Source: an uncultured Clostridia bacterium (lineage in GTDB: Bacteria; Bacillota; Clostridia; Oscillospirales; Acutalibacteraceae). From it: DNA of 64,000 nt. Position 1 is the stretch's first letter. Each line of letters starts with the position of its first letter. Below are positions 1 to 64,000 of the stretch, in pieces. A model generated the notes under the pieces. It was not told the origin of the DNA. It made no database searches and worked only from the letters and a program-made list of their open reading frames with translations. The stretch is from assembly GCA_937906895.1 (NCBI GenBank), contig CALCTT010000100.1, positions 18,937-82,936 on the forward strand. The letters are read 5' to 3'. Both the position numbers and the translations under genes were made by a program.

Positions 1-770
1 CAGATGTTGACTCCTCATTATTGCTGTTTTGCAAGGAAATTAAAAAGCATTGTAAGGTTGCATTATCAGGAGAATGTGCAGACGAGGTTTTCGGCGGATA
101 TCCCTGGTATCGTGATAAGGAAATAAGAGCAATCAACGGTTTCCCTTGGGCACAGTCAACACAATATCGAAAATCTTTTATTAGAAACGATATAAAACTG
201 CCCGATGCTGAAAATTATGTTTATTCAAGATATAAGGACACTTTAATTAACACATCAAAAATGGATGGTATCTCCCCGCTTGAATCACGAATGAAGGAAA
301 TGATGAAGTTAAATGTGGATTGGTTTATGCAGACGCTTCTTGACAGAAAAGACAGAATGAGTATGTATAACGGACTTGAAGTCAGAGTACCGTTTTGCGA
401 TTACAGAATTGTTGAATATCTTTATTCAGTACCTTGGGAATTTAAAGACTATAAATCCTATGAAAAAGGCTTGTTAAGAGAAGCGGTTAAGGACATTTTA
501 CCCGATGAGATATTATGGAGAAAAAAGAGTCCGTATCCGAAAACACATAATCCCGAATATCTGAAAATTGTGTCAAATATGTTATCAGAAATAGTTGAAA
601 ATGATAGCTCACCTGTGTTATCATTTATACGAAAAGAAGAGTTGCAAAAATTATTGAAAGCTGACACATCAACACCTTGGTACGGTCAGTTAATGACAAC
701 TCCTCAGACTATAGCTTATTTTATTCAGATAAACTATTGGCTGACCAAATACAAAATAAGAATAATATAA
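1..770 (+). CDS. asnB: asparagine synthase (glutamine-hydrolysing), C-terminal part; 5' end outside window
   Basis: Frame is open from nt 3. Translation contains SGECADEVFGGYPWY and the rest of an AsnB-type synthetase domain. Stop at 768-770. Confidence 0.85.
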   Translation, partial: DVDSSLLLFCKEIKKHCKVALSGECADEVFGGYPWYRDKEIRAINGFPWAQSTQYRKSFIRNDIKLPDAENYVYSRYKDTLINTSKMDGISPLESRMKEMMKLNVDWFMQTLLDRKDRMSMYNGLEVRVPFCDYRIVEYLYSVPWEFKDYKSYEKGLLREAVKDILPDEILWRKKSPYPKTHNPEYLKIVSNMLSEIVENDSSPVLSFIRKEELQKLLKADTSTPWYGQLMTTPQTIAYFIQINYWLTKYKIRII

Positions 771-781
771 AGGATGATAAA

Positions 782-1735
782 ATGAAAAACGGAGATTTAA
801 AAAAAGTTGCACTTGTAGGTACAGGATTCGTAGGTATGAGTTTTGCTTATGCTCTTTTAAACAGTGGCGAATGTGACCAGCTTGTGCTTATAGATGTTAA
901 TAAAGCAAAAGCACATGGTGAGGCTATGGACTTGAACCACGGTCTTCCGTTTGCTAAAAGAAACATGCTTATTTATGACGGTGAATATTGTGATTGTCAC
1001 GATGCTGATATTGTTGTAATCGCAGCAGGTGTCGGTCAAAGAGATGGTGAAGACAGAATTTCACTTCTTAATCGAAATTATGAAGTATTCAAGTCAATTA
1101 TAAAGCCAATTGTGGATAGTGGATTTGACGGAATTTTCCTCGTTGCAACAAACCCTGTTGACATTATGACAAAGATTACACTTGAATTATCAGGATTTAA
1201 TCCGTCAAGAGTAATCGGTAGCGGTACAACACTCGATACAGCACGACTTCGCTATCTTTTAGGTGATTATTTCTCAATCGACCCGAGAAATGTTCACGCT
1301 TATGTTATCGGTGAACACGGTGATAGCGAAATTGTACCTTGGTCACAGGCGTATATCACAACAAAAAAGGTTTATGATATTATCGATTCTTCAAACGGAA
1401 GATTCAGTTTTGAGGAATTAAACAAAATAAGCAAAAGTGTTACAGGTGCTGCAATGGAAATCATCAGAGCAAAACAAGCGACATATTACGGAATCGGAAT
1501 GTCACTTGTTAGAATTGTAAGAGCAATTTTTGGTGATGAAAAAAGTGCATTGACCGTTTCTGTAATGCTTAACGGACAGTATGGCATTGAGGGTGTATAT
1601 GCAGGGTTACCTGCTATAATCGGCAGAAACGGAATTGAAGATATAATTGTTCTTGATTTAAAAGAAAATGAAAGAACAGCATTTATAAATTCTTGCAATT
1701 TCTTAAAAGAAACCGCAAAACAAATCGGATTTTAA
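782..1735 (+). CDS. ldh: L-lactate dehydrogenase
   Basis: KVALVGTGFVGMSFAYAL Rossmann motif, GEHGDSE and LDH-like C-terminus. ATG at 782 preferred because the ORF-track start at 677 overlaps asnB. Confidence 0.9.
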   Translation: MKNGDLKKVALVGTGFVGMSFAYALLNSGECDQLVLIDVNKAKAHGEAMDLNHGLPFAKRNMLIYDGEYCDCHDADIVVIAAGVGQRDGEDRISLLNRNYEVFKSIIKPIVDSGFDGIFLVATNPVDIMTKITLELSGFNPSRVIGSGTTLDTARLRYLLGDYFSIDPRNVHAYVIGEHGDSEIVPWSQAYITTKKVYDIIDSSNGRFSFEELNKISKSVTGAAMEIIRAKQATYYGIGMSLVRIVRAIFGDEKSALTVSVMLNGQYGIEGVYAGLPAIIGRNGIEDIIVLDLKENERTAFINSCNFLKETAKQIGF

Positions 1736-1752
1736 TATTAATGCTAAAAATC

Positions 1753-1789
1753 AGCAGGGAAGATTTTTAATTGTCTTCCCTGCTCTTTT
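1753..1789. terminator. bidirectional intrinsic terminator between convergent ldh and spoIVB
   Basis: 11-bp perfect stem AGCAGGGAAGA / TCTTCCCTGCT (1753-1763 / 1774-1784) followed by CTTTT. Confidence 0.7.
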
Positions 1790-1791
1790 GA

Positions 1792-3030
1792 TTATGATGC
1801 TGAATTAAATTGTTCTGTACTTGCTTTTGGCTGTTTATTGGAAGTTTCTATCATTCTTTCAGCGAAAATTGCATATCCTTGCTTTGGATTGTTTACAAAA
1901 ACGTGAGTTACTGCTCCTACAAGCATACCATTCTGAATTATGGGACTGCCACTCATACCTTGGATTATTCCACCTGTTTTTTCTAATAATTCTTCATCGG
2001 TCACTTTAATAATCATATCTTTATTTACTGATGTTGCATTTGAATATATTTTTACTATCTCCACCTCATAGATTTGTGGTTCTGCTTTTGTTACCGTACA
2101 GATAATGTTTGCTTTTCCCTCTTTAACCTCTGTTTTTACTGCAACAGGTATCTCAGTTGTCTTATTTGTATTTGAATATCCATAAATACCAGTTACATCA
2201 TTTAAACATAATATTCCGCTCTTATCACCTGTAAGAGTTCCGCAAAGCTCCCCTACTTTTCCGAATGAACTTTTATTAAGTCCGCTAAGGGTAACGTCTG
2301 CCATTACACCGGATTTCATTGGCATTATTTCATTTGTATCAATATCATATATAGGATGTCCGAGACCTGCAAATGTATTGTTATTTTTATTATAAAATGT
2401 TACTGTTCCAAGTCCTGCTGTACTATCACGAACCCAAAGTCCGGCACGATACTTATTGCTGTCCTTTTCGAGAACTGTTTGAAATTCAACATCAATTGTT
2501 TTGTCTTTTCTTAAAATTGATAACTGTAATTTCTCTCCTTTACTTTCTTGCAGAAGTTTTGAAAAATGTGATGATGATGTAACGCTTACACCATTTATCG
2601 ATTTTACAATGTCCCCTGTTTTTAAATTTGAAATTTTAGCAGGACAAGTTGTGCCGTTTTCTGTTTCTATTTCTTCAAAATCCACTATTATTACACCATC
2701 TGTATATAACTTTATTCCAAACAGCTCACCGCCCGGAATTACATACTGCCTTTTTGCATTATATATTACTGTTTCTTTTACGGGAATTATATTTAATAGT
2801 TTAATTTTTGTTTTTTGAGGATATGACGATGTTTTCATTACTGTATCAAGCTGTCCGTTATCACCAATACTATATAAATTAACACCTAAATCATTTGAAA
2901 TATTAAATTCCTCATCCTCAATTACTGTTATCTTATCAGGAATATTTTTTTCACCAACATAAATTACTGAAAATATTATTAAACACAAGCTTGTACACAA
3001 AACTGTTAATTTTTTTATAAAATTTTGCAA
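1792..3030 (-). CDS. spoIVB: SpoIVB peptidase (stage IV sporulation signalling serine protease, PDZ + S55 domains)
   Basis: PDZ-like segment, LGHPI and GMSGSPIIQNG...AVTHVF catalytic region. TTG start at 3030 preferred because GGAGGTG lies 7 nt upstream; the ORF track extends to a GTG at 3057. Confidence 0.85.
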   Translation of the reverse strand: MQNFIKKLTVLCTSLCLIIFSVIYVGEKNIPDKITVIEDEEFNISNDLGVNLYSIGDNGQLDTVMKTSSYPQKTKIKLLNIIPVKETVIYNAKRQYVIPGGELFGIKLYTDGVIIVDFEEIETENGTTCPAKISNLKTGDIVKSINGVSVTSSSHFSKLLQESKGEKLQLSILRKDKTIDVEFQTVLEKDSNKYRAGLWVRDSTAGLGTVTFYNKNNNTFAGLGHPIYDIDTNEIMPMKSGVMADVTLSGLNKSSFGKVGELCGTLTGDKSGILCLNDVTGIYGYSNTNKTTEIPVAVKTEVKEGKANIICTVTKAEPQIYEVEIVKIYSNATSVNKDMIIKVTDEELLEKTGGIIQGMSGSPIIQNGMLVGAVTHVFVNNPKQGYAIFAERMIETSNKQPKASTEQFNSAS

Positions 3031-3096
3031 ATTATCACCTCCGAAGATTTTTTTCACAATAATAATTTGCCTTAATTTTATAAAAATATATAAGGT

Positions 3097-3149
3097 AAAA
3101 AAATAACCTTACGGTTGATTTTCACTAATAATGAAAATACCGTAAGGTT
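3097..3149 (-). terminator. intrinsic terminator after aroK
   Basis: Long hairpin AACCTTACGG..ATTTTCA / TGAAAAT..CCGTAAGGTT (3105-3149), followed on the minus strand by a T7 run (3097-3103). Confidence 0.75.
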
Positions 3150-3161
3150 TATCTTAATTTA

Positions 3162-3656
3162 TTATTTAAGTAATTTGCAAATTCTTTCAACAGTTTCTTC
3201 AACATTTGAATTATTCAAATCAAGAATATAATCTGCATATTTTTCATACAACGGATATCTTTGATTAAATATATCATCAATTGTCTGTGATTTTTCAGCA
3301 GCAACACCTCGAGTGTTTATGTTATCAAGTCGATTTTTTATTTCAGGTAATGAAACATTAAGAAAGAAAATATTTCCATTTTCTTTCAAGTGCTTCATCG
3401 ACTCTTCTCTGAAAACCACACTTCCGCCTGTTGCAACAACTGAAGCTTTACAATCCAAGGCTTTAACCGCTTCTGCTTCACAATCAAGGAACTTTTCAAT
3501 TCCGTCAGTATCGATAATATCCTGCAACAATCTATTTTCACGCTGTTGAATAATTAAATCTGTATCAACAAAGCCGATACCAAGTGTTTTTGCAAGTATA
3601 ACACCGACTGTGCTTTTACCACAGCCGGGCATACCGATAAGAACTATATTAGACAT
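3162..3656 (-). CDS. aroK: shikimate kinase
   Basis: IVLIGMPGCGKSTVG P-loop, DTD motif, 164 aa size. Confidence 0.85.
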   Translation of the reverse strand: MSNIVLIGMPGCGKSTVGVILAKTLGIGFVDTDLIIQQRENRLLQDIIDTDGIEKFLDCEAEAVKALDCKASVVATGGSVVFREESMKHLKENGNIFFLNVSLPEIKNRLDNINTRGVAAEKSQTIDDIFNQRYPLYEKYADYILDLNNSNVEETVERICKLLK

Positions 3657-3659
3657 AAT

Positions 3660-4622
3660 TTAGATTGAAATTTCGTGAGCAACCTTATACATATTAAGGT
3701 CAAGTGACTTTTTCATATTGAGTGCTTCAAAAATATCGTAATCTACAATTTCATCGTGCTGCATTGCGATAACTCTGTTGCCGATACCCTCTTTAAGAAG
3801 TTCAACAGCTTTGTTACCCATAAGAGAAGCAGTAACTCTGTCGCGAACTGTCGGATGACCACCACGCTGAACGTGTCCGAGAATTGTTGCACGTGATTCA
3901 ACACCTGTTTCATTTTCAATTCTCTTTGCCATTTCTTCAACGCCACCGATACCTTCAGCAACAACAATAATGAAATGTCTTTTACCTGTCAACTGTGTTC
4001 TCTTCATTCTGTCAATAACATCACGCTGGAAGTCATACTCAACTTCAGGAATAAGAATTGAAGTTGCACCACAAGCAATACCAGCGTTAAGTGCAATATA
4101 ACCTGCACGTCTGCCCATAACCTCAACAACTGTACAACGGTCATGTGATTCAGATGTATCGCGAAGTCTGTCAACCATCTGGAGAACAGTATTCATTGCA
4201 GTATCATAACCGATTGTATAGTCACTACATGCAATATCGTTGTCGATTGTTCCGGGAACACCAACACATGGAAGTCCACGGAGAGATAAGTCACGAGCAC
4301 CTCTGAATGAACCGTCACCACCAATTACAACGATACCGTCAAGTCCAACATCCTTAGCAACCTTAAGTGCTTTCTGAAGACCTTCTTCAGTTTTGAATTC
4401 AGGACTTCTTGCAGAATAAAGGAAAGTACCGCCACGATTGATAATGTTAGAAACTGAACGAAGGTTCATTTCATACATATCACCCTGCATAAGGCCATTA
4501 TAGCCTCTTCTGATACCCATAACACGCATTCCGTTTTCACATGCTGTACGAACAACAGAACGAATTGCAGCATTCATACCAGGAGCGTCGCCGCCACTTG
4601 TAAGTACACCTATAGTTTTCAT
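3660..4622 (-). CDS. pfkA: ATP-dependent 6-phosphofructokinase
   Basis: IGVLTSGGDAPGMNAAIR, GGDGS, PGTIDND motifs. Confidence 0.93.
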   Translation of the reverse strand: MKTIGVLTSGGDAPGMNAAIRSVVRTACENGMRVMGIRRGYNGLMQGDMYEMNLRSVSNIINRGGTFLYSARSPEFKTEEGLQKALKVAKDVGLDGIVVIGGDGSFRGARDLSLRGLPCVGVPGTIDNDIACSDYTIGYDTAMNTVLQMVDRLRDTSESHDRCTVVEVMGRRAGYIALNAGIACGATSILIPEVEYDFQRDVIDRMKRTQLTGKRHFIIVVAEGIGGVEEMAKRIENETGVESRATILGHVQRGGHPTVRDRVTASLMGNKAVELLKEGIGNRVIAMQHDEIVDYDIFEALNMKKSLDLNMYKVAHEISI

Positions 4623-4710
4623 TTAATCACCCTTTTATTATATGCTAATTATTTCCAAATTGAATATTAATAATATCATACTTAATGATAAAATGCAAGT
4701 AATATGTCGA

Positions 4711-7700
4711 TTATATTTGTAATATGACATTTTGTTCCCCTGCTACATCTTTTAAATTATATAAAAGATTATCGTTTACAGTAATTTTTTTACAAGGGAA
4801 ATACTTTTTACTGTTTGCAAAATAGAAGTAAACAGGAGTATTACCTTGATTCGCAGAAGAAATCAGTTCATTGCAACTAAAATATATTGGAGAAGACTCA
4901 TTTTCAACTCTGATAAAAAGTCCTTTTCGCTTACTCTGATTACTCTTTGCATTTTCAGCACTATCAGCAAAATCGAGAATAATTTTCGGGTTTTCTTCCT
5001 CCTTCATTGAAAGTCTGCCACCGACAAAAATCACATTACTATTGTAAAGTAAATTCGAGTATTTTGTAAAAAGTTTCGGGAATATTACAACTTCAATTGA
5101 GCCTGTAACACCCTCAACTGTCACAAAAGCCATTGTGTCCCCTGCTTTTGTGCGTTTTCTTGTGATATTACTTATTATACCCATTATTTTTACTGAAACT
5201 GTGTCTTCGTATTTGGAATTATAATCATTATCTGAAGATATAATTTCACCGATATCATCACATTTAAGCTTTTGTGCAAGGTCCTTATACTGCTCCATCG
5301 GATGAGAAGAAATATAAAGTCCTGTTGTTTCTTTTTCCATCATAAGTTTCGTTTGTGATGGAAATTCTTCCATTTTTTTCATTACAAACTCATTACTTGA
5401 AGCATTGTTCATAATATCGAAAAATCCAATTTGTCCTTCAAGATTTCTTCGTCTTGAAGAGTCAAGGTCGTCGATAATATCAGGAAGATTTATAAGCATT
5501 TCCTGACGATTATTTCCAAGTCCGTCAAGTGCACCACTTTTTATAAGTCCTTCAACTGCACGACGGTTAAAGCCTTTTCCGTGAGTTCGTTTACAGAAAG
5601 AATAAAATGATGTGAATTTACCGTTTAATCTTCTTTCATTGATAATAGTATCAATATAATCATGACCTAAATTTTTTATTGCAAGAAGACCAAACATTAC
5701 AGTTTTATTATTATCTTCACTTACTGTAAAAGTTTTATTACTTACATTTACATTTGGTGGAAGAATACTGATATTGTTATTTTTACAGGACTGAATATAG
5801 TCTGCAATTTTTGTTGAATTATCAAGGACACTTGTAAGCAAAGATGCCATAAATTCACTTGGATAATAGTATTTTAAATATGCTGTTCTGTATGCAACAA
5901 CAGCATAAGCTGCTGCGTGAGATTTATTGAAAGCATAAGATGCAAATGATGACATATCGTCAAAAATTTCGTTTGCAACTCTGTTTTCAATTCCATTTTT
6001 AAGACAACCTTCAAGGAAGAATGTTCTTTCTTCTTCCATTACCTTATGCTTTTTCTTTGACATTGCACGACGGACAATATCAGCACGTCCGAGGGAATAT
6101 CCTGCCAAAGTACGAAAAATCTGCATTACCTGTTCCTGATAAACCATACAGCCATAAGTAACATCAAGAATTTCTTTGAGCATTGGTGTTTTATATCGGA
6201 TATATTCAGGATTGTGTCTGTTTTGAATGTATGTGTCAATTGAATCCATCGGACCGGGTCTGTAAAGAGAAATAACAGCAATAATATCCTCAAGATTTGT
6301 GGGTTTAAGTCGCATAAACACGCTTCTCATACCACTTGATTCACATTGGAAAACACCGTCAGTCTGTCCGTTTGTGAAAAGTGAATAGACATTTTTATCG
6401 TCATAAGGAATTTTATCAATGTCAAACTCTGGATTTTTCTTTTTAACCATTTTAACACAATCGTTAATAACAGTTAATGTTCTAAGTCCCAAAAAGTCCA
6501 TTTTGAGAAGTCCAAGTTCTTCAATTGTAGTCATTGTAAACTGTGTTACAACAGACTCGTCATTACAAGCAAGTGGCACATAGTCACTTACAGGTCTGTC
6601 TGTGATAACAATACCTGCTGCATGAGTTGAAGAATTTCGTGGCATACCCTCAACACTTTTTGCGGTATCAACTAAATTTTTAATCTGTGTATCACTATCA
6701 TATAAAGTTTTAAACTCTTCACTTTCTTGGAGTGCTTTTTCAATTGTGATACCCAAAGTTCTTGGAATTTTCTTTGCAACATTGTCAACAGTTGCATAAG
6801 GGAGTCCCATTGCTCTGCCAACATCACGGATTGCAGCACGGGCAGCCATCGTACCAAAGGTTATAATCTGTGAAACGTGGTCAGAGCCGTATTTATCGAT
6901 AACATAGTCAATAACTTCCTGTCTTCTTTCGTAGCAAAAGTCAACGTCAATATCAGGCATACTGACTCTGTCGGGATTTAAAAATCGTTCAAAAATAAGA
7001 TTATATTTTATTGGGTCTATATTAGTAATTCCCATACAGTATGCACATATACTGCCTGCACCTGAGCCTCTTCCGGGACCTACAGGAATCCCTTTGTTAC
7101 GAGCATATTCTATAAAATCGGCAACAATAAGGAAATAGTCAACATATCCCATATTGCTGATAACGGAAAGCTCGTATTCGAGTCTGTCAATATATAATTT
7201 ATCGGGATTTTCACCATATCTTTGTTTTAATCCCTCAAAGCATTTCATTCTGAAGTAATCATAATGAGAATAGCCCTCAGGAACTGTAAAATTAGGCAAT
7301 TTTGTGTTACCGAATTCAAAGTCAAAATTACACATATCAGCAATTTTTTGAGTATTGTCAATTGCTTCTTGTGTTTTTGAGAATAGTTCTCTCATTTCCT
7401 GTTCGGTTTTAAGATAGAAATTATCACTTTCAAATTCAAGTGAATTTTCTTCATCAACCGTATGGTTAGTAGCAATACAGATGAGGATTTTCTGAATATA
7501 TGCATCCTCTTTATTGACATAATGCACATCATTTGTAGCAACAAGTGGAATACCCGTTTCGTTTGAAAGTCTTACAAGACCATCGTTTACAATTAACTGT
7601 TCAGGAATACCGTGATTCTGCATTTCAAGGTAGTAATTGCCCTCACCAAAGAGTGCAGAATACCAGAGTGCGGTTTCTTTCGCCTTTAAATACTCACCAT

Positions 7701-8142
7701 TGGCAATATATTTAGGAATTTCACCTGCTAAACAAGCTGAAAGTGCAACAAGTCCCTCGTGATGCTTTTCTAATAATTCACGGTCAATTCGAGGTTTTGT
7801 GTAAAAGCCATCAACCCAAGCTGACGAAACTAATTTAATAAGATTCTTATATCCTGTTTCATTTTTACAAAGCAACACAAGATGATGTCTGTTAGAGTCA
7901 ATTCCGTGCACCTTATCAAATCGTGAACGACTTGCAACATAAACTTCACAACCGATAATTGGTTTTATTCCGTGTTTTTTTGCTGTTTTATAAAAATCAA
8001 CTGCACCGAATAGATTTCCGTGGTCGGTAATGGCAAGAGCAGTTTGTCCTCGTTCCTTTGCAGCAGAACAAAGCCTGTCAAGACGACACGCACCGTCAAG
8101 CAAGCTGTATTCTGTATGGACATGTAAATGAACGAAGGACAT
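4711..8142 (-). CDS. dnaE: DNA polymerase III alpha subunit (DnaE type, N-terminal PHP domain)
   Basis: MSFVHLHVHTEYSLLDG PHP start, 1143 aa, polymerase core motifs. Confidence 0.95.
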   Translation of the reverse strand: MSFVHLHVHTEYSLLDGACRLDRLCSAAKERGQTALAITDHGNLFGAVDFYKTAKKHGIKPIIGCEVYVASRSRFDKVHGIDSNRHHLVLLCKNETGYKNLIKLVSSAWVDGFYTKPRIDRELLEKHHEGLVALSACLAGEIPKYIANGEYLKAKETALWYSALFGEGNYYLEMQNHGIPEQLIVNDGLVRLSNETGIPLVATNDVHYVNKEDAYIQKILICIATNHTVDEENSLEFESDNFYLKTEQEMRELFSKTQEAIDNTQKIADMCNFDFEFGNTKLPNFTVPEGYSHYDYFRMKCFEGLKQRYGENPDKLYIDRLEYELSVISNMGYVDYFLIVADFIEYARNKGIPVGPGRGSGAGSICAYCMGITNIDPIKYNLIFERFLNPDRVSMPDIDVDFCYERRQEVIDYVIDKYGSDHVSQIITFGTMAARAAIRDVGRAMGLPYATVDNVAKKIPRTLGITIEKALQESEEFKTLYDSDTQIKNLVDTAKSVEGMPRNSSTHAAGIVITDRPVSDYVPLACNDESVVTQFTMTTIEELGLLKMDFLGLRTLTVINDCVKMVKKKNPEFDIDKIPYDDKNVYSLFTNGQTDGVFQCESSGMRSVFMRLKPTNLEDIIAVISLYRPGPMDSIDTYIQNRHNPEYIRYKTPMLKEILDVTYGCMVYQEQVMQIFRTLAGYSLGRADIVRRAMSKKKHKVMEEERTFFLEGCLKNGIENRVANEIFDDMSSFASYAFNKSHAAAYAVVAYRTAYLKYYYPSEFMASLLTSVLDNSTKIADYIQSCKNNNISILPPNVNVSNKTFTVSEDNNKTVMFGLLAIKNLGHDYIDTIINERRLNGKFTSFYSFCKRTHGKGFNRRAVEGLIKSGALDGLGNNRQEMLINLPDIIDDLDSSRRRNLEGQIGFFDIMNNASSNEFVMKKMEEFPSQTKLMMEKETTGLYISSHPMEQYKDLAQKLKCDDIGEIISSDNDYNSKYEDTVSVKIMGIISNITRKRTKAGDTMAFVTVEGVTGSIEVVIFPKLFTKYSNLLYNSNVIFVGGRLSMKEEENPKIILDFADSAENAKSNQSKRKGLFIRVENESSPIYFSCNELISSANQGNTPVYFYFANSKKYFPCKKITVNDNLLYNLKDVAGEQNVILQI

Positions 8143-8155
8143 AATTCAACCTCAA

Positions 8156-9427
8156 TTATTCAGTAACCTTTTTATAAAAATCAAAGCAATCGAATGTTGC
8201 GAAATAGTCTGCAGGAGTTTCTGCACGACGAATCATCTGGAAGCTTCCGTCTTCCTTAAGAAGAATTTCCGCTGATTTGAGTTTACCATTATAGTTGTAA
8301 CCCATAGCGAAACCGTGAGCACCTGTATCGTGGATAAAGAGCAAGTCACCCATATCTACTTTTGGCAACATTCTGTCAATTGCAAATTTATCGTTATTTT
8401 CGCAAAGTGAACCTGTTACATCATATTTATAGTCACAAGGCTCATTTTCCTTACCCATAACAGTAATATGGTGATATGCACCGTAAATTGCAGGACGCAT
8501 AAGGTTTACTGCACAAGCATCAACACCAATATACTCTTTATGTGTATGCTTTTCGTTGATTGCACGAGTTACAAGTGCACCATAAGGAGCTAACATAAAT
8601 CTGCCAAGTTCAGTATAAATTGCAACATCATCCATTCCTGCAGGTACAAGAACTTCGTTATACACCTTTTCTACACCTGCACCGATTGCGAAAATGTCGT
8701 TGCCTTCCTGTTCAGGACGATATGGAATACCGATACCGCCTGAAAGGTTGATAAATTTGATGTTTGCACCTGTTTCTTCTTTAAGTTTTACTGCAACTTC
8801 AAAAAGAGTTTTTGCAAGTGTTGGATAATATTCATTTGTTACTGTGTTACTTGCAAGGAATGCGTGAATACCAAATTCCTCAACACCTTTTGACTTCATA
8901 ATTTTGAATGCTTCAAAAAGTTGTTCAGTTGTCATACCGTATTTCGCGTCACCAGGGTTATCCATAATGTTATTTGCAATTGAGAAATATCCACCCGGAT
9001 TATAACGACAAGAAAGCTTCTTCGGAAGATAACCAAGTGTCTTTTCAAGAATATCAATATGTGTAATATCATCAAGGTTGATAATTGCACCAATGTCATC
9101 TGCGTACTTAAACTCTGCAGGCGGTGTATCGTTTGATGAGAACATAATGTCGTCACCTACTGCACCGATTGCCTTTGAAAGCATAAGTTCAGTAATTGAT
9201 GAACAGTCACAACCACAGCCGTATTCTCTTAAAATATTAATGAGGAATGGGTTTGGAGTTGCTTTTACTGCAAAATATTCCTTGAAACCTTTATTCCAAG
9301 CAAATGCTTTTTTAAGGTTTTCTGCATTTTTACGGATTCCTGCTTCATCATAAAGATGGAAAGGTGTCGGATAAACCTTTGCGATTTCTTCTAATTTTTC
9401 TTTTGTTGTAAATGGTACTTTGCTCAT
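8156..9427 (-). CDS. lysA: PLP-dependent group IV decarboxylase, most likely diaminopimelate decarboxylase
   Basis: TPFHLYDE, FAVKATPN (PLP lysine region), GGGIGIPY and C-terminal beta-barrel motifs. Confidence 0.7.
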   Translation of the reverse strand: MSKVPFTTKEKLEEIAKVYPTPFHLYDEAGIRKNAENLKKAFAWNKGFKEYFAVKATPNPFLINILREYGCGCDCSSITELMLSKAIGAVGDDIMFSSNDTPPAEFKYADDIGAIINLDDITHIDILEKTLGYLPKKLSCRYNPGGYFSIANNIMDNPGDAKYGMTTEQLFEAFKIMKSKGVEEFGIHAFLASNTVTNEYYPTLAKTLFEVAVKLKEETGANIKFINLSGGIGIPYRPEQEGNDIFAIGAGVEKVYNEVLVPAGMDDVAIYTELGRFMLAPYGALVTRAINEKHTHKEYIGVDACAVNLMRPAIYGAYHHITVMGKENEPCDYKYDVTGSLCENNDKFAIDRMLPKVDMGDLLFIHDTGAHGFAMGYNYNGKLKSAEILLKEDGSFQMIRRAETPADYFATFDCFDFYKKVTE

Positions 9428-9429
9428 TT

Positions 9430-10017
9430 TTATTCTCCTAAATATTGTTCAATATATTTTTTTACTGATTCAAGTCCTTCTCCGTTTTCAGAGGAGAAAG
9501 GAATAAGTCTTTCAGGTGACACAAAGCTCATTTCTTGCTTTGAACCTTCAAGTCTTGCCGTGTAGTCCTTTTTCTTTTTGAGTTTATCGCTCTTTGTCAT
9601 AACAACAATGAATTCATAACCGTTTGCTTGTAAAAACTCCATCATCATAAGGTCATCCTTTGTTGGCGGATGTCGCATATCAACAAGCTGTACAACAAGT
9701 TTGATGTTACGGTCAGAATTGAAATAACCTTCCATCATTTCTGCCCAGCGTTCTTTTTCCGTTTTAGCAACCTTTGCATAACCATAACCCGGCAAATCCA
9801 CAAAATTGTATTCATCAACCTGATAAAAGTTGATTGTAATTGTTTTACCGGGAACAGAGCTTACTCTTGCAAGGTTTTTTCGTTGAAACAATTTGTTGAG
9901 TAATGAACTCTTACCAACATTTGAACGACCTGCAAAAGCAATTTCAGGCAAATCAGACTCAGGTAACTGACTGAAAGTGCCATAAGCTGCTTTAAATTCT
10001 GCTTTATCGTATCTCAT
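9430..10017 (-). CDS. ysxC: ribosome biogenesis GTP-binding protein YsxC/EngB
   Basis: AFAGRSNVGKSSLLN G1 motif, DLPGYGYA, TKSDK. Conserved lon-ysxC neighbourhood. Confidence 0.9.
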   Translation of the reverse strand: MRYDKAEFKAAYGTFSQLPESDLPEIAFAGRSNVGKSSLLNKLFQRKNLARVSSVPGKTITINFYQVDEYNFVDLPGYGYAKVAKTEKERWAEMMEGYFNSDRNIKLVVQLVDMRHPPTKDDLMMMEFLQANGYEFIVVMTKSDKLKKKKDYTARLEGSKQEMSFVSPERLIPFSSENGEGLESVKKYIEQYLGE

Positions 10018-10029
10018 AAACTCTCCTTT

Positions 10030-12381
10030 TTAAACAAGTGCGACTTTAAGCACGTCGTCACCTGTTTTTGCAAAAACAAAGTTGATTTTTTCTTTTACTT
10101 TTGGGTCAATTTTCTCAAGGTCGCTTCTGTTAGCCTCAGGAACAACAACAGTTTTGATGCCCTCAACATAGGCAGCCATTGTCTTTTCACGAAGTCCACC
10201 AATTGGAAGAACTCTGCCTGTTACAGTTATTTCACCTGTCATAGCAACGCTTGATTTAACCTTACATCCTGACAATGCAGAAACAAGTGCTGTAAAGATT
10301 GTCACACCTGCCGATGGGCCATCCTTCGGCACAGCACCCTCAGGGAAATGAATGTGAATATCCTTGTTCTGATAAAAATCCTTATCAATTCTGTATTTAT
10401 CACCATTCATTCTTATGTAACTGATTGCTGCTTTTGCAGATTCCTTGATTACATCACCTAATGAACCTGTAAGCTCAATGTTACCTTTACCGTCCATAAC
10501 AGCAACTTCAACAGTAAGCATTGTGCCACCAACGGATGTGTAGGCAAGTCCATTGACAACACCAACCTGGTCAACCTTTGAACTTTCGTCAGGTTTGAAT
10601 TTTAAAGGACCTAAATATGCTTCAAGTTCAGTATCCTTAACTGTAATTTTACCATCAAAGCCCTTTGCGTACTCAACTGCAATCTTTCGAAGCACCTTTG
10701 CAATTGTTCTTTCAAGAATACGGACACCTGCTTCTTTAGTGTAACCACTGATAATTGCTTTGAGTGCTTTGTCAGTAAACTTAACATAAGACTTCTTAAG
10801 ACCATTTGCAGTTATCTGCTTTGGAACGAGATGCTTTTTAGCAATATTAAATTTTTCCTCATAAGTATATCCGGGAATATCTATAATTTCCATTCTATCA
10901 AGTAATGGTGCAGGAATTCTGCTCTTGTCATTTGCAGTTGTTACAAATAAAACCTTACTCAAATCATAAGGAATTTCAAGATAATGGTCAACGAATGAGT
11001 TATTCTGCTCTGCATCAAGAACTTCAAGAAGTGCTGATGACGGGTCACCACGATGGTCGGAGCCTAACTTATCTACCTCATCAAGAAGAATAAGCGGATT
11101 TGAGCTTTTAGCTGACTCTATTGCTTCAATAATTCTTCCCGGCATTGAACCGATATATGTTTTTCTGTGACCTCGAATATCAGCCTCATCACGGACACCG
11201 CCAAGGGAAATTCGTGCGTAACTTCTGCCCATAGCATTTGCAAGTGAACGGGCAATTGATGTTTTACCAACACCCGGAGGTCCTGCAAGACAGATAATCT
11301 GTCCTTTTACATCAGGATTAATCTTTCTTACTGCAAGAAATTCAATAATTCTTTCCTTTACATCTTGGAGACCGTAATGGTCATCATCAAGCACCTTTTG
11401 TGCGTGTTCTATATCAAGATTTTCTTCCGTACAATATCCCCATGGAAGAGAAATCACCTTATCAAGATAATTTCTTATAACTGCTGACTCGGGACTTGAT
11501 GACTGCATTTTCATAAGTCGGTCACATTCACGAAGAAGCTTTCTTTCAGTATCTTCTGAGAACCCTATTGCACGGATTTGTTCCTTATATTCTTCAGCTT
11601 CAGAAATTGCACCGTCACCTTCGTTAAGCTCCTCGGAAATTGCCTTAATCTGCTCACGAAGATAATACTCACGCTGATTTTCTTCCATCTGCTCCTGAAC
11701 TTTATCATTGATTTCTTCTTCAATGGTCAGAAGTTCGATTTCCCGTTTAAGAATCAGGCAAAGTGACTCTGCTCGTTTTAAAGGATTCAGCTCATCAAGA
11801 AGACTCTGCTTAACAGAATACTCAAGAGGAATATTTGAAAGAATGTAGTCAGTAATTTCTCCTGCTTCCTTACGAACAGAAACGCCGATAACAATATCAG
11901 ACGGAAGTTTTGGAACAAAATATGCATATTCCTCAAAAATACCAACGAGATTACGAACAAGTGCTTCCTCATATTTAGCATCTTCAGGATTTACCTTTTC
12001 TGTTTCAATACGACGAACTACTGCTGACAAGAAAGGATTTGCAGAATTGATATGTAAAAGTTCAGCACGATACAGTCCATATACCACAACACGAAGTGTA
12101 TCAGTACCCGGTAACTTCATAACCTGCTTGATTTCACACACAACACCTGAACCATAAATATCATCATATCTTGGGTCATCACATTCAAGGTCCATTTGTG
12201 CTGCAAGAAAAATATTTGATTTCTTCTCCATAGCACTTCTGACTGCTTTTACTGACTTTGGTCTGCCAACATCAAAATGCAATGTCATTTCAGGAAATAC
12301 CACGAGTCCACGCAAAGCAACCATTGGCATTGAAAATGATTTTTCATTAAATTCATTGAAAATTTTATTAGTGTTTTCCAT
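10030..12381 (-). CDS. lon: ATP-dependent Lon protease
   Basis: LON N-domain, GPPGVGKTS Walker A, PKDGPSAG catalytic serine motif. ATG at 12381 preferred over the GTG at 12396, which lies within the AGGAGTG SD. Confidence 0.93.
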   Translation of the reverse strand: MENTNKIFNEFNEKSFSMPMVALRGLVVFPEMTLHFDVGRPKSVKAVRSAMEKKSNIFLAAQMDLECDDPRYDDIYGSGVVCEIKQVMKLPGTDTLRVVVYGLYRAELLHINSANPFLSAVVRRIETEKVNPEDAKYEEALVRNLVGIFEEYAYFVPKLPSDIVIGVSVRKEAGEITDYILSNIPLEYSVKQSLLDELNPLKRAESLCLILKREIELLTIEEEINDKVQEQMEENQREYYLREQIKAISEELNEGDGAISEAEEYKEQIRAIGFSEDTERKLLRECDRLMKMQSSSPESAVIRNYLDKVISLPWGYCTEENLDIEHAQKVLDDDHYGLQDVKERIIEFLAVRKINPDVKGQIICLAGPPGVGKTSIARSLANAMGRSYARISLGGVRDEADIRGHRKTYIGSMPGRIIEAIESAKSSNPLILLDEVDKLGSDHRGDPSSALLEVLDAEQNNSFVDHYLEIPYDLSKVLFVTTANDKSRIPAPLLDRMEIIDIPGYTYEEKFNIAKKHLVPKQITANGLKKSYVKFTDKALKAIISGYTKEAGVRILERTIAKVLRKIAVEYAKGFDGKITVKDTELEAYLGPLKFKPDESSKVDQVGVVNGLAYTSVGGTMLTVEVAVMDGKGNIELTGSLGDVIKESAKAAISYIRMNGDKYRIDKDFYQNKDIHIHFPEGAVPKDGPSAGVTIFTALVSALSGCKVKSSVAMTGEITVTGRVLPIGGLREKTMAAYVEGIKTVVVPEANRSDLEKIDPKVKEKINFVFAKTGDDVLKVALV

Positions 12382-12564
12382 TTTTGAATATATCACTCCT
12401 ATTATGAACTAATATTATATAATAAAAGACAAATTACTGCAAGAAATACTATTGAATTTTTTAAAAATAATTTAAATTATTATGTGCATTGTTAAAAATA
12501 CGCACAACTTTTAGTGCTATATCAACTTTTTTGTAAAAAACTTTGTTATTTTCTTGTCAATCTA

Positions 12565-12594
12565 TTGACTTTTACCTACCACATTTGATATAAT
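12565..12594 (+). promoter_or_regulatory. sigma-A type promoter for serC-serA
   Basis: TTGACT (12565-12570), 18-nt spacer, TATAAT (12589-12594). The palindrome GTCAAT-CT-ATTGAC (12556-12569) overlaps the -35. Confidence 0.55.
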
Positions 12595-12660
12595 CACTCA
12601 CGATGTTTATATTTTTAACACAATATATTTCATAAATTAACTTTTTGGAGGTTTTTTATT

Positions 12661-13743
12661 ATGGCAAGAGTTTATAATTTTTCAGCAGGTCCTTCAATGC
12701 TTCCTGAAGAAGTATTGAAAAAGGCAGCTGCAGAAATGCTCGATTATGAAGGAAGCGGACAGTCAGTTATGGAAATGAGTCACCGTTCAAAGGTTTACGA
12801 CTCAATCATCAAGGGTGCTGAACAGCTTCTTCGTGAACTTATGAATATTCCTGATAATTATAAGGTTTTATTCTTACAGGGTGGTGCTTCAACACAGTTT
12901 GCTGCTATTCCACTTAACTTTATGAATAAAAATGGTAAAGCTGACTTCGTAATTACAGGTCAGTGGGCAAAGAAGGCATATCAGGAAGCACAGAAATACG
13001 GTGAATGTAAAGCAGTCGCATCTTCAGCTGATAAGACATTCTCATATATTCCAAAGCTTAACAAAGATGAATTTACAAAGGATGCTGACTATTTCTATAT
13101 TTGTATGAACAACACAATTTACGGTACAGTTTATCACGAACTCCCTGACACAGGTGATGTTCCTCTTATTGCTGATATTTCATCATGCTTCCTTTCAGAA
13201 CCAATTGATGTTTCTAAATTCGCAATGGTTTATGGCGGTGCACAGAAAAACGTTGCTCCTGCAGGTCTTACAATCTGTATTATCCGTGAAGATATGCTCG
13301 GTAATGCAAGAGATATTACACCAACAATGCTCAACTATCAGATTATGGCTGATAACAATTCTCTTTACAACACACCACCATGCTATACAATTTATATTTG
13401 TAAGCTTGTTCTCGAATGGCTTAAGGAAATGGGTGGACTTGAAGCTATCAAAGAAAGAAATGTAAAGAAAGCAAAAATTCTTTATGATTTCCTTGACAAC
13501 AGCAAGATGTTCAAGGGTACAGTTGTTCCTGAAGACCGTTCTCTTATGAATGTTCCATTTGTTACTGACAGTGAAGAGCTCAATGCAAAGTTCATTAAAG
13601 AAGCAACTGAGGCAGGTTTTGTTAACCTTAAGGGTCACCGTTCAGTTGGTGGTATGAGAGCTTCAATCTACAATGCTATGCCTGTTGAAGGTGTAGAAAA
13701 GCTTGTTGAATTTATGGCTGAATTTGAAAAAGCAAATTCATAA
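12661..13743 (+). CDS. serC: phosphoserine aminotransferase
   Basis: YNFSAGPSMLPEEVL start, GGAQKN PLP-lysine motif, 360 aa. GGAGG SD upstream. Confidence 0.92.
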   Translation: MARVYNFSAGPSMLPEEVLKKAAAEMLDYEGSGQSVMEMSHRSKVYDSIIKGAEQLLRELMNIPDNYKVLFLQGGASTQFAAIPLNFMNKNGKADFVITGQWAKKAYQEAQKYGECKAVASSADKTFSYIPKLNKDEFTKDADYFYICMNNTIYGTVYHELPDTGDVPLIADISSCFLSEPIDVSKFAMVYGGAQKNVAPAGLTICIIREDMLGNARDITPTMLNYQIMADNNSLYNTPPCYTIYICKLVLEWLKEMGGLEAIKERNVKKAKILYDFLDNSKMFKGTVVPEDRSLMNVPFVTDSEELNAKFIKEATEAGFVNLKGHRSVGGMRASIYNAMPVEGVEKLVEFMAEFEKANS

Positions 13744-13755
13744 GGAGAAACTATT

Positions 13756-14919
13756 ATGTATAACATTTTAACTTTAAATAAAATTTCTGAAACAGGTCTT
13801 TGCCGTTTCAGTGATAATTATTCTTGTGCTACTGACGCTAAGAATCCTGATGCAATTCTTGTTCGTTCAGCATCAATGCACGATATGGAATTTGATGCTA
13901 ACACTCTTGCAATTGCAAGAGCCGGTGCAGGTGTCAACAATATTCCAATTGACAAATGCAGTGAAGCAGGTATCGTAGTATTTAATACTCCCGGTGCTAA
14001 TGCAAATGCTGTTAAGGAACTCGTTCTTACAGGTCTTTTTCTTTCATCAAGAAAGATTATTCCTGCAATTGATTGGGCAAAAACATTAAAAGGAAATGGC
14101 GACACAGTTCCAAAGGATGTTGAAAAAGGTAAGAGTGCTTTTGCAGGTCCTGAAATCAAGGGCAAGACTCTTGGTGTAATCGGTCTTGGTGCAATCGGTA
14201 TTCTTGTTGCTAATGCTGCAGCAGCACTTGGAATGAAAGTTATCGGTTATGACCCATACCTTTCTGTTGCACAGAGTATTACACTTAATCATCATGTAAA
14301 GCTTACAGATAATCTTAACACTATCTATGCTGAAAGTGATTACATCACTCTTCATTTACCTCTTAACGACAGCACAAGAGGACTTATCAATGCTGACACA
14401 ATTGCAACAATGAAAGACGAAGTGAGAATCCTCAACTTTGCTCGTGGTGAACTTGTTGACACAGACAGTATCCTTTCTGCTCTTGAAAACGGCAAGGTTG
14501 CTTGTTATGTAACTGACTTCCCTAACGATGCCGTTATCGGTGCAACTGGCGTTATTGCTATTCCTCACCTTGGTGCTTCAACTCCTGAATCAGAAGACAA
14601 CTGTGCTATGATGGCTGTTGACCAGGTTGCTGACTTCCTTGAAAATGGTAGCATTGTAAATTCAGTTAACTACCCTGCTGTTTCAATAAGTGCTTGTGAC
14701 AAACACAGAATTACAATCATGCATAAAAACATTTCAGGTATTGTAAGTAAGATTACATCTGCTTTCGCTAATGAAGATGTTAACATTGATAATATGGTTA
14801 ACAAATCTAAAGGCGAATACGCTTACACAGTTATCGACTCAGATACAGGTGCTTCTCCTGAATCACTTGAAGCACTTAAGAAAATTAACGGAATTATTCG
14901 TATAAGAGTTATTAAGTAA
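13756..14919 (+). CDS. serA: D-3-phosphoglycerate dehydrogenase with C-terminal ACT domain
   Basis: 2-hydroxyacid dehydrogenase fold (GVIGLGAIG NAD motif), ACT-like C-terminus, adjacent to serC. Confidence 0.88.
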   Translation: MYNILTLNKISETGLCRFSDNYSCATDAKNPDAILVRSASMHDMEFDANTLAIARAGAGVNNIPIDKCSEAGIVVFNTPGANANAVKELVLTGLFLSSRKIIPAIDWAKTLKGNGDTVPKDVEKGKSAFAGPEIKGKTLGVIGLGAIGILVANAAAALGMKVIGYDPYLSVAQSITLNHHVKLTDNLNTIYAESDYITLHLPLNDSTRGLINADTIATMKDEVRILNFARGELVDTDSILSALENGKVACYVTDFPNDAVIGATGVIAIPHLGASTPESEDNCAMMAVDQVADFLENGSIVNSVNYPAVSISACDKHRITIMHKNISGIVSKITSAFANEDVNIDNMVNKSKGEYAYTVIDSDTGASPESLEALKKINGIIRIRVIK

Positions 14920-14940
14920 TTTATATGCTTGAATAGAGAA

Positions 14941-14977
14941 ATCCCTTGTAGTGAAAACTCACCACAAGGGATTTTTT
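14941..14977 (+). terminator. intrinsic terminator of serC-serA
   Basis: Stem ATCCCTTGTAGTG / CACCACAAGGGAT with one mismatch, followed by T6. Confidence 0.8.
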
Positions 14978-15030
14978 ATTGACTTTATAAAATCAATAGA
15001 GACGTTGTAACATACAAATTGGTGTTTATG

Positions 15031-15136
15031 GGGATATCCCTCTTTCGTCACTCGCTCTGCTCGTGCCACCTTCCCCTCCATGGGGAAGGCAAAATTAGGC
15101 TCCCCACTTGATGGGGAGCTGTCACCGTAAGGTGAC
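15031..15136. repeat. GC-rich cluster of four short perfect hairpins in an AT-rich spacer (REP/MITE-like element or small structured RNA)
   Basis: GGGATATCCC (15031-40). CCTTCCCC-tccat-GGGGAAGG (15069-89). GCTCCCCA-cttga-TGGGGAGC (15099-119). GTCACC-gtaa-GGTGAC (15121-36). Confidence 0.5.
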
Positions 15137-15196
15137 TGAGTGGCCTGACAAATTATAATTTACTTAATTAACACAGAAATGACGTAAAACTATTCT

Positions 15197-15228
15197 AAAA
15201 AATCAGCTCCCCTTGATTAGGAGAGCTG
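15197..15228 (-). terminator. intrinsic terminator of the typA / mreB-like / hydrolase transcription unit
   Basis: Minus strand reads CAGCTCTCC-taatcaa-GGGGAGCTG followed by ATTTTTT. Confidence 0.65.
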
Positions 15229-15254
15229 AGCATTATTTCTTTTATATTGAGTTT

Positions 15255-17081
15255 TTATCTAACGCTATCATAAACCTCATAGAAGTTCTTGATGAATGTT
15301 GTGCCTGCGTGTTTACCGTAAGAGATAAGACACCATGTATCACTATCAAAACCACCTGAAAGCTCATTATACTGGTAACCTGCCATTACGAAATTAGCTT
15401 CGTTTGCAACATAACCTGCAGCATCGTTCATAAGGTCCATAATGATAATATCTTCACCTGTATATTCCCTTATAGGCTTCATTGGGAATCCTTTTGCACC
15501 ATTACCGCCCATAAGAAGTTCACCAAATGTTTCACCAGGGCTCATATATACTTTCATATTGTCGCCGATTTCAAGGTAACCAACTTCAGTAACTGTGTAG
15601 TAATTCCAATTATCGTCTTTAAGAACAAGGTTGTCTGCAATTGATGTTTTGCCAAGAAGTCCAACAATATTGTTTTCAATCTGAACTGTAAACTGCTTTG
15701 ATTTAACATTAAGAACAGGCTTAACTTCTTCCTTTTTAGCTGTAGGAAGACCTTCATACCAAACAGTATATTCTTCCTGACCGCTATATTTTTCTACTCC
15801 AAGCTTATCGCCTGTTGCCTTGTTGAGTGCAATTCTTTCTGATTTTGTCATACTCATACCAAGAAGAATGTAACCAAATTCATAGCCTAATCTCATTGCA
15901 CCGAAGTGAGCTGAACCATCAATTCCATCATTAGAATTTCCTCTTGATGAAGAAACTGTTGAAACATTACCCTGAAGGAAAATAAAGTTATATCCTGCAG
16001 AATTAAGTAGCTTTTCAATATACCAAATACAGTCAGCAGTGAATTTTCTGTCAAGTTTTAATGGGTCACTTTCATCCATATTCCAGTCAAAGCTTGCTGA
16101 TTCAGGATGACAACCAAATGTTGAAATGATTGTAGGTGTTTTGCTTTTAGCAAATGGTACGAATTCAAGCTTATACATGTTTGTATCATAGCAAATTGGT
16201 GCAGTACGGTCAAAGAGGTAGTCACCAATATCAACCTTTGAATAATACATCTTACCTGTTGTCATATCAGCAAGAGCAGCTTCAACAGCTTTCTTTGAAC
16301 CAGCTATCAAAGATTTGATAAATTCACGAGGTACGCCATATTTAGTTTCGTTAGTTAATGTATTATTAACAAGACATCCGATAGGGTCAGTCCAAACGCC
16401 CTGTGAATCAATACCTGTATGAATATGTGTGCAAGAAACGTTAATACTTACGATATTGTTTTTTTCAGCGATTTCTTTTAATGCTTCACGAATAAGACGA
16501 ACATCAGAGTTTGCAAGACCCATTGCATCAACTGCGATAAATACAACATTACCTCTTCCTGAACCATCATTCATAACAACAACTCGTGCCATTAAATCTT
16601 CATAGTTGCCGTCATCGTCCTTATACATCTCGTTGCCATATACATAAGGAATATATGCACCTTTTGCATAAGACTTTTCACCAAAATCTTCAGGGAGAAT
16701 TGATGCTTTACCATATCCAAGGCTCCAAACTTTATCACCCTGTGGTTCATCAATAAACTTATCCATACCTGGATAGAAATTCTCATAAGAATTAATATCA
16801 AATTCTTCATAATCAAGCACAGCAGCTGAATCAGGAACAACAATGCAAAGAGCTTTACCAAGAACATCGTTTATAAAGAAATTACTTACAGTATTAAGCA
16901 CTTTATAAAGGAAAATTTTTGTTTGTAAGTCCTCGTCAACCTCTACTCCTGTATCTGATGCAGCAACATACTCTGCAGCAGAAGCATAAGATTCTTCAGC
17001 ACTTGCAGGCAACACAAACATTGGAATTACTATACAAATACAAAGAATCAATGAAAGAATTGATTTTGCTGTTTTTTTCAT
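15255..17081 (-). CDS. secreted hydrolase-like protein with resemblance to the neutral/alkaline ceramidase N-terminal domain
   Basis: N-terminal signal peptide (ILCICIVIPMFVLPASA). The segment ARVVVMNDGSGRGNVVFIAVDAMG...INVSCTHIHTG resembles the ceramidase-N pattern (…isatHTHsgP). Confidence 0.45.
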   Translation of the reverse strand: MKKTAKSILSLILCICIVIPMFVLPASAEESYASAAEYVAASDTGVEVDEDLQTKIFLYKVLNTVSNFFINDVLGKALCIVVPDSAAVLDYEEFDINSYENFYPGMDKFIDEPQGDKVWSLGYGKASILPEDFGEKSYAKGAYIPYVYGNEMYKDDDGNYEDLMARVVVMNDGSGRGNVVFIAVDAMGLANSDVRLIREALKEIAEKNNIVSINVSCTHIHTGIDSQGVWTDPIGCLVNNTLTNETKYGVPREFIKSLIAGSKKAVEAALADMTTGKMYYSKVDIGDYLFDRTAPICYDTNMYKLEFVPFAKSKTPTIISTFGCHPESASFDWNMDESDPLKLDRKFTADCIWYIEKLLNSAGYNFIFLQGNVSTVSSSRGNSNDGIDGSAHFGAMRLGYEFGYILLGMSMTKSERIALNKATGDKLGVEKYSGQEEYTVWYEGLPTAKKEEVKPVLNVKSKQFTVQIENNIVGLLGKTSIADNLVLKDDNWNYYTVTEVGYLEIGDNMKVYMSPGETFGELLMGGNGAKGFPMKPIREYTGEDIIIMDLMNDAAGYVANEANFVMAGYQYNELSGGFDSDTWCLISYGKHAGTTFIKNFYEVYDSVR

Positions 17082-17100
17082 AATAACATCCTACCTTCTT

Positions 17101-18135
17101 TTAATTTAATCTATCTCTTATTTCATCTCGGAAGATGAAACGATATCCGTTTTCAATAAGCCACTTATCATTAACAATTAAATGACCTAAACCTTTTATT
17201 TTGGCAAGTCTTGGTTCCGGAACAATTTCACATCTGATACTCAACTGGTTGGATAACCTTTCAGCAATATCAAAAATTAGTGAACCGCCACCACAAAGCA
17301 TTATACCATTATCAGCCGCATCTGACAACAGGTCAGGAGAAATTCTTAAAATATCCTGATGAATTTCTTTAATAATCATATCAATTTGTTCATCAACATA
17401 AGGATAAACTTCAGTTGATGTAACTTCAAAGGATATAGGCAATTTATCAAGTGCACTTTTTCCGGAAACAAAAAGAGCTGATTCACATTCTCGTTTTTCT
17501 GCAGATGTAATCTTATTTTTAATTTCACGTGCTGTATGTGGTCCGACAAGAATATCCCTGTCTTTCCGCAAGTGGTTCATAATTGCCTTATCTATATCAT
17601 AACTTCCGTGTTTAATTGTACCTTTAGCACCAATTCCGCCTGAAGAGATTATTGCATATTCGGTAATGTGATGACCAATATCAATTACCATTCTTCCGCC
17701 TGTGTTTTCATCAGAAGAATCGCAACCGAATGCAGATGCTAAAACGCCTTCAATAAGGCAAACTCTTCCTGCACCTGCCAAAGTAACAACATCAAGTAAT
17801 GTTTTCTTTTCAAGACCTGAAACATTTGTAGGTAATGAAAGAATTATGTTAGGCTTATAAATTCTGTTACCGCAGACACGCTGAATATAAAATCTCAACA
17901 TTCTTTCTGCCATAACGAAATCAGAGACAACACCATTCTGGATAACCTTTGAAATGCTGATATCATCACCACTTCTGCCATAAACATTATAGGCAGCTTT
18001 ACCAAAGGCAATCGGATTACCTGTCTGATTATCAATGGCAACAATAGATGGTTCATCGGCTACGATTCCTTTGCCCTCAACATAGATTTTAAGGGAATAC
18101 GAACCAAAATCAATACCGATTTTCATTCCTTTCAA
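17101..18135 (-). CDS. MreB/Mbl-like actin-family protein (divergent paralog)
   Basis: IGIDFGS...IVADEPSIVAI, DIGHHITEYAI, LCGGGSL actin-fold phosphate and adenosine motifs. TTG start with AAGGAGA SD. Confidence 0.75.
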   Translation of the reverse strand: MKGMKIGIDFGSYSLKIYVEGKGIVADEPSIVAIDNQTGNPIAFGKAAYNVYGRSGDDISISKVIQNGVVSDFVMAERMLRFYIQRVCGNRIYKPNIILSLPTNVSGLEKKTLLDVVTLAGAGRVCLIEGVLASAFGCDSSDENTGGRMVIDIGHHITEYAIISSGGIGAKGTIKHGSYDIDKAIMNHLRKDRDILVGPHTAREIKNKITSAEKRECESALFVSGKSALDKLPISFEVTSTEVYPYVDEQIDMIIKEIHQDILRISPDLLSDAADNGIMLCGGGSLIFDIAERLSNQLSIRCEIVPEPRLAKIKGLGHLIVNDKWLIENGYRFIFRDEIRDRLN

Positions 18136-18167
18136 GGTGTCATCTCCTTTCAGTAATTAATTTATGC

Positions 18168-19988
18168 TTAATTTTTTCTGAACTGTTGTTTAAGTCTTAA
18201 GTCCTTTGAAAGAATTGTCTTACGAAGTCTAATATTTTCAGGAGTGACCTCCATAAGCTCATCATCTTTAATAAATTCCATTGACTGTTCAAGGCTTAAT
18301 GTTGTATGTGGTACTAATCGTAATGCATCATCAGAACCGGAAGCACGTGTATTTGTAAGATGCTTTGTCTTACAGATATTACAAGTCAAATCCTCGTTCT
18401 TTGAACACTCACCAACAATCATACCTTCATAAACAGGAACACCTGGACCGATAAACAAACGTCCTCTGTCCTGAGTATTAAACAAGCCATAAGCAGTACT
18501 TTCACCTGTTTCGTGAGCAACAATTGAACCTCTTTCACGAGTTTCAATATCACCTTTATACGGCTCATAGCCTGAAAACAGGTTATTCATAATACCATTA
18601 CCGTTTGTATCAGTCATAAACTCCGAACGATAACCGATAAGACCACGAGCAGGAATTTTAAATTCAAGATGTGTTGTTCCGCCCTCACGAGTTCCCATAT
18701 TTTCAAGCTCACCACGACGAGAACCGATTTTCATCATTACAGAACCTACATATTCCTCGGGAACCTCAACAATCAACAATTCAATTGGTTCCAAAAGAAC
18801 GCCATCCTTCATTTTTGTAATTACCTTTGGTCGAGAAACCTGAAATTCATAACCTTGACGACGCATTGTTTCTATGAGAATTGATAAATGCAATTCACCA
18901 CGACCTGAAACCTTGAATGTATCAGTTGATTCAGTTTCTTCAACTCGCATACTTACATTTGTTTCAACCTCTTTAAAAAGTCTGTCACGAAGATTACGGG
19001 AAGTTACAAACTTGCCTTCCCTACCTGCAAACGGGCTGTCATTAACAATAAAGTTCATAGAAATTGTAGGTTCATCAATTTTAATGAACGGAAGAGGTTC
19101 AATGCAATCAGGAGAACAAAGTGTTTCACCGATATTAATATCAGTAATACCTGAAATACAAATAATATCACCAACTGATGCTGACTCAACTTCAACTCGT
19201 TTAAGACCTTCAAACTGATATAGTCGTGAAATCTTGACATTTTGCTGAGTACCGTCTATTTTACAAAGGACTAATGAGTCATTTCTGTTGATTGTACCTC
19301 TTTCAACTCTACCAACACCGATACGACCGATATAATCGTCATAATCAAGACTTGAGAAAAGAACCTGAAGCGGAGCATCACTATCCCCTGTCGGTGGCTC
19401 AATGTTCTCAATAATTGCATCGAATAACGGTCTTAAGTCTCCTTCACGGACATCAGGGTCAGTTGATGAATAGCCATCTCTTGCAGAGGCATAAATAACA
19501 GGAAACTCAATCTGCTCATCACTTGCACCAAGTTCAATGAATAAATCAAGCACCTCATCAATTACTTCAGCAGGACGAGCACCCGGTCTGTCAATTTTAT
19601 TAACAACAACTAAAACTTTTTTATTAAGGCCAAGAGCTTTTTTTAAAACAAATCTTGTCTGTGGCATACATCCTTCAAATGCGTCAACCAAAAGTAAAAC
19701 GCCATCTACCATCATAAGGATTCGTTCAACCTCGCCACCAAAATCAGCATGGCCGGGTGTATCAACAATATTTATTTTAATATCTTTATAATGAACTGAT
19801 GTATTCTTTGAAAGAATTGTAATTCCTCGTTCTCTTTCAAGGTCATTGGAGTCCATTACTCTATCTTGAACAACTTCGTTTGTTCTGAAAATACCGCTTT
19901 GTTTTAAAAGCTCATCAACCAAAGTTGTTTTACCGTGGTCAACGTGTGCAATAATTGCTATATTTCTTACATCTTCTCTTTTTTTCAA
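18168..19988 (-). CDS. typA: translational GTPase TypA/BipA
   Basis: IAIIAHVDHGKTTLVD, DTPGHADFGGEV, NKIDR motifs, 606 aa. TTG start with GAAGGTG SD. Confidence 0.93.
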   Translation of the reverse strand: MKKREDVRNIAIIAHVDHGKTTLVDELLKQSGIFRTNEVVQDRVMDSNDLERERGITILSKNTSVHYKDIKINIVDTPGHADFGGEVERILMMVDGVLLLVDAFEGCMPQTRFVLKKALGLNKKVLVVVNKIDRPGARPAEVIDEVLDLFIELGASDEQIEFPVIYASARDGYSSTDPDVREGDLRPLFDAIIENIEPPTGDSDAPLQVLFSSLDYDDYIGRIGVGRVERGTINRNDSLVLCKIDGTQQNVKISRLYQFEGLKRVEVESASVGDIICISGITDINIGETLCSPDCIEPLPFIKIDEPTISMNFIVNDSPFAGREGKFVTSRNLRDRLFKEVETNVSMRVEETESTDTFKVSGRGELHLSILIETMRRQGYEFQVSRPKVITKMKDGVLLEPIELLIVEVPEEYVGSVMMKIGSRRGELENMGTREGGTTHLEFKIPARGLIGYRSEFMTDTNGNGIMNNLFSGYEPYKGDIETRERGSIVAHETGESTAYGLFNTQDRGRLFIGPGVPVYEGMIVGECSKNEDLTCNICKTKHLTNTRASGSDDALRLVPHTTLSLEQSMEFIKDDELMEVTPENIRLRKTILSKDLRLKQQFRKN

Positions 19989-20023
19989 TCTATTTTCACC
20001 TTCATTGGATAACTTAACAACTT

Positions 20024-20052
20024 ATTTTACCACTATAATTTCCAATACGCAA
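20024..20052 (-). promoter_or_regulatory. sigma-A type promoter for typA
   Basis: Minus strand reads TTGCGT, 17 nt, TAAAAT with an upstream TG (extended -10). About 30 nt upstream of the typA start. Confidence 0.5.
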
Positions 20053-20139
20053 GACAAATAATGAAATGAAAAACTAAAAATCTTTACAAAAATAATAAAA
20101 TAAGATAAAATATAATAAGAAATTTATAGGAGTATAATA

Positions 20140-21765
20140 ATGAGCAAAAAAATTACACTTAAAGTATTATCTTCACTTAAAAAAATATATCATAACGATA
20201 AATTACCTGAAAATGACTATCCAGGTTTTTCCATGCTTAAAAATGAAGTTAAATCATTTCAGATTGCAGTAGAAACTGATTTTCAATTTAACGGAAAAAT
20301 CATAATTGAATCTTTATTTGATTTGGTTAACGTATATTCTGTTGAACATATTAAGTCTGATTATCCCATGTCAAAAGGTGCTGATGATTATTATCGTTTT
20401 AGCGACGACGGATACTATCCTGATTTACTTTTGCCTGTTTCAGACGAAATCTCATTTAAAAAAGGCATCAACATTTTCTGGATTGAAATAAAAGCAAATA
20501 ATAATCTAATTGGACAACATAAAGTAAATATAAGAATACATAATGAAAGTACCGAAATAACAGAAAAAAGTTTAGATATTGAAGTGATTGATTGTGAACT
20601 CGATTTTAAGGATTTTATATATACAAATTGGTTTCACACAGATTGTCTGATGTCTTATTACAATGTTGATGTTTTTAGTGATGAATATTGGAGAATTACT
20701 GAAAACTATTTAAAAACTGCAAATGAATACGGAATGAACTGTGTTCTCACTCCAATTTTCACTCCACCTCTTGACACTGAAGTCGGAAAAGAAAGACCAA
20801 CGGTTCAATTAATTGATGTTTACATAAATAATGGTAAATACTCATTTAATTTCGATAAGTTGACAAAGTGGATAAAAATGTCCCAAAAATGCGGAATCAG
20901 ATATTTTGAACTTGCACATTTCTTCACCCAATGGGGAGCAAATCACGCACCTAAAATAATGGCTACGGTTGATGGTGAATATAAGAAAATCTTCGGTTGG
21001 GAAACAAAATCTTCCTCTAAAGAATACACCAATTTCTTAACAGAGCTTTCTGTTGAATTAAAAAAATATCTTGAAACAAACGGACTTGAAAAAAGAGTTC
21101 TTATTCATGTAAGTGATGAACCGAATTTCTCAATGTTGCGTTCATATTCAAAAGCATCAAAATTAATACATAAATTATATAATGGTTATAAAATCGTTGA
21201 TGCTTTGTCTGATATATGGTTTTACAGACTTGGTATTGTTTCTACTCCAATTCCATCAAATGACCATATTGATAAATTTATCGGAAAAACTGACGAATTA
21301 TGGACTTATTATTGTAGTGCACAAACCAAGAAAAATGTTTCCAACAGATTTTTCTGTAATGATTCTATAAGAACACGAGTAATTGGCTACCAGATGTTTA
21401 AATATGATGTTAAAGGCTTTTTACATTGGGGTTATAACTTCTATTATACGCAATTATCAAAAGCTCTTGTTGACCCATTTAAAGTAAGTGATGCAGGCGG
21501 AAAATTCCCATCTGGCGACAGTTATGTCGTTTATCCTGCTAAAGATGGTACTGCTTATCATTCAATAAGATTAAAAGTCTTTTATGATGCTTTGCAAGAT
21601 ATGGCTGCATTAAACTCACTTGAAAAACTGACAAGTAAGCAATACTGTTTGAATATTGTTGAAAATAAACAGCAAATAACTTTTTCCGATTATCCTCATT
21701 CTGATGAATGGCTTTTAAATACAAGAGAAAAAATTAATTATGCAATTAAGGAAAATTTAAAATGA
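20140..21765 (+). CDS. DUF4091 domain protein (glycoside-hydrolase-like, no signal peptide)
   Basis: 541 aa. The central TIM-barrel-like region WFHTDCL...EYGMNCVLTPIFTPPLD and C-terminal GFLHWGYNFY recall the DUF4091 family. Confidence 0.55.
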   Translation: MSKKITLKVLSSLKKIYHNDKLPENDYPGFSMLKNEVKSFQIAVETDFQFNGKIIIESLFDLVNVYSVEHIKSDYPMSKGADDYYRFSDDGYYPDLLLPVSDEISFKKGINIFWIEIKANNNLIGQHKVNIRIHNESTEITEKSLDIEVIDCELDFKDFIYTNWFHTDCLMSYYNVDVFSDEYWRITENYLKTANEYGMNCVLTPIFTPPLDTEVGKERPTVQLIDVYINNGKYSFNFDKLTKWIKMSQKCGIRYFELAHFFTQWGANHAPKIMATVDGEYKKIFGWETKSSSKEYTNFLTELSVELKKYLETNGLEKRVLIHVSDEPNFSMLRSYSKASKLIHKLYNGYKIVDALSDIWFYRLGIVSTPIPSNDHIDKFIGKTDELWTYYCSAQTKKNVSNRFFCNDSIRTRVIGYQMFKYDVKGFLHWGYNFYYTQLSKALVDPFKVSDAGGKFPSGDSYVVYPAKDGTAYHSIRLKVFYDALQDMAALNSLEKLTSKQYCLNIVENKQQITFSDYPHSDEWLLNTREKINYAIKENLK

Positions 21766-22943
21766 AACGAGTTTTTAAAGAATTAAAAAACTTTATAAAA
21801 GAGACTGATAAAGTGTTATTGGGTCTTTGTATGTTGGCATCAGCATTCGGATGTATATCCGTTATGAGTGCTACAAAGTGGACTGTCGGTGACGGTGGAA
21901 TGTTTTCACGAGATTTCATAGTTATGGTTGCTGCTGTTTGTGCAGGTATTTTCATAGCACTTGTAATATCCGTTATCGACTATGAATTTATTATGAAAAT
22001 GGCACCTCTTATCGGACTGGTCTGTATTGCACTTATGCTTTTACTTTTTGCCATTGGTGTAGGACCACCTGAACGACCTGATGCAAAAACTTGGATTGAC
22101 TTTGGTTTTGTATATTTTCAACCGTCAGAAATTGTTAAAGTTGGTTTCATAATCACTTTTGGTGTACATCTTGAAAGACTTAAGAGTAATATTAACCATC
22201 CTTTTTCTATTTTACAACTTGGTATTCACGCACTCATTCCAATCGGACTTGTTATTAAAACCGGTGATATGGGTTCTGCTCTTGTATTTATTATTATTGC
22301 ATTCGCTATGCTTTTTGTTGCAGGACTTCATTGGGGATACTTTTTAGGTGGCGGACTTCTTATTATAGCAGCTTTACCGCTTGCCTGGATGTTCTTACTT
22401 GACAATATTCAAAAAGAAAGATTCTTAGCACTCGCCTACCCTGATTTATATCCAGATATTATTTATCAGCAAAAACGAGGACTTGCCGCACTTGGTGGCG
22501 GTGGAATAACAGGTCAGGGACTGTTCAAAGGTTCATTGACACAAATACCAAATGCAATTCCTGAAGCAGAAAATGATATGATATTTACAGTAATTGGTGA
22601 AGAATTAGGCTTAATCGGTTGTATTATTGCACTTCTTATTCTTACATTTATTGTATTAAGAGTTATAAACACAGGACGACATGATAATGTTGGCAACACT
22701 AAAGTTATGTGTTATGGTGTTGCGGCAATGATTATAGGACAAGTTATTATCAATGTAGGTATGTGTCTTATGCTTTTACCTGTTATCGGTATTACCCTGC
22801 CTTTCTTTAGTGCAGGCGGTTCATCAAACCTTTGTATTTATTTCTCAGTTGGTCTGATTTTAAGCTTTTACAGATATAATCAGCAAAGAGATATGATACA
22901 CGTTAGCCAGTCAAATATTTACAATCCATTTTCGGAGATATAA
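21762..22943 (+). CDS. FtsW/RodA/SpoVE family peptidoglycan glycosyltransferase
   Basis: 10-TM SEDS pattern, PSEIVK and ENDMIFTVIGEELG motifs. The start overlaps the upstream stop (ATGA). Confidence 0.85.
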   Translation: MKRVFKELKNFIKETDKVLLGLCMLASAFGCISVMSATKWTVGDGGMFSRDFIVMVAAVCAGIFIALVISVIDYEFIMKMAPLIGLVCIALMLLLFAIGVGPPERPDAKTWIDFGFVYFQPSEIVKVGFIITFGVHLERLKSNINHPFSILQLGIHALIPIGLVIKTGDMGSALVFIIIAFAMLFVAGLHWGYFLGGGLLIIAALPLAWMFLLDNIQKERFLALAYPDLYPDIIYQQKRGLAALGGGGITGQGLFKGSLTQIPNAIPEAENDMIFTVIGEELGLIGCIIALLILTFIVLRVINTGRHDNVGNTKVMCYGVAAMIIGQVIINVGMCLMLLPVIGITLPFFSAGGSSNLCIYFSVGLILSFYRYNQQRDMIHVSQSNIYNPFSEI

Positions 22944-22956
22944 CAGATTATAAAAT

Positions 22957-22981
22957 AAGAGGCCACAAAAAGTGACCTCTT
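22957..22981. terminator. bidirectional hairpin between convergent rodA-like gene and pcrA
   Basis: AAGAGGCCAC-aaaaa-GTGACCTCTT, one mismatch, with A/T-rich flanks. Confidence 0.55.
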
Positions 22982-22985
22982 AATT

Positions 22986-25337
22986 TTATGCTTTTTTGAC
23001 TACACCCATGTTTGCCATAATCTTTTTTGTACCGACTTTTTCAAAGGCAATTTCCATGAGTGTATCATTTCCCATTGGTTTTAACGATACAATCATACCT
23101 TTGCCGAATACCCTATGAGTAACTGTTTCACCGACAATAAATGTATCTGTTGATTTTTTTGGTGCTGAATTGAATCCCACACCAAAACCGCTTGTTGCAG
23201 GTTTAGATGGTGTAGGAGCAGAAGTTATATTCTGTCGGATTGGTGTTCTTGGCTTAACAAGAATTTCACAGCAATCCTTTGGTAATTCCTCCAAAAATCT
23301 CGATGGTCTGTTATACTTTGTTGACCCAAAAATCATTCTTGAACGAGTGTTGAGAAGATACAATTTTTCCTTTGCTCGTGTAATACCAACATAAGCAAGT
23401 CGGCGTTCTTCTTCTATTTCAGAGGAATCATAAAGTGACTGCATTCCCGGGAAAACACCTTCCTCAAGTCCGGGAATGAATACAACAGGAAATTCAAGAC
23501 CTTTTGATGCATGTAAAGTCATTAAAACAACTGAATCAGCATCTGCATTGTAATTATCAATATCAGTCAACAATGCAACTTCTTCAAGGAAATCGGACAA
23601 TTCACCTTCAGGATTTTCTTCTTTATATCGAATAAGGTTTGAATTCAGTTCATCTAAGTTCTGAAGTCTGTCTTCAAGTTTTTCTTTATCGGTTGATGCA
23701 AGATAATCTTTATATCCTGTTTCGTCAAGTAACGAAATGAAAACAGACGACATAGATTCACGATTAAGCAAATCAGCAAAGCTTTCAATCATCTGTGTAA
23801 ACTCAATCAGTTTTTGTGAGCTTCGTTTAAGTTTTTCATATTCATCAGCAGTTTTAAACACTTGGAACAAACTGATATTCAAAGCATCTGAAATCTCTTT
23901 TGCAGTTGCAATTGTAGTTGCACCGATTCCACGCTTCGGAACATTGATGATTCTTTCAAGTCTTACACTATCATCGTGATTGGAAATAACAGAAAGATAT
24001 GCAATTGCATCTTTAATTTCCATACGGTCATAGAACTTATGTCCGCCGATAATTCTGTATGGAATACCACTTCTTACAAAACATCTTTCAATTGAGTTGG
24101 ACATAGAGTTCATACGATAAAGAACAGCAAAGTCGCTGAACTTTCTGTTTGAATTCATCTGTTTCATTATTTCATCAGAAATGAACTTTCCTTCAGAATA
24201 TTCGTCTTCAAGAGTGTTGAGAACGATTTTGTCACCTGAACCGTTTGCTGTCCAAAGGTTTTTACCTTTTCGTTGCTCATTATTTGAAATAACAGCATTT
24301 GCACCGTCAAGAATATTCTGTGTTGAACGATAATTCTGTTCAAGACGAATAACCTGTGCATTTTTGAAATTATTCTCAAAACTTAAAATATTCTCAATTG
24401 TTGCACCACGGAATTTATAAATACTCTGGTCGTCGTCACCAACAACACAGATGTTGTTATAACCCTCCGACAAAAGTTTTGTAAGCATAAACTGTGCGTG
24501 GTTTGTATCCTGATACTCGTCAACGAGAACATATCTGAACTTTCTCTGATAATATTCTCTTACATCATCATTTTCCTTTAAGAGCTTAACTGTATAGAAA
24601 ATAATATCGTCAAAGTCCATAGCATCAGCACTTTTTAAAAGTTTCTGATACTTAGCGTAACACTCGCCAATTTGCTTTTCTCTGTAATTACCACTACCTA
24701 AATTCAAAAACTCTTCAGGTGGTACGAGCATATCCTTTGCACGACTGATTTCTGCAAGAATAGATTTGTGTGGAAGGAATTTATCGTCAATATTAAGAAG
24801 TCGCTGACAATCCTTCATAATTCGCTTACTATCATCAGTGTCATATATAGTGAAATGTTTTGAAAAACCTAAAAGTTCGGCATTTCTGCGTAAAATACGG
24901 ACACAAATTGAATGGAATGTACCTGCCCATATATCATTTGCCTCTTCACCTATTCTTAAAGCCAATCTGTCTTTTAATTCATTAGCGGCTTTATTTGTAA
25001 ATGTAAAAGCAAGGATTTCCCAAGGTTTTGGTGCATCAACTGACAAAAGATTTTTAATGTAAGGATAAACGCTGTTATTTCCCTCATAATACTCCTTCAT
25101 CAATCCGTAAGAATCATCTTCTGGATAATGCTCCAACTCATTTGAATTATATGCATTACCGTATTTAATAAGATTTGCAATACGATTAACCAGAACAGTG
25201 GTTTTACCACTACCTGCACCCGCAAGAATTAAAAGCGGTCCATCAATTGATAAGACCGCTTTCAACTGCATAGGATTCATTTTATTAAATTCTTTTTCAA
25301 TTATCTTTTTTCTTAACTCACAGATTTGTGAATACAT
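22986..25337 (-). CDS. pcrA: ATP-dependent DNA helicase PcrA (UvrD/Rep superfamily 1)
   Basis: AGAGSGKTTVL Walker A, LVDEYQDTN, TLHASKGLEF, VGITRAK motifs, 783 aa. Confidence 0.92.
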   Translation of the reverse strand: MYSQICELRKKIIEKEFNKMNPMQLKAVLSIDGPLLILAGAGSGKTTVLVNRIANLIKYGNAYNSNELEHYPEDDSYGLMKEYYEGNNSVYPYIKNLLSVDAPKPWEILAFTFTNKAANELKDRLALRIGEEANDIWAGTFHSICVRILRRNAELLGFSKHFTIYDTDDSKRIMKDCQRLLNIDDKFLPHKSILAEISRAKDMLVPPEEFLNLGSGNYREKQIGECYAKYQKLLKSADAMDFDDIIFYTVKLLKENDDVREYYQRKFRYVLVDEYQDTNHAQFMLTKLLSEGYNNICVVGDDDQSIYKFRGATIENILSFENNFKNAQVIRLEQNYRSTQNILDGANAVISNNEQRKGKNLWTANGSGDKIVLNTLEDEYSEGKFISDEIMKQMNSNRKFSDFAVLYRMNSMSNSIERCFVRSGIPYRIIGGHKFYDRMEIKDAIAYLSVISNHDDSVRLERIINVPKRGIGATTIATAKEISDALNISLFQVFKTADEYEKLKRSSQKLIEFTQMIESFADLLNRESMSSVFISLLDETGYKDYLASTDKEKLEDRLQNLDELNSNLIRYKEENPEGELSDFLEEVALLTDIDNYNADADSVVLMTLHASKGLEFPVVFIPGLEEGVFPGMQSLYDSSEIEEERRLAYVGITRAKEKLYLLNTRSRMIFGSTKYNRPSRFLEELPKDCCEILVKPRTPIRQNITSAPTPSKPATSGFGVGFNSAPKKSTDTFIVGETVTHRVFGKGMIVSLKPMGNDTLMEIAFEKVGTKKIMANMGVVKKA

Positions 25338-25356
25338 TTATATTTCTCCTATACCA

Positions 25357-25881
25357 TTAGAAAAGTGAATTTCCGTAACTATCTATACCAACCACAAGAG
25401 GGAATTTATCAAAAACAAGTTTTTTTACTGACTCACAGCCTAAATCATCAAATGCAATTACTTCACATTTCGTAATACACTTTGAAGCAAGAGCACCTGC
25501 ACCGCCTGTTGCACAAAAATATATTGCATTGTTTCTGATTATAGCTTCAATAACATCTTGATTTCGAGGACCTTTGCCAATCATACCCTTAAGACCTAAA
25601 TCAAGTAAAACAGGTGCAAATTTGTCCATTCTGCTTGACGTTGTAGGGCCACAACTACCGATAGCCATTCCATCAGGAGTTGGTGTCGGTCCTGCATAAT
25701 AGACAAATGCATTTTCAAGTTCAAAAGGCAATTTTTCTCCTGACTCAATTAACTGCATTATTCTTTTATGTGCAGCATCACGTGCAGTATAAACAACGCC
25801 AGAAAGGAAAACCCTGTCACCTGCTTTAAGGTCACTCACATCAGATATAACATCATTTGTATCAAAATAATATTCGGACAT
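25357..25881 (-). CDS. Fe-S type hydro-lyase beta subunit (class I fumarate hydratase / L-tartrate dehydratase C-terminal domain family)
   Basis: LSGVVYTARDAAHKR, GPTTSSRMD, GKG...ATGGAGAL pattern typical of FumB/TtdB beta subunits. 174 aa. Confidence 0.75.
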   Translation of the reverse strand: MSEYYFDTNDVISDVSDLKAGDRVFLSGVVYTARDAAHKRIMQLIESGEKLPFELENAFVYYAGPTPTPDGMAIGSCGPTTSSRMDKFAPVLLDLGLKGMIGKGPRNQDVIEAIIRNNAIYFCATGGAGALASKCITKCEVIAFDDLGCESVKKLVFDKFPLVVGIDSYGNSLF

Positions 25882-25883
25882 TA

Positions 25884-26579
25884 TTATTCCTCGTTAATTG
25901 TAACAGTATATGTAACATCACTGTCCTGAACATCATCTGCTGTGTCATAATCAAAATTATGTGATTCAAGTTCAGACAAGTCAGTATGTAAATTCAGAAG
26001 ATTTGAAGCTGAAGAATTAAGCTTTGAGCTGAGTGCATAAACATCCTTATGAAGCTGTTCAATTGATGAATTAAACTTTCTTGAAATTACATCAACATCC
26101 TTAAGAAGTGACTCGATTTCAGCAGCTTCACGCTTAATATCCTGTGAAGCAAAAGCACCGATATCCTTTGCCTTACTCTTTGCATTTTCAACAAGGTCGT
26201 CAGAATAACGACGAGCATCAATATAAGCTGCACCAATTTGCTTTTCGGCACGTCTTAACTTCTCACTCTTTTCGTCAAATTCAACACTTTTTTCACTTAA
26301 CTGTTTATTTTCTGAAAGAACTTCCTCAAGCTTCTGATTAAGCTCAGCAATTTCCTTTTCTTTTTCGTTGAGCTTTTCATTAACAACAGTTAATTCTTCA
26401 AGCTTTTCTTCGAGCTCTTCAATCTTATTTTTAAGCTCAAGTGCTTCCTCACGCTTTGAATCAAGTGATGCTTTTGTTTCAGCAGTTTCAGCCTGAAGTT
26501 GTTCGATAAGAGCGAGAACATCTGATTTTTTAAAACCACCAAAAAGAGCAGTTTTCATTACTGTAAATTCTTTACTCAT
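25884..26579 (-). CDS. coiled-coil protein with DivIVA-like N-terminus
   Basis: The N-terminal FGGFKKSDVLALIEQL resembles the DivIVA-type motif. The rest is heptad-rich E/K/L coiled coil. Confidence 0.4.
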   Translation of the reverse strand: MSKEFTVMKTALFGGFKKSDVLALIEQLQAETAETKASLDSKREEALELKNKIEELEEKLEELTVVNEKLNEKEKEIAELNQKLEEVLSENKQLSEKSVEFDEKSEKLRRAEKQIGAAYIDARRYSDDLVENAKSKAKDIGAFASQDIKREAAEIESLLKDVDVISRKFNSSIEQLHKDVYALSSKLNSSASNLLNLHTDLSELESHNFDYDTADDVQDSDVTYTVTINEE

Positions 26580-26729
26580 ATAAATTTTCCTCTTGATATA
26601 TGATTTTTATTTATTTTAACAGAAAATTTGTCATAAAACAACACTTATTGCAAATTTTATTATTTATATAAAAAAAGAATAGACAATGTGTTGAGAATGA
26701 TGTAAAATGAATATCGGGAGGAATGCTTT

Positions 26730-27701
26730 ATGAAAAAATCAACCAAGAATATGTTAAAAGCAAGTGCAATCGTTGGTACAACAGCTGGAGTTGTTTATCT
26801 TGCAATGGGGTCTCTCTTATACTATTTCACATTAACATCCAGTGGATTAAACAGACCATTTATTGCTAAAATTGCAAGTGGTACAAAAAATCCTGATGAA
26901 GAAAGAATTCGTATTAATGAATTAAAGAAAGAAGGCATTAAATGGTTTGATGCAATGCCAAAAGAATCCCTTGTAATCAAATCAACAAATTTCAATAAAA
27001 TTTTACACGCTAACTTAATTTTGCCTGAAAAAGAAAGTAATATTTTTGTATTTGTTATTCACGGATATACATCAAGCCCTCGTGGAATGGGTGTTTATGT
27101 CAAGCATTATCACGAAATGGGCTATAATGTGCTGACTCCATCTCTTAACGGTCACGCTGAAAGTGAATCTTCACGCATTACAATGGGTTGGAAGGACAGA
27201 CTTGATGTTATTGACTGGATAAACTTTATTGTTGAGAATTATCCTGATTGTAAAATTGTTCTTCACGGTGAATCAATGGGCTCGGCAACAACCATGATGG
27301 CTACGGGTGAAGATTTGCCTGAAAACGTAAAAGTTGCAGTTGCAGATTGTGGATTTACATCAGTGTGGGATATTTTTGACAATAAAATACGAAATAATTT
27401 TAAATTACCTACATTTCCATTTCTTAACAGTATGAATTCTGTCAATATGGTTTGTTCAGGATTTAATTTTAAAAAGGCATCTTCAATTGAACAGTTGAAG
27501 AAATCAAAAACACCAACAATTTTCATACATGGTGATAAGGATACCTTTGTTCCTTATGAAATGCTTGATAAGAATTTCGAAGCCTGTGCAAGTGAAAAAG
27601 AAAAAGTAACAATTGCAGGTTCACCACACGCAAGGAACTCAATTGTTAATCCTGAATTATATTGGAGTTCAGTTGAAAAATTTATAACAAAATATTTATA
27701 A
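26730..27701 (+). CDS. membrane-anchored alpha/beta hydrolase
   Basis: N-terminal TM helix, HGYTSS oxyanion region, GESMG nucleophile elbow, late D and H residues. Confidence 0.75.
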   Translation: MKKSTKNMLKASAIVGTTAGVVYLAMGSLLYYFTLTSSGLNRPFIAKIASGTKNPDEERIRINELKKEGIKWFDAMPKESLVIKSTNFNKILHANLILPEKESNIFVFVIHGYTSSPRGMGVYVKHYHEMGYNVLTPSLNGHAESESSRITMGWKDRLDVIDWINFIVENYPDCKIVLHGESMGSATTMMATGEDLPENVKVAVADCGFTSVWDIFDNKIRNNFKLPTFPFLNSMNSVNMVCSGFNFKKASSIEQLKKSKTPTIFIHGDKDTFVPYEMLDKNFEACASEKEKVTIAGSPHARNSIVNPELYWSSVEKFITKYL

Positions 27702-27711
27702 TTCTACATAC

Positions 27712-27749
27712 AAAAGCTGTCTTACATTTTCTTGTAAGACAGCTTTTTT
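27712..27749. terminator. bidirectional intrinsic terminator
   Basis: Perfect 12-bp stem AGCTGTCTTACA / TGTAAGACAGCT (27715-26 / 27733-44) flanked by an A-run and T5. Confidence 0.85.
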
Positions 27750-27762
27750 GAATATTGATTTT

Positions 27763-28617
27763 CTATTTAATTTTACTATATGCTTCAAGACTTTTGCTCA
27801 TTTTGTCGATATATTCCTCGATTTGCGGGTCAGAGTTAAGATTTCGTATTGCTTCAAGGTGGTTTTGTGTTTCGTCAGCATAAGACTTTAATTGTTCATT
27901 TTGTTTTTCTATGATGCTGTAATATGTTTTTTCTGTTTCAACTTTTTGCATTTTACTTTTAATGCGGAAAAGCTCATTTTCTTTTTCAAAACTTCTTTGA
28001 TACACGAAAAATAAGAATACCATAGGAACAAAAAGAAGCAAAATCACAATTGCAAGTGCAAACTGTCCTTTTTCATTAACGCCACCAATTGTGCAAACAT
28101 ACCATAATGTTGTAAGAGTCACAAGAACAGAAAGTGGGTATATACAAAGAGAAAGAGGAATTTTAGCCTTATTTTCACACTTAAGAAATCTTGATAAAAT
28201 AAGAATTGTTAAGAAATGTAAAACTTTTGAAAAGATTCCAATCATAACAATCATAAAATCATCTGTAAGATATCCCTGCATAACAGATTCTGTTGTTGAA
28301 ACCAAAATTATTTCTACTGCATATTCCCACACGCTACAGAAAAACATAATAATTATTGAATATAATATAGCTTTAACTAATTTGGCTTTAAAACACAAAT
28401 AACAGAACAATATGTTTATCAGACAATAACAAATTAAATTTAACCAGACAACATTTCCACCAAGTACATTAACAAGCATTGCAAAATAATGGAAAATTAA
28501 ACCAATAATAAGGCATCTTGTTGGTTCATATTTCCTCTCAAGGGCATGAGAAAAGAATATGTAAGCTGCAATTGCTTCAATAAAATATGCAGCAGTTAAA
28601 ACAATATAATAAAACAT
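27763..28617 (-). CDS. truncated paralog of the adjacent AgrC/LytS-like kinase: membrane sensor plus DHp helix only, no ATPase domain
   Basis: Colinear with residues 1-285 of ORF 28726-30021 (for example FEKENELFRIKSKMQKVETEKTYY vs IEKENELFRLKNEMDKVETEKSYY). Ends right after the ...YSK(I/V) position. The H-box reads YADETQNH instead of YAHDAKNH. Confidence 0.7.
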   Translation of the reverse strand: MFYYIVLTAAYFIEAIAAYIFFSHALERKYEPTRCLIIGLIFHYFAMLVNVLGGNVVWLNLICYCLINILFCYLCFKAKLVKAILYSIIIMFFCSVWEYAVEIILVSTTESVMQGYLTDDFMIVMIGIFSKVLHFLTILILSRFLKCENKAKIPLSLCIYPLSVLVTLTTLWYVCTIGGVNEKGQFALAIVILLLFVPMVFLFFVYQRSFEKENELFRIKSKMQKVETEKTYYSIIEKQNEQLKSYADETQNHLEAIRNLNSDPQIEEYIDKMSKSLEAYSKIK

Positions 28618-28725
28618 TTTGTTTCCTTTCCAACTAAAAATTTTTATTTATTTGTTTTATAAATTATAGGTGAGGCTTCTTCTTGATGGGAAGGCAATCA
28701 TCCTCACAAACTCCAATTTTATGTG

Positions 28726-30021
28726 TTATTTTTTGACAGAATCATTCATCATAACAGTTGCTGTGAAAACTTTATTTTCACTATCATATTCCCAGTCGTA
28801 ATCACCATTATATTTTGAGAGTGTTTTTATAACGCTTTTAAGACCGATACCGTGAAGTTTTTTATCGATTTTTGTGGTAACCAATCTATCGTTTACAACT
28901 TCGGGAATTGTGTCACAACTGTTAGTAATAATCAAAACATCATAGGTATTTCTGTAATCAGTTGATAAAGTGATTTCACGTTTTTGTGATTTTTCAGCAG
29001 ACTCCAATGCGTTGTCGAGAAGATTACCAAGGATAGTTACAAGGTCATAGCTTTCGACATATTCAAGGTTTTTAAGTCTTGTGTCAAAAGTAAATTTAAC
29101 ATCTTTGATAGAACATTCTGTTACATATCTATTAATAATAACATCAAGTGAATGGTTACCACTACGACTAACCTTACTGTATGTCGCAAGACTTGCTGTA
29201 ATTTTATTAAGATACTCTTCAATTTGTGGGTCAGTATTTAAGCTCCTGATTGCAGAAAGATGATTTTTAGCATCGTGAGCATAAATTCTTAAATTCTGAT
29301 TTTGTTTATCAAGAATATCATAATAAGACTTTTCAGTTTCAACCTTATCCATTTCATTTTTCAATCGGAAAAGTTCATTTTCTTTTTCAATGTTTCGCTG
29401 ATAAATCAGGAACAACAGAGTTGTAGGCACAATAAGTACAAGGCTGATTATTGCTAATGCTATCTGTCCTGTTGAATTTACACCGCAATAAGCACAGACA
29501 TAGAAGAATATGTGAAGTGAAATCATAAGTGCTAAAGGATAGATAAAGAACGAAAGTGGTGCTTTAAAACTACCGTCTTTAACAATAAATCTTGATAAAA
29601 TAAGTACAGTTATGAACAACAGACCTTTACAAATACAAGCCATTACAACAAAGGAAAAAGCACCATTTAAATGTTCTACAAGGTCTTTTTGCATAATTGT
29701 TGTTAATATGAATTCAACAACTATTTCCCATATTACACCAATAAGAGTGATTATAGCACCATAGAACAAAGACTTTTTAACATTAAGGTTAAAACAAAGA
29801 TATGCATAAAGTATGTCAATAAAAAGATATACGAACAAATTGAGCCATATTGTCTGTTTACAAAGCATATTTAATATACAACCAAAGGCAAACAAACCGA
29901 TACCAATTAGATAACAATGTGATGTTTTTACTTTCTTTTCAGCCGCTGCAGAAAAGAATACATAAGCTGATATAAATTCAATAATGTAAGCAACAGTTAT
30001 TCCACCATACAAATACATCAA
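28726..30021 (-). CDS. sensor histidine kinase, AgrC/HPK10-like (polytopic sensor domain + GHKL ATPase)
   Basis: Six or so TM helices, H-box RIYAHDAKNHLSAI, C-terminal N-box/G-box (LLDNALES, HGIGLKSV). Adjacent to a LytTR regulator. Confidence 0.8.
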   Translation of the reverse strand: MMYLYGGITVAYIIEFISAYVFFSAAAEKKVKTSHCYLIGIGLFAFGCILNMLCKQTIWLNLFVYLFIDILYAYLCFNLNVKKSLFYGAIITLIGVIWEIVVEFILTTIMQKDLVEHLNGAFSFVVMACICKGLLFITVLILSRFIVKDGSFKAPLSFFIYPLALMISLHIFFYVCAYCGVNSTGQIALAIISLVLIVPTTLLFLIYQRNIEKENELFRLKNEMDKVETEKSYYDILDKQNQNLRIYAHDAKNHLSAIRSLNTDPQIEEYLNKITASLATYSKVSRSGNHSLDVIINRYVTECSIKDVKFTFDTRLKNLEYVESYDLVTILGNLLDNALESAEKSQKREITLSTDYRNTYDVLIITNSCDTIPEVVNDRLVTTKIDKKLHGIGLKSVIKTLSKYNGDYDWEYDSENKVFTATVMMNDSVKK

Positions 30022-30022
30022 A

Positions 30023-30721
30023 TCATCTCCTTTTCAGATATCTGAACCAGGCTTTGTGAAAATTTGTCTGTTTTCTTGGCGCAACAGGTATTCGGATTGT
30101 TTCATTAAGATATAGTTCTTCATAGCTGTATTTAGTTACATAATGAAGATTCACTAAAAATGATTTATGAACACGATAAAAGAAAGTTGTAGGTAATTTA
30201 TCTGCCCATTCGTCAATTGTTTCATTTATGATTAACTGTCCATATTTTGTATATAAATATGTCTTTCTGCTTTTGTTTTCTATATAAATAATGTCATCAA
30301 CAAGAATTCTTTTGTGTTCTTTATTGCTGTAAACAAAAACATCGACATAAGCACCGTCAATATATTCCATTGCTTTATCAAGACTTGAATACAGACGATT
30401 AACATCAAACGGCTTTTCAAAGAAACGAAAAACCTGTAAATCCATTGCCGTATCCTGATATTCATTGAATGATGTAACGAAAAAGATTACAACCTTACTG
30501 TTTCTCTGCTTCAGTTCATAGGCCAAATCAATACCGTCATACTGTGGCATTTTTATATCAAGAAAAACCAAATCATAAACAAAATCATTATTTAAAATCT
30601 CGTTTGGTGATGTGGTTGTATCAATCTGAAAAGATATCAAATGATTAGTCATATATTCTTCAATATAATCTTTTAAATCATTTATGTATCTTACCTCATC
30701 ATCACAGATAAGAATCCTCAT
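30023..30721 (-). CDS. LytTR-family response regulator
   Basis: Receiver domain (MRILICDDE, DLVFLDIKMP) plus a C-terminal LytTR DNA-binding domain (FFRVHKSFLVNLHYV). Confidence 0.88.
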   Translation of the reverse strand: MRILICDDEVRYINDLKDYIEEYMTNHLISFQIDTTTSPNEILNNDFVYDLVFLDIKMPQYDGIDLAYELKQRNSKVVIFFVTSFNEYQDTAMDLQVFRFFEKPFDVNRLYSSLDKAMEYIDGAYVDVFVYSNKEHKRILVDDIIYIENKSRKTYLYTKYGQLIINETIDEWADKLPTTFFYRVHKSFLVNLHYVTKYSYEELYLNETIRIPVAPRKQTNFHKAWFRYLKRR

Positions 30722-30769
30722 AAAATCGCTCCTTTTTTATAATAAAAAAGCATCTTCTTACTCAATATA

Positions 30770-30798
30770 ATTCTATCAAAATTCATTTTCAATATCAA
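30770..30798 (-). promoter_or_regulatory. sigma-A type promoter of the LytTR operon
   Basis: Minus strand reads TTGATA (30798-30793), 17 nt, TAGAAT (30775-30770) with an upstream TG. Confidence 0.55.
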
Positions 30799-30800
30799 GA

Positions 30801-30838
30801 AAATTGCAAAATTGCAGATTTTTTCTGCATTTTTGCAA
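30801..30838. promoter_or_regulatory. candidate operator: 14-bp inverted repeat containing a tandem AAATTGCA direct repeat, directly upstream of the -35
   Basis: TTGCAAAATTGCAG (30804-17), 7 nt, CTGCATTTTTGCAA (30825-38), 13/14 complementary. AAATTGCA occurs twice in tandem at 30801-30816. Confidence 0.4.
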
Positions 30839-30902
30839 GAAAAAAGTAAAAATACCCTATTGACAAGCAAGTTTTTAAGTCAATTGAAGTTTTAATAAAA
30901 AA

Positions 30903-30982
30903 GTCATACTGAGCAAAGCGAAGAATCTTTTCAAAATGTAATATATTAACCACAAGAGATTCTTTACTACGTTCAAAATGAC
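30903..30982. repeat. imperfect inverted-repeat element (MITE/REP-like)
   Basis: Arms GTCATACTGAGCAAAGCGAAGAATCT (30903-28) and AGATTCTTTACTACGTTCAAAATGAC (30957-82) are about 70% complementary. No coding signal. Confidence 0.45.
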
Positions 30983-31047
30983 ATACCAAATCGAGTTATA
31001 TAATAATCAATAACCGTTGGAGCAAGCACCGCCCTACCTTGTAATAT

Positions 31048-31076
31048 AAAAAGAGGCTACGGTATTCCATAGCCTC
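31048..31076 (-). terminator. intrinsic terminator of the aconitase-X operon
   Basis: Minus strand reads GAGGCTATGG-aatac-CGTAGCCTC followed by TTTTT. Confidence 0.7.
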
Positions 31077-31096
31077 ATAATGAAATTCACAATCAA

Positions 31097-31537
31097 TTAT
31101 TCAATTGTAACAGTACCGTCTTCGTAAACTGTGATTTTATCACCTGTTTTTACTGTATTGAGGAATTCATCACCAAGACAGTCAACTGTTGGCATTGGAG
31201 TATCTGTCCATACTGAACCGATAATCGCACCTGCTGCTGCAAGTGAGTCAATATGCTCTGAGAAAAGCATACAAGCAGGGCAACGCTCCATAACCTTTGC
31301 ACAATAAAGGACAAGACCACCTGTTGTTGAGCCGATTGTCTGTGGTAAGCAAAGTGCTGTACCAACCATTGGCTTTTCGTAAATGTCGGTATTATTCTGG
31401 TCACCACATTTAGCCTGTTTATCTCCAAACTGAAGTGCACCCTGGAAAGAAGCAAGTGTATTGAAACCACCGTGTGAAACAAGAGCAGTTGCTGTTGCTT
31501 TGCCCGGAACTACGGCACGACCTTTAAATGTTTTCAT
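31097..31537 (-). CDS. aconitase X swivel-domain subunit (DUF126)
   Basis: MKTFKGRAVVPGKATATALVS... and the GSTTGG pattern of DUF126. ATG at 31537 follows the upstream stop by 1 nt and has an AGGAGG SD. Confidence 0.75.
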   Translation of the reverse strand: MKTFKGRAVVPGKATATALVSHGGFNTLASFQGALQFGDKQAKCGDQNNTDIYEKPMVGTALCLPQTIGSTTGGLVLYCAKVMERCPACMLFSEHIDSLAAAGAIIGSVWTDTPMPTVDCLGDEFLNTVKTGDKITVYEDGTVTIE

Positions 31538-31538
31538 T

Positions 31539-32819
31539 TTATTTTGCCTCCTTTGTAATAATATCAAGAATCTCTTCACTTGTATAGTAACGAGATGTTG
31601 TATATGTACGAAGCTTGTTTGAATTTGTAATTACAGGCATCTTCTTAGCTAATGGATTGTTCATGTACATAAGAGGACAAATGTAGCTGAGAACTACACC
31701 TGTTGACTGAAGCTTTGCATACAAATCAGTTTTCTTAAACTCATCACAAACTGCAGGAGGAGCTGTAAATACAGTTGGAACAGAAACCTTACTTCTGCCA
31801 TTCTTCTTAAGACCTTCGTAAACATTTACTGTCCATTCCTTAAGCTGTGCCATTGTCATGTGAGGACAACCAACGAAGCAAAGCTTAGGTGTAGCATCAG
31901 GATTCTTCCACATTACAGGATATGATTTCTTAACTCTTTCAAGTTCAGCATCATCAATAACATAAACCTGTGCATTTTCAGTAATGAGTGACTCACCCAT
32001 TTCAACTGCTTCAGGAGTAAGTCCTGCAATATGATAAAGACCAACAGCACCGTTTGAAGCACAAGCTGCACCAAAGTCCTTAAGATATGCTTTTGCATCA
32101 TCATTAAGCTCAGTACCAAGCCATTCGTTCATACCCTTAACGTAAGGTACATCTTCCATAACCTTCATACCAATTGCAGAACCGAGAATCTGTGCTTCAG
32201 GCTTATTCTTACATTTAACTTCGATAATCCAAGTTGCTTTTCTGCCCTCATCAGTCAAAAGACCGAAATCAGGAACAAAACCGGCTATTGAACCCATCAT
32301 TTCAATTAGACCTGAGTTACGGTTACAACGAGCACCAATAACAGAGTTTGCATATGCCACAGCACTTGATTCAGCCCAAGAAAGAATATCACCCTTCTTT
32401 GGTGTATTGCCAACTTCATCAAGATAACAAGCACATGTATATGCATTATCATCAAGAAGACCCATTTTACGAAGCTGTTCGTTATATGAATCCTGTTTTG
32501 AATACATAAATTTCTTGAACACGAAATTTTTAAGAAAATCTGATGGAACATTTGGGTCAAAAGGCTTTGGGTCAACTGAGAACTTCTGCTTTGATTTTAC
32601 GCCGGCATTAAGGAGCTGGTCCATCAAATCAAATACAGGAGTCATCATTTTAAGCCCAAAACTTGTAACAAGATGTCCCTTTTCACTTGTTACGGGAACC
32701 ATTTTTTCTGCACCGAATGTTTCGCCGTACATAACAAGTGTTTTCATAACTTTAGCCATAACTTCGCCTTGCTTACCGTCCAACATAGCCTGTTGTTCAG
32801 CTGTCAATTGCATTGCCAT
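31539..32819 (-). CDS. aconitase X catalytic subunit (DUF521)
   Basis: LTAEQQAMLDGKQGEVMAKVMKTLVMYGETFGAEKMVPVTS is the typical DUF521 N-terminus. About 426 aa. Confidence 0.75.
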   Translation of the reverse strand: MAMQLTAEQQAMLDGKQGEVMAKVMKTLVMYGETFGAEKMVPVTSEKGHLVTSFGLKMMTPVFDLMDQLLNAGVKSKQKFSVDPKPFDPNVPSDFLKNFVFKKFMYSKQDSYNEQLRKMGLLDDNAYTCACYLDEVGNTPKKGDILSWAESSAVAYANSVIGARCNRNSGLIEMMGSIAGFVPDFGLLTDEGRKATWIIEVKCKNKPEAQILGSAIGMKVMEDVPYVKGMNEWLGTELNDDAKAYLKDFGAACASNGAVGLYHIAGLTPEAVEMGESLITENAQVYVIDDAELERVKKSYPVMWKNPDATPKLCFVGCPHMTMAQLKEWTVNVYEGLKKNGRSKVSVPTVFTAPPAVCDEFKKTDLYAKLQSTGVVLSYICPLMYMNNPLAKKMPVITNSNKLRTYTTSRYYTSEEILDIITKEAK

Positions 32820-32919
32820 TGTTATCACACCTCTTTAATAAAATAATAACAAATATAGTTTACTCTCAATTAGATAAAGTGTCAATGATAAATTGTTAAA
32901 TTTTTGACTATTATCATAA

Positions 32920-34077
32920 TTATTTCAATCCTGCAACAATCCGGAGAATAATTCTTGCATCAACAGCAGTAATATATTTATCTTTATTGACGTCTGCATT
33001 TGCAAAATTTAAATCTTTATTATCCCTTAAACCTGCAACAACCTGTAAAATTAATCGAGCATCTTTTGCTGACACGGTTCCGTCATCATCAGCATCGCCC
33101 AGCATATTTTCGTTATTTGACTGAATGTTGTCAACCGCTCTTGTTTCTACATATTTACAAATCTTACAAGTTCTTTTTTCTTCACCGTCGTGGACTTCAG
33201 TTTCTATTATAGTTGTTTTCCATTCTCCAAAATCATGCCCTCTCGGTGCAATTGTTTCACTTTCAAGAACCTCACCACAAGTTTCACACTTCTTAACTTT
33301 TAAGCCTTCTTCTATACAAGAAGGTTCAGTTTCCTCTGCCCACTCACCTGTTTTGTGACCTGATTTATTTATTTTTCTTGCATCACCTAATGTATTGCAT
33401 ACTTTACAAAATTGTTTTTCTTCACCATCTGTTGTGCAGGTTGCTTCAACAGAAACCTTCCACTCAAAGCTATGTTCTCCTGTTGCCGGAAAAGTAGTTG
33501 TGTTTCTATTACCGCAACTGCATTCTCTTATTTCACAGCCCTCATTGACACAAGTAGGTTGAACTGTACTGACAACAATATCAAAAGAACAGATGTGGGG
33601 CTCTTTCGTATAATTAATCTTTGCAGAAGATAAAACATCATTTCCGCTTTTTATAACAATGTCTTTCCACTCTTGTTCAGTACCTTCATAATATATATTT
33701 TTCAAAGAAGTTGCATCTGCAAAAGCATTCTCACCAATACTCTTTATAGACAAAGGAATTGAAATACTGCTCATCTTTTCACACATACTGAATACATAGG
33801 AACCAATATTAACAATACCTTCTTCAATTGTTACATTATTAATATTATTATACATTCCGTCAAAAGAAAAATATGTAAAAAAATCTTTCATCTCACCTGA
33901 ACCCGATATGGTCAAATCTCCATTATCATTTAAAGTCCATATTACACTATCTTTATTTTCTTCTTTGCTTAAAGTTCCGCTTTTAACAGTATCGGCATAT
34001 ACATCCATCATCAAAAATGATAAAACAATAATATTTACCGATAAAACAATCGATAAAAACCTATTAATCCTATTCAT
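32920..34077 (-). CDS. secreted scaffold-type protein: BspA-like leucine-rich repeats, four Cys-rich mini-repeats, C-terminal type-I dockerin
   Basis: Signal peptide, LRR segment (IEEGIVNIGSYVF...IKSIGENAF), 4x H-x-[FG]-x-W...C-x2-[DE]G...C-x2-C repeats. Dockerin duplicated F-hand: DADDDGTVSAKDARLIL / DVNKDKYITAVDARIIL. Confidence 0.8.
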   Translation of the reverse strand: MNRINRFLSIVLSVNIIVLSFLMMDVYADTVKSGTLSKEENKDSVIWTLNDNGDLTISGSGEMKDFFTYFSFDGMYNNINNVTIEEGIVNIGSYVFSMCEKMSSISIPLSIKSIGENAFADATSLKNIYYEGTEQEWKDIVIKSGNDVLSSAKINYTKEPHICSFDIVVSTVQPTCVNEGCEIRECSCGNRNTTTFPATGEHSFEWKVSVEATCTTDGEEKQFCKVCNTLGDARKINKSGHKTGEWAEETEPSCIEEGLKVKKCETCGEVLESETIAPRGHDFGEWKTTIIETEVHDGEEKRTCKICKYVETRAVDNIQSNNENMLGDADDDGTVSAKDARLILQVVAGLRDNKDLNFANADVNKDKYITAVDARIILRIVAGLK

Positions 34078-34137
34078 AAATATCACATCCTACTATCTTT
34101 TTTCACCATATTAACACAAATTTGAAGTTTATTCAAC

Positions 34138-34165
34138 AAAAACAATGACGGAGACCTGCTCCGCC
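34138..34165 (-). terminator. possible terminator after cotJC
   Basis: Minus strand reads GGCGGA-gcaggtc-TCCGTC (one G-U pair) followed by ATTGTTTTTG. Short stem. Confidence 0.35.
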
Positions 34166-34177
34166 ACTATTTAAAAG

Positions 34178-34807
34178 TTATCTGATTTTTCTGTTTACGT
34201 TTTTCATACAATGCTTATCAAAGCTTGGATTAAAGGCATAGAAATTTTTACTGTCTAACTTATCCGTCATAAGCTGTAAACCCTCACCAAATCTCTGATA
34301 ATGAACAATTTCTCTTTCTCTTAAGAATTTAATCGGGTCACGAACATCAGGGTCATCTACAAGTCGCAAAATGTTATCGTAAGTTGTTCTTGCTTTTTGC
34401 TCTGCAGCTAAATCCTCATGAAGGTCAGTTATAACATCACCTTTTGACTGTAAATAAGCCGCTGTAAAAGGTGTTCCGCTTGCTGCAACAGGATAAATTC
34501 CCGTTGTATGGTCAACAAAATATGTGTCAAAGCCTGATTTTTTTATTTCGTCAATTGATAAGTTTCTTGTCAACTGATAAACTATTGCACCAACCATTTC
34601 CAAGTGTGACAATTCTTCCGTTGCAATGTCCGTCAGAAGTCCTTTAAGTTCAGGTAATGGCATTCCGTATCTTTGAGAGAAATATCTCATTGATGCCGCT
34701 AATTCGCCATCGGGACCGCCGAATTGTGAAATAATAATCTTTGCTAACTTTGGATTTGGATTTTTAATCTTTACAGGATATTGTAATTTCTTTTCATATT
34801 GAAACAT
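34178..34807 (-). CDS. cotJC: manganese-catalase-family spore coat protein CotJC
   Basis: ELAASMRYFSQRY, EELSHLEMVG, AEQKAR di-metal ligand motifs. ATG at 34807 overlaps the cotJB stop (TGATG). Confidence 0.88.
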   Translation of the reverse strand: MFQYEKKLQYPVKIKNPNPKLAKIIISQFGGPDGELAASMRYFSQRYGMPLPELKGLLTDIATEELSHLEMVGAIVYQLTRNLSIDEIKKSGFDTYFVDHTTGIYPVAASGTPFTAAYLQSKGDVITDLHEDLAAEQKARTTYDNILRLVDDPDVRDPIKFLREREIVHYQRFGEGLQLMTDKLDSKNFYAFNPSFDKHCMKNVNRKIR

Positions 34808-35055
34808 CAGCAACCACACTCCACATATTCCCAAGGCCATGGGTCTTTAACCCACACATATCCGCTTCCGGATTTGTGTGTTAAAGGACCAAAACACTCT
34901 TCATATTCTTTTTTTAATTCCTTTGCTCTTTCTGAATATTTCCTGTGCATTTCAATTGCCTTTTCATCACAAGGATGGGTATCTAAATACAAATGAAGTT
35001 CCCAAGCAGCAAAACTTACTGCAGAAATCTCTCTTAATAATTTACATTTATCCAC
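34807..35055 (-). CDS. cotJB: spore coat protein CotJB
   Basis: LHLYLDTHP and DPWPWE motifs. GTG at 35055 has a GGAGG SD; the ORF track extends to the ATG at 35070. Confidence 0.8.
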   Translation of the reverse strand: MDKCKLLREISAVSFAAWELHLYLDTHPCDEKAIEMHRKYSERAKELKKEYEECFGPLTHKSGSGYVWVKDPWPWEYVECGC

Positions 35056-35236
35056 AACACTTACCTCCATAGAATTTTTTATCTAATTCAGGAAAAAGTG
35101 TTCCTTTTGACAACGCTTCACTACTTGTATAGGTAACAAGTTCTGTCTGAAATGGCACATAAGCCATTGCCACAACTACATCTGATGGCAATTTCGGCAT
35201 TTGTTTGCATTTATATTGACATTTATTATCTTCCAT
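35048..35236 (-). CDS. cotJA: spore coat-associated protein CotJA
   Basis: AMAYVPFQ...GTLFPELDKKF motif. First gene of the cotJABC arrangement. Confidence 0.75.
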   Translation of the reverse strand: MEDNKCQYKCKQMPKLPSDVVVAMAYVPFQTELVTYTSSEALSKGTLFPELDKKFYGGKCCG

Positions 35237-35311
35237 TTACTTATCTCCTTTGTTTATTTGAGTTTCCACTCAAAACATCATATTCAATTAAACAATAAAA
35301 TGTTATTTATA

Positions 35312-35340
35312 TTGAAATAAGAAAAAGTAAATGTTAAAAT
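35312..35340 (+). promoter_or_regulatory. sigma-A type promoter for the 35367 gene and the deo cluster
   Basis: TTGAAA (35312-17), 17 nt, TAAAAT (35335-40) with TG at the extended -10 position. Confidence 0.5.
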
Positions 35341-35366
35341 ATAAGTGAAGATGTGAGGTATTATGT

Positions 35367-35915
35367 ATGAAAGATAGAATTACAAAGTTCCTTGAAAATT
35401 CAGTTACAGGTGAAGCTGTTTTAAAACGAATTGCCTTTTATTTGTTTCTAATATGTGTTTTACTTATTTTGATTTTCTTTAAATTAAATGAAATTAACAA
35501 TAATTTTCTTAATATAACCGAACCAATTTTATCAAGCATTAAAAGCGAAGAAAAAGAAAGCGTCAAAGATGTTTTCATTGATGAAAACGATAATATTGTC
35601 GGTGAAGTTTTACCAATGTATAATGAGTTGAGTGAAAGTGAAACTGACAACACAATAAATAATACGACTGAATCAACTACGAAAGTAAAAGAAAATTCAA
35701 CAGAAAATACTACAGAAGCAGTAACACAACAGCATAGCAATTCCCAAAAATATGATTTTGTTATAAATACTAACAGCAATAAAATTCACTATGTCGATTG
35801 CACATTTGTGGGCAGAATGAAAGAGGAAAACAAAAAATACATACAATTAAGTAATGACGAATTAAATGATTATTTAAATAACGGCTATACTTTATGTAGC
35901 ACTTGCGGAGGTTAA
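35367..35915 (+). CDS. membrane-anchored protein with low-complexity N/T/E linker and small C-terminal Cys-motif domain
   Basis: One TM helix. The C-terminal KIHYVDCTF...[10 protein letters not shown] (C...CxxC) resembles small metal-binding tails seen on secreted or competence-associated proteins. Confidence 0.45.
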
Positions 35916-35919
35916 AATT

Positions 35920-36585
35920 ATGAATATCAAAGACATTTTATCAAAGGTTGACCATACTTTATTATCACAAAACGCAACTTGGGAAGAAATTAAATCAATT
36001 TGTGATGATGGAATTAAATATAAAACTGCTTCAGTTTGTATTCCTGCATCATTCGTAAAACAGGCAAAAGAATATGTTGGAGATAAGCTTGCAATTTGCA
36101 CTGTTATCGGGTTTCCAAACGGATACAGTACAACTGCAACAAAAGTTTTTGAAACAGCAGATGCCGTTAAAAACGGTGCAGACGAAATAGATATTGTAAT
36201 TAATGTTGGTTGGTTAAAGGACAAGAAATACAATGAAATTCTTAATGAAATCAACGAAATCAAAGATGCTTGTAATGGAAAACTTTTAAAAGTTATTATT
36301 GAAACTTGCCTTCTTACTGACGACGAAAAAATCAAAATGTGTGAAATTGTAAGTAATTCAAAGGCGGATTATATTAAGACTTCAACCGGCTTTTCAACAG
36401 GTGGAGCAACAAAGGCTGATATTGAACTTTTTGCGAAGCATACTACTAATGGCAAAAAAATCAAGGCTGCAGGCGGAATTGCATCAATTGAAGATGCAGA
36501 AGATTTTATTAACCTTGGTGCATCAAGATTAGGTACAAGCAGAATTGTAAAAATTGTTAAAAATGAACAAGGTAGTGGATATTAA
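35920..36585 (+). CDS. deoC: deoxyribose-phosphate aldolase
   Basis: IDHTLL-like start, Schiff-base lysine context YIKTSTGF, 221 aa. Confidence 0.9.
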
Positions 36586-37706
36586 TGAAATATAAAAGAA
36601 TTTTCCTTATTATTCTTGACAGTTTCGGCATCGGTAATGCTCCTGATGCTGAAAAATTCGGAGATTTTAGTGCTAACACATTTAAAAGCATTTCAGAATC
36701 AGATAAATTCCATATTAATAATTTATCAAAACTCGGTCTTTGTAATATTGATGGTGTTGATTTAGAAGATTCCCCTTGTCCTATCGGTAAATTCGGTGCA
36801 ATTCAGGAATTGTCTAAGGGTAAAGACACTACAATCGGTCATTTTGAAATTGCAGGAATTATTTCAGAAAAACCAATGCCTACCTACCCTGACGGATTTC
36901 CTCAGGAAATCATTAATGAATTTGAAAAGCAAACGGATTGTGGTACACTTTGTAATAAACCATATTCGGGCACACAGGTTATTGCTGATTATGGTGAAGA
37001 GCATATTAAGACAGGTAAATTAATTGTTTACACATCTGCTGACAGCGTTTTTCAGATTGCTGCACACACAGATGTTGTATCTCTTGAAAAATTGTATGAG
37101 TATTGCAGAATTGCACGGAAAATACTCGTTGGTGAGCATGCTGTCGGTCGTGTTATTGCAAGACCTTTTACAGGTGAATACCCATTCACAAGAACATCGG
37201 ACAGACACGATTTTTCTGTTGAGCCTCCTGAAGATACAATGCTCGATAAGTTGAAAGCAAATAATTTTGATGTTATTTCAGTCGGTAAAATTGCTGATAT
37301 TTTTGCAAATCGTGGTATTACTGAAAAATACTTTACTCATTCAAATGATGAGGGTATGAGCAAAACTCTTGAATTAATCGAAAAGGATTTCAATGGTCTT
37401 GTTTTTACAAATCTTGTTGATTTTGATATGAAATTCGGACACAGACGAGATGCCCAAGGATATGCGAATGCCATTAGCGAATTTGATTATTGGTTAAATG
37501 ATTTTATACCAAAAATGCAGGATAATGATTTATTGATTATTACTGCTGACCATGGTTGTGACCCTGCATTTAAAGGTACAGACCATACAAGAGAACAAGT
37601 ACCTTTGCTTATGTATTCAAAGGATATTAATCCTGAAAATCTTGGTACAATTAAGGGCTATAACTATATCAGTAAAGTTATTTTAGATAACTTCAATTTA
37701 AGGTGA
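36585..37706 (+). CDS. deoB: phosphopentomutase
   Basis: RIFLIILDSFGIG, TADHGCDP metal-site motifs. Overlaps the deoC stop. Confidence 0.9.
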   Translation: MKYKRIFLIILDSFGIGNAPDAEKFGDFSANTFKSISESDKFHINNLSKLGLCNIDGVDLEDSPCPIGKFGAIQELSKGKDTTIGHFEIAGIISEKPMPTYPDGFPQEIINEFEKQTDCGTLCNKPYSGTQVIADYGEEHIKTGKLIVYTSADSVFQIAAHTDVVSLEKLYEYCRIARKILVGEHAVGRVIARPFTGEYPFTRTSDRHDFSVEPPEDTMLDKLKANNFDVISVGKIADIFANRGITEKYFTHSNDEGMSKTLELIEKDFNGLVFTNLVDFDMKFGHRRDAQGYANAISEFDYWLNDFIPKMQDNDLLIITADHGCDPAFKGTDHTREQVPLLMYSKDINPENLGTIKGYNYISKVILDNFNLR

Positions 37707-37711
37707 TTTTT

Positions 37712-38122
37712 ATGGATAAAAAAGACCTTTTTAACAAAGCAATAGAAGCTATGAAAAACTCAAATGCACCATATTCAAACTATAATGTTGGTGCTGCTTT
37801 ACTATGCAAAAATGGAAACATATATAAAGGCTGTAACATTGAAAACGCATCATATTCGGTAACAAATTGTGCTGAAAGAACTGCGCTTTTCTCTGCTGTC
37901 GCAAATGGTGAAAAAGATTTTGTTGCTATTTGTGTAGTTGGTGGTAAAAACGGTGAAATTACTGACTACGCTATGCCTTGTGGCGTTTGCAGACAGGCAT
38001 TAGCTGAATTTTGTAATGCTGATTTTAAGATATATGTTGGTATTAGTGAAAACGAAATTAAAGAGTTTACTTTAGGAGAACTTCTCCCCTATTCATTTGA
38101 TAAATCAAAATTAGGTGACTGA
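37712..38122 (+). CDS. cdd: cytidine deaminase
   Basis: CAERTA and PCGVCRQ zinc motifs. ATG at 37712 with AAGGTGA SD. Confidence 0.9.
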   Translation: MDKKDLFNKAIEAMKNSNAPYSNYNVGAALLCKNGNIYKGCNIENASYSVTNCAERTALFSAVANGEKDFVAICVVGGKNGEITDYAMPCGVCRQALAEFCNADFKIYVGISENEIKEFTLGELLPYSFDKSKLGD

Positions 38123-38123
38123 T

Positions 38124-39425
38124 ATGAGAATTTACGATATTATTGAAAAAAAGCGTGACGGACATAAACTTACAAAAGAAGAAATAGACTTTTTTGTACA
38201 GGAATATACAAAAGAAAAAATCGAAGATTATCAGGCTTCAGCATTATTAATGGCAATTTTCATTAATGGTATGGACGAAGAAGAAACAGTAAATCTTACT
38301 GAAAGTATGGCAAAATCCGGTGATATGCTTGACTTATCTGCAATTGACGGAATTACTGCTGACAAACACTCCACAGGTGGTGTTGGTGATAAAACATCAC
38401 TTGTTGTTGCTCCTATTTGTGCTTCTCTCGGCATTAAGATGGCAAAAATGAGTGGTCGAGGACTTGGTCACACAGGTGGTACAATTGACAAGCTCGAAAG
38501 CATTGAGGGATATAACACATCTATTGACACAGATGCATTTTTCAAGCAGGTTAATGAAATCGGTATTGCACTTATAGGACAGACAGGCAATTTAGCACCT
38601 GCTGATAAAAAGATTTATGCTTTACGTGATGTTACTGCAACCGTCGGAAATATTTCACTTATTGCTTCAAGTATTATGAGTAAGAAAATCGCAGCGGGAG
38701 CAAAGAACATTGTTCTTGATGTGAAATGTGGCAGCGGTGCATTTATGAAAGATGAAGATAGTGCCACAGAACTTGCGGAAATGATGGTTAAAATCGGTAA
38801 AAAATGTGGTCGTAATATGGCTGCAGTTATTACAAATATGGATATTCCACTTGGTTCAAGTATTGGAAATGCACTTGAAATCAAAGAAGTTGTTGATATT
38901 CTCAAAAATAAAGGTGATAAGCAATTACGAGAGCTTTGTCTTGTACTCTCCGCAACAATTTTGAGTATTTCTTACGGTTGGAATTATGATAAAGCGTACA
39001 ATAAGGCTGAAAATGCTTTGCTTGACGGTTCTGCATTCAATAAACTTAAAGAACTTGTTACTGCACAAGGTGGAAATGCAGAACTGCTTGATAATACTGA
39101 ACTTTTGCCAAGTTGCGAAAAAACACTTGAAATCAAAGCAAAACAAGATGGTTACATCCAAAGTATTGATTCAAGAATTGTTGGTGAAAGTGCTGTTTTA
39201 CTTGGTGCAGGTCGAGAAAAGAAAACTGACACTATTGATTACGGTGCAGGAATTGTAATTTTAAAGAAAACTTGCGATAAAGTTTCTGTTGGAGATACAA
39301 TCGCAGTGCTTTATGCAGAAACCGAAGAAAGACTTAAAAACGCGGAAAAGCTTTTCAACACTTCATTTACAATCGGTGCTGAAAAGCCTGAATTAATGCC
39401 TTTAGTTTATAAAACGATAAAATAA
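38124..39425 (+). CDS. pdp: pyrimidine-nucleoside phosphorylase
   Basis: MRIYDIIEKKRDG..., DKHSTGGVGD, SGRGLGHTGGT motifs. Confidence 0.9.
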   Translation: MRIYDIIEKKRDGHKLTKEEIDFFVQEYTKEKIEDYQASALLMAIFINGMDEEETVNLTESMAKSGDMLDLSAIDGITADKHSTGGVGDKTSLVVAPICASLGIKMAKMSGRGLGHTGGTIDKLESIEGYNTSIDTDAFFKQVNEIGIALIGQTGNLAPADKKIYALRDVTATVGNISLIASSIMSKKIAAGAKNIVLDVKCGSGAFMKDEDSATELAEMMVKIGKKCGRNMAAVITNMDIPLGSSIGNALEIKEVVDILKNKGDKQLRELCLVLSATILSISYGWNYDKAYNKAENALLDGSAFNKLKELVTAQGGNAELLDNTELLPSCEKTLEIKAKQDGYIQSIDSRIVGESAVLLGAGREKKTDTIDYGAGIVILKKTCDKVSVGDTIAVLYAETEERLKNAEKLFNTSFTIGAEKPELMPLVYKTIK

Positions 39426-39430
39426 AAATT

Positions 39431-39466
39431 AAGGAAAGATATGAGTTTTCATACCTTTCCTTTTGT
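39431..39466 (+). terminator. terminator of the deo/pdp cluster (3' arm overlaps the end of convergent bioY)
   Basis: AAGGAAAGATATG / CATACCTTTCCTT, one mismatch, followed by TTTT. Confidence 0.6.
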
Positions 39467-40009
39467 TATATGTGGTCGTATTTTATATGCTGAAAGCGAG
39501 GATAAAATAATACAGATTATTTCTTTTGGTAAAAACGGCAGGAATACTGTCTGAATAAACCAAATTGCAGAGTAATTATTGTTATTATAAACATTTGTGA
39601 TGAATGCGAAATATAAAATACCTATTATGTAGATTATTATCACACCAAGTAAAGATATAACAAGATATTGCCAAAACATGCATTTTTTGAGTTTTTGAGT
39701 TAAGACGCTCATTATTACGGTTGCAAGTACAAAGCCGATTATAAAGCCAAAATTAGGCAATAAAACATAGCCTAATCCTCCACCGCCTGAAAAGATAGGT
39801 AAACCAACAAGTCCAAGTGCCATATAAGTAACAGTTGCAAGGGATGATGCTTTTAATGGCAGTACAAGTCCCGTAAGCAAAACAAAGAATGTTTGCAAAG
39901 TCATGGGCATCATATTTGGCATTGGAATTCGTATAAAAGAACCTATGCAAATCAATGTACAGAATAATGCAGACAATGTTAATGTTACAATCAGATTTCT
40001 TCTTTTCAT
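39449..40009 (-). CDS. bioY: biotin transporter BioY (ECF S-component)
   Basis: Six-TM protein with PITLQTF-like PMTLQTFFVLLTG motif. Overlaps the birA stop. Confidence 0.85.
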   Translation of the reverse strand: MKRRNLIVTLTLSALFCTLICIGSFIRIPMPNMMPMTLQTFFVLLTGLVLPLKASSLATVTYMALGLVGLPIFSGGGGLGYVLLPNFGFIIGFVLATVIMSVLTQKLKKCMFWQYLVISLLGVIIIYIIGILYFAFITNVYNNNNYSAIWFIQTVFLPFLPKEIICIILSSLSAYKIRPHITKGKV

Positions 40010-40782
40010 TTGACCCTCACACTGACATCTCCTGACGAAATATCTTCAATTTCGTCATTTTCATTTTTAACAAGTAAATGACAATCATCTGTAATATCAA
40101 TTGCAGTTGCAGGTCTTGTAGCTTCACCTGAAATTATATTGATTTCTTTACCTGTAAGATATGAATACTCTTTATATCTTTTGACATAATCAGTATCCAA
40201 TCCGTTATACATACTGAAAAATCTGTTTACAACATCTGCAACGATTTTTTCTTTAATGTTTTCTTGCGTTTTTCCCGGGAAAACTGCAGTTGCAGTATCT
40301 TTTATTTCATCAGGAAAACCGTTTTCAGGTGCGATTACATTTATACCAATACCAACAACAGCGTAGTCGAGCATTTTATCAGAGTTTATTGCACCTTCAG
40401 TAAGTATTCCGCACACTTTTTTACCATCAATATAAATGTCGTTTACCCATTTAATTTTAACATCATTTTTGTTATATTTCATAACAGTTTCTGCAACTGA
40501 AACAGCAGCCATAACTGTCAAAAAAAGTGATTTTTCGGCAGAAAATTCCGGATATAAAAGTAAAGAAAAGTAAATTCCCGTACCGTTTGGAGAATAGAAA
40601 GAACGACCCATTCTGCCTCTGCCACCTGTCTGACTTAAAGCAATAACAAGCCCGTTTTCTTTTTCACCGTTTGAACCTATTTTTTTCAAATAATTATTTG
40701 TTGAATCAAGTTCATCGAAAATTGTGATATTCAGTTTTTGGTTTAAATATTTCTCTAATACTTTTTTATCCAAAATTATCAC
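40006..40782 (-). CDS. birA: biotin--[acetyl-CoA-carboxylase] ligase, no N-terminal HTH (class I)
   Basis: DSTNNY, QTGGRGRMGRSFYSP motifs. At 258 aa it is too short to carry a repressor domain. Confidence 0.88.
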   Translation of the reverse strand: MIILDKKVLEKYLNQKLNITIFDELDSTNNYLKKIGSNGEKENGLVIALSQTGGRGRMGRSFYSPNGTGIYFSLLLYPEFSAEKSLFLTVMAAVSVAETVMKYNKNDVKIKWVNDIYIDGKKVCGILTEGAINSDKMLDYAVVGIGINVIAPENGFPDEIKDTATAVFPGKTQENIKEKIVADVVNRFFSMYNGLDTDYVKRYKEYSYLTGKEINIISGEATRPATAIDITDDCHLLVKNENDEIEDISSGDVSVRVK

Positions 40783-40789
40783 CGAAGAT

Positions 40790-40818
40790 ATTATATATTG
40801 ATTTTCTTATTTATGCAA
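40790..40818 (-). promoter_or_regulatory. near-consensus sigma-A promoter for birA-bioY
   Basis: Minus strand reads TTGCAT (40818-13), 17 nt, TATAAT (40795-90). Only 7 nt separate the -10 from the GTG at 40782. Confidence 0.55.
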
Positions 40819-40819
40819 G

Positions 40820-40847
40820 AAAAAAGGGCTCGATTGAGTCCTTTTTT
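40820..40847 (-). terminator. intrinsic terminator after glgP
   Basis: AGGGCTC-gatt-GAGTCCT stem (one G-U pair) flanked by an A-run and a T-run. On the minus strand it is followed by TTTTTT. Confidence 0.7.
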
Positions 40848-40853
40848 AATTCT

Positions 40854-43202
40854 TTATATATGCCAAATTTCCTTTGCATATTCTTTAATCGTTCTATCTG
40901 ATGAGAATTTGCCTGCATTACACATATTGAGCCAACATTTTTTATAAAATTCGTGCTTATTTTTATAATCAGCGTTAACTCGTTTCTTTGTTTCAAGATA
41001 ATCATTGAAATCAAGAAGCAAATAGTAATGGTCAGGTTTATGCCAAGATGCACCTTTAAGAATTGAATCATAAAGCTCTTTGAAAATCTTTGTTTTACCG
41101 TCTTTAAGAGTACCATCTGTAAGTGCATCAAGAACACGTTTAATTTTTTCATCAGTTTCGTATAACTCTTTTGAAGAATATGTTTCTTTTATATCCTCAA
41201 TCTCTTCAACACGAGCACCGAAAATATAGTTATTGTCTTCCCCTGCTTCTTCAACAATTTCAATATTTGCACCGTCATAAGTGCCGAGTGTTACTGCACC
41301 GTTGAGCATAAGTTTCATATTGCCGGTACCTGAAGCCTCTGTACCTGCTGTTGAAATCTGTTCGCTGACTTCCGCTGCTGCAACAAGTTTTTCTGCATAG
41401 GAAACATTGTAATTCTTAACGAAAACAACTTTGATATATTTTGATACTTCACTATCTTTTTCGATAAGTTTTGCGATTTCATTAATTAGTTTAATGATTC
41501 CTTTTGCACGAGCATACCCGGGTGCTGATTTTGCACCAAAAATAAAGGTTGTCGGTGTGAAATCTGTAAGTGAACCTTCTTTGATTTCAAAATACAATTC
41601 AAGGATTGTAAGTGCATTTAAAAGCTGACGCTTATATTCGTGAAGTCGTTTAATCTGAATGTCAAAAATTGATTTTTCATCAATTTCGATTCCGTCGTGA
41701 ACTTTAATATACTCAACCAACTGCTTTTTCTTTGTTTCCTTGATTGAAATAAATCTGTTAAGAACAATTTCATCATCAGCATATTTTTCAAGTTCTTTAA
41801 GTTTATCAAGGTCAGTAACCCATTCATCGCTACCTAAAAGTTCAGTAATAAGTGCTGATAATTCACGGTTACAAAGTAATAACCATCTTCTTTGGGTAAT
41901 GCCATTAGTCTTATTCTGGAATTTTTCAGGATATAATTCGTACCAATCTTTCAAAACATCTGTTTTAAGAATATCTGTATGAATTCGAGCAACACCATTT
42001 ACATACTTTGAACAGAAAATTGCAAGATATGCCATGTGAACTCTTTTTTCCTGAATTATCTGCATTTTATCTGCTTTATCTTTTGGGACTTTTGAGTCTT
42101 TAAGCTCTTTTTTAAGCATTTTATCAAGTTGCTTAATAATATCAAGAACCTGTGGAATTGTATCACGAATAATTTTCAAATCCCATTTTTCTAGTGCTTC
42201 CTGCATAATAGTATGATTTGTATAATTAAACACATTTTTACAAATCTCAACAGCAGCTTCAAACTCTACATTTTCATTGACAGTTAAAAGCCTAATAAGC
42301 TCGGGAATTGAAATTACAGGGTGTGTATCATTAAGCTGAATTGTAATAAAATAAGCAAATTTAGAAAAATCATTACCGTGAATAGCTTTATATTTTCTTA
42401 TAATATCCTGTAAAGATGCGCTTGAGAAGAAATACTGCTGTTTAAGTCTTAATTTCTTACCCTCGTTATTATCATCATTAGGATAAAGGACACGAGAAAT
42501 ATCTTCTGCTCTGTTTTTTAAAGCAACAGATTTATCGTATTTTTGTGCGTTGAATAAGTCAAAATCAAAAGGCATAAGTGATTCACTTTGCCATAATCTT
42601 AATGTACCGATATTATCTGTACCATATCCGATAATAGGCATATCATAAGGTACTGCTTTAACTGACATATCCTTAAAATCAACTGTTACAGCATCACCCT
42701 CACATCTTACAGACCACGGGTCACCGAATTTTGTCCAGTCATCGGCTGTTTCAATCTGGAAACCATTGTGAAAATCCTGTTTGAATAAACCATATTTATA
42801 TCGGATTCCGTAACCATCAAGAGGAATATCAAGAGTTGCTGCACTATCAAGAAAACAAGCAGCAAGACGTCCTAAACCACCGTTGCCGAGGGCAGCATCT
42901 TCGACATCTTCAAGTGCTTTTAATGAAATACCAAAGTCATTAAGTCCATTTTCAACTTCATCATATAAACCTTTTGAAACAAGATTATTGTAAATTGCAC
43001 GGCCAACGAGAAATTCAGCAGATAAGTAAAATGCTGTTCTGTTTTTGATTCGTTTATCTTTACTGTTTTTCCAATCATCAGAAATGTATGACATTACAGC
43101 AGTTGAAATAACCTCGTGTAACTCATAAGAACTTAGTTCTTTTATATCTTTAAAATATTTACTTTTTGCAAGCTTAATTGCATCATTAACTATTTGTGAC
43201 AT
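40854..43202 (-). CDS. glgP: glycogen/maltodextrin phosphorylase
   Basis: GNGGLGRLAACFLDS, EASGTGNMKLMLNGA (PLP lysine) motifs, 782 aa. Confidence 0.93.
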   Translation of the reverse strand: MSQIVNDAIKLAKSKYFKDIKELSSYELHEVISTAVMSYISDDWKNSKDKRIKNRTAFYLSAEFLVGRAIYNNLVSKGLYDEVENGLNDFGISLKALEDVEDAALGNGGLGRLAACFLDSAATLDIPLDGYGIRYKYGLFKQDFHNGFQIETADDWTKFGDPWSVRCEGDAVTVDFKDMSVKAVPYDMPIIGYGTDNIGTLRLWQSESLMPFDFDLFNAQKYDKSVALKNRAEDISRVLYPNDDNNEGKKLRLKQQYFFSSASLQDIIRKYKAIHGNDFSKFAYFITIQLNDTHPVISIPELIRLLTVNENVEFEAAVEICKNVFNYTNHTIMQEALEKWDLKIIRDTIPQVLDIIKQLDKMLKKELKDSKVPKDKADKMQIIQEKRVHMAYLAIFCSKYVNGVARIHTDILKTDVLKDWYELYPEKFQNKTNGITQRRWLLLCNRELSALITELLGSDEWVTDLDKLKELEKYADDEIVLNRFISIKETKKKQLVEYIKVHDGIEIDEKSIFDIQIKRLHEYKRQLLNALTILELYFEIKEGSLTDFTPTTFIFGAKSAPGYARAKGIIKLINEIAKLIEKDSEVSKYIKVVFVKNYNVSYAEKLVAAAEVSEQISTAGTEASGTGNMKLMLNGAVTLGTYDGANIEIVEEAGEDNNYIFGARVEEIEDIKETYSSKELYETDEKIKRVLDALTDGTLKDGKTKIFKELYDSILKGASWHKPDHYYLLLDFNDYLETKKRVNADYKNKHEFYKKCWLNMCNAGKFSSDRTIKEYAKEIWHI

Positions 43203-44699
43203 TTATTTTACTCTTTTCTTTTTAGGGATTCTTTGATACAAATTTATATAATATCTTATTTTTTCAGCTAACTCGTCTGATAAATAGTCAGGTTTTGCTC
43301 TCCATTGCCAATTATCCTTAACCGTTGACGGGAAATTCATTCGTGCTTCATTTCCGAGTCCTAATAAATCTTGCATTGTAACGATTGCTGTATCGGAATT
43401 GCTTGACCACACAGCCTTCATAAAGCCCCAATTATATCCTTCTTTTCTCGATAAACGAAGATATTCTCTCGCTCTTTTTCGTGTTTTTCGTGGAGCAGTT
43501 TTTGTCATATAACCGATTATTGTATCATTATCGTGAGTACCTGCATAAGCAACTGAATTTTTTGTGAAATTATGAAGAAGATAGTCATTTTCTTCATCAC
43601 TATCAAATGCAAACTGAAGAACTTTCATACCGGGATATTTGCTTTGTTTAAGCATTTTTTTAACTGCAGGAGTCAAAAAGCCCAAATCTTCGGCAATTAT
43701 ATCCTTTTTACCAAGTGACTTTTCAATTTCTTTGAAGAATTCAATCCCGGGACCTTTTCGCCATTCACCTATTTTAGCGGTTTTAGAATCAGCGGGAATA
43801 CAGTAATAGGATTCAAAACCTCTGAAATGGTCAATACGGATTACATCACACATATTGCATAAATGTTCAATTCGATTTTTCCACCAGAAATATCCATCTT
43901 TTTTCATATAATCCCAATTATACAACGGATTTCCCCATAGCTGTCCGTCTTCGGAAAAAGCATCAGGAGGACAACCTGCAACCTCTATGGGATTACAATC
44001 CTCATCAAGTACAAACTGCATTGGATTTGCCCAGACATCTGCACTGTCTCCTGCAACATAAATAGGAATATCACCAATGATTTTTACGCCATTTTCATTA
44101 GCATATCTCTTTAAATCATTCCATTGTTTGAAGAAAATATATTGAATGAATTTTTGAAAATCAATTTCTTCCTTCAAATCGATTTTTGCTTTAGATATAC
44201 TCTTCTCATTTCTTGTTTTCAATTCCTGTGGCCATTCATTCCAGGTTGTTCCTTTAAAAGAGTTTTTTATAGCCATATATAATGCAAAATCATCAAGCCA
44301 GAATGAATTAATATCACAAAAATCAATATATTCCGAATTGCTCAATTCAAAATTACTGAATGCTTTTCTTAATACTTTAAATCGATTTTTATATAATAAT
44401 TCAAAATCAACTTTTTCAGGGTTTTCACACCATTTTATCTTTGAATAATCACTCTTTTTAAGTAAACCGTCATTACAAAGAAAATCAAAGTCAATAAAAT
44501 ATGGGTTACCTGCAAATGTTGAAAAAGATTGATATGGTGAATCACCATAACTTGTTGGACACAAAGGCAAAACTTGCCAATATGTTTGTCCGCTCTTATT
44601 CAAAAAATCAACAAATTCATAGGCTTCTTTACCTAATGTACCGATTCCCGAATTGCCCGGTAAAGAAGATATATGCATTAAAACGCCACTTGTTCTCAT
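43203..44699 (-). CDS. malQ: 4-alpha-glucanotransferase (amylomaltase)
   Basis: SGVLMHISSLPG, SPYQSFS, IRIDHFRGF, EDLG motifs of GH77. Confidence 0.92.
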   Translation of the reverse strand: MRTSGVLMHISSLPGNSGIGTLGKEAYEFVDFLNKSGQTYWQVLPLCPTSYGDSPYQSFSTFAGNPYFIDFDFLCNDGLLKKSDYSKIKWCENPEKVDFELLYKNRFKVLRKAFSNFELSNSEYIDFCDINSFWLDDFALYMAIKNSFKGTTWNEWPQELKTRNEKSISKAKIDLKEEIDFQKFIQYIFFKQWNDLKRYANENGVKIIGDIPIYVAGDSADVWANPMQFVLDEDCNPIEVAGCPPDAFSEDGQLWGNPLYNWDYMKKDGYFWWKNRIEHLCNMCDVIRIDHFRGFESYYCIPADSKTAKIGEWRKGPGIEFFKEIEKSLGKKDIIAEDLGFLTPAVKKMLKQSKYPGMKVLQFAFDSDEENDYLLHNFTKNSVAYAGTHDNDTIIGYMTKTAPRKTRKRAREYLRLSRKEGYNWGFMKAVWSSNSDTAIVTMQDLLGLGNEARMNFPSTVKDNWQWRAKPDYLSDELAEKIRYYINLYQRIPKKKRVK

Positions 44700-44729
44700 T
44701 TAATCACCAACAAAATATATTTTGAAAAA

Positions 44730-45824
44730 TCAATCGCATATTAGTCTTTCATTGATTTTATCAAAGATATGAATTCTGTCAATATCTAATTTGATAAAAT
44801 AATCATTTTCACTTTCAATATTTTGATTTGATGATACATTAGCAATGATTTTTTTATTATCTAAATTTCCGTACAAGAAATAATCTGCTCCTGTCATTTC
44901 TGCAATATCAATATGCAATTTAATAGTATTATCATCTTTAACATCTAATACAGACATATTTTCAGGTCGTATTCCAAAAACTACGTTTTTATTTTCATAA
45001 CTTTTTAAACTGTCATTCATTCTTTCAGGCAATTTAATGCTATACCCTGAAAATTCAGCATAGAAATTGTTGTTTTTCTTTTTTATTACAGCATCTATCA
45101 TATTCATTTGTGGTGAACCTATAAATCCTGCAACAAAGATGTTTTGCGGATGATTATAAAGCATTTGAGGTGTATCAAACTGTTGAATTACTCCGTCTTT
45201 CATTACAACAATTCTGTCACCCATTGTCATTGCTTCTGTCTGGTCATGAGTAACATATACAAAGGTTGTTTTTAGTTGCTTGTGAAGCATAGAAATTCTG
45301 CTTCTCATTTCCGTTCTTAACTTTGCATCAAGATTTGACAAAGGTTCATCAAGTAAAAAAACTGCAGGCTCACGAACCATTGCTCTGCCAAGGGCAACAC
45401 GCTGTCTTTGTCCACCTGATAATGCTCTTGGTTTTCTATGCAGATATTCTTCAATATCAAGCATTTTTGCAGCTGATTTTACCTTTCTGTCTATTTCATC
45501 CTTTGGTACTTTTCTGTTTTTCAGTCCAAATGCCATATTTTTATAAACTGACATGTGAGGATAAAGAGCATAGCTTTGAAAAACCATAGCAATATCTCTG
45601 TCTTTAGGTGAAACAGTATTAACAACCCTGTCCCCAATCAACAATTCACCGTCAGTTATATCTTCAAGACCTGCTATCATTCTTAATGTTGTAGATTTCC
45701 CGCAACCTGATGGTCCAACAAGGATAATAAATTCTTTATCTTTAATATCCAAATTAAGATTATCAATTACAGTTACTCCATCTTCATACGTTTTCTTTAT
45801 ATTTCTTAATGTTATTGAAGCCAT
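44730..45824 (-). CDS. sugar ABC transporter ATP-binding protein (MsmK/MalK/UgpC type)
   Basis: GPSGCGKST Walker [20 protein letters not shown]-terminal TOBE-like domain. Confidence 0.9.
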
Positions 45825-45828
45825 TTGC

Positions 45829-46668
45829 TTATCCTTTCACGGCGCCATCAATTACGCCTTTGATAATATATTTCTGACAGAGTAAATAGAAAATAATTAT
45901 TGGAATTACAGACAACACAAGCATTGCCATAAAACCACCCCAATCAATTGCACCATAAGCACCCTGCATAGCAAGTTGAATTGCAACTGATAGTGTTTTA
46001 TTACCTGAACCTAATAAAAGATATGGTAATAAAAAGTCATTCCAAATCCACATTGCATTAAGTATTGCAACGGTAATTGCCGTGGGTTTTAAAATTGGAA
46101 AAACTACATAAAAAAACGATTTAATCGGACTGCACCCATCAATCATTGCAGCTTCTTCAATCTCACGAGGTAATCCTTTAACGAATCCGCTGAACATAAA
46201 AACAGACAAGCCTGAACCAAACCCAAGATATACAGGAATTATTCCGAGTACACTATTCAAGCCTAATTTTGCACTTACGGATGTCATTGTGAACATTACC
46301 ATCTGGAATGGCACAATCATACTGAAAATAAACAAATAGTAGATTACTTTGTTAATTCTGCTTTTTACCCTTGTAAGATACCAAGCAGTCATAGAGGTAA
46401 ATATTACAATAGCAGAAACAGAACCAACCGTTATTATCAGCGTTCTAATAAATGCTCCAATCAAGCCGGATGATTCAATACCATTCAGGTAGTTTTCCAA
46501 ACCGACAAAGGTGTCGCTATCAGGAAAACTGAACGGTTCACCTATAATTGTAAATTTTGATTTAAATGAATTTATCAAAACCAAATAAATGGGAAACAGA
46601 AAAACAATTGATAAAAGCAAGAGAAATGAAAAAGAAAATGCATTTGATAATTTATTTTTAATATACAT
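45829..46668 (-). CDS. carbohydrate ABC transporter permease (MalG-like)
   Basis: Six-TM permease with EAA loop ([12 protein letters not shown]). Confidence 0.85.
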
Positions 46669-47513
46669 TAGTTTTCAACCTCTTTTCTTCCTGTTATCTT
46701 AAGCTGCACAAAAGCAATAACTGCAACAATTATAAAAAACACTACTGCTTTTGCCTGGCCTACTCCTTGCCATCCTATTCGTCCATAAAAAGTGTTGTAA
46801 ATATCAAGTGCCAGCATTGATGTTTCTCTTGCCGGAGCACCACCTGTCAAAGCTAAATTCTGGTCAAATAATTTAAATGAGTTTGTTAAGGTAAGGAAAA
46901 GGCAAATTGTTACTGATGGCATTACCATAGGTATTTTAATATTACGAAGAATGGAAAAAACTGATGCACCGTCAATCAATGCCGCTTCTGTAAGTTCTTT
47001 TGGAATATTCTGTAATCCTGCAATATAAATAACCATCATATAGCCGATTAACTGCCAATTGAGGAGAAACACGAGTCCCCAGAAGCCATAATCGGCATTG
47101 TAAGTTATATCATATCCGAATATACCTAAAATTGAGTTAATAAGCAGATTCCATATATAACCTAAAACGATACCGCCAATTAAATTCGGCATAAAGAATA
47201 TTGTTCTGAATACACTTGTGCCCCTTAATGCCTTTGTTAAAAGCAGTGCCAGACCAAACGCAAATGTATTTATTGTTATTACAGAAACAACTGTAAACTT
47301 AATTGTAAACCATAATGCGTTAAGAAAGTTATCATCTTCTGTAAATGCATTCACATAATTCTCAATTCCTACCCATTCGGCACTTTCAACAGTTGTAAAT
47401 TCTGTAAAGGACAGATAAATACCTAGAATAAACGGAATAAGAAATACGACTGCAAATGATATAAAAGTAGGCAATACAAATATGGGAAAATATTTCTTTA
47501 AACTCTTTTCCAT
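46668..47513 (-). CDS. carbohydrate ABC transporter permease (MalF-like)
   Basis: Six-TM permease with EAA loop (ELTEAALIDGAS). Confidence 0.85.
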   Translation of the reverse strand: MEKSLKKYFPIFVLPTFISFAVVFLIPFILGIYLSFTEFTTVESAEWVGIENYVNAFTEDDNFLNALWFTIKFTVVSVITINTFAFGLALLLTKALRGTSVFRTIFFMPNLIGGIVLGYIWNLLINSILGIFGYDITYNADYGFWGLVFLLNWQLIGYMMVIYIAGLQNIPKELTEAALIDGASVFSILRNIKIPMVMPSVTICLFLTLTNSFKLFDQNLALTGGAPARETSMLALDIYNTFYGRIGWQGVGQAKAVVFFIIVAVIAFVQLKITGRKEVEN

Positions 47514-47540
47514 TGTTTATCCATCCTTTAATAGTTGAAT

Positions 47541-48887
47541 TTATTTGCTCTCACTTTTCCAACGATTGACGAAGGTGTTTTTTACATTGTCCCAGTTTTT
47601 AGTTCCTTGCGCGTATTGTAAAAGTGCTGAACCAAAATCATTTTTAAATGTCTGGCTTGGAAAAACTGTAAAATTCCACGGTATATTTTCGGTATTTTCT
47701 TTGTTCATCCATTTAATAACTTCCTGTGCAAGTGGGTCGTTGGGCACTTCATTTTCAGAAAAAGTATCAAATGGTGCAATCAAATCAAGTTCGTTTATTA
47801 CAAAATCTTTTCCTTTTTCACTTGAGAAAAGCCAATAAATAAAATCCTCTGCTGCCTTTTGTTCTTCTTCACTTGATTTTGAATTTATCGCAAAGAAATT
47901 CTCTGTACCAATACATAAACCTTGCTTTTCCTCATTTTCTAATCCCATATAAATAGGCAAATATTTAATATTTTCTGACTTTACTGTGTTACCTTTTACA
48001 TTTTTGATTTGTCCCCAAGCCCAGTTACCATTCTGTACCATAGCACATTGGCCAAGAGCAAACTCTGCCATTGATTCATCAACAACTTTTGAACCGAGAA
48101 TCTTTTTATCAACAATTGAATTATTTATATACAAATCAAAAATGCTTTTAAAGTTTTCAGAATATAAAAATTCAATATTTGCTGTTTCATTACTTGATAA
48201 ATCAACGTTATTCTTATTAAATTCGTAATAAACGGGTATATTTGCTAAATGAGTATGCCAACGCCAATCCTCACCTGTTTTCATTGATGTTGTTGCAAAC
48301 ACACCTTTTATGCCAAGTTTATCAGCATTTTTCTGCATATCTTCAACAACTTCTTTAAGTGCAGAAAAACTTTTTATTTCGTCCATTGAGTTTAATTTTG
48401 ATGATTTATTATCGAGTTTAAAATATTTATCTGTAATTTCTTTATTATAGATTATTCCATAGCCCTCAACGACATACGGAATACCGTAAACCTTACCATC
48501 AAAAGTTACCGCTAAATTCTTATCGGTTAAATGTTGATAAAGTTCTGTGTCAGACAAATCTGCACAGTAGTTTTTCCAGTTAGCATAACCCTTAGGTCCG
48601 TTAATCTGAAATAATGTTGGTGCTTCATCTGTACCCATTTTTGCAGTCAATGTCTGTTCGTAATTACCGCTTGCAGCAGTTTCAACGATGACTTTTACCC
48701 CTTTTTCCTGCTCATATACTTTTGCAATTTCGTCATACACATTTGCAACTTCAGGTTTGAAATTCAAATATCTGATTGTTGTAACTTGTTGAGGTGTTGT
48801 TTGATTGTTATCATCTTCTCTATTACAGCCTGTAAAAATAGTTGTAAAAACTGCAAATGATAGTACAATTGATAATAATTTTTTCAT
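47541..48887 (-). CDS. extracellular sugar-binding lipoprotein of the ABC transporter
   Basis: Lipobox IFTGC, family-1 solute-binding-protein length and pattern. First gene of the maltodextrin locus. Confidence 0.8.
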   Translation of the reverse strand: MKKLLSIVLSFAVFTTIFTGCNREDDNNQTTPQQVTTIRYLNFKPEVANVYDEIAKVYEQEKGVKVIVETAASGNYEQTLTAKMGTDEAPTLFQINGPKGYANWKNYCADLSDTELYQHLTDKNLAVTFDGKVYGIPYVVEGYGIIYNKEITDKYFKLDNKSSKLNSMDEIKSFSALKEVVEDMQKNADKLGIKGVFATTSMKTGEDWRWHTHLANIPVYYEFNKNNVDLSSNETANIEFLYSENFKSIFDLYINNSIVDKKILGSKVVDESMAEFALGQCAMVQNGNWAWGQIKNVKGNTVKSENIKYLPIYMGLENEEKQGLCIGTENFFAINSKSSEEEQKAAEDFIYWLFSSEKGKDFVINELDLIAPFDTFSENEVPNDPLAQEVIKWMNKENTENIPWNFTVFPSQTFKNDFGSALLQYAQGTKNWDNVKNTFVNRWKSESK

Positions 48888-49061
48888 TTTGTCCTCCTGA
48901 AATTTAATATTCTTCTTTCAATAACTGAAATCAGTCTTCTTTTTATCTATTTTTAACAAATAATGATTAAAAAATTCCACGAATTAGAAAGTTAAAAAAT
49001 ATTGTTTTTTTCGACATTTTGTCCTATAATGTATTTATTAATGTATGAAGAGGATGTCAAT

Positions 49062-49640
49062 ATGCAAATATTAGAAGAAAGAATTATAAAGGACGGAAAA
49101 GTTTTCTCCGTAAATGTACTTAAAGTTGATAGTTTTCTTAATCATCAATTAGATGTTGAATTGTTAGATAAAATGGGCCTTGAGATGAAAAAATTATTCA
49201 AAGACTCCGATATAACAAAGGTTCTTACAATTGAAGCATCAGGTATTGGTGTTGGTTGTATGGTTGCAAAGCACTTTAATTGTCCTCTTCTTTTTGCTAA
49301 AAAAAGCAAGACTTTAAACATTAAAGGTGATGTATATACAAGTAAAGTTGAATCATTCACTCATCAATGTACATACGACATAATTGTTTCAAAGGATTTC
49401 TTAAATGAAAATGACACTGTTTTGATTGTTGACGATTTCCTAGCAAAAGGTAATGCATTAATTGGTTTGATTGATATTGTCAATCAGTCAGGTGCTCGCC
49501 TTGCGGGATGCGGTATTGCCATCGAAAAAGGTTATCAGGGTGGCGGAGATAAGCTCCGTGCACAAGGTATCCGTGTTGAGTCAATGGCTATCGTTGAAGA
49601 AATGAACGATGTTACGGGTGAAATCGTTTTCAGAAAATAG
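49062..49640 (+). CDS. xpt: xanthine phosphoribosyltransferase
   Basis: MQILEERIIKDGKV...LKVDSFLNHQ, VLIVDDFLAKGNA PRPP motif. The internal ATG at 49062 matches the family N-terminus. Confidence 0.88.
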   Translation: MQILEERIIKDGKVFSVNVLKVDSFLNHQLDVELLDKMGLEMKKLFKDSDITKVLTIEASGIGVGCMVAKHFNCPLLFAKKSKTLNIKGDVYTSKVESFTHQCTYDIIVSKDFLNENDTVLIVDDFLAKGNALIGLIDIVNQSGARLAGCGIAIEKGYQGGGDKLRAQGIRVESMAIVEEMNDVTGEIVFRK

Positions 49641-49692
49641 GTAATTACAGCTTATGCTGTCAAATACAAAATAAGAAAAGGAGAGAAATTTT

Positions 49693-50916
49693 ATGAAAAA
49701 TTTCAAAAAAATCATTGCAGTTGTTCTTGCTCTTGTTATGGTAGCAACAGTTTTTGCTGCTTGTGGCGGAAATGAAGGCAAGGAACCTGCAGAAGACAAA
49801 ATCAAGGTAGCACTTATTTGTTTACACGGTGATGCTTCAACTTATGACAAGAACTTCATCGACGCTTTCAAAGAAGCTTGTGCAAACAAGGGTCTTACAA
49901 CTGACGATTACACAATCGTTACAGACATTGATGAAGACACAGTTTGTTATGACCAGGCTGCTGACTTAGCAGAAACTTGTGACCTTATCTTTGCTGATTC
50001 ATTCGGTCATGAAAGCTATATGATTAAGGCTGCAAAGGAATTCCCTGAGGTTGAATTCTGTCACGCTACAGGTACAATGGCTCATACAGAAAATCTTCCT
50101 AACTTCCACAATGCTTTTGCTAACATTTATGAAGGTCGTTACCTTGCAGGTGTTGCAGCAGGTATGAAGCTTGTTGAACTCTATGGTGACGAAAATGGCA
50201 AGGTTTCTGATGAAAATGCAAAAATCGGTTATGTTGGCGCTCATCCTTATGCAGAAGTTATTTCAGGTTATACATCATTCTATCTTGGTGCAAAATCTGT
50301 TGTAGAAAATGCAACTATGGAAGTTCGTTATACAAACTCTTGGTACGACGAAGCTGCTGAAAAGACAACAGCTCTTGCTCTTATCGACAATGGTTGTAAG
50401 TTAATTTCTCAGCACGCTGACTCAATGGGTGCTCCTACAGCTTGTGAAGAAAAGAACATTCCTAACGTTTCTTACAACGGTTCAACTGAAGCACAGTGTC
50501 CAAACACATTCGTTATTGCTTCAAGAATTAACTGGGCTCCATATTTCGAATACATTATTGATTGCGTTATGAACGACAAGGCAATTGATACTGACTGGAC
50601 AGGTACTCTTGAAACAGGTTCTGTTGAATTGACAGCTATCGGTGCTGCTGCAGCAGAAGGCACAAAGGAAAAGCTTGATGAAGTAACTGCAAAGATTAAA
50701 GACGGTTCACTCAAGATTTTTGACTGCTCTACATTTACAGTTGAAGGTAAGCCATTGACAACATATTTAGCTGACGTTGATACAGACCAGAATTTCACAC
50801 CTGATACAGAAGTTGTTGAAACAGTTAATGGTGTTACATTCTTCAACGAAAGTGCTAAGCGTTCAGCTCCATACTTCAACATTATCATTGACGGTATTAC
50901 AGCTGTTACTGAATAA
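49693..50916 (+). CDS. BMP-family (PnrA/Med-like) nucleoside-binding lipoprotein
   Basis: Lipobox VFAACGG, BMP-family pattern, followed by the cognate ATPase and two permeases. Confidence 0.8.
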   Translation: MKNFKKIIAVVLALVMVATVFAACGGNEGKEPAEDKIKVALICLHGDASTYDKNFIDAFKEACANKGLTTDDYTIVTDIDEDTVCYDQAADLAETCDLIFADSFGHESYMIKAAKEFPEVEFCHATGTMAHTENLPNFHNAFANIYEGRYLAGVAAGMKLVELYGDENGKVSDENAKIGYVGAHPYAEVISGYTSFYLGAKSVVENATMEVRYTNSWYDEAAEKTTALALIDNGCKLISQHADSMGAPTACEEKNIPNVSYNGSTEAQCPNTFVIASRINWAPYFEYIIDCVMNDKAIDTDWTGTLETGSVELTAIGAAAAEGTKEKLDEVTAKIKDGSLKIFDCSTFTVEGKPLTTYLADVDTDQNFTPDTEVVETVNGVTFFNESAKRSAPYFNIIIDGITAVTE

Positions 50917-50947
50917 TTATTTAAAGTTATTCTGATTTAATATTTGG

Positions 50948-50976
50948 GAAAGGCGGAGCTTATTACTTCGCCTTTC
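50948..50976 (+). promoter_or_regulatory. intra-operon stem-loop after the binding-protein gene
   Basis: GAAAGGCG (50948-55) / CGCCTTTC (50969-76), 8-bp stem, weak T tract. Typical of partial terminators or stabilisers that raise binding-protein stoichiometry. Confidence 0.4.
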
Positions 50977-51021
50977 TCGGTTGATTATGACAAAAAATCC
51001 TTTGTTATTTAAGGAGTTCCT

Positions 51022-52722
51022 ATGGATAAAACTGTTATTTTACAATTAAAAAATATTACAAAAAAATTTGGTTCTAAGGTTATAGCTAACAATAATGTCA
51101 GCTTAGATGTATATAAAGGCGAAATCCTTTCTATTCTCGGTGAAAACGGTTGTGGTAAAACAACCCTTATGAATATGGTTGCAGGTATTTATTATCCTGA
51201 TTCCGGTAAAATTTTAATTAATGGGGAAGAAGTTGTTATTCGCTCCCCTCGTGATGCTTTTGAGCATAAAATTGGTATGATTCATCAACACTTTAAGTTG
51301 ATTGATATTTTTACTGCAGCACAAAATGTTGCATTAGGTATTGAAAACGAAAAATTTAATCTTAAAGAAGTAAAAAACCGTATTAACGAAATGGCTAAGA
51401 AATACGGATTCAATATAAATCTTGATAAGAAAATTTATGAAATGTCAGTTTCTGAAAAACAAACTGTTGAAATATTAAAGGTTTTATACAGAGGTGCTGA
51501 CATTCTTATTCTTGACGAGCCTACAGCAGTTTTAACTCCACAGGAAATCAGAAGCTTATTTAAAGTATTGAGTGCCATGAGGGATGATGGCAAATCGATA
51601 ATCATTATTACTCACAAGCTCAATGAGGTTATGGAAATTTCTGACAGAGTTTCCGTTTTGCGTAAAGGCGAGCATATTGCCACTGTAAACACGTCAGAAA
51701 CATCAGAGAAAGAGCTTACTGAAATGATGGTGGGTAAGAAAATTGAACTTAACATTAATCGTACAGATGTTGTTGACACTAAGCTCAGACTTGCTGTTGA
51801 AGGCTTGACAGTTGTTAATGCTGACGGCTACAAGGTAGTTGACAACATTTCCTTCAACGCTTACAGTGGCGAAATTCTTGGTGTTGCGGGTATTGCAGGC
51901 AGCGGTCAGAAGGAATTGCTTGAAGCTATTGCAGGACTTAACAATTATCAATCAGGCACGTTGACATATTATCATCCTAAAAAAGACAAGCCTGTTTCCT
52001 TCTATCATAAGACATATAGGCGTGTTATGGAGCTTGCAAAGGAAAATGCATTCAAGGATGAAAACGGAAACGATATTGACTTTGGTAAATTGTCTAAAAA
52101 AGAAATTATAAATCTTGTTAACAGTGAGAAAATCATTTTCAAGGAAGATGAGGTTGTTGATTTAAAGGATAAAACCCCGAGAGAAATCCGTGAGCTTGGA
52201 ATCCGTTTATCATTTGTCCCTGAGGACAGACTTGGTATGGGTCTTGTGGGAAATATGAATATTATTGACAATATGATGCTTCGTAGTTACAGAAAAGGAA
52301 AGTCAATGTTCCTTGACAGAAAGCAACCATCAGACCTTGCTGACAGAATTATCAACGAATTAGAGGTTAATACTCCTGATTCAAGAACTGCGGTGAGAAA
52401 GTTATCGGGTGGTAATGTTCAGAAGGTACTCGTTGGTCGTGAAATTGCCGCTTCCCCTGCTGTTCTGATGACAGCTTATCCTGTTCGTGGTCTTGATATT
52501 AACTCATCATACACAATTTATAATCTCTTGAATGAACAGAAGCAAAAAGGTGTTTCAGTAATTTTCGTCGGTGAGGATTTGGATGTATTGATGGCATTAA
52601 GTGACAGAATATTGGTTTTAAGCGGTGGTAAAATTTCCGGTATTGTTGATGCAAGAACTGCTACGAAAGATGAAATTGGTTCTTTAATGGTAAAAGCCAA
52701 TAAAAATGAGGTAACACAATGA
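51022..52722 (+). CDS. nucleoside/simple-sugar ABC transporter ATP-binding protein (tandem NBDs)
   Basis: Two NBDs (GENGCGKTT; GIAGSGQKEL), LSGGNVQK signature, PEDR motif. 566 aa. Confidence 0.88.
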   Translation: MDKTVILQLKNITKKFGSKVIANNNVSLDVYKGEILSILGENGCGKTTLMNMVAGIYYPDSGKILINGEEVVIRSPRDAFEHKIGMIHQHFKLIDIFTAAQNVALGIENEKFNLKEVKNRINEMAKKYGFNINLDKKIYEMSVSEKQTVEILKVLYRGADILILDEPTAVLTPQEIRSLFKVLSAMRDDGKSIIIITHKLNEVMEISDRVSVLRKGEHIATVNTSETSEKELTEMMVGKKIELNINRTDVVDTKLRLAVEGLTVVNADGYKVVDNISFNAYSGEILGVAGIAGSGQKELLEAIAGLNNYQSGTLTYYHPKKDKPVSFYHKTYRRVMELAKENAFKDENGNDIDFGKLSKKEIINLVNSEKIIFKEDEVVDLKDKTPREIRELGIRLSFVPEDRLGMGLVGNMNIIDNMMLRSYRKGKSMFLDRKQPSDLADRIINELEVNTPDSRTAVRKLSGGNVQKVLVGREIAASPAVLMTAYPVRGLDINSSYTIYNLLNEQKQKGVSVIFVGEDLDVLMALSDRILVLSGGKISGIVDARTATKDEIGSLMVKANKNEVTQ

Positions 52723-53819
52723 AAAAAAGTACAAATAATTTAAAAGAACCTTTTGTTCGTATTGTAAAACGAGATAATATTTCAGTTATGAAAATTATCG
52801 TAATTTATCTTGTAGCAATTGTAGTGGGCTTACTTTTATGTGGTGTAATCTGTACGTTGTTTTCAGACAAGGGCCTGTTTGACTTTTTTGAAGCGTTGTT
52901 CAATGGTGCTTTCGGCAGTGAACGAAAATTATGGCTTTTATTGCAGGACACATCACTCCTTTTAGGTATATCAATCGCATTACTTCCTGCTTTTAAGATG
53001 AAGTTCTGGAATTTGGGTGGTAACGGACAAATCCTTGTGGGTTGTCTTTCAGCAATTGCTTGTATGTTCTACCTTGGTGGTAAAGTTGCTGATTCAATAA
53101 TTATTCCAATTATGCTTTTGGCAAGTGTACTGAGTGGTGCTTTGTGGGCTGTTATTCCTGCGATTTTTAAAGCGAAATTCAATACAAATGAGTCACTTTT
53201 CACACTTATGATGAACTATATTGCACAGGGTCTTGTTTCATTTTTCATTACAATATGGGTAAAAACAGGTTCAGGTGTTTTAGCACCAATTTCTTATGGT
53301 AACGTTCCTGAAATCGGAAATAAATATTTATTACCAATTATTCTGTTTACACTGATTACAGTATTAATGTACATATATCTCAAATATTCAAAACACGGAT
53401 ATGAAATTTCCGTTGTTGGTGAAAGCATCAATACTGCAAAATATGTAGGTATTAAGGTTAATAAAGTAATTATCCGCACAATGATTTTGTCTGGTGCAAT
53501 TGCAGGTCTTGTGGGATTTATTTTAGCCGGTTCAATTAACCACACAGTAAGTACAGCATCAGCTAACAATATGGGCTTTACAGGTATTATGGCAACATGG
53601 CTTGCAGCTTTTAATCCCTTAATCATTGTTCTTACAAGCTTTTTCATTACATTTATTTCTAAGGGAATGATGGATGTAAGAAAGACATTTATGTTTACAA
53701 ATGATGCCATTTCAAACATAGTTGTCGGTATTGTTTATTTTATAGTTATAGTTTGTTCATTCTTTATAAACTACAAGCTTGTATTCAGGAAAAAAGAAAA
53801 GGAGGATATTGAGAAATGA
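52719..53819 (+). CDS. ABC transporter permease (BMP-type system)
   Basis: Polytopic membrane protein, overlapping stop and start with both neighbours. Confidence 0.8.
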   Translation: MKKSTNNLKEPFVRIVKRDNISVMKIIVIYLVAIVVGLLLCGVICTLFSDKGLFDFFEALFNGAFGSERKLWLLLQDTSLLLGISIALLPAFKMKFWNLGGNGQILVGCLSAIACMFYLGGKVADSIIIPIMLLASVLSGALWAVIPAIFKAKFNTNESLFTLMMNYIAQGLVSFFITIWVKTGSGVLAPISYGNVPEIGNKYLLPIILFTLITVLMYIYLKYSKHGYEISVVGESINTAKYVGIKVNKVIIRTMILSGAIAGLVGFILAGSINHTVSTASANNMGFTGIMATWLAAFNPLIIVLTSFFITFISKGMMDVRKTFMFTNDAISNIVVGIVYFIVIVCSFFINYKLVFRKKEKEDIEK

Positions 53820-54784
53820 TTATTACATTCTTAATGAGTGCTATTGCCATAGGCACAGTTCTTCTTTTTGGTTGTGTTGGTGAAACAATTACTGAAAAAG
53901 CAGGTCATTTGAATCTCGGTATTCCCGGCATTATGTGTACAGGTACTGTTGGTGGTTGCCTTTTTGTAAGCCTTTATTTACAGGGCCTTGAATCAGCAGA
54001 AAACGCATCCTGGCTTGTACTTGTTTTAATATCAATGCTTGGTGCATTTCTTTTTGCAATGCTGACAGGCTTAATTTACGCTGTAATGACTATTACATTC
54101 CGTTGTAATCAGAATATTACAGGTCTTGCAATTACAATTTTCGGTAATGGCTTGACACAATTTTTAATGCATTCTTATGTTGACAGAAGCGGTTTTTCAA
54201 CTGCAGGTAAAATAATTGCAAAATGCTTACCTTTTGCTGAAAATTCAGACGGTATAGTCAAGGTGTTATTCGGTCACGGTATTTATGTTTATTTAGCAAT
54301 TGCCATCGCCTTAATTACAACATTCATTTTCAATCGCACAAGAGTTGGTCTTAATCTTCGTGCAATCGGTGAAAGTGCGGCAACTGCTGATGCTATGGGT
54401 GTTAATGTTACAAGATATAAATATGTTGCTATTTTAATCGGTAGTGGTATTGCGGGCTTTGGTGGCGTATTCTACATTATGGACTATGTTAAGGGTAGCT
54501 GGGAAACAGCATCTACAATCGAAGCTTTTGGTTGGCTTGCAATCGCACTTGTTATTTTCACTTTATGGAAACCTAATGTTTCAATTATAGGCTCATATAT
54601 TTTTGGTGCATTATATATTGCAGCATTTGTTTTCGGTAACATAACATCTTCTGAAAGAGAAATACTTAAAATGTTACCTTATGTAATTACTATTGTTGTC
54701 TTGATTATAACAAGCATTACAAATAAAAAGGAAAATCAGCCACCTGCTTCACTTGGATTATCATATTTTAGAGAAGATAGATAA
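53816..54784 (+). CDS. ABC transporter permease (BMP-type system)
   Basis: Polytopic membrane protein. ATGA overlap with the upstream permease. Confidence 0.8.
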   Translation: MIITFLMSAIAIGTVLLFGCVGETITEKAGHLNLGIPGIMCTGTVGGCLFVSLYLQGLESAENASWLVLVLISMLGAFLFAMLTGLIYAVMTITFRCNQNITGLAITIFGNGLTQFLMHSYVDRSGFSTAGKIIAKCLPFAENSDGIVKVLFGHGIYVYLAIAIALITTFIFNRTRVGLNLRAIGESAATADAMGVNVTRYKYVAILIGSGIAGFGGVFYIMDYVKGSWETASTIEAFGWLAIALVIFTLWKPNVSIIGSYIFGALYIAAFVFGNITSSEREILKMLPYVITIVVLIITSITNKKENQPPASLGLSYFREDR

Positions 54785-54799
54785 AGAGGTCGAATTATT

Positions 54800-56194
54800 A
54801 TGAGTAAAAATTATGATGTAATTATTATTGGTGCAGGTCCTTCAGGTATTTTTTGTGCGTATGAACTTCTTGCTAAAAAGCCTGATATAAACATTCTTAT
54901 GGTTGAAAAAGGTCGTTCAATCGAAAAAAGAATGTGTCCTAAAAGAACTACAAAAAAATGTGTTGGCTGTAAGCCTTGTTCAATTACAACAGGCTTTGCT
55001 GGCGCAGGTGCATTTTCTGATGGTAAGCTTTCTCTTTCACCTGACGTTGGTGGTACACTTCCCGATATTCTTGGTTATGAGAAAACTATGGAGCTTCTAA
55101 AAGAAGCAGATGGTGTATATCTCCAATTCGGTGCTGATAAAAATGTTTATGGTGTTGATAAACAGAAAGAAATTGAAGAAATCAGAAGAAAAGCTATTAA
55201 TGCAAACTTAAAACTTATAGAATGTCCTATTCGTCATTTGGGTACTGAAGAAGGATATAAGATTTACGGCAGACTTCAAAAACACCTTGAAGAGAATGGG
55301 TGTAACATTATCTTCAATACAATGGTTGAAGATATTATTATTGAAGATAATCAGGTCAAAGGTATAGTTGCTAACGGCGAAACATATTATTCTGATAAAA
55401 TAGTTGCCGCTGTCGGTCGTGAAGGTGCTGAATGGCTTAGTCATATCTGTAAAGACCACAACATTGAAACACAAGTAGGTACTGTTGACGTTGGTGTTCG
55501 TGTTGAGGTTCGTGACGAAGTTATGAAGTTCCTTAATGAGAATCTTTACGAAGCAAAGCTCGTTTACTACTCACCTACCTTTGATGATAAGGTAAGAACT
55601 TTCTGTTCTAATCCTTCCGGTGAGGTTGCAACTGAATACTATGATAATGGTCTTGCAGTTGTAAATGGTCACGCATACAAGTCAGCTGAATTTAAGACAA
55701 ATAATACTAACTTTGCACTTCTTGTATCAAAAAACTTTACAAAACCGTTCAAATCACCTATTGAATATGGTAAGCATATTGCTCAACTCAGTAATATGCT
55801 CTGTGACGGTAAAATTCTTGTTCAGACTTATGGTGATTTTAAACGTGGCAGAAGAACAACGGGAGAAAGACTTTGCAGAAACAATCTTATCCCTACACTT
55901 AAAGATGCTGTACCCGGTGATTTATCACTTGTTTTTCCACACAGAATTATGGTTGATATTGCAGAAATGCTCGAGGCGTTAGATAAAGTAACACCCGGTA
56001 TTGCAAGTGACGAAACACTCCTTTATGGTGTTGAAGTTAAATTCTATTCAAACAAGGTTGTTGTTGATACAAACTTTGAAACAAGCGTTAAGGGACTTCA
56101 CGCAATTGGTGACGGTGCATCTGTTACTCGCGGACTTATGCAGGCATCTTCTAATGGTATCAGCGTTGCAAGAAGTATTCTTGAATCTATGTAA
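54800..56194 (+). CDS. FAD/NAD(P)-dependent oxidoreductase of unknown specificity (COG2509-like)
   Basis: YDVIIIGAGPSGIF dinucleotide-binding motif, C-terminal GDGA motif. 464 aa. Confidence 0.7.
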   Translation: MSKNYDVIIIGAGPSGIFCAYELLAKKPDINILMVEKGRSIEKRMCPKRTTKKCVGCKPCSITTGFAGAGAFSDGKLSLSPDVGGTLPDILGYEKTMELLKEADGVYLQFGADKNVYGVDKQKEIEEIRRKAINANLKLIECPIRHLGTEEGYKIYGRLQKHLEENGCNIIFNTMVEDIIIEDNQVKGIVANGETYYSDKIVAAVGREGAEWLSHICKDHNIETQVGTVDVGVRVEVRDEVMKFLNENLYEAKLVYYSPTFDDKVRTFCSNPSGEVATEYYDNGLAVVNGHAYKSAEFKTNNTNFALLVSKNFTKPFKSPIEYGKHIAQLSNMLCDGKILVQTYGDFKRGRRTTGERLCRNNLIPTLKDAVPGDLSLVFPHRIMVDIAEMLEALDKVTPGIASDETLLYGVEVKFYSNKVVVDTNFETSVKGLHAIGDGASVTRGLMQASSNGISVARSILESM

Positions 56195-56200
56195 AAATTA

Positions 56201-56230
56201 AAGGGACTGTAATTCAGTCCCTTATTTTTG
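56201..56230 (+). terminator. intrinsic terminator
   Basis: AAGGGACT / AGTCCCTT stem followed by ATTTTTG. Confidence 0.7.
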
Positions 56231-56239
56231 GGTGACATT

Positions 56240-57583
56240 ATGGTTAGAGATTTGACACAGGGTAATCCCGGTAAAATACTGATAAAATTCACTATTCCGT
56301 TGCTTATCAGTGTGTGTTTTCAACAATTATATAATATTGCCGACAGCATTATTGCAGGTAAATTTTTAGGTGGAGATGCCTTAGCTTCCGTCGGTATTTC
56401 TTATACAGTAACTATGATTTATATGGCTATTGCAAATGGCTCAAATATAGGTTGCTGTGTTGTTATTTCCCAATTTTTCGGTAATAAAAATCTGAAAAAA
56501 CTAAAAACCTGTGTCAGCACTTCCCTACTCTCTTTAACTATTCTCAGTATCATTTTAACTGTATTGGGTCTTGTTTTTTCAAATAATATTCTGACGTCCC
56601 TTAATACACCTGAAAACTTACTTAAAGATGCTGCAATTTATCTTAATATTTATACAGCAGGTTTGATTTTCTTATTCTTATATAATGTTTGTAACGGAAT
56701 ATTTACTGCATTGGGTGATTCAAAAACACCACTATACTTTTTGATATTCTCATCTGTTTTTAATGTTTTGCTTGATTATATTTTTGTAAGATTTACTGCA
56801 TTAGGTGTTTCGGGTATTGCCTGGGCAACATTTATTGCTCAAGGAATTGCTTCCGTACTATCCTTTATTTTCTTAATGATAAGAATACATAAATTATATA
56901 GTGAAAAAACAACACTATTTTCTTTTCATATTCTTAAAAATATTATGTTTGTTGCAATACCAAGCATTTTACAACAAAGCTTTGTTTCTGTTGGTAATAT
57001 CTTTATTCAGGGTATTGTAAATTCATTTGGTGAAATTGTTGTTGCGGGTTTTTCTGCCGCAGGAAAACTCAATACATTCACAATCACATCAATGACTGCT
57101 TTGGGAAACAGTATGTCAAGCTATACTGCACAGAATATCGGTGCAAATAAAATTGAACGAATTAAATCAGGTGTAAAATATTTATATCTTATTTCGTTTA
57201 TCATAACAATTCCATTATTCGCCCTGTTTTTCTTTATGCCTGAAACAATGATGAAAATATTTGTTGACGGAACAGAAACAGAAATAATAAAAACAGGTTC
57301 AGAATTTTTAAAAACTGTTGCTCCATTCTACCTTTTCATTACTATAAAGCTTATTATCGACGGAGTATTGCGTGGTAGTGGTGTTATGAAAATGTTTTTA
57401 ATTTCAACATTTACGGATTTGCTTTTACGTGTTATACTTTGTTATACATTAACACCTGTTTTAAATGAACGAGGAATCTGGATTTCTTGGCCTATCGGAT
57501 GGCTAGTTGCTACTTCTATTTCCTGTATATTTTACTTTACGGGAATTTGGAAGAAAAAAATCAATAATCTTGCTACAAAATAA
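56240..57583 (+). CDS. MATE-family efflux transporter
   Basis: 12-TM protein with the N-terminal LTQGNPGKILIKFTIPLL...QQLYNIADS MATE signature. Confidence 0.88.
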   Translation: MVRDLTQGNPGKILIKFTIPLLISVCFQQLYNIADSIIAGKFLGGDALASVGISYTVTMIYMAIANGSNIGCCVVISQFFGNKNLKKLKTCVSTSLLSLTILSIILTVLGLVFSNNILTSLNTPENLLKDAAIYLNIYTAGLIFLFLYNVCNGIFTALGDSKTPLYFLIFSSVFNVLLDYIFVRFTALGVSGIAWATFIAQGIASVLSFIFLMIRIHKLYSEKTTLFSFHILKNIMFVAIPSILQQSFVSVGNIFIQGIVNSFGEIVVAGFSAAGKLNTFTITSMTALGNSMSSYTAQNIGANKIERIKSGVKYLYLISFIITIPLFALFFFMPETMMKIFVDGTETEIIKTGSEFLKTVAPFYLFITIKLIIDGVLRGSGVMKMFLISTFTDLLLRVILCYTLTPVLNERGIWISWPIGWLVATSISCIFYFTGIWKKKINNLATK

Positions 57584-57594
57584 AGGAAGAAATT

Positions 57595-59487
57595 ATGCTT
57601 ATATCCATTAATAATATCAGCAAAGGTTTTCTTGACAAAAAAGTACTTAATAATATTACTCTCGCTGTTAACGATAAGGACAGAATCGGTCTGTTAGGCA
57701 TTAACGGTGTGGGTAAAACTACCCTTTTGAACATTATTTCAGGTAATCTTGAACACGACGACGGCACAATTGCGAAAAAGCCTGATTTACGAATCGGATA
57801 TCTGAAACAAAATGAAGCATTAAACACATCAAATTCTCTTAAAAAGGAAATTGAAAGCTCATTACAGTTAGTTTTTGATACAAGAAAAAAACTTGAAGAT
57901 ATTTCAAAGAAAATGGCACACACAAGTGATGCTGAATATGATACTCTTTCAAATGAATATGAGCATTTAACAAGCATTTATGATGCTGCAGACGGATATA
58001 ATGCTGAAGTCAGAATTAATACGGTTCTCAATGGTATGGGCTTTGGTGATTTTGATTTAAACACACCTGTTTCTGTTCTTTCAGGTGGTGAAAAAACAAG
58101 ATTTGCACTTGCAAAAATACTTGTTGAAAATCCTAATCTTCTTATTCTTGACGAACCTACAAACCATCTTGATTTTGGCATGTTAAACTGGCTTGAAAAC
58201 TACCTTACCGAATATAAAGGTGCAGTTATTATCGTTTCTCACGACAGATACTTTTTAAATTCAGTTGCATCTGATATATGTGAAATTGAAAACGGTGAAT
58301 TAGTCCGTTATAAAGGTGGATATTCCTCATTCTTAAAGCAAAAAGAAGAGCGAATAAAAACTCTTACAAAGGAATATGAAAAGCAACAAAGAGAAATTGA
58401 AGAATTACGGGATTATGTTCGCAAAAACCTTGCAAAATCAAGTAGCATAAACAGTGTTGGTTCAAGAGTTAAAGCACTTGAAAAAATGGAACTGGCCGCA
58501 AAACCAAATCCACAAGTTAAAGATTTGCATATCTCCTTCCCTTTTGATATCGAACCACACAAAACTATTCTTGAGTGTAAAGGCTTAAAGGTCGCTGTCG
58601 GTAAAGGTGAAAACAAAAGAATACTTTTTGAGAATTTCAACCTTGAAGTATTAAGAAACGAGAAAGTTGCTTTTGTCGGCAAAAATGGTGTTGGTAAATC
58701 TTCTTTATTAAAAGCAGTATTAAAGAAAATTCCTTGCGAAGGTTCTGTACGTTGGGGCGGAAATGTAAAAATATCATACTTTGACCAGGAGCTTTCATCA
58801 CTTGACTTGAATCTTACTGCAATTGAATCAGTTCACAGAAGATTCCCAACAAAAACAGAATATGAAATTCGCAGTATGCTTGCAAGATTTCTTATTGAGG
58901 ACGAAGATGTTTTCAAGAGAATCCGTGAAATGAGCGGTGCTAATCGTGCAAAGGTTGCTCTTTGTATTATCGTCTTTGAACGCTCTAATGTGCTTGTTCT
59001 TGACGAACCTACAAATCACCTTGACTACAAGGCAAAAGAGGCTTTAGACCTAGCTCTGAGCCAATATGAAGGCACTGTCATAATGGTTTCTCACGACAGA
59101 TATCTTCTCAATTCTGTTCCGACCAAAATCATTGAAATGAAGTCTGATGAAATTGTTATTTACAATGGTAATTACGATTATTATAAGGAACATATTCAGG
59201 TTGAGAATAAAGAGAAAAATATAAAACCTGAAACAAAAAGTGAAAACGCTGTTCAGTATGAGGAATCACGAAAAAACAAAGCACAGGACAGAAAACGACG
59301 TGCAAAGCTTATGAATACTGAAAAAGAAATAGACGCGTTGCAGAATGAGATTGATGAGTTAAAAGCGCTTATTAACTCCCCTGATGTTGCAAGTGACTAT
59401 CAAAAATTGTCAGAAATTCTTACTGAAATTAAAACAAAAGAAGAACAGCTTGAAGAACTTGAAACAATATGGCTTGAATTAGCATAA
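57595..59487 (+). CDS. ABC-F family ATPase (translation-associated, no TM domains, C-terminal coiled coil)
   Basis: Two NBDs (GINGVGKTT; GKNGVGKSS), two LSGG-type signatures, inter-domain linker, K/E-rich C-terminal extension. Confidence 0.85.
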   Translation: MLISINNISKGFLDKKVLNNITLAVNDKDRIGLLGINGVGKTTLLNIISGNLEHDDGTIAKKPDLRIGYLKQNEALNTSNSLKKEIESSLQLVFDTRKKLEDISKKMAHTSDAEYDTLSNEYEHLTSIYDAADGYNAEVRINTVLNGMGFGDFDLNTPVSVLSGGEKTRFALAKILVENPNLLILDEPTNHLDFGMLNWLENYLTEYKGAVIIVSHDRYFLNSVASDICEIENGELVRYKGGYSSFLKQKEERIKTLTKEYEKQQREIEELRDYVRKNLAKSSSINSVGSRVKALEKMELAAKPNPQVKDLHISFPFDIEPHKTILECKGLKVAVGKGENKRILFENFNLEVLRNEKVAFVGKNGVGKSSLLKAVLKKIPCEGSVRWGGNVKISYFDQELSSLDLNLTAIESVHRRFPTKTEYEIRSMLARFLIEDEDVFKRIREMSGANRAKVALCIIVFERSNVLVLDEPTNHLDYKAKEALDLALSQYEGTVIMVSHDRYLLNSVPTKIIEMKSDEIVIYNGNYDYYKEHIQVENKEKNIKPETKSENAVQYEESRKNKAQDRKRRAKLMNTEKEIDALQNEIDELKALINSPDVASDYQKLSEILTEIKTKEEQLEELETIWLELA

Positions 59488-59490
59488 AAT

Positions 59491-59519
59491 AAGGAGTTTA
59501 CTTTTTCGGTAAACTCCTT
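59491..59519. terminator. bidirectional intrinsic terminator
   Basis: Perfect 11-bp stem AAGGAGTTTAC / GTAAACTCCTT between convergent genes. Confidence 0.8.
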
Positions 59520-59525
59520 AAAACT

Positions 59526-60440
59526 TTATTTGAACGATAATGTTGCTGTTAATGGGAAATGGTCACTTGTATAATCACCATCATAAGTATCTGTAATTAC
59601 GCTGTATGAATGAACATTAAAATGGTCTTTTGAAATCATAATATAGTCGATACAATTACGGTCAAGCTGTTCTCCCCAATCCTGATATGTACAGCTTGTC
59701 ATAGTGTTTTCTGTCTGATACTTAACATCAAGAAAGCTTTCAGTTGCACTTCTGTATGTATCACTGTCCTCTTCGGCATTAAGGTCACCCATTAAAACTG
59801 CAGGAATTGAACCGAATTCCTTGATTTTATCAAGAACAACATTGATGCCATTAATTCTTGCCTCATCACTTATGTGGTCAAGATGTGTATTAAATACAAC
59901 AAATTCATTTGCTGTAGCTTTATCTTCAAGCACAACATAACTGCAAATTCTGTAACAAGCTGCTCCCCAGTCTTTACTCATAACATCAGGAGTTTCTGAC
60001 AACCAGAATGAACCCTTATCAACAAGAGTGTATAAATCAGTTCTGTAAAAAACAGGACATCCTTCGGAATAAACAGGTATATCGTCACGATAAGTAATAA
60101 TAGAATCATAGTCAGGCATTGTTTCGCAAAGATAATCATACTGCCAGCTGTTCACTTCCTGAAAACCGATAATTGTAGGTGCTGCCTTTTCAATAGTATC
60201 AACTACAAGGTTAGCACGATAGAACCAGTTCTTATGACCTAAATCATCAGGAGCGTGACAACGAATATTGTAGCTCATTATTTTGATTTCATCTGTATTG
60301 AATATTGTGTCCATAAGAATTTCTCTTTGATTCTTTGAGTAGTGAGGATAATAAACCCAGATTACAGCAAACCACAAAAGAAGAAATGCAAGAAGTAATG
60401 AAACAAATGGTAATAAAACCTTTTTAGCAAACTTTTTCAT
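59526..60440 (-). CDS. membrane-anchored endonuclease/exonuclease/phosphatase (EEP) family protein
   Basis: N-terminal TM helix, IMSYNIR, GFQEV, NTHLDH, SDHFP EEP motifs. Confidence 0.8.
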   Translation of the reverse strand: MKKFAKKVLLPFVSLLLAFLLLWFAVIWVYYPHYSKNQREILMDTIFNTDEIKIMSYNIRCHAPDDLGHKNWFYRANLVVDTIEKAAPTIIGFQEVNSWQYDYLCETMPDYDSIITYRDDIPVYSEGCPVFYRTDLYTLVDKGSFWLSETPDVMSKDWGAACYRICSYVVLEDKATANEFVVFNTHLDHISDEARINGINVVLDKIKEFGSIPAVLMGDLNAEEDSDTYRSATESFLDVKYQTENTMTSCTYQDWGEQLDRNCIDYIMISKDHFNVHSYSVITDTYDGDYTSDHFPLTATLSFK

Positions 60441-60509
60441 AGAATATTCACCTCACAAATATAATATCATAAACGCTGTAAAAAAGTAAAGAAAATATAA
60501 AAATAAAAC

Positions 60510-60538
60510 TTGAAAAATATTGAATGATATGATATTAT
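60510..60538 (+). promoter_or_regulatory. sigma-A type promoter of tRNA-Pro
   Basis: TTGAAA (60510-15), 17 nt, TATTAT (60533-38) with TG at the extended -10 position. About 16 nt upstream of the tRNA 5' end. Confidence 0.6.
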
Positions 60539-60554
60539 ATCTATCACAATCCAT

Positions 60555-60630
60555 CGGGGTGTGGCGCAGCTGGGAGCGCGCTAGACTGGGGGTCTAGAGG
60601 CCGCAGGTTCAAGCCCTGTCACTCCGACCA
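60555..60630 (+). tRNA. tRNA-Pro (anticodon GGG), CCA encoded
   Basis: Hand-folded cloverleaf. Acceptor CGGGGTG/CACTCCG, D stem GCGC/GCGC, anticodon stem CTAGA/TCTAG with loop CTGGGGG, T stem GCAGG/CCTGT with TTCAAGC loop, then ACCA. Confidence 0.9.
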
Positions 60631-60633
60631 AAA

Positions 60634-60661
60634 AAGATGATTCTTCGGAATCATCTTTTTT
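60634..60661 (+). terminator. intrinsic terminator of tRNA-Pro
   Basis: AAGATGATTC-ttcg-GAATCATCTT followed by a T run. Confidence 0.85.
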
Positions 60662-60678
60662 ATTCAATCCAAAGGATT

Positions 60679-60805
60679 GATATGTAATCACCCGCAGGAT
60701 GTATGTAATTACTGTGAGTATATAACATCACCACGAGTATATTTACTTGGATTGATTACATACATTTTTCAAAATGATTTCATTCCGCTATGCTGATTAC
60801 ATACA
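60679..60805. repeat. array of four copies of a 12-mer (TGATTACATACA or its complement) in a two-forward, two-reverse arrangement
   Basis: GATATGTAATCA 60679-90. TGTATGTAATTA 60700-11. TGATTACATACA 60753-64 and 60794-805 (identical copies). Confidence 0.55.
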
Positions 60806-60889
60806 CGGCTTTGCCGTGATTTAAACCTTGAAATGAACCGATTTGCATTTTAACACATTAAAGTAATAAAAATTATTTTTGTTTTTATA

Positions 60890-60918
60890 TTGACATTTTG
60901 ATTTTATAGGAATATAAT
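60890..60918 (+). promoter_or_regulatory. consensus sigma-A promoter of the pheA-tyrA-DAHP synthase operon
   Basis: TTGACA (60890-95), exactly 17 nt, TATAAT (60913-18). Confidence 0.75.
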
Positions 60919-60949
60919 ATGTAAAAATTCAGTTTTGAAGGTAATCAAT

Positions 60950-61057
60950 ATGAACTTAGCTCTTTATAGTGCAAGTAAATATTTCTTTAGCTTTAGCGTA
61001 GCTTTTTATTTTGGCTATGCTTATTTTGCTGTGAAAAAGTTACTTGTGAGAGCCTAA
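60950..61057 (+). CDS. 35-codon Phe/Tyr-rich leader peptide (MNLALYSASKYFFSFSVAFYFGYAYFAVKKLLVRA)
   Basis: ATG with a GAAGG SD 8 nt upstream. Codons 11-26 contain 6 Phe and 4 Tyr. Located between the promoter and a terminator upstream of pheA. Below the 60-aa cut-off of the ORF track. Confidence 0.6.
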   Translation: MNLALYSASKYFFSFSVAFYFGYAYFAVKKLLVRA

Positions 61058-61093
61058 AACATTCTTTAAAACTTATAAATTTTGTTTTTAGAT

Positions 61094-61127
61094 ACCTCAC
61101 TTGTAACAAATGCAAGTGAGGTTTTTT
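61094..61127 (+). terminator. attenuator terminator in the pheA leader
   Basis: ACCTCACTTGTA (61094-105) / TGCAAGTGAGGT (61111-22) with one G-U pair, loop ACAAA, T6 at 61122-27. 20 nt upstream of the pheA ATG. Confidence 0.8.
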
Positions 61128-61147
61128 ATCTGAAAGGAAAGATATTT

Positions 61148-62236
61148 ATGGCAAACAAATTGGAAGAAGCAAGAAAAATTATAAATAAAGTCGATGCTCA
61201 AATGGCAGAGTTATTTGTTGAGAGAATGAAGGCTGCTGAAATGGTGTCTGAATATAAAAAGGAGTTTGGTCTTCCTATTTTAGATAAAGAGAGAGAAAAT
61301 GCAGTTGTTGAAAAAAATGCTTTTCTTATAAATGACGATGTTATTAAGGAGTATTACATTGATTATATTAAAAATCTTATGAGTATTTCCCGTTCATATC
61401 AATATCGTTTGCAAAACGGTCTTAAAGTGGCTTACAGCGGTGTTGAAGGTGCTTTTGCTCACATTGCATCAGGAAGAATTTTCCCTGATTGTAACAGAGT
61501 TTCATACAGAGATTTCAAATCGGCTTATGACTCCGTTGTCCGTGGTGAAAGTGATGTTGCAGTTATTCCTATTGAAAACAGCTATGCAGGTGAAGTAGGA
61601 CAGACAATTGACCTTATTTTCTCCGGAAGTCTTTATATCAATGGTATTTATGAGCTTGAAATTCATCAGAATCTTTTAGGTCTTCCTGATGCCACAATTG
61701 ATGATATTAAGAAGGTAACAAGTCATCCACAGGCTCTCAGTCAATGTCACGACTATATTAAACTTCGTGGATTTGATACCGAAGAATCAAACAATACTGC
61801 AGTTGCTGCAAAGGCTGTTGTTGATAAAAATGACAAAACTCTCGGTGCAATTGCAAGTGTAGAAACAGCTGAAATTTACGGATTAAAGGTTATAGAGGCA
61901 AACATCAATAAAAGCGGTGAAAATACAACTCGTTTTGCTGTACTTTCAAAAGTTAAGGCTGACTCAGCTTCCCTTTCTAATTCAGTTCTTATGTTTACTG
62001 TAAAAAATGAGGCAGGTTCTCTTGCAAATGCTATCAGTATTATCGGTAAATACGGATACAATATGACAGCACTCAGAAGCCGACCCTTGAAAAAACACTC
62101 CTGGCAGTATTATTTCTATATAGAAATTGACGGAAAAACCAATAACGAAAACGGACAAAAAATGATTGAAGATTTGAGTAAGATTTGCGATAAACTGAAA
62201 ATCGCAGGTACTTATGCTCCTCATAGTGAAATATAA
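61148..62236 (+). CDS. pheA: bifunctional chorismate mutase / prephenate dehydratase with ACT domain
   Basis: N-terminal CM helix pattern (LEEARKIINKVDAQMAELFVERM), PDT domain (VAYSGVEGAFAH, TRF), C-terminal ACT. The ATG at 61148 has a GAAAGGAAAG SD; the ORF-track start at 61082 would include the terminator. Confidence 0.88.
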   Translation: MANKLEEARKIINKVDAQMAELFVERMKAAEMVSEYKKEFGLPILDKERENAVVEKNAFLINDDVIKEYYIDYIKNLMSISRSYQYRLQNGLKVAYSGVEGAFAHIASGRIFPDCNRVSYRDFKSAYDSVVRGESDVAVIPIENSYAGEVGQTIDLIFSGSLYINGIYELEIHQNLLGLPDATIDDIKKVTSHPQALSQCHDYIKLRGFDTEESNNTAVAAKAVVDKNDKTLGAIASVETAEIYGLKVIEANINKSGENTTRFAVLSKVKADSASLSNSVLMFTVKNEAGSLANAISIIGKYGYNMTALRSRPLKKHSWQYYFYIEIDGKTNNENGQKMIEDLSKICDKLKIAGTYAPHSEI

Positions 62237-62253
62237 TCAGAGGCGAATACAAA

Positions 62254-63111
62254 ATGATAGTAGATGTTAGTAAAAAAATATGTATAGTGGGTCTTGGTCT
62301 TTTAGGCGGTAGTTATGCGAAAGCTTTGAAACGATTTGGTTTTCATATAAGTGCAATCACTAAAGAGCAAAGTTCTATCGACTATGCATTAAAAGAGAAG
62401 ATAATTGACGAAGGTTCAGCGGAAATTGATGAGAGAATTATCGGTGAAGCAGACATTGTGATTTTTGCACTTTATCCGCATATTTTTGTTGAATGGATTG
62501 AACAGAATCAAAAGCTACTCAAAAGTGGTGCACTGCTTACTGACGTAACAGGTGTTAAGTGCAGTATTGTTTATAAAATACAGGAAATGCTTCGTGATGA
62601 TGTTGAGTTTATTTCTGCTCATCCAATGGCAGGACGAGAGGTTTCAGGCGTTGAAAACAGTACAACTAAAATGTTTAATGGTGCTAACTATATTGTAACT
62701 CCAACAAACAAGAATACTCCCGAAGCAATAAGCACTTGTATGGAGCTTGGTAAACTGCTTGGATTTTCAAATGTTACTACTCTATCCCCTGAAGAACACG
62801 ATGAAATGATAGGCTTCCTGTCACAGCTTACTCACTGTATTGCAATCACTCTGATGACTTGTAATGACAAGGAGAATATGGAAAAGTTTACAGGTGACTC
62901 ATTCCGTGACCTTACAAGAATTGCCCGAATTAATGACCTTATGTGGAGTGAGTTATTTATTGAAAATAAAGATGTTCTCTTAAATCAGATGAAAAGTTTT
63001 ATTGATAAATTTAATGAGCTTAAAACAATGCTTGAAACAGAAGATGTTGACGGTATGAGAAAAATGATGCGTCATTCAACTGAACGAAGAGCATTATTTG
63101 ACAAAGAATAA
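62254..63111 (+). CDS. tyrA: prephenate dehydrogenase
   Basis: ICIVGLGLLGGSYA NAD motif, SAHPMAG catalytic motif. Confidence 0.88.
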   Translation: MIVDVSKKICIVGLGLLGGSYAKALKRFGFHISAITKEQSSIDYALKEKIIDEGSAEIDERIIGEADIVIFALYPHIFVEWIEQNQKLLKSGALLTDVTGVKCSIVYKIQEMLRDDVEFISAHPMAGREVSGVENSTTKMFNGANYIVTPTNKNTPEAISTCMELGKLLGFSNVTTLSPEEHDEMIGFLSQLTHCIAITLMTCNDKENMEKFTGDSFRDLTRIARINDLMWSELFIENKDVLLNQMKSFIDKFNELKTMLETEDVDGMRKMMRHSTERRALFDKE

Positions 63112-63128
63112 TTTTGGAGGAATTAAAA

Positions 63129-64000
63129 ATGAAACACAATATGGAATTCAAACGCAAATTACCAATACCAAAGGAAATTAAAGAACAATATCCTCTTACT
63201 CCTGAGCTTGAAGCAATCAAGGTAAAGAGAGATGAAGAAATAAAGAATATATTTGAAGGTAAAGACGACAGATTTGTTTTAGTTATCGGTCCTTGCTCTG
63301 CAGATAAAGACGACAGTGTAATTGATTACATTTATCGTTTAAGAACCGTTCAGGACAAGGTTTCTGACAAAATTATGATTATCCCAAGAATTTACACTAA
63401 CAAGCCGAGAACAACCGGTGACGGATACAAAGGTATGCTTCATCAGCCTGACCCTAACAAAGGCGAAGATATGTTAAAAGGCGTTGTTGCTATCAGAAAT
63501 CTTCATATTAGAGCAATTAAAGAAACAGGCTTTACATGTGCTGACGAAATGCTTTACCCTGAAAACTACAGATACCTTTCTGATATTTTAGCTTATGTTG
63601 CAATCGGTGCAAGGTCCGTTGAAAACCAGAAGCACAGACTTACTTCAAGTGGTCTTGACATTCCTGTTGGTATGAAAAATCCGACAGGCGGTGATATTTC
63701 AGTTATGATGAATTCAATCACTGCTGCTCAACATCCACACACATTTATTTACAGAGGTTGGGAAGTTGAAAGCAAGGGAAATCCTCTTGCTCATGCAATT
63801 TTAAGAGGTTATGTCAATAAGCACGGACAGTCATTGCCTAACTACCACTATGAAGACCTTATTCATCTTGCTGAAACTTATGCAAAAACTAATTTAAGCA
63901 ATCCTGCTGTTATCATTGATACAAACCACGCTAACTCAGGAAAACAGTGGATGGAACAGCCAAGAATTGCAAAGGAAGTACTTCACAGCTGTCGTCATTC
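63129..64000 (+). CDS. 3-deoxy-7-phosphoheptulonate (DAHP) synthase, class I; 3' end outside window
   Basis: My own translation from the ATG at 63129 (GGAGG SD): ...LVIGPCSADK, KPRTTGDGYKG, GARSVENQ, GMKNPTGG motifs. Frame open to the window end, so absent from the ORF track. Confidence 0.85.
   Translation, partial: MKHNMEFKRKLPIPKEIKEQYPLTPELEAIKVKRDEEIKNIFEGKDDRFVLVIGPCSADKDDSVIDYIYRLRTVQDKVSDKIMIIPRIYTNKPRTTGDGYKGMLHQPDPNKGEDMLKGVVAIRNLHIRAIKETGFTCADEMLYPENYRYLSDILAYVAIGARSVENQKHRLTSSGLDIPVGMKNPTGGDISVMMNSITAAQHPHTFIYRGWEVESKGNPLAHAILRGYVNKHGQSLPNYHYEDLIHLAETYAKTNLSNPAVIIDTNHANSGKQWMEQPRIAKEVLHSCRH

Follow-up and report, generated by a model that had tools for sequence, protein, structure and literature searches.

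The 64,000-nucleotide stretch of DNA analysed here (referred to below as the window) derives from an uncultured Clostridia bacterium of the family Acutalibacteraceae and ends within an operon for the biosynthesis of aromatic amino acids. In this operon pheA is followed by tyrA and by a gene for an aroF-type DAHP synthase, and the gaps between pheA and tyrA and between tyrA and the DAHP synthase gene are 17 nt each (Table 1). The start codon of pheA lies 20 nt past the T run of an intrinsic terminator, which is in turn preceded by a small open reading frame (ORF) rich in Phe and Tyr codons. The leader from the promoter is ~200 nt long, and transcription is expected to start near position 60925. 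The original prediction, made from the letters of the sequence alone, had described in this leader a promoter, a ribosome-binding site (RBS), an ORF with Phe and Tyr codons, a terminator and an antiterminator, and each of these is present where that prediction had placed it.

Table 1. Features of the pheA leader and of the operon that follows it, with positions in the window.
Feature	Position	Strand	Remarks
Promoter, sigma-70-type, TTGACA-17-TATAAT	60890..60918	+	12/12 consensus matches; TTGACA 60890-60895, TATAAT 60913-60918
Ribosome-binding site GAAGGTA of the leader ORF	60937..60943	+	GAAGG 60937-60941, 8 nt 5' of ATG 60950
Leader ORF, 35 codons, MNLALYSASKYFFSFSVAFYFGYAYFAVKKLLVRA	60950..61057	+	Kept in 53/80 species-level loci
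Regulatory codon block, codons 11-26, 6 Phe + 4 Tyr	60980..61027	+	Phe/Tyr swaps, in-frame indels
Segment 1, proposed 5' strand of the anti-antiterminator, AGCUCU + GCAAGUAAA	60958..60979	+	Both parts can pair with segment 2
Hairpin P: AGCGUAGCU, loop UUUUAUUUU, GGCUAUGCU; then UAUUUUGCU	60995..61021	+	Covariation; folding energy
Segment 2, GUUACUUGUGAGAGC, last sense codons of the ORF, 5' strand of the antiterminator	61039..61053	+	Pairs with 61096-61107
Intrinsic terminator (segments 3 and 4)	61094..61127	+	Stem 61094-61105 with 61111-61122, loop ACAAA, T6 61122-61127
pheA: chorismate mutase, prephenate dehydratase, ACT domain	61148..62236	+	Pfam CM_2, PDT, ACT
tyrA: prephenate dehydrogenase	62254..63111	+	Pfam PDH_N, PDH_C
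aroF-type DAHP synthase, runs off the window end	63129..64000	+	Pfam DAHP_synth_1

The terminator has a 12-bp stem (-17.5 kcal/mol) and is the sole terminator-like site called in a scan of positions 60400-61400, for which shuffled sequences give 0.4. The tRNA-Pro gene located upstream possesses its own terminator at 60630-60661, and the consensus promoter falls between the latter and the leader ORF. The leader as a whole folds with an energy of -62.4 kcal/mol, corresponding to z = -6.6 relative to shuffled sequences. A second copy was not found when the 64-kb window was searched with a leader profile using nhmmer, nor were attenuator-like features found in the largest other intergenic gap of the window (34841-35366). 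This gap precedes an operon for nucleoside catabolism, consisting of deoC, a gene for a metalloenzyme-superfamily protein, cdd and pdp.

The abundance of Phe and Tyr codons was among the original arguments for a regulatory role of the ORF. Taken alone, ten such codons out of 16 are not significant in a window of 34% G+C, and this argument does not stand by itself: a second stretch with ten Phe/Tyr codons out of 16 occurs by chance on the minus strand of an AT-rich spacer near position 60529. Judging from the comparison of genomes, the excess over chance lies in the conservation of the ORF elsewhere.

A scan for PheA, with one genome retained per species, yielded 80 loci encoding PheA proteins of 79-92% identity. 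All of the relatives are metagenome-assembled genomes (MAGs) obtained from ruminant and other animal guts, and they are labelled as Acutalibacteraceae, Ca. Fimenecus, Congzhengia, Ructibacterium, Oscillospiraceae or merely 'Clostridia bacterium'. The same small ORF is present ~200 nt upstream of pheA in 53 of the 80 species-level loci, so that both the ORF and its Phe/Tyr codons are conserved in homologous leaders, as the original prediction would have it. Together with the ORF recur the RBS, the start codon, the terminator and the antiterminator complement, in these 53 genomes as well as in 12 metagenome contigs. Within the family the conserved ORF ranges from 27 to 46 codons and contains about ten Phe/Tyr codons. 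In an alignment of 51 leaders (hereafter A1), the conserved parts are the -35 and -10 hexamers, the GAAGGTA sequence, the ATG, the Phe/Tyr core, GTTACTTGTGAG and the terminator arms CCTCACTTGTAAC and GCAAGTGAGG, while the spacers and the terminator loop vary freely. Both promoter hexamers are at least 90% conserved, and Fitch counting gives 3.7 and 2.2 changes per site for the hexamers versus 10.7 for the spacer that separates them. The 5' arm of the terminator, CCUCACUUGUAAC, is unusually conserved (1.75 changes per site).

More distant members of the family were retrieved at the protein level. A profile search of the protein collection, for which a 40-aa version of the peptide starting at TTG was used, resulted in 98 clusters, all of them unnamed or annotated as 'hypothetical' and without a Pfam domain; searches of the leader peptide against Pfam and NCBIfam likewise yielded no match. 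Eight divergent members were traced to their contigs. The divergent leaders precede aroF alone (L081, L082 and L086), tyrA-aroF (L083, L084, L088 and L090), or pheA-aroB-aroC or pheA-aroB-aroE (L085, L087 and L089). In addition, a scan of metagenomes for the core of the leader identified 12 contigs, of which 11 carry pheA or tyrA-aroF downstream and one is truncated. Among all leader instances whose downstream gene is readable, every one is followed by pheA, tyrA or aroF, and the leader is thus linked solely to genes of aromatic biosynthesis.

The pattern of changes in the ORF bears the marks of translation. Two G residues of the RBS are invariant and the remaining positions are at least 90% conserved among the 51 leaders, and the ATG is invariant. 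At least seven indel events were counted between the ATG and codon 27, all of which are multiples of three (+3 in L042, in L011 and in L073; -3 in L028, L038 and L047, in L062 and in L036; -6 in L060). Frameshifts and early stops are confined to the region 3' of the Phe/Tyr core, where a +1 indel (L077), a -1 indel (L062) and premature stops (L008 and L061) are found directly after it. Codon changes at the ten Phe/Tyr codons, counted on the PheA tree, amount to 6, 29 and 30 at codon positions 1, 2 and 3, respectively. The non-synonymous events comprise 22 swaps between Phe and Tyr versus 13 others (22/35), whereas single-base neighbours predict a swap share of one in eight (binomial p = 4e-12). 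Third positions of pheA, which served as a neutral yardstick, display 13.5 changes per site, indicating that the species are saturated at unconstrained sites. Selection at the Phe/Tyr codons thus appears to act at the codon level. From the conserved RBS and ATG, the in-frame indels of the core and the dominance of Phe/Tyr swaps we infer that the leader ORF is translated.

At the 3' end of the ORF, GTTACTTGTGAG (61039-61050) can pair with CTCACTTGTAAC (61096-61107) in the 5' arm of the terminator at 10 of 12 positions, leaving a UU/UU internal loop; the energy of this 2:3 duplex is -14.7 kcal/mol (RNAduplex). The antiterminator role originally assigned to this pairing is supported by the relatives: of 61 leaders, 59 keep a complement to the terminator 5' arm at the ORF's 3' end; in the remaining two (L004 and L045), which were left out, the terminator had been mis-called by a simple finder. 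In divergent leaders the complementarity involves different sequences, namely UUGCAAGU:ACUUGCAA in L082, CGAGUGAG:CUCACUUG in L083 and UGCAAGUGAGA in L086. The 2:3 pairing holds in 95% of the A1 cells, with few compensatory pairs. The nucleotides of segment 2 are unchanged also where they are out of frame (L077 and L062) or beyond an earlier stop codon (L008 and L061), which points to conservation of this segment as RNA and not as peptide. The basal pairs of the terminator covary (17 AU, 15 GC and 15 GU), and none of 500 shuffles reached the observed score. The structures that RNAalifold retrieved from the alignment A1 were limited to hairpin P, a short AGUAAA:UUUUGC extension and the terminator. 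Neither the 1:2 nor the 2:3 helix was among them, and explicit tests of the two gave marginal covariation, a weakness attributable to the segments being so conserved.

Constrained folding was used to compare the alternative structures. Both in the absence of a ribosome and with one placed at the stop codon, the leader folds into the 1:2 hairpin and the terminator. When codons 11-13 were masked and the transcript was ended at 61110, the structure of minimum free energy contained the 2:3 helix (-15.8 versus -17.5 kcal/mol for the terminator). The switch between the 2:3 and 3:4 structures that had been predicted is thus seen in the masked fold, but under equilibrium thermodynamics the terminator is favoured even when a ribosome is stalled, and the attenuation model therefore needs kinetic control.

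Segment 1, with which the original prediction completed a four-segment layout, is the least secure part of the model. The 1:2 pairing is present in the minimum free energy structure, its positions are paired in 92.6% of the A1 cells, and across 59 leaders the median z of the duplex energy is -2.6, so that the layout is at least compatible with the alignment. However, this pairing hardly covaries and its register is ambiguous, an alternative one using GCUCU (60959-60963). The position of the stop codon ranges from 82 to 139 nt into the ORF across the leaders, and in about half of them it lies 12-13 nt past segment 2. A ribosome terminating there would leave segment 2 uncovered, and the model would then lean on the poorly supported 1:2 pairing.

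Known RNA families were considered next to this anatomy. At the gathering threshold of Rfam the only match in the whole window was the tRNA-Pro, the leader remaining without one; the original expectation that no known riboswitch or T-box would be found there therefore held. Relaxing the threshold to E <= 10 for positions 60640-61250 resulted in 17 matches, including archaeal sRNA41, PyrR (26/54 bits) and the PyrG leader, which are weak and terminator-driven and were ascribed to chance. Neither Phe_leader (RF01859) nor the Lactococcus leu/phe leader (RF01743) was among these 17, and no Rfam match was found for the aroF-type leaders L082 and L086. The T-box model (RF00230) did not match the window leader at either threshold, and the leader is devoid of Stem I, a specifier and a GGUGGUACC-like core. 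Leaders of the TRAP-binding trp type contain about 11 (G/U)AG repeats with spacers of 2-3 nt; positions 60925-61093 contain just eight such triplets, and these are irregularly spaced.

The same T-box model does find T-boxes at sister loci, with scores of 98-109 bits, which provides a positive control for the search of the window leader. In five sister species (L024, L046, L058, L075 and L079), the PheA proteins of which are ~80-83% identical, a T-box occupies the position of the leader. These T-boxes share an invariant AGUA ... GAA-UUC and are apparently Phe-specific, the specifier being read from T-box architecture. In four species that have lost the leader ORF, only the terminator is left, and a T-box heads a paaK-ACT-pheA operon. 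Three species (L021, L048 and L070) carry decaying leader ORFs. Finally, at locus L043 there is an unrelated leader ORF with Phe and Tyr codons, MNNKAYFYFYYLRRADRL, equipped with its own promoter.

A part of the leader that had not been expected is hairpin P, which is embedded in the ORF and the loop of which consists of the codons for Phe19, Tyr20 and Phe21. Its energy is -11.7 kcal/mol and 98.5% of the cells are paired. The loop-closing pair covaries (29 CG, 11 UG and 9 UA; none of 500 shuffles reached the observed score), and compensatory pairs are present in the divergent leaders L042 and L085. Synonymous sites of the stem are almost invariant, with, for example, no changes in the GCU codon of Ala24; the hairpin explains the apparent conservation of Ser16, Val17, Ala18, Gly22 and Ala24. 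Unlike ordinary leader peptides, the core formed by hairpin P and the peptide FSV(A/V)FYFGYAYFA is conserved down to single nucleotides in different genera and ahead of different downstream genes, with 0-3 changes per site at synonymous positions as compared to 13.5 at pheA third positions. Such conservation exceeds what the attenuator model needs and hints at a further function. Hairpin P may be a pause hairpin. TTNTTT motifs, known as the signal for NusG pausing in Gram-positive bacteria (PMC9963633, PMC11602163), are located at 60983, 61006 and 61021. Runs of Phe and Tyr codons generate TTNTTT motifs automatically. It is conceivable, if rather doubtful, that the core provides a second sensing layer, being either a NusG-type programmed pause element made out of the regulatory codons, or a direct sensor of free Phe/Tyr or of tRNA in the form of a nascent aromatic peptide or an RNA hairpin. 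Were this the case, the leader would combine leader-peptide attenuation with the sensing of a ligand or factor.

An alternative is that the core (hairpin P and its flanks) is itself an RNA sensor of a protein, of uncharged tRNA or of a small molecule (Phe or Tyr), and that it controls the terminator, with the ORF being incidental or auxiliary. The conservation of core nucleotides including synonymous sites, the persistence of the core in otherwise divergent leaders, the covariation in hairpin P and the low folding energy of the leader are all in line with such a sensor, but the three-base period of changes, the dominance of Phe/Tyr swaps, the exclusively in-frame indels of the core and the conserved RBS and ATG are not. 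The hairpin is also small and simple for a ligand pocket, and the leader resembles neither an Rfam family, T-boxes included, nor a TRAP site. We regard this explanation as improbable.

It seems still less credible that the ORF encodes a functional small hydrophobic protein with a single membrane pass, co-transcribed with pheA, and that the hairpin following it is an ordinary leaky terminator. The core peptide is indeed well conserved, hydrophobic and flanked by Lys residues, and it has been predicted as a gene 98 times by gene callers. However, several species have a frameshift or truncation at the C-terminus although the nucleotides there are still conserved, synonymous sites are constrained, and Phe and Tyr interchange freely. 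Moreover, the ORF is restricted to positions ahead of pheA, tyrA or aroF, where T-boxes can take its place, and it is in decay in species whose operon is under T-box control. A chance ORF in AT-rich DNA, combined with a plain terminator belonging to upstream transcription, could be invoked in view of the fortuitous stretch near 60529, yet it is already contradicted by an ORF conserved with its frame in more than 60 genomes and contigs and by the position of the promoter downstream of the tRNA-Pro gene's own terminator, and can be practically dismissed.

The region 60890-61147 is thus a real, well-conserved cis-regulatory element, and it most probably functions as a ribosome-mediated (leader-peptide) transcription attenuator of pheA-tyrA-aroF that senses charged tRNA-Phe and tRNA-Tyr. 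This reading draws on the anatomy of the leader, its conservation, the maintenance of frame, the codon-level selection, the complementarity of segments 2 and 3, the gene association and the replacement by T-boxes. The comparative evidence supports the central claim of the original prediction, namely that a translated Phe/Tyr leader ORF is coupled to a terminator/antiterminator choice before pheA-tyrA-aroF; what we infer beyond this is that the leader is actually translated, that ribosomes stall on it, that the structures compete kinetically and that the 1:2 pairing plays its part.

According to the model, when Phe and Tyr are plentiful the ribosome would run through to the stop codon, so that segment 2 would be either covered or, behind the ribosome, re-paired with segment 1. 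With segment 2 unavailable, segments 3 and 4 would form the terminator and transcription would end at ~61127. A shortage of charged tRNA-Phe or tRNA-Tyr would instead stall the ribosome on codons 11-26, the 1:2 hairpin would be open, and segment 2 would be free to pair with segment 3 once the latter has been made. This pairing would block the terminator and allow RNA polymerase to read into pheA. Hairpin P and the U-rich tract that follows it probably pause RNA polymerase, giving the ribosome time to catch up, and this is the most speculative step.

T-boxes are the textbook solution in Clostridia, and leader-peptide attenuators have rarely been described in these bacteria. If confirmed, the leader would define a widespread family of leader-peptide attenuators for aromatic amino acids in Oscillospirales and related gut Clostridia, comprising more than 60 species-level genomes, all of them from uncultured organisms. 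Sister species with a Phe T-box, the Phe/Tyr leader or an unrelated Phe/Tyr leader at the same gene would offer a side-by-side case of the replacement of one sensor of tRNA charge by another. There is also something to be gained for annotation, as the ORF is at present absent from MAGs or listed as a 'hypothetical protein', and a covariance model could flag pheA, tyrA and aroF regulons. Since the mechanism is classical, the advance concerns distribution and evolution rather than principle, and its interest is moderate, residing in the distribution among uncultured gut Clostridia, the interchange with T-boxes and the unusually conserved structured core.

The family is a new member of a long-known mechanism and has no counterpart among the families of Rfam, Pfam and NCBIfam. 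Among its closest analogues are the pheL-pheA and pheM-pheST leaders of E. coli, in which a short Phe-rich ORF (containing also Tyr in pheM) likewise comes first and an antiterminator, made from the final portion of the ORF or leader, competes with an intrinsic terminator just upstream of the structural gene; the logic of pheL-pheA, whereby stalling leads to readthrough, is the same. In gamma-proteobacteria 53 pheL genes have been described (PMC3082878). Compared to E. coli pheL, however, the ORF of the window is about twice as long, its ten Phe/Tyr codons are interspersed instead of forming a run, and Phe and Tyr are mixed; furthermore, the operon includes tyrA and aroF in addition, a conserved hairpin lies inside the ORF, and the host belongs to Clostridia. 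The two leaders share no sequence or covariance-model similarity (Rfam, E <= 10). Phe T-boxes (RF00230), on the other hand, occupy the same position before pheA in sister species, respond to the same signal, the charging of tRNA-Phe, and likewise act on a terminator/antiterminator choice. Unlike a leader-peptide attenuator, the T-box needs no translation, as uncharged tRNA is read by it directly.

The original view that such an attenuator would be unusual and possibly undescribed in Clostridia was overstated. Leaders for His have been predicted in the Bacillus cereus group (PMC2965389) as well as in Peptostreptococcaceae, Lutispora and Erysipelotrichales (PMC9413887). That T-boxes and leader peptides replace each other in front of one and the same gene has been noted as a recurrent theme (PMC2965389). 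The Leu-rich attenuator peptide of the Staphylococcus aureus ilv-leu operon (PMC5794164) and the ilv attenuator of Listeria (PMC5864092) have been demonstrated. These leaders for His and branched-chain amino acids belong to the same mechanistic class, occur in the same phylum, Firmicutes, and stand in for T-boxes just as the leader of the window does; they differ from it in specificity, sequence and lineage, and none of them concerns Phe/Tyr genes of Oscillospirales.

The nearest published counterpart is a motif found upstream of aroF. The uORFC-13-1 motif, published from Acholeplasma and environmental sequences (Brewer et al. 2021, PMC8632094) and absent from Rfam 15, comprises conserved -35 and -10 elements, an RBS, a start codon, a run of U residues coding for Phe and a further base-paired substructure, and an intrinsic terminator is adjacent to it (PMC8632094). 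It was proposed to sense the rate of Phe incorporation; its description covers 24 representatives, speaks of 'at least one' Phe codon and is confined to aroF (PMC8632094). The relatives of the AroF protein encoded next to leader L082 are named Clostridia or Oscillospiraceae, not Acholeplasma. Compared by description only, uORFC-13-1 resembles the leader family of the window, three divergent members of which (L081, L082 and L086) also precede aroF alone, and the two may be related.

In the window, a hairpin followed by a T run is located immediately 3' of tRNA-Pro; it was overlooked by the consensus terminator scan because it contains too few G-C pairs. This terminator-like structure shows that the Phe/Tyr-rich pheA leader is a transcription unit of its own, separate from the tRNA. 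In the spacer that separates the pheA promoter from the tRNA-Pro terminator, a motif of 10–12 nt occurs four times, the copies making several inverted-repeat pairs. The copies could constitute a candidate operator array for a transcription factor or, alternatively, could be the remnant of an element integrated beside the tRNA. Upstream of tRNA-Pro, the AT-rich spacer contains an antisense ORF (60453-60554, minus strand) that, like the leader ORF, has a stretch in which 10 of 16 codons specify Phe or Tyr (YHSIFFKFYFYIFFTF); this ORF was used as a chance control for Phe/Tyr richness.

Features of the window and of related loci (L-numbers; coordinates within the respective locus)
Feature	Location	Orientation	Details
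tRNA-Pro terminator hairpin	window 60630-60661		perfect 14-bp stem, T run; arms AAAAAAGATGATTC/GAATCATCTTTTTT
10–12-nt motif copies	within window 60681-60805	one orientation	TATGTAATCAC, TATGTAATTAC
10–12-nt motif copies	within window 60681-60805	opposite orientation	TGATTACATACA, 2 copies
Phe/Tyr-rich leader ORF of different sequence	L043:2709-2765		peptide MNNKAYFYFYYLRRADRL
T-box at pheA position	L024:2626-2870		sister species
T-box at pheA position	L046:2699-2949		sister species
T-box at pheA position	L058:2645-2894		sister species
T-box at pheA position	L075:2623-2876		sister species
T-box at pheA position	L079:1043-1291		sister species

The leader is internal to an operon in one sub-lineage (L003, L013, L036, L042, L085 and L089), where the genes preceding it are a small one with an ACT domain and an AMP-binding one resembling phenylacetate-CoA ligase; the leader lacks its own promoter in these six loci. 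Segment 2, the antiterminator strand at the 3' end of the leader ORF, is AAGAGUGAGUUUUAG in this sub-lineage and codes for the peptide end KSEF*. Approximately 100 additional nt separate the terminator from pheA in L031 and L053, the leader ORF starting at about -304 and -307, respectively, versus about -200 in other leaders. L081 and L082 (4100-4360) are near-identical aroF-type loci with called aroF starts at 4149 and 4356, respectively; in L082, some 190 nt that separate the terminator from aroF are unaccounted for.

Five sister species carry a T-box at the pheA position. The specifier region GAA-UUC is invariant across these T-boxes and, going by their architecture, apparently specifies Phe. 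In four further loci (L002, L034, L057 and L059) the leader ORF has been lost and a T-box heads a paaK-ACT-pheA operon. L043, from another species, has a T-box before paaK-ACT and, closer to pheA, a Phe/Tyr-rich leader ORF with its own promoter in front, ~200 nt upstream of pheA-aroB-aroC. The latter ORF, which differs in sequence from that of the window, seems to be the same device invented independently.
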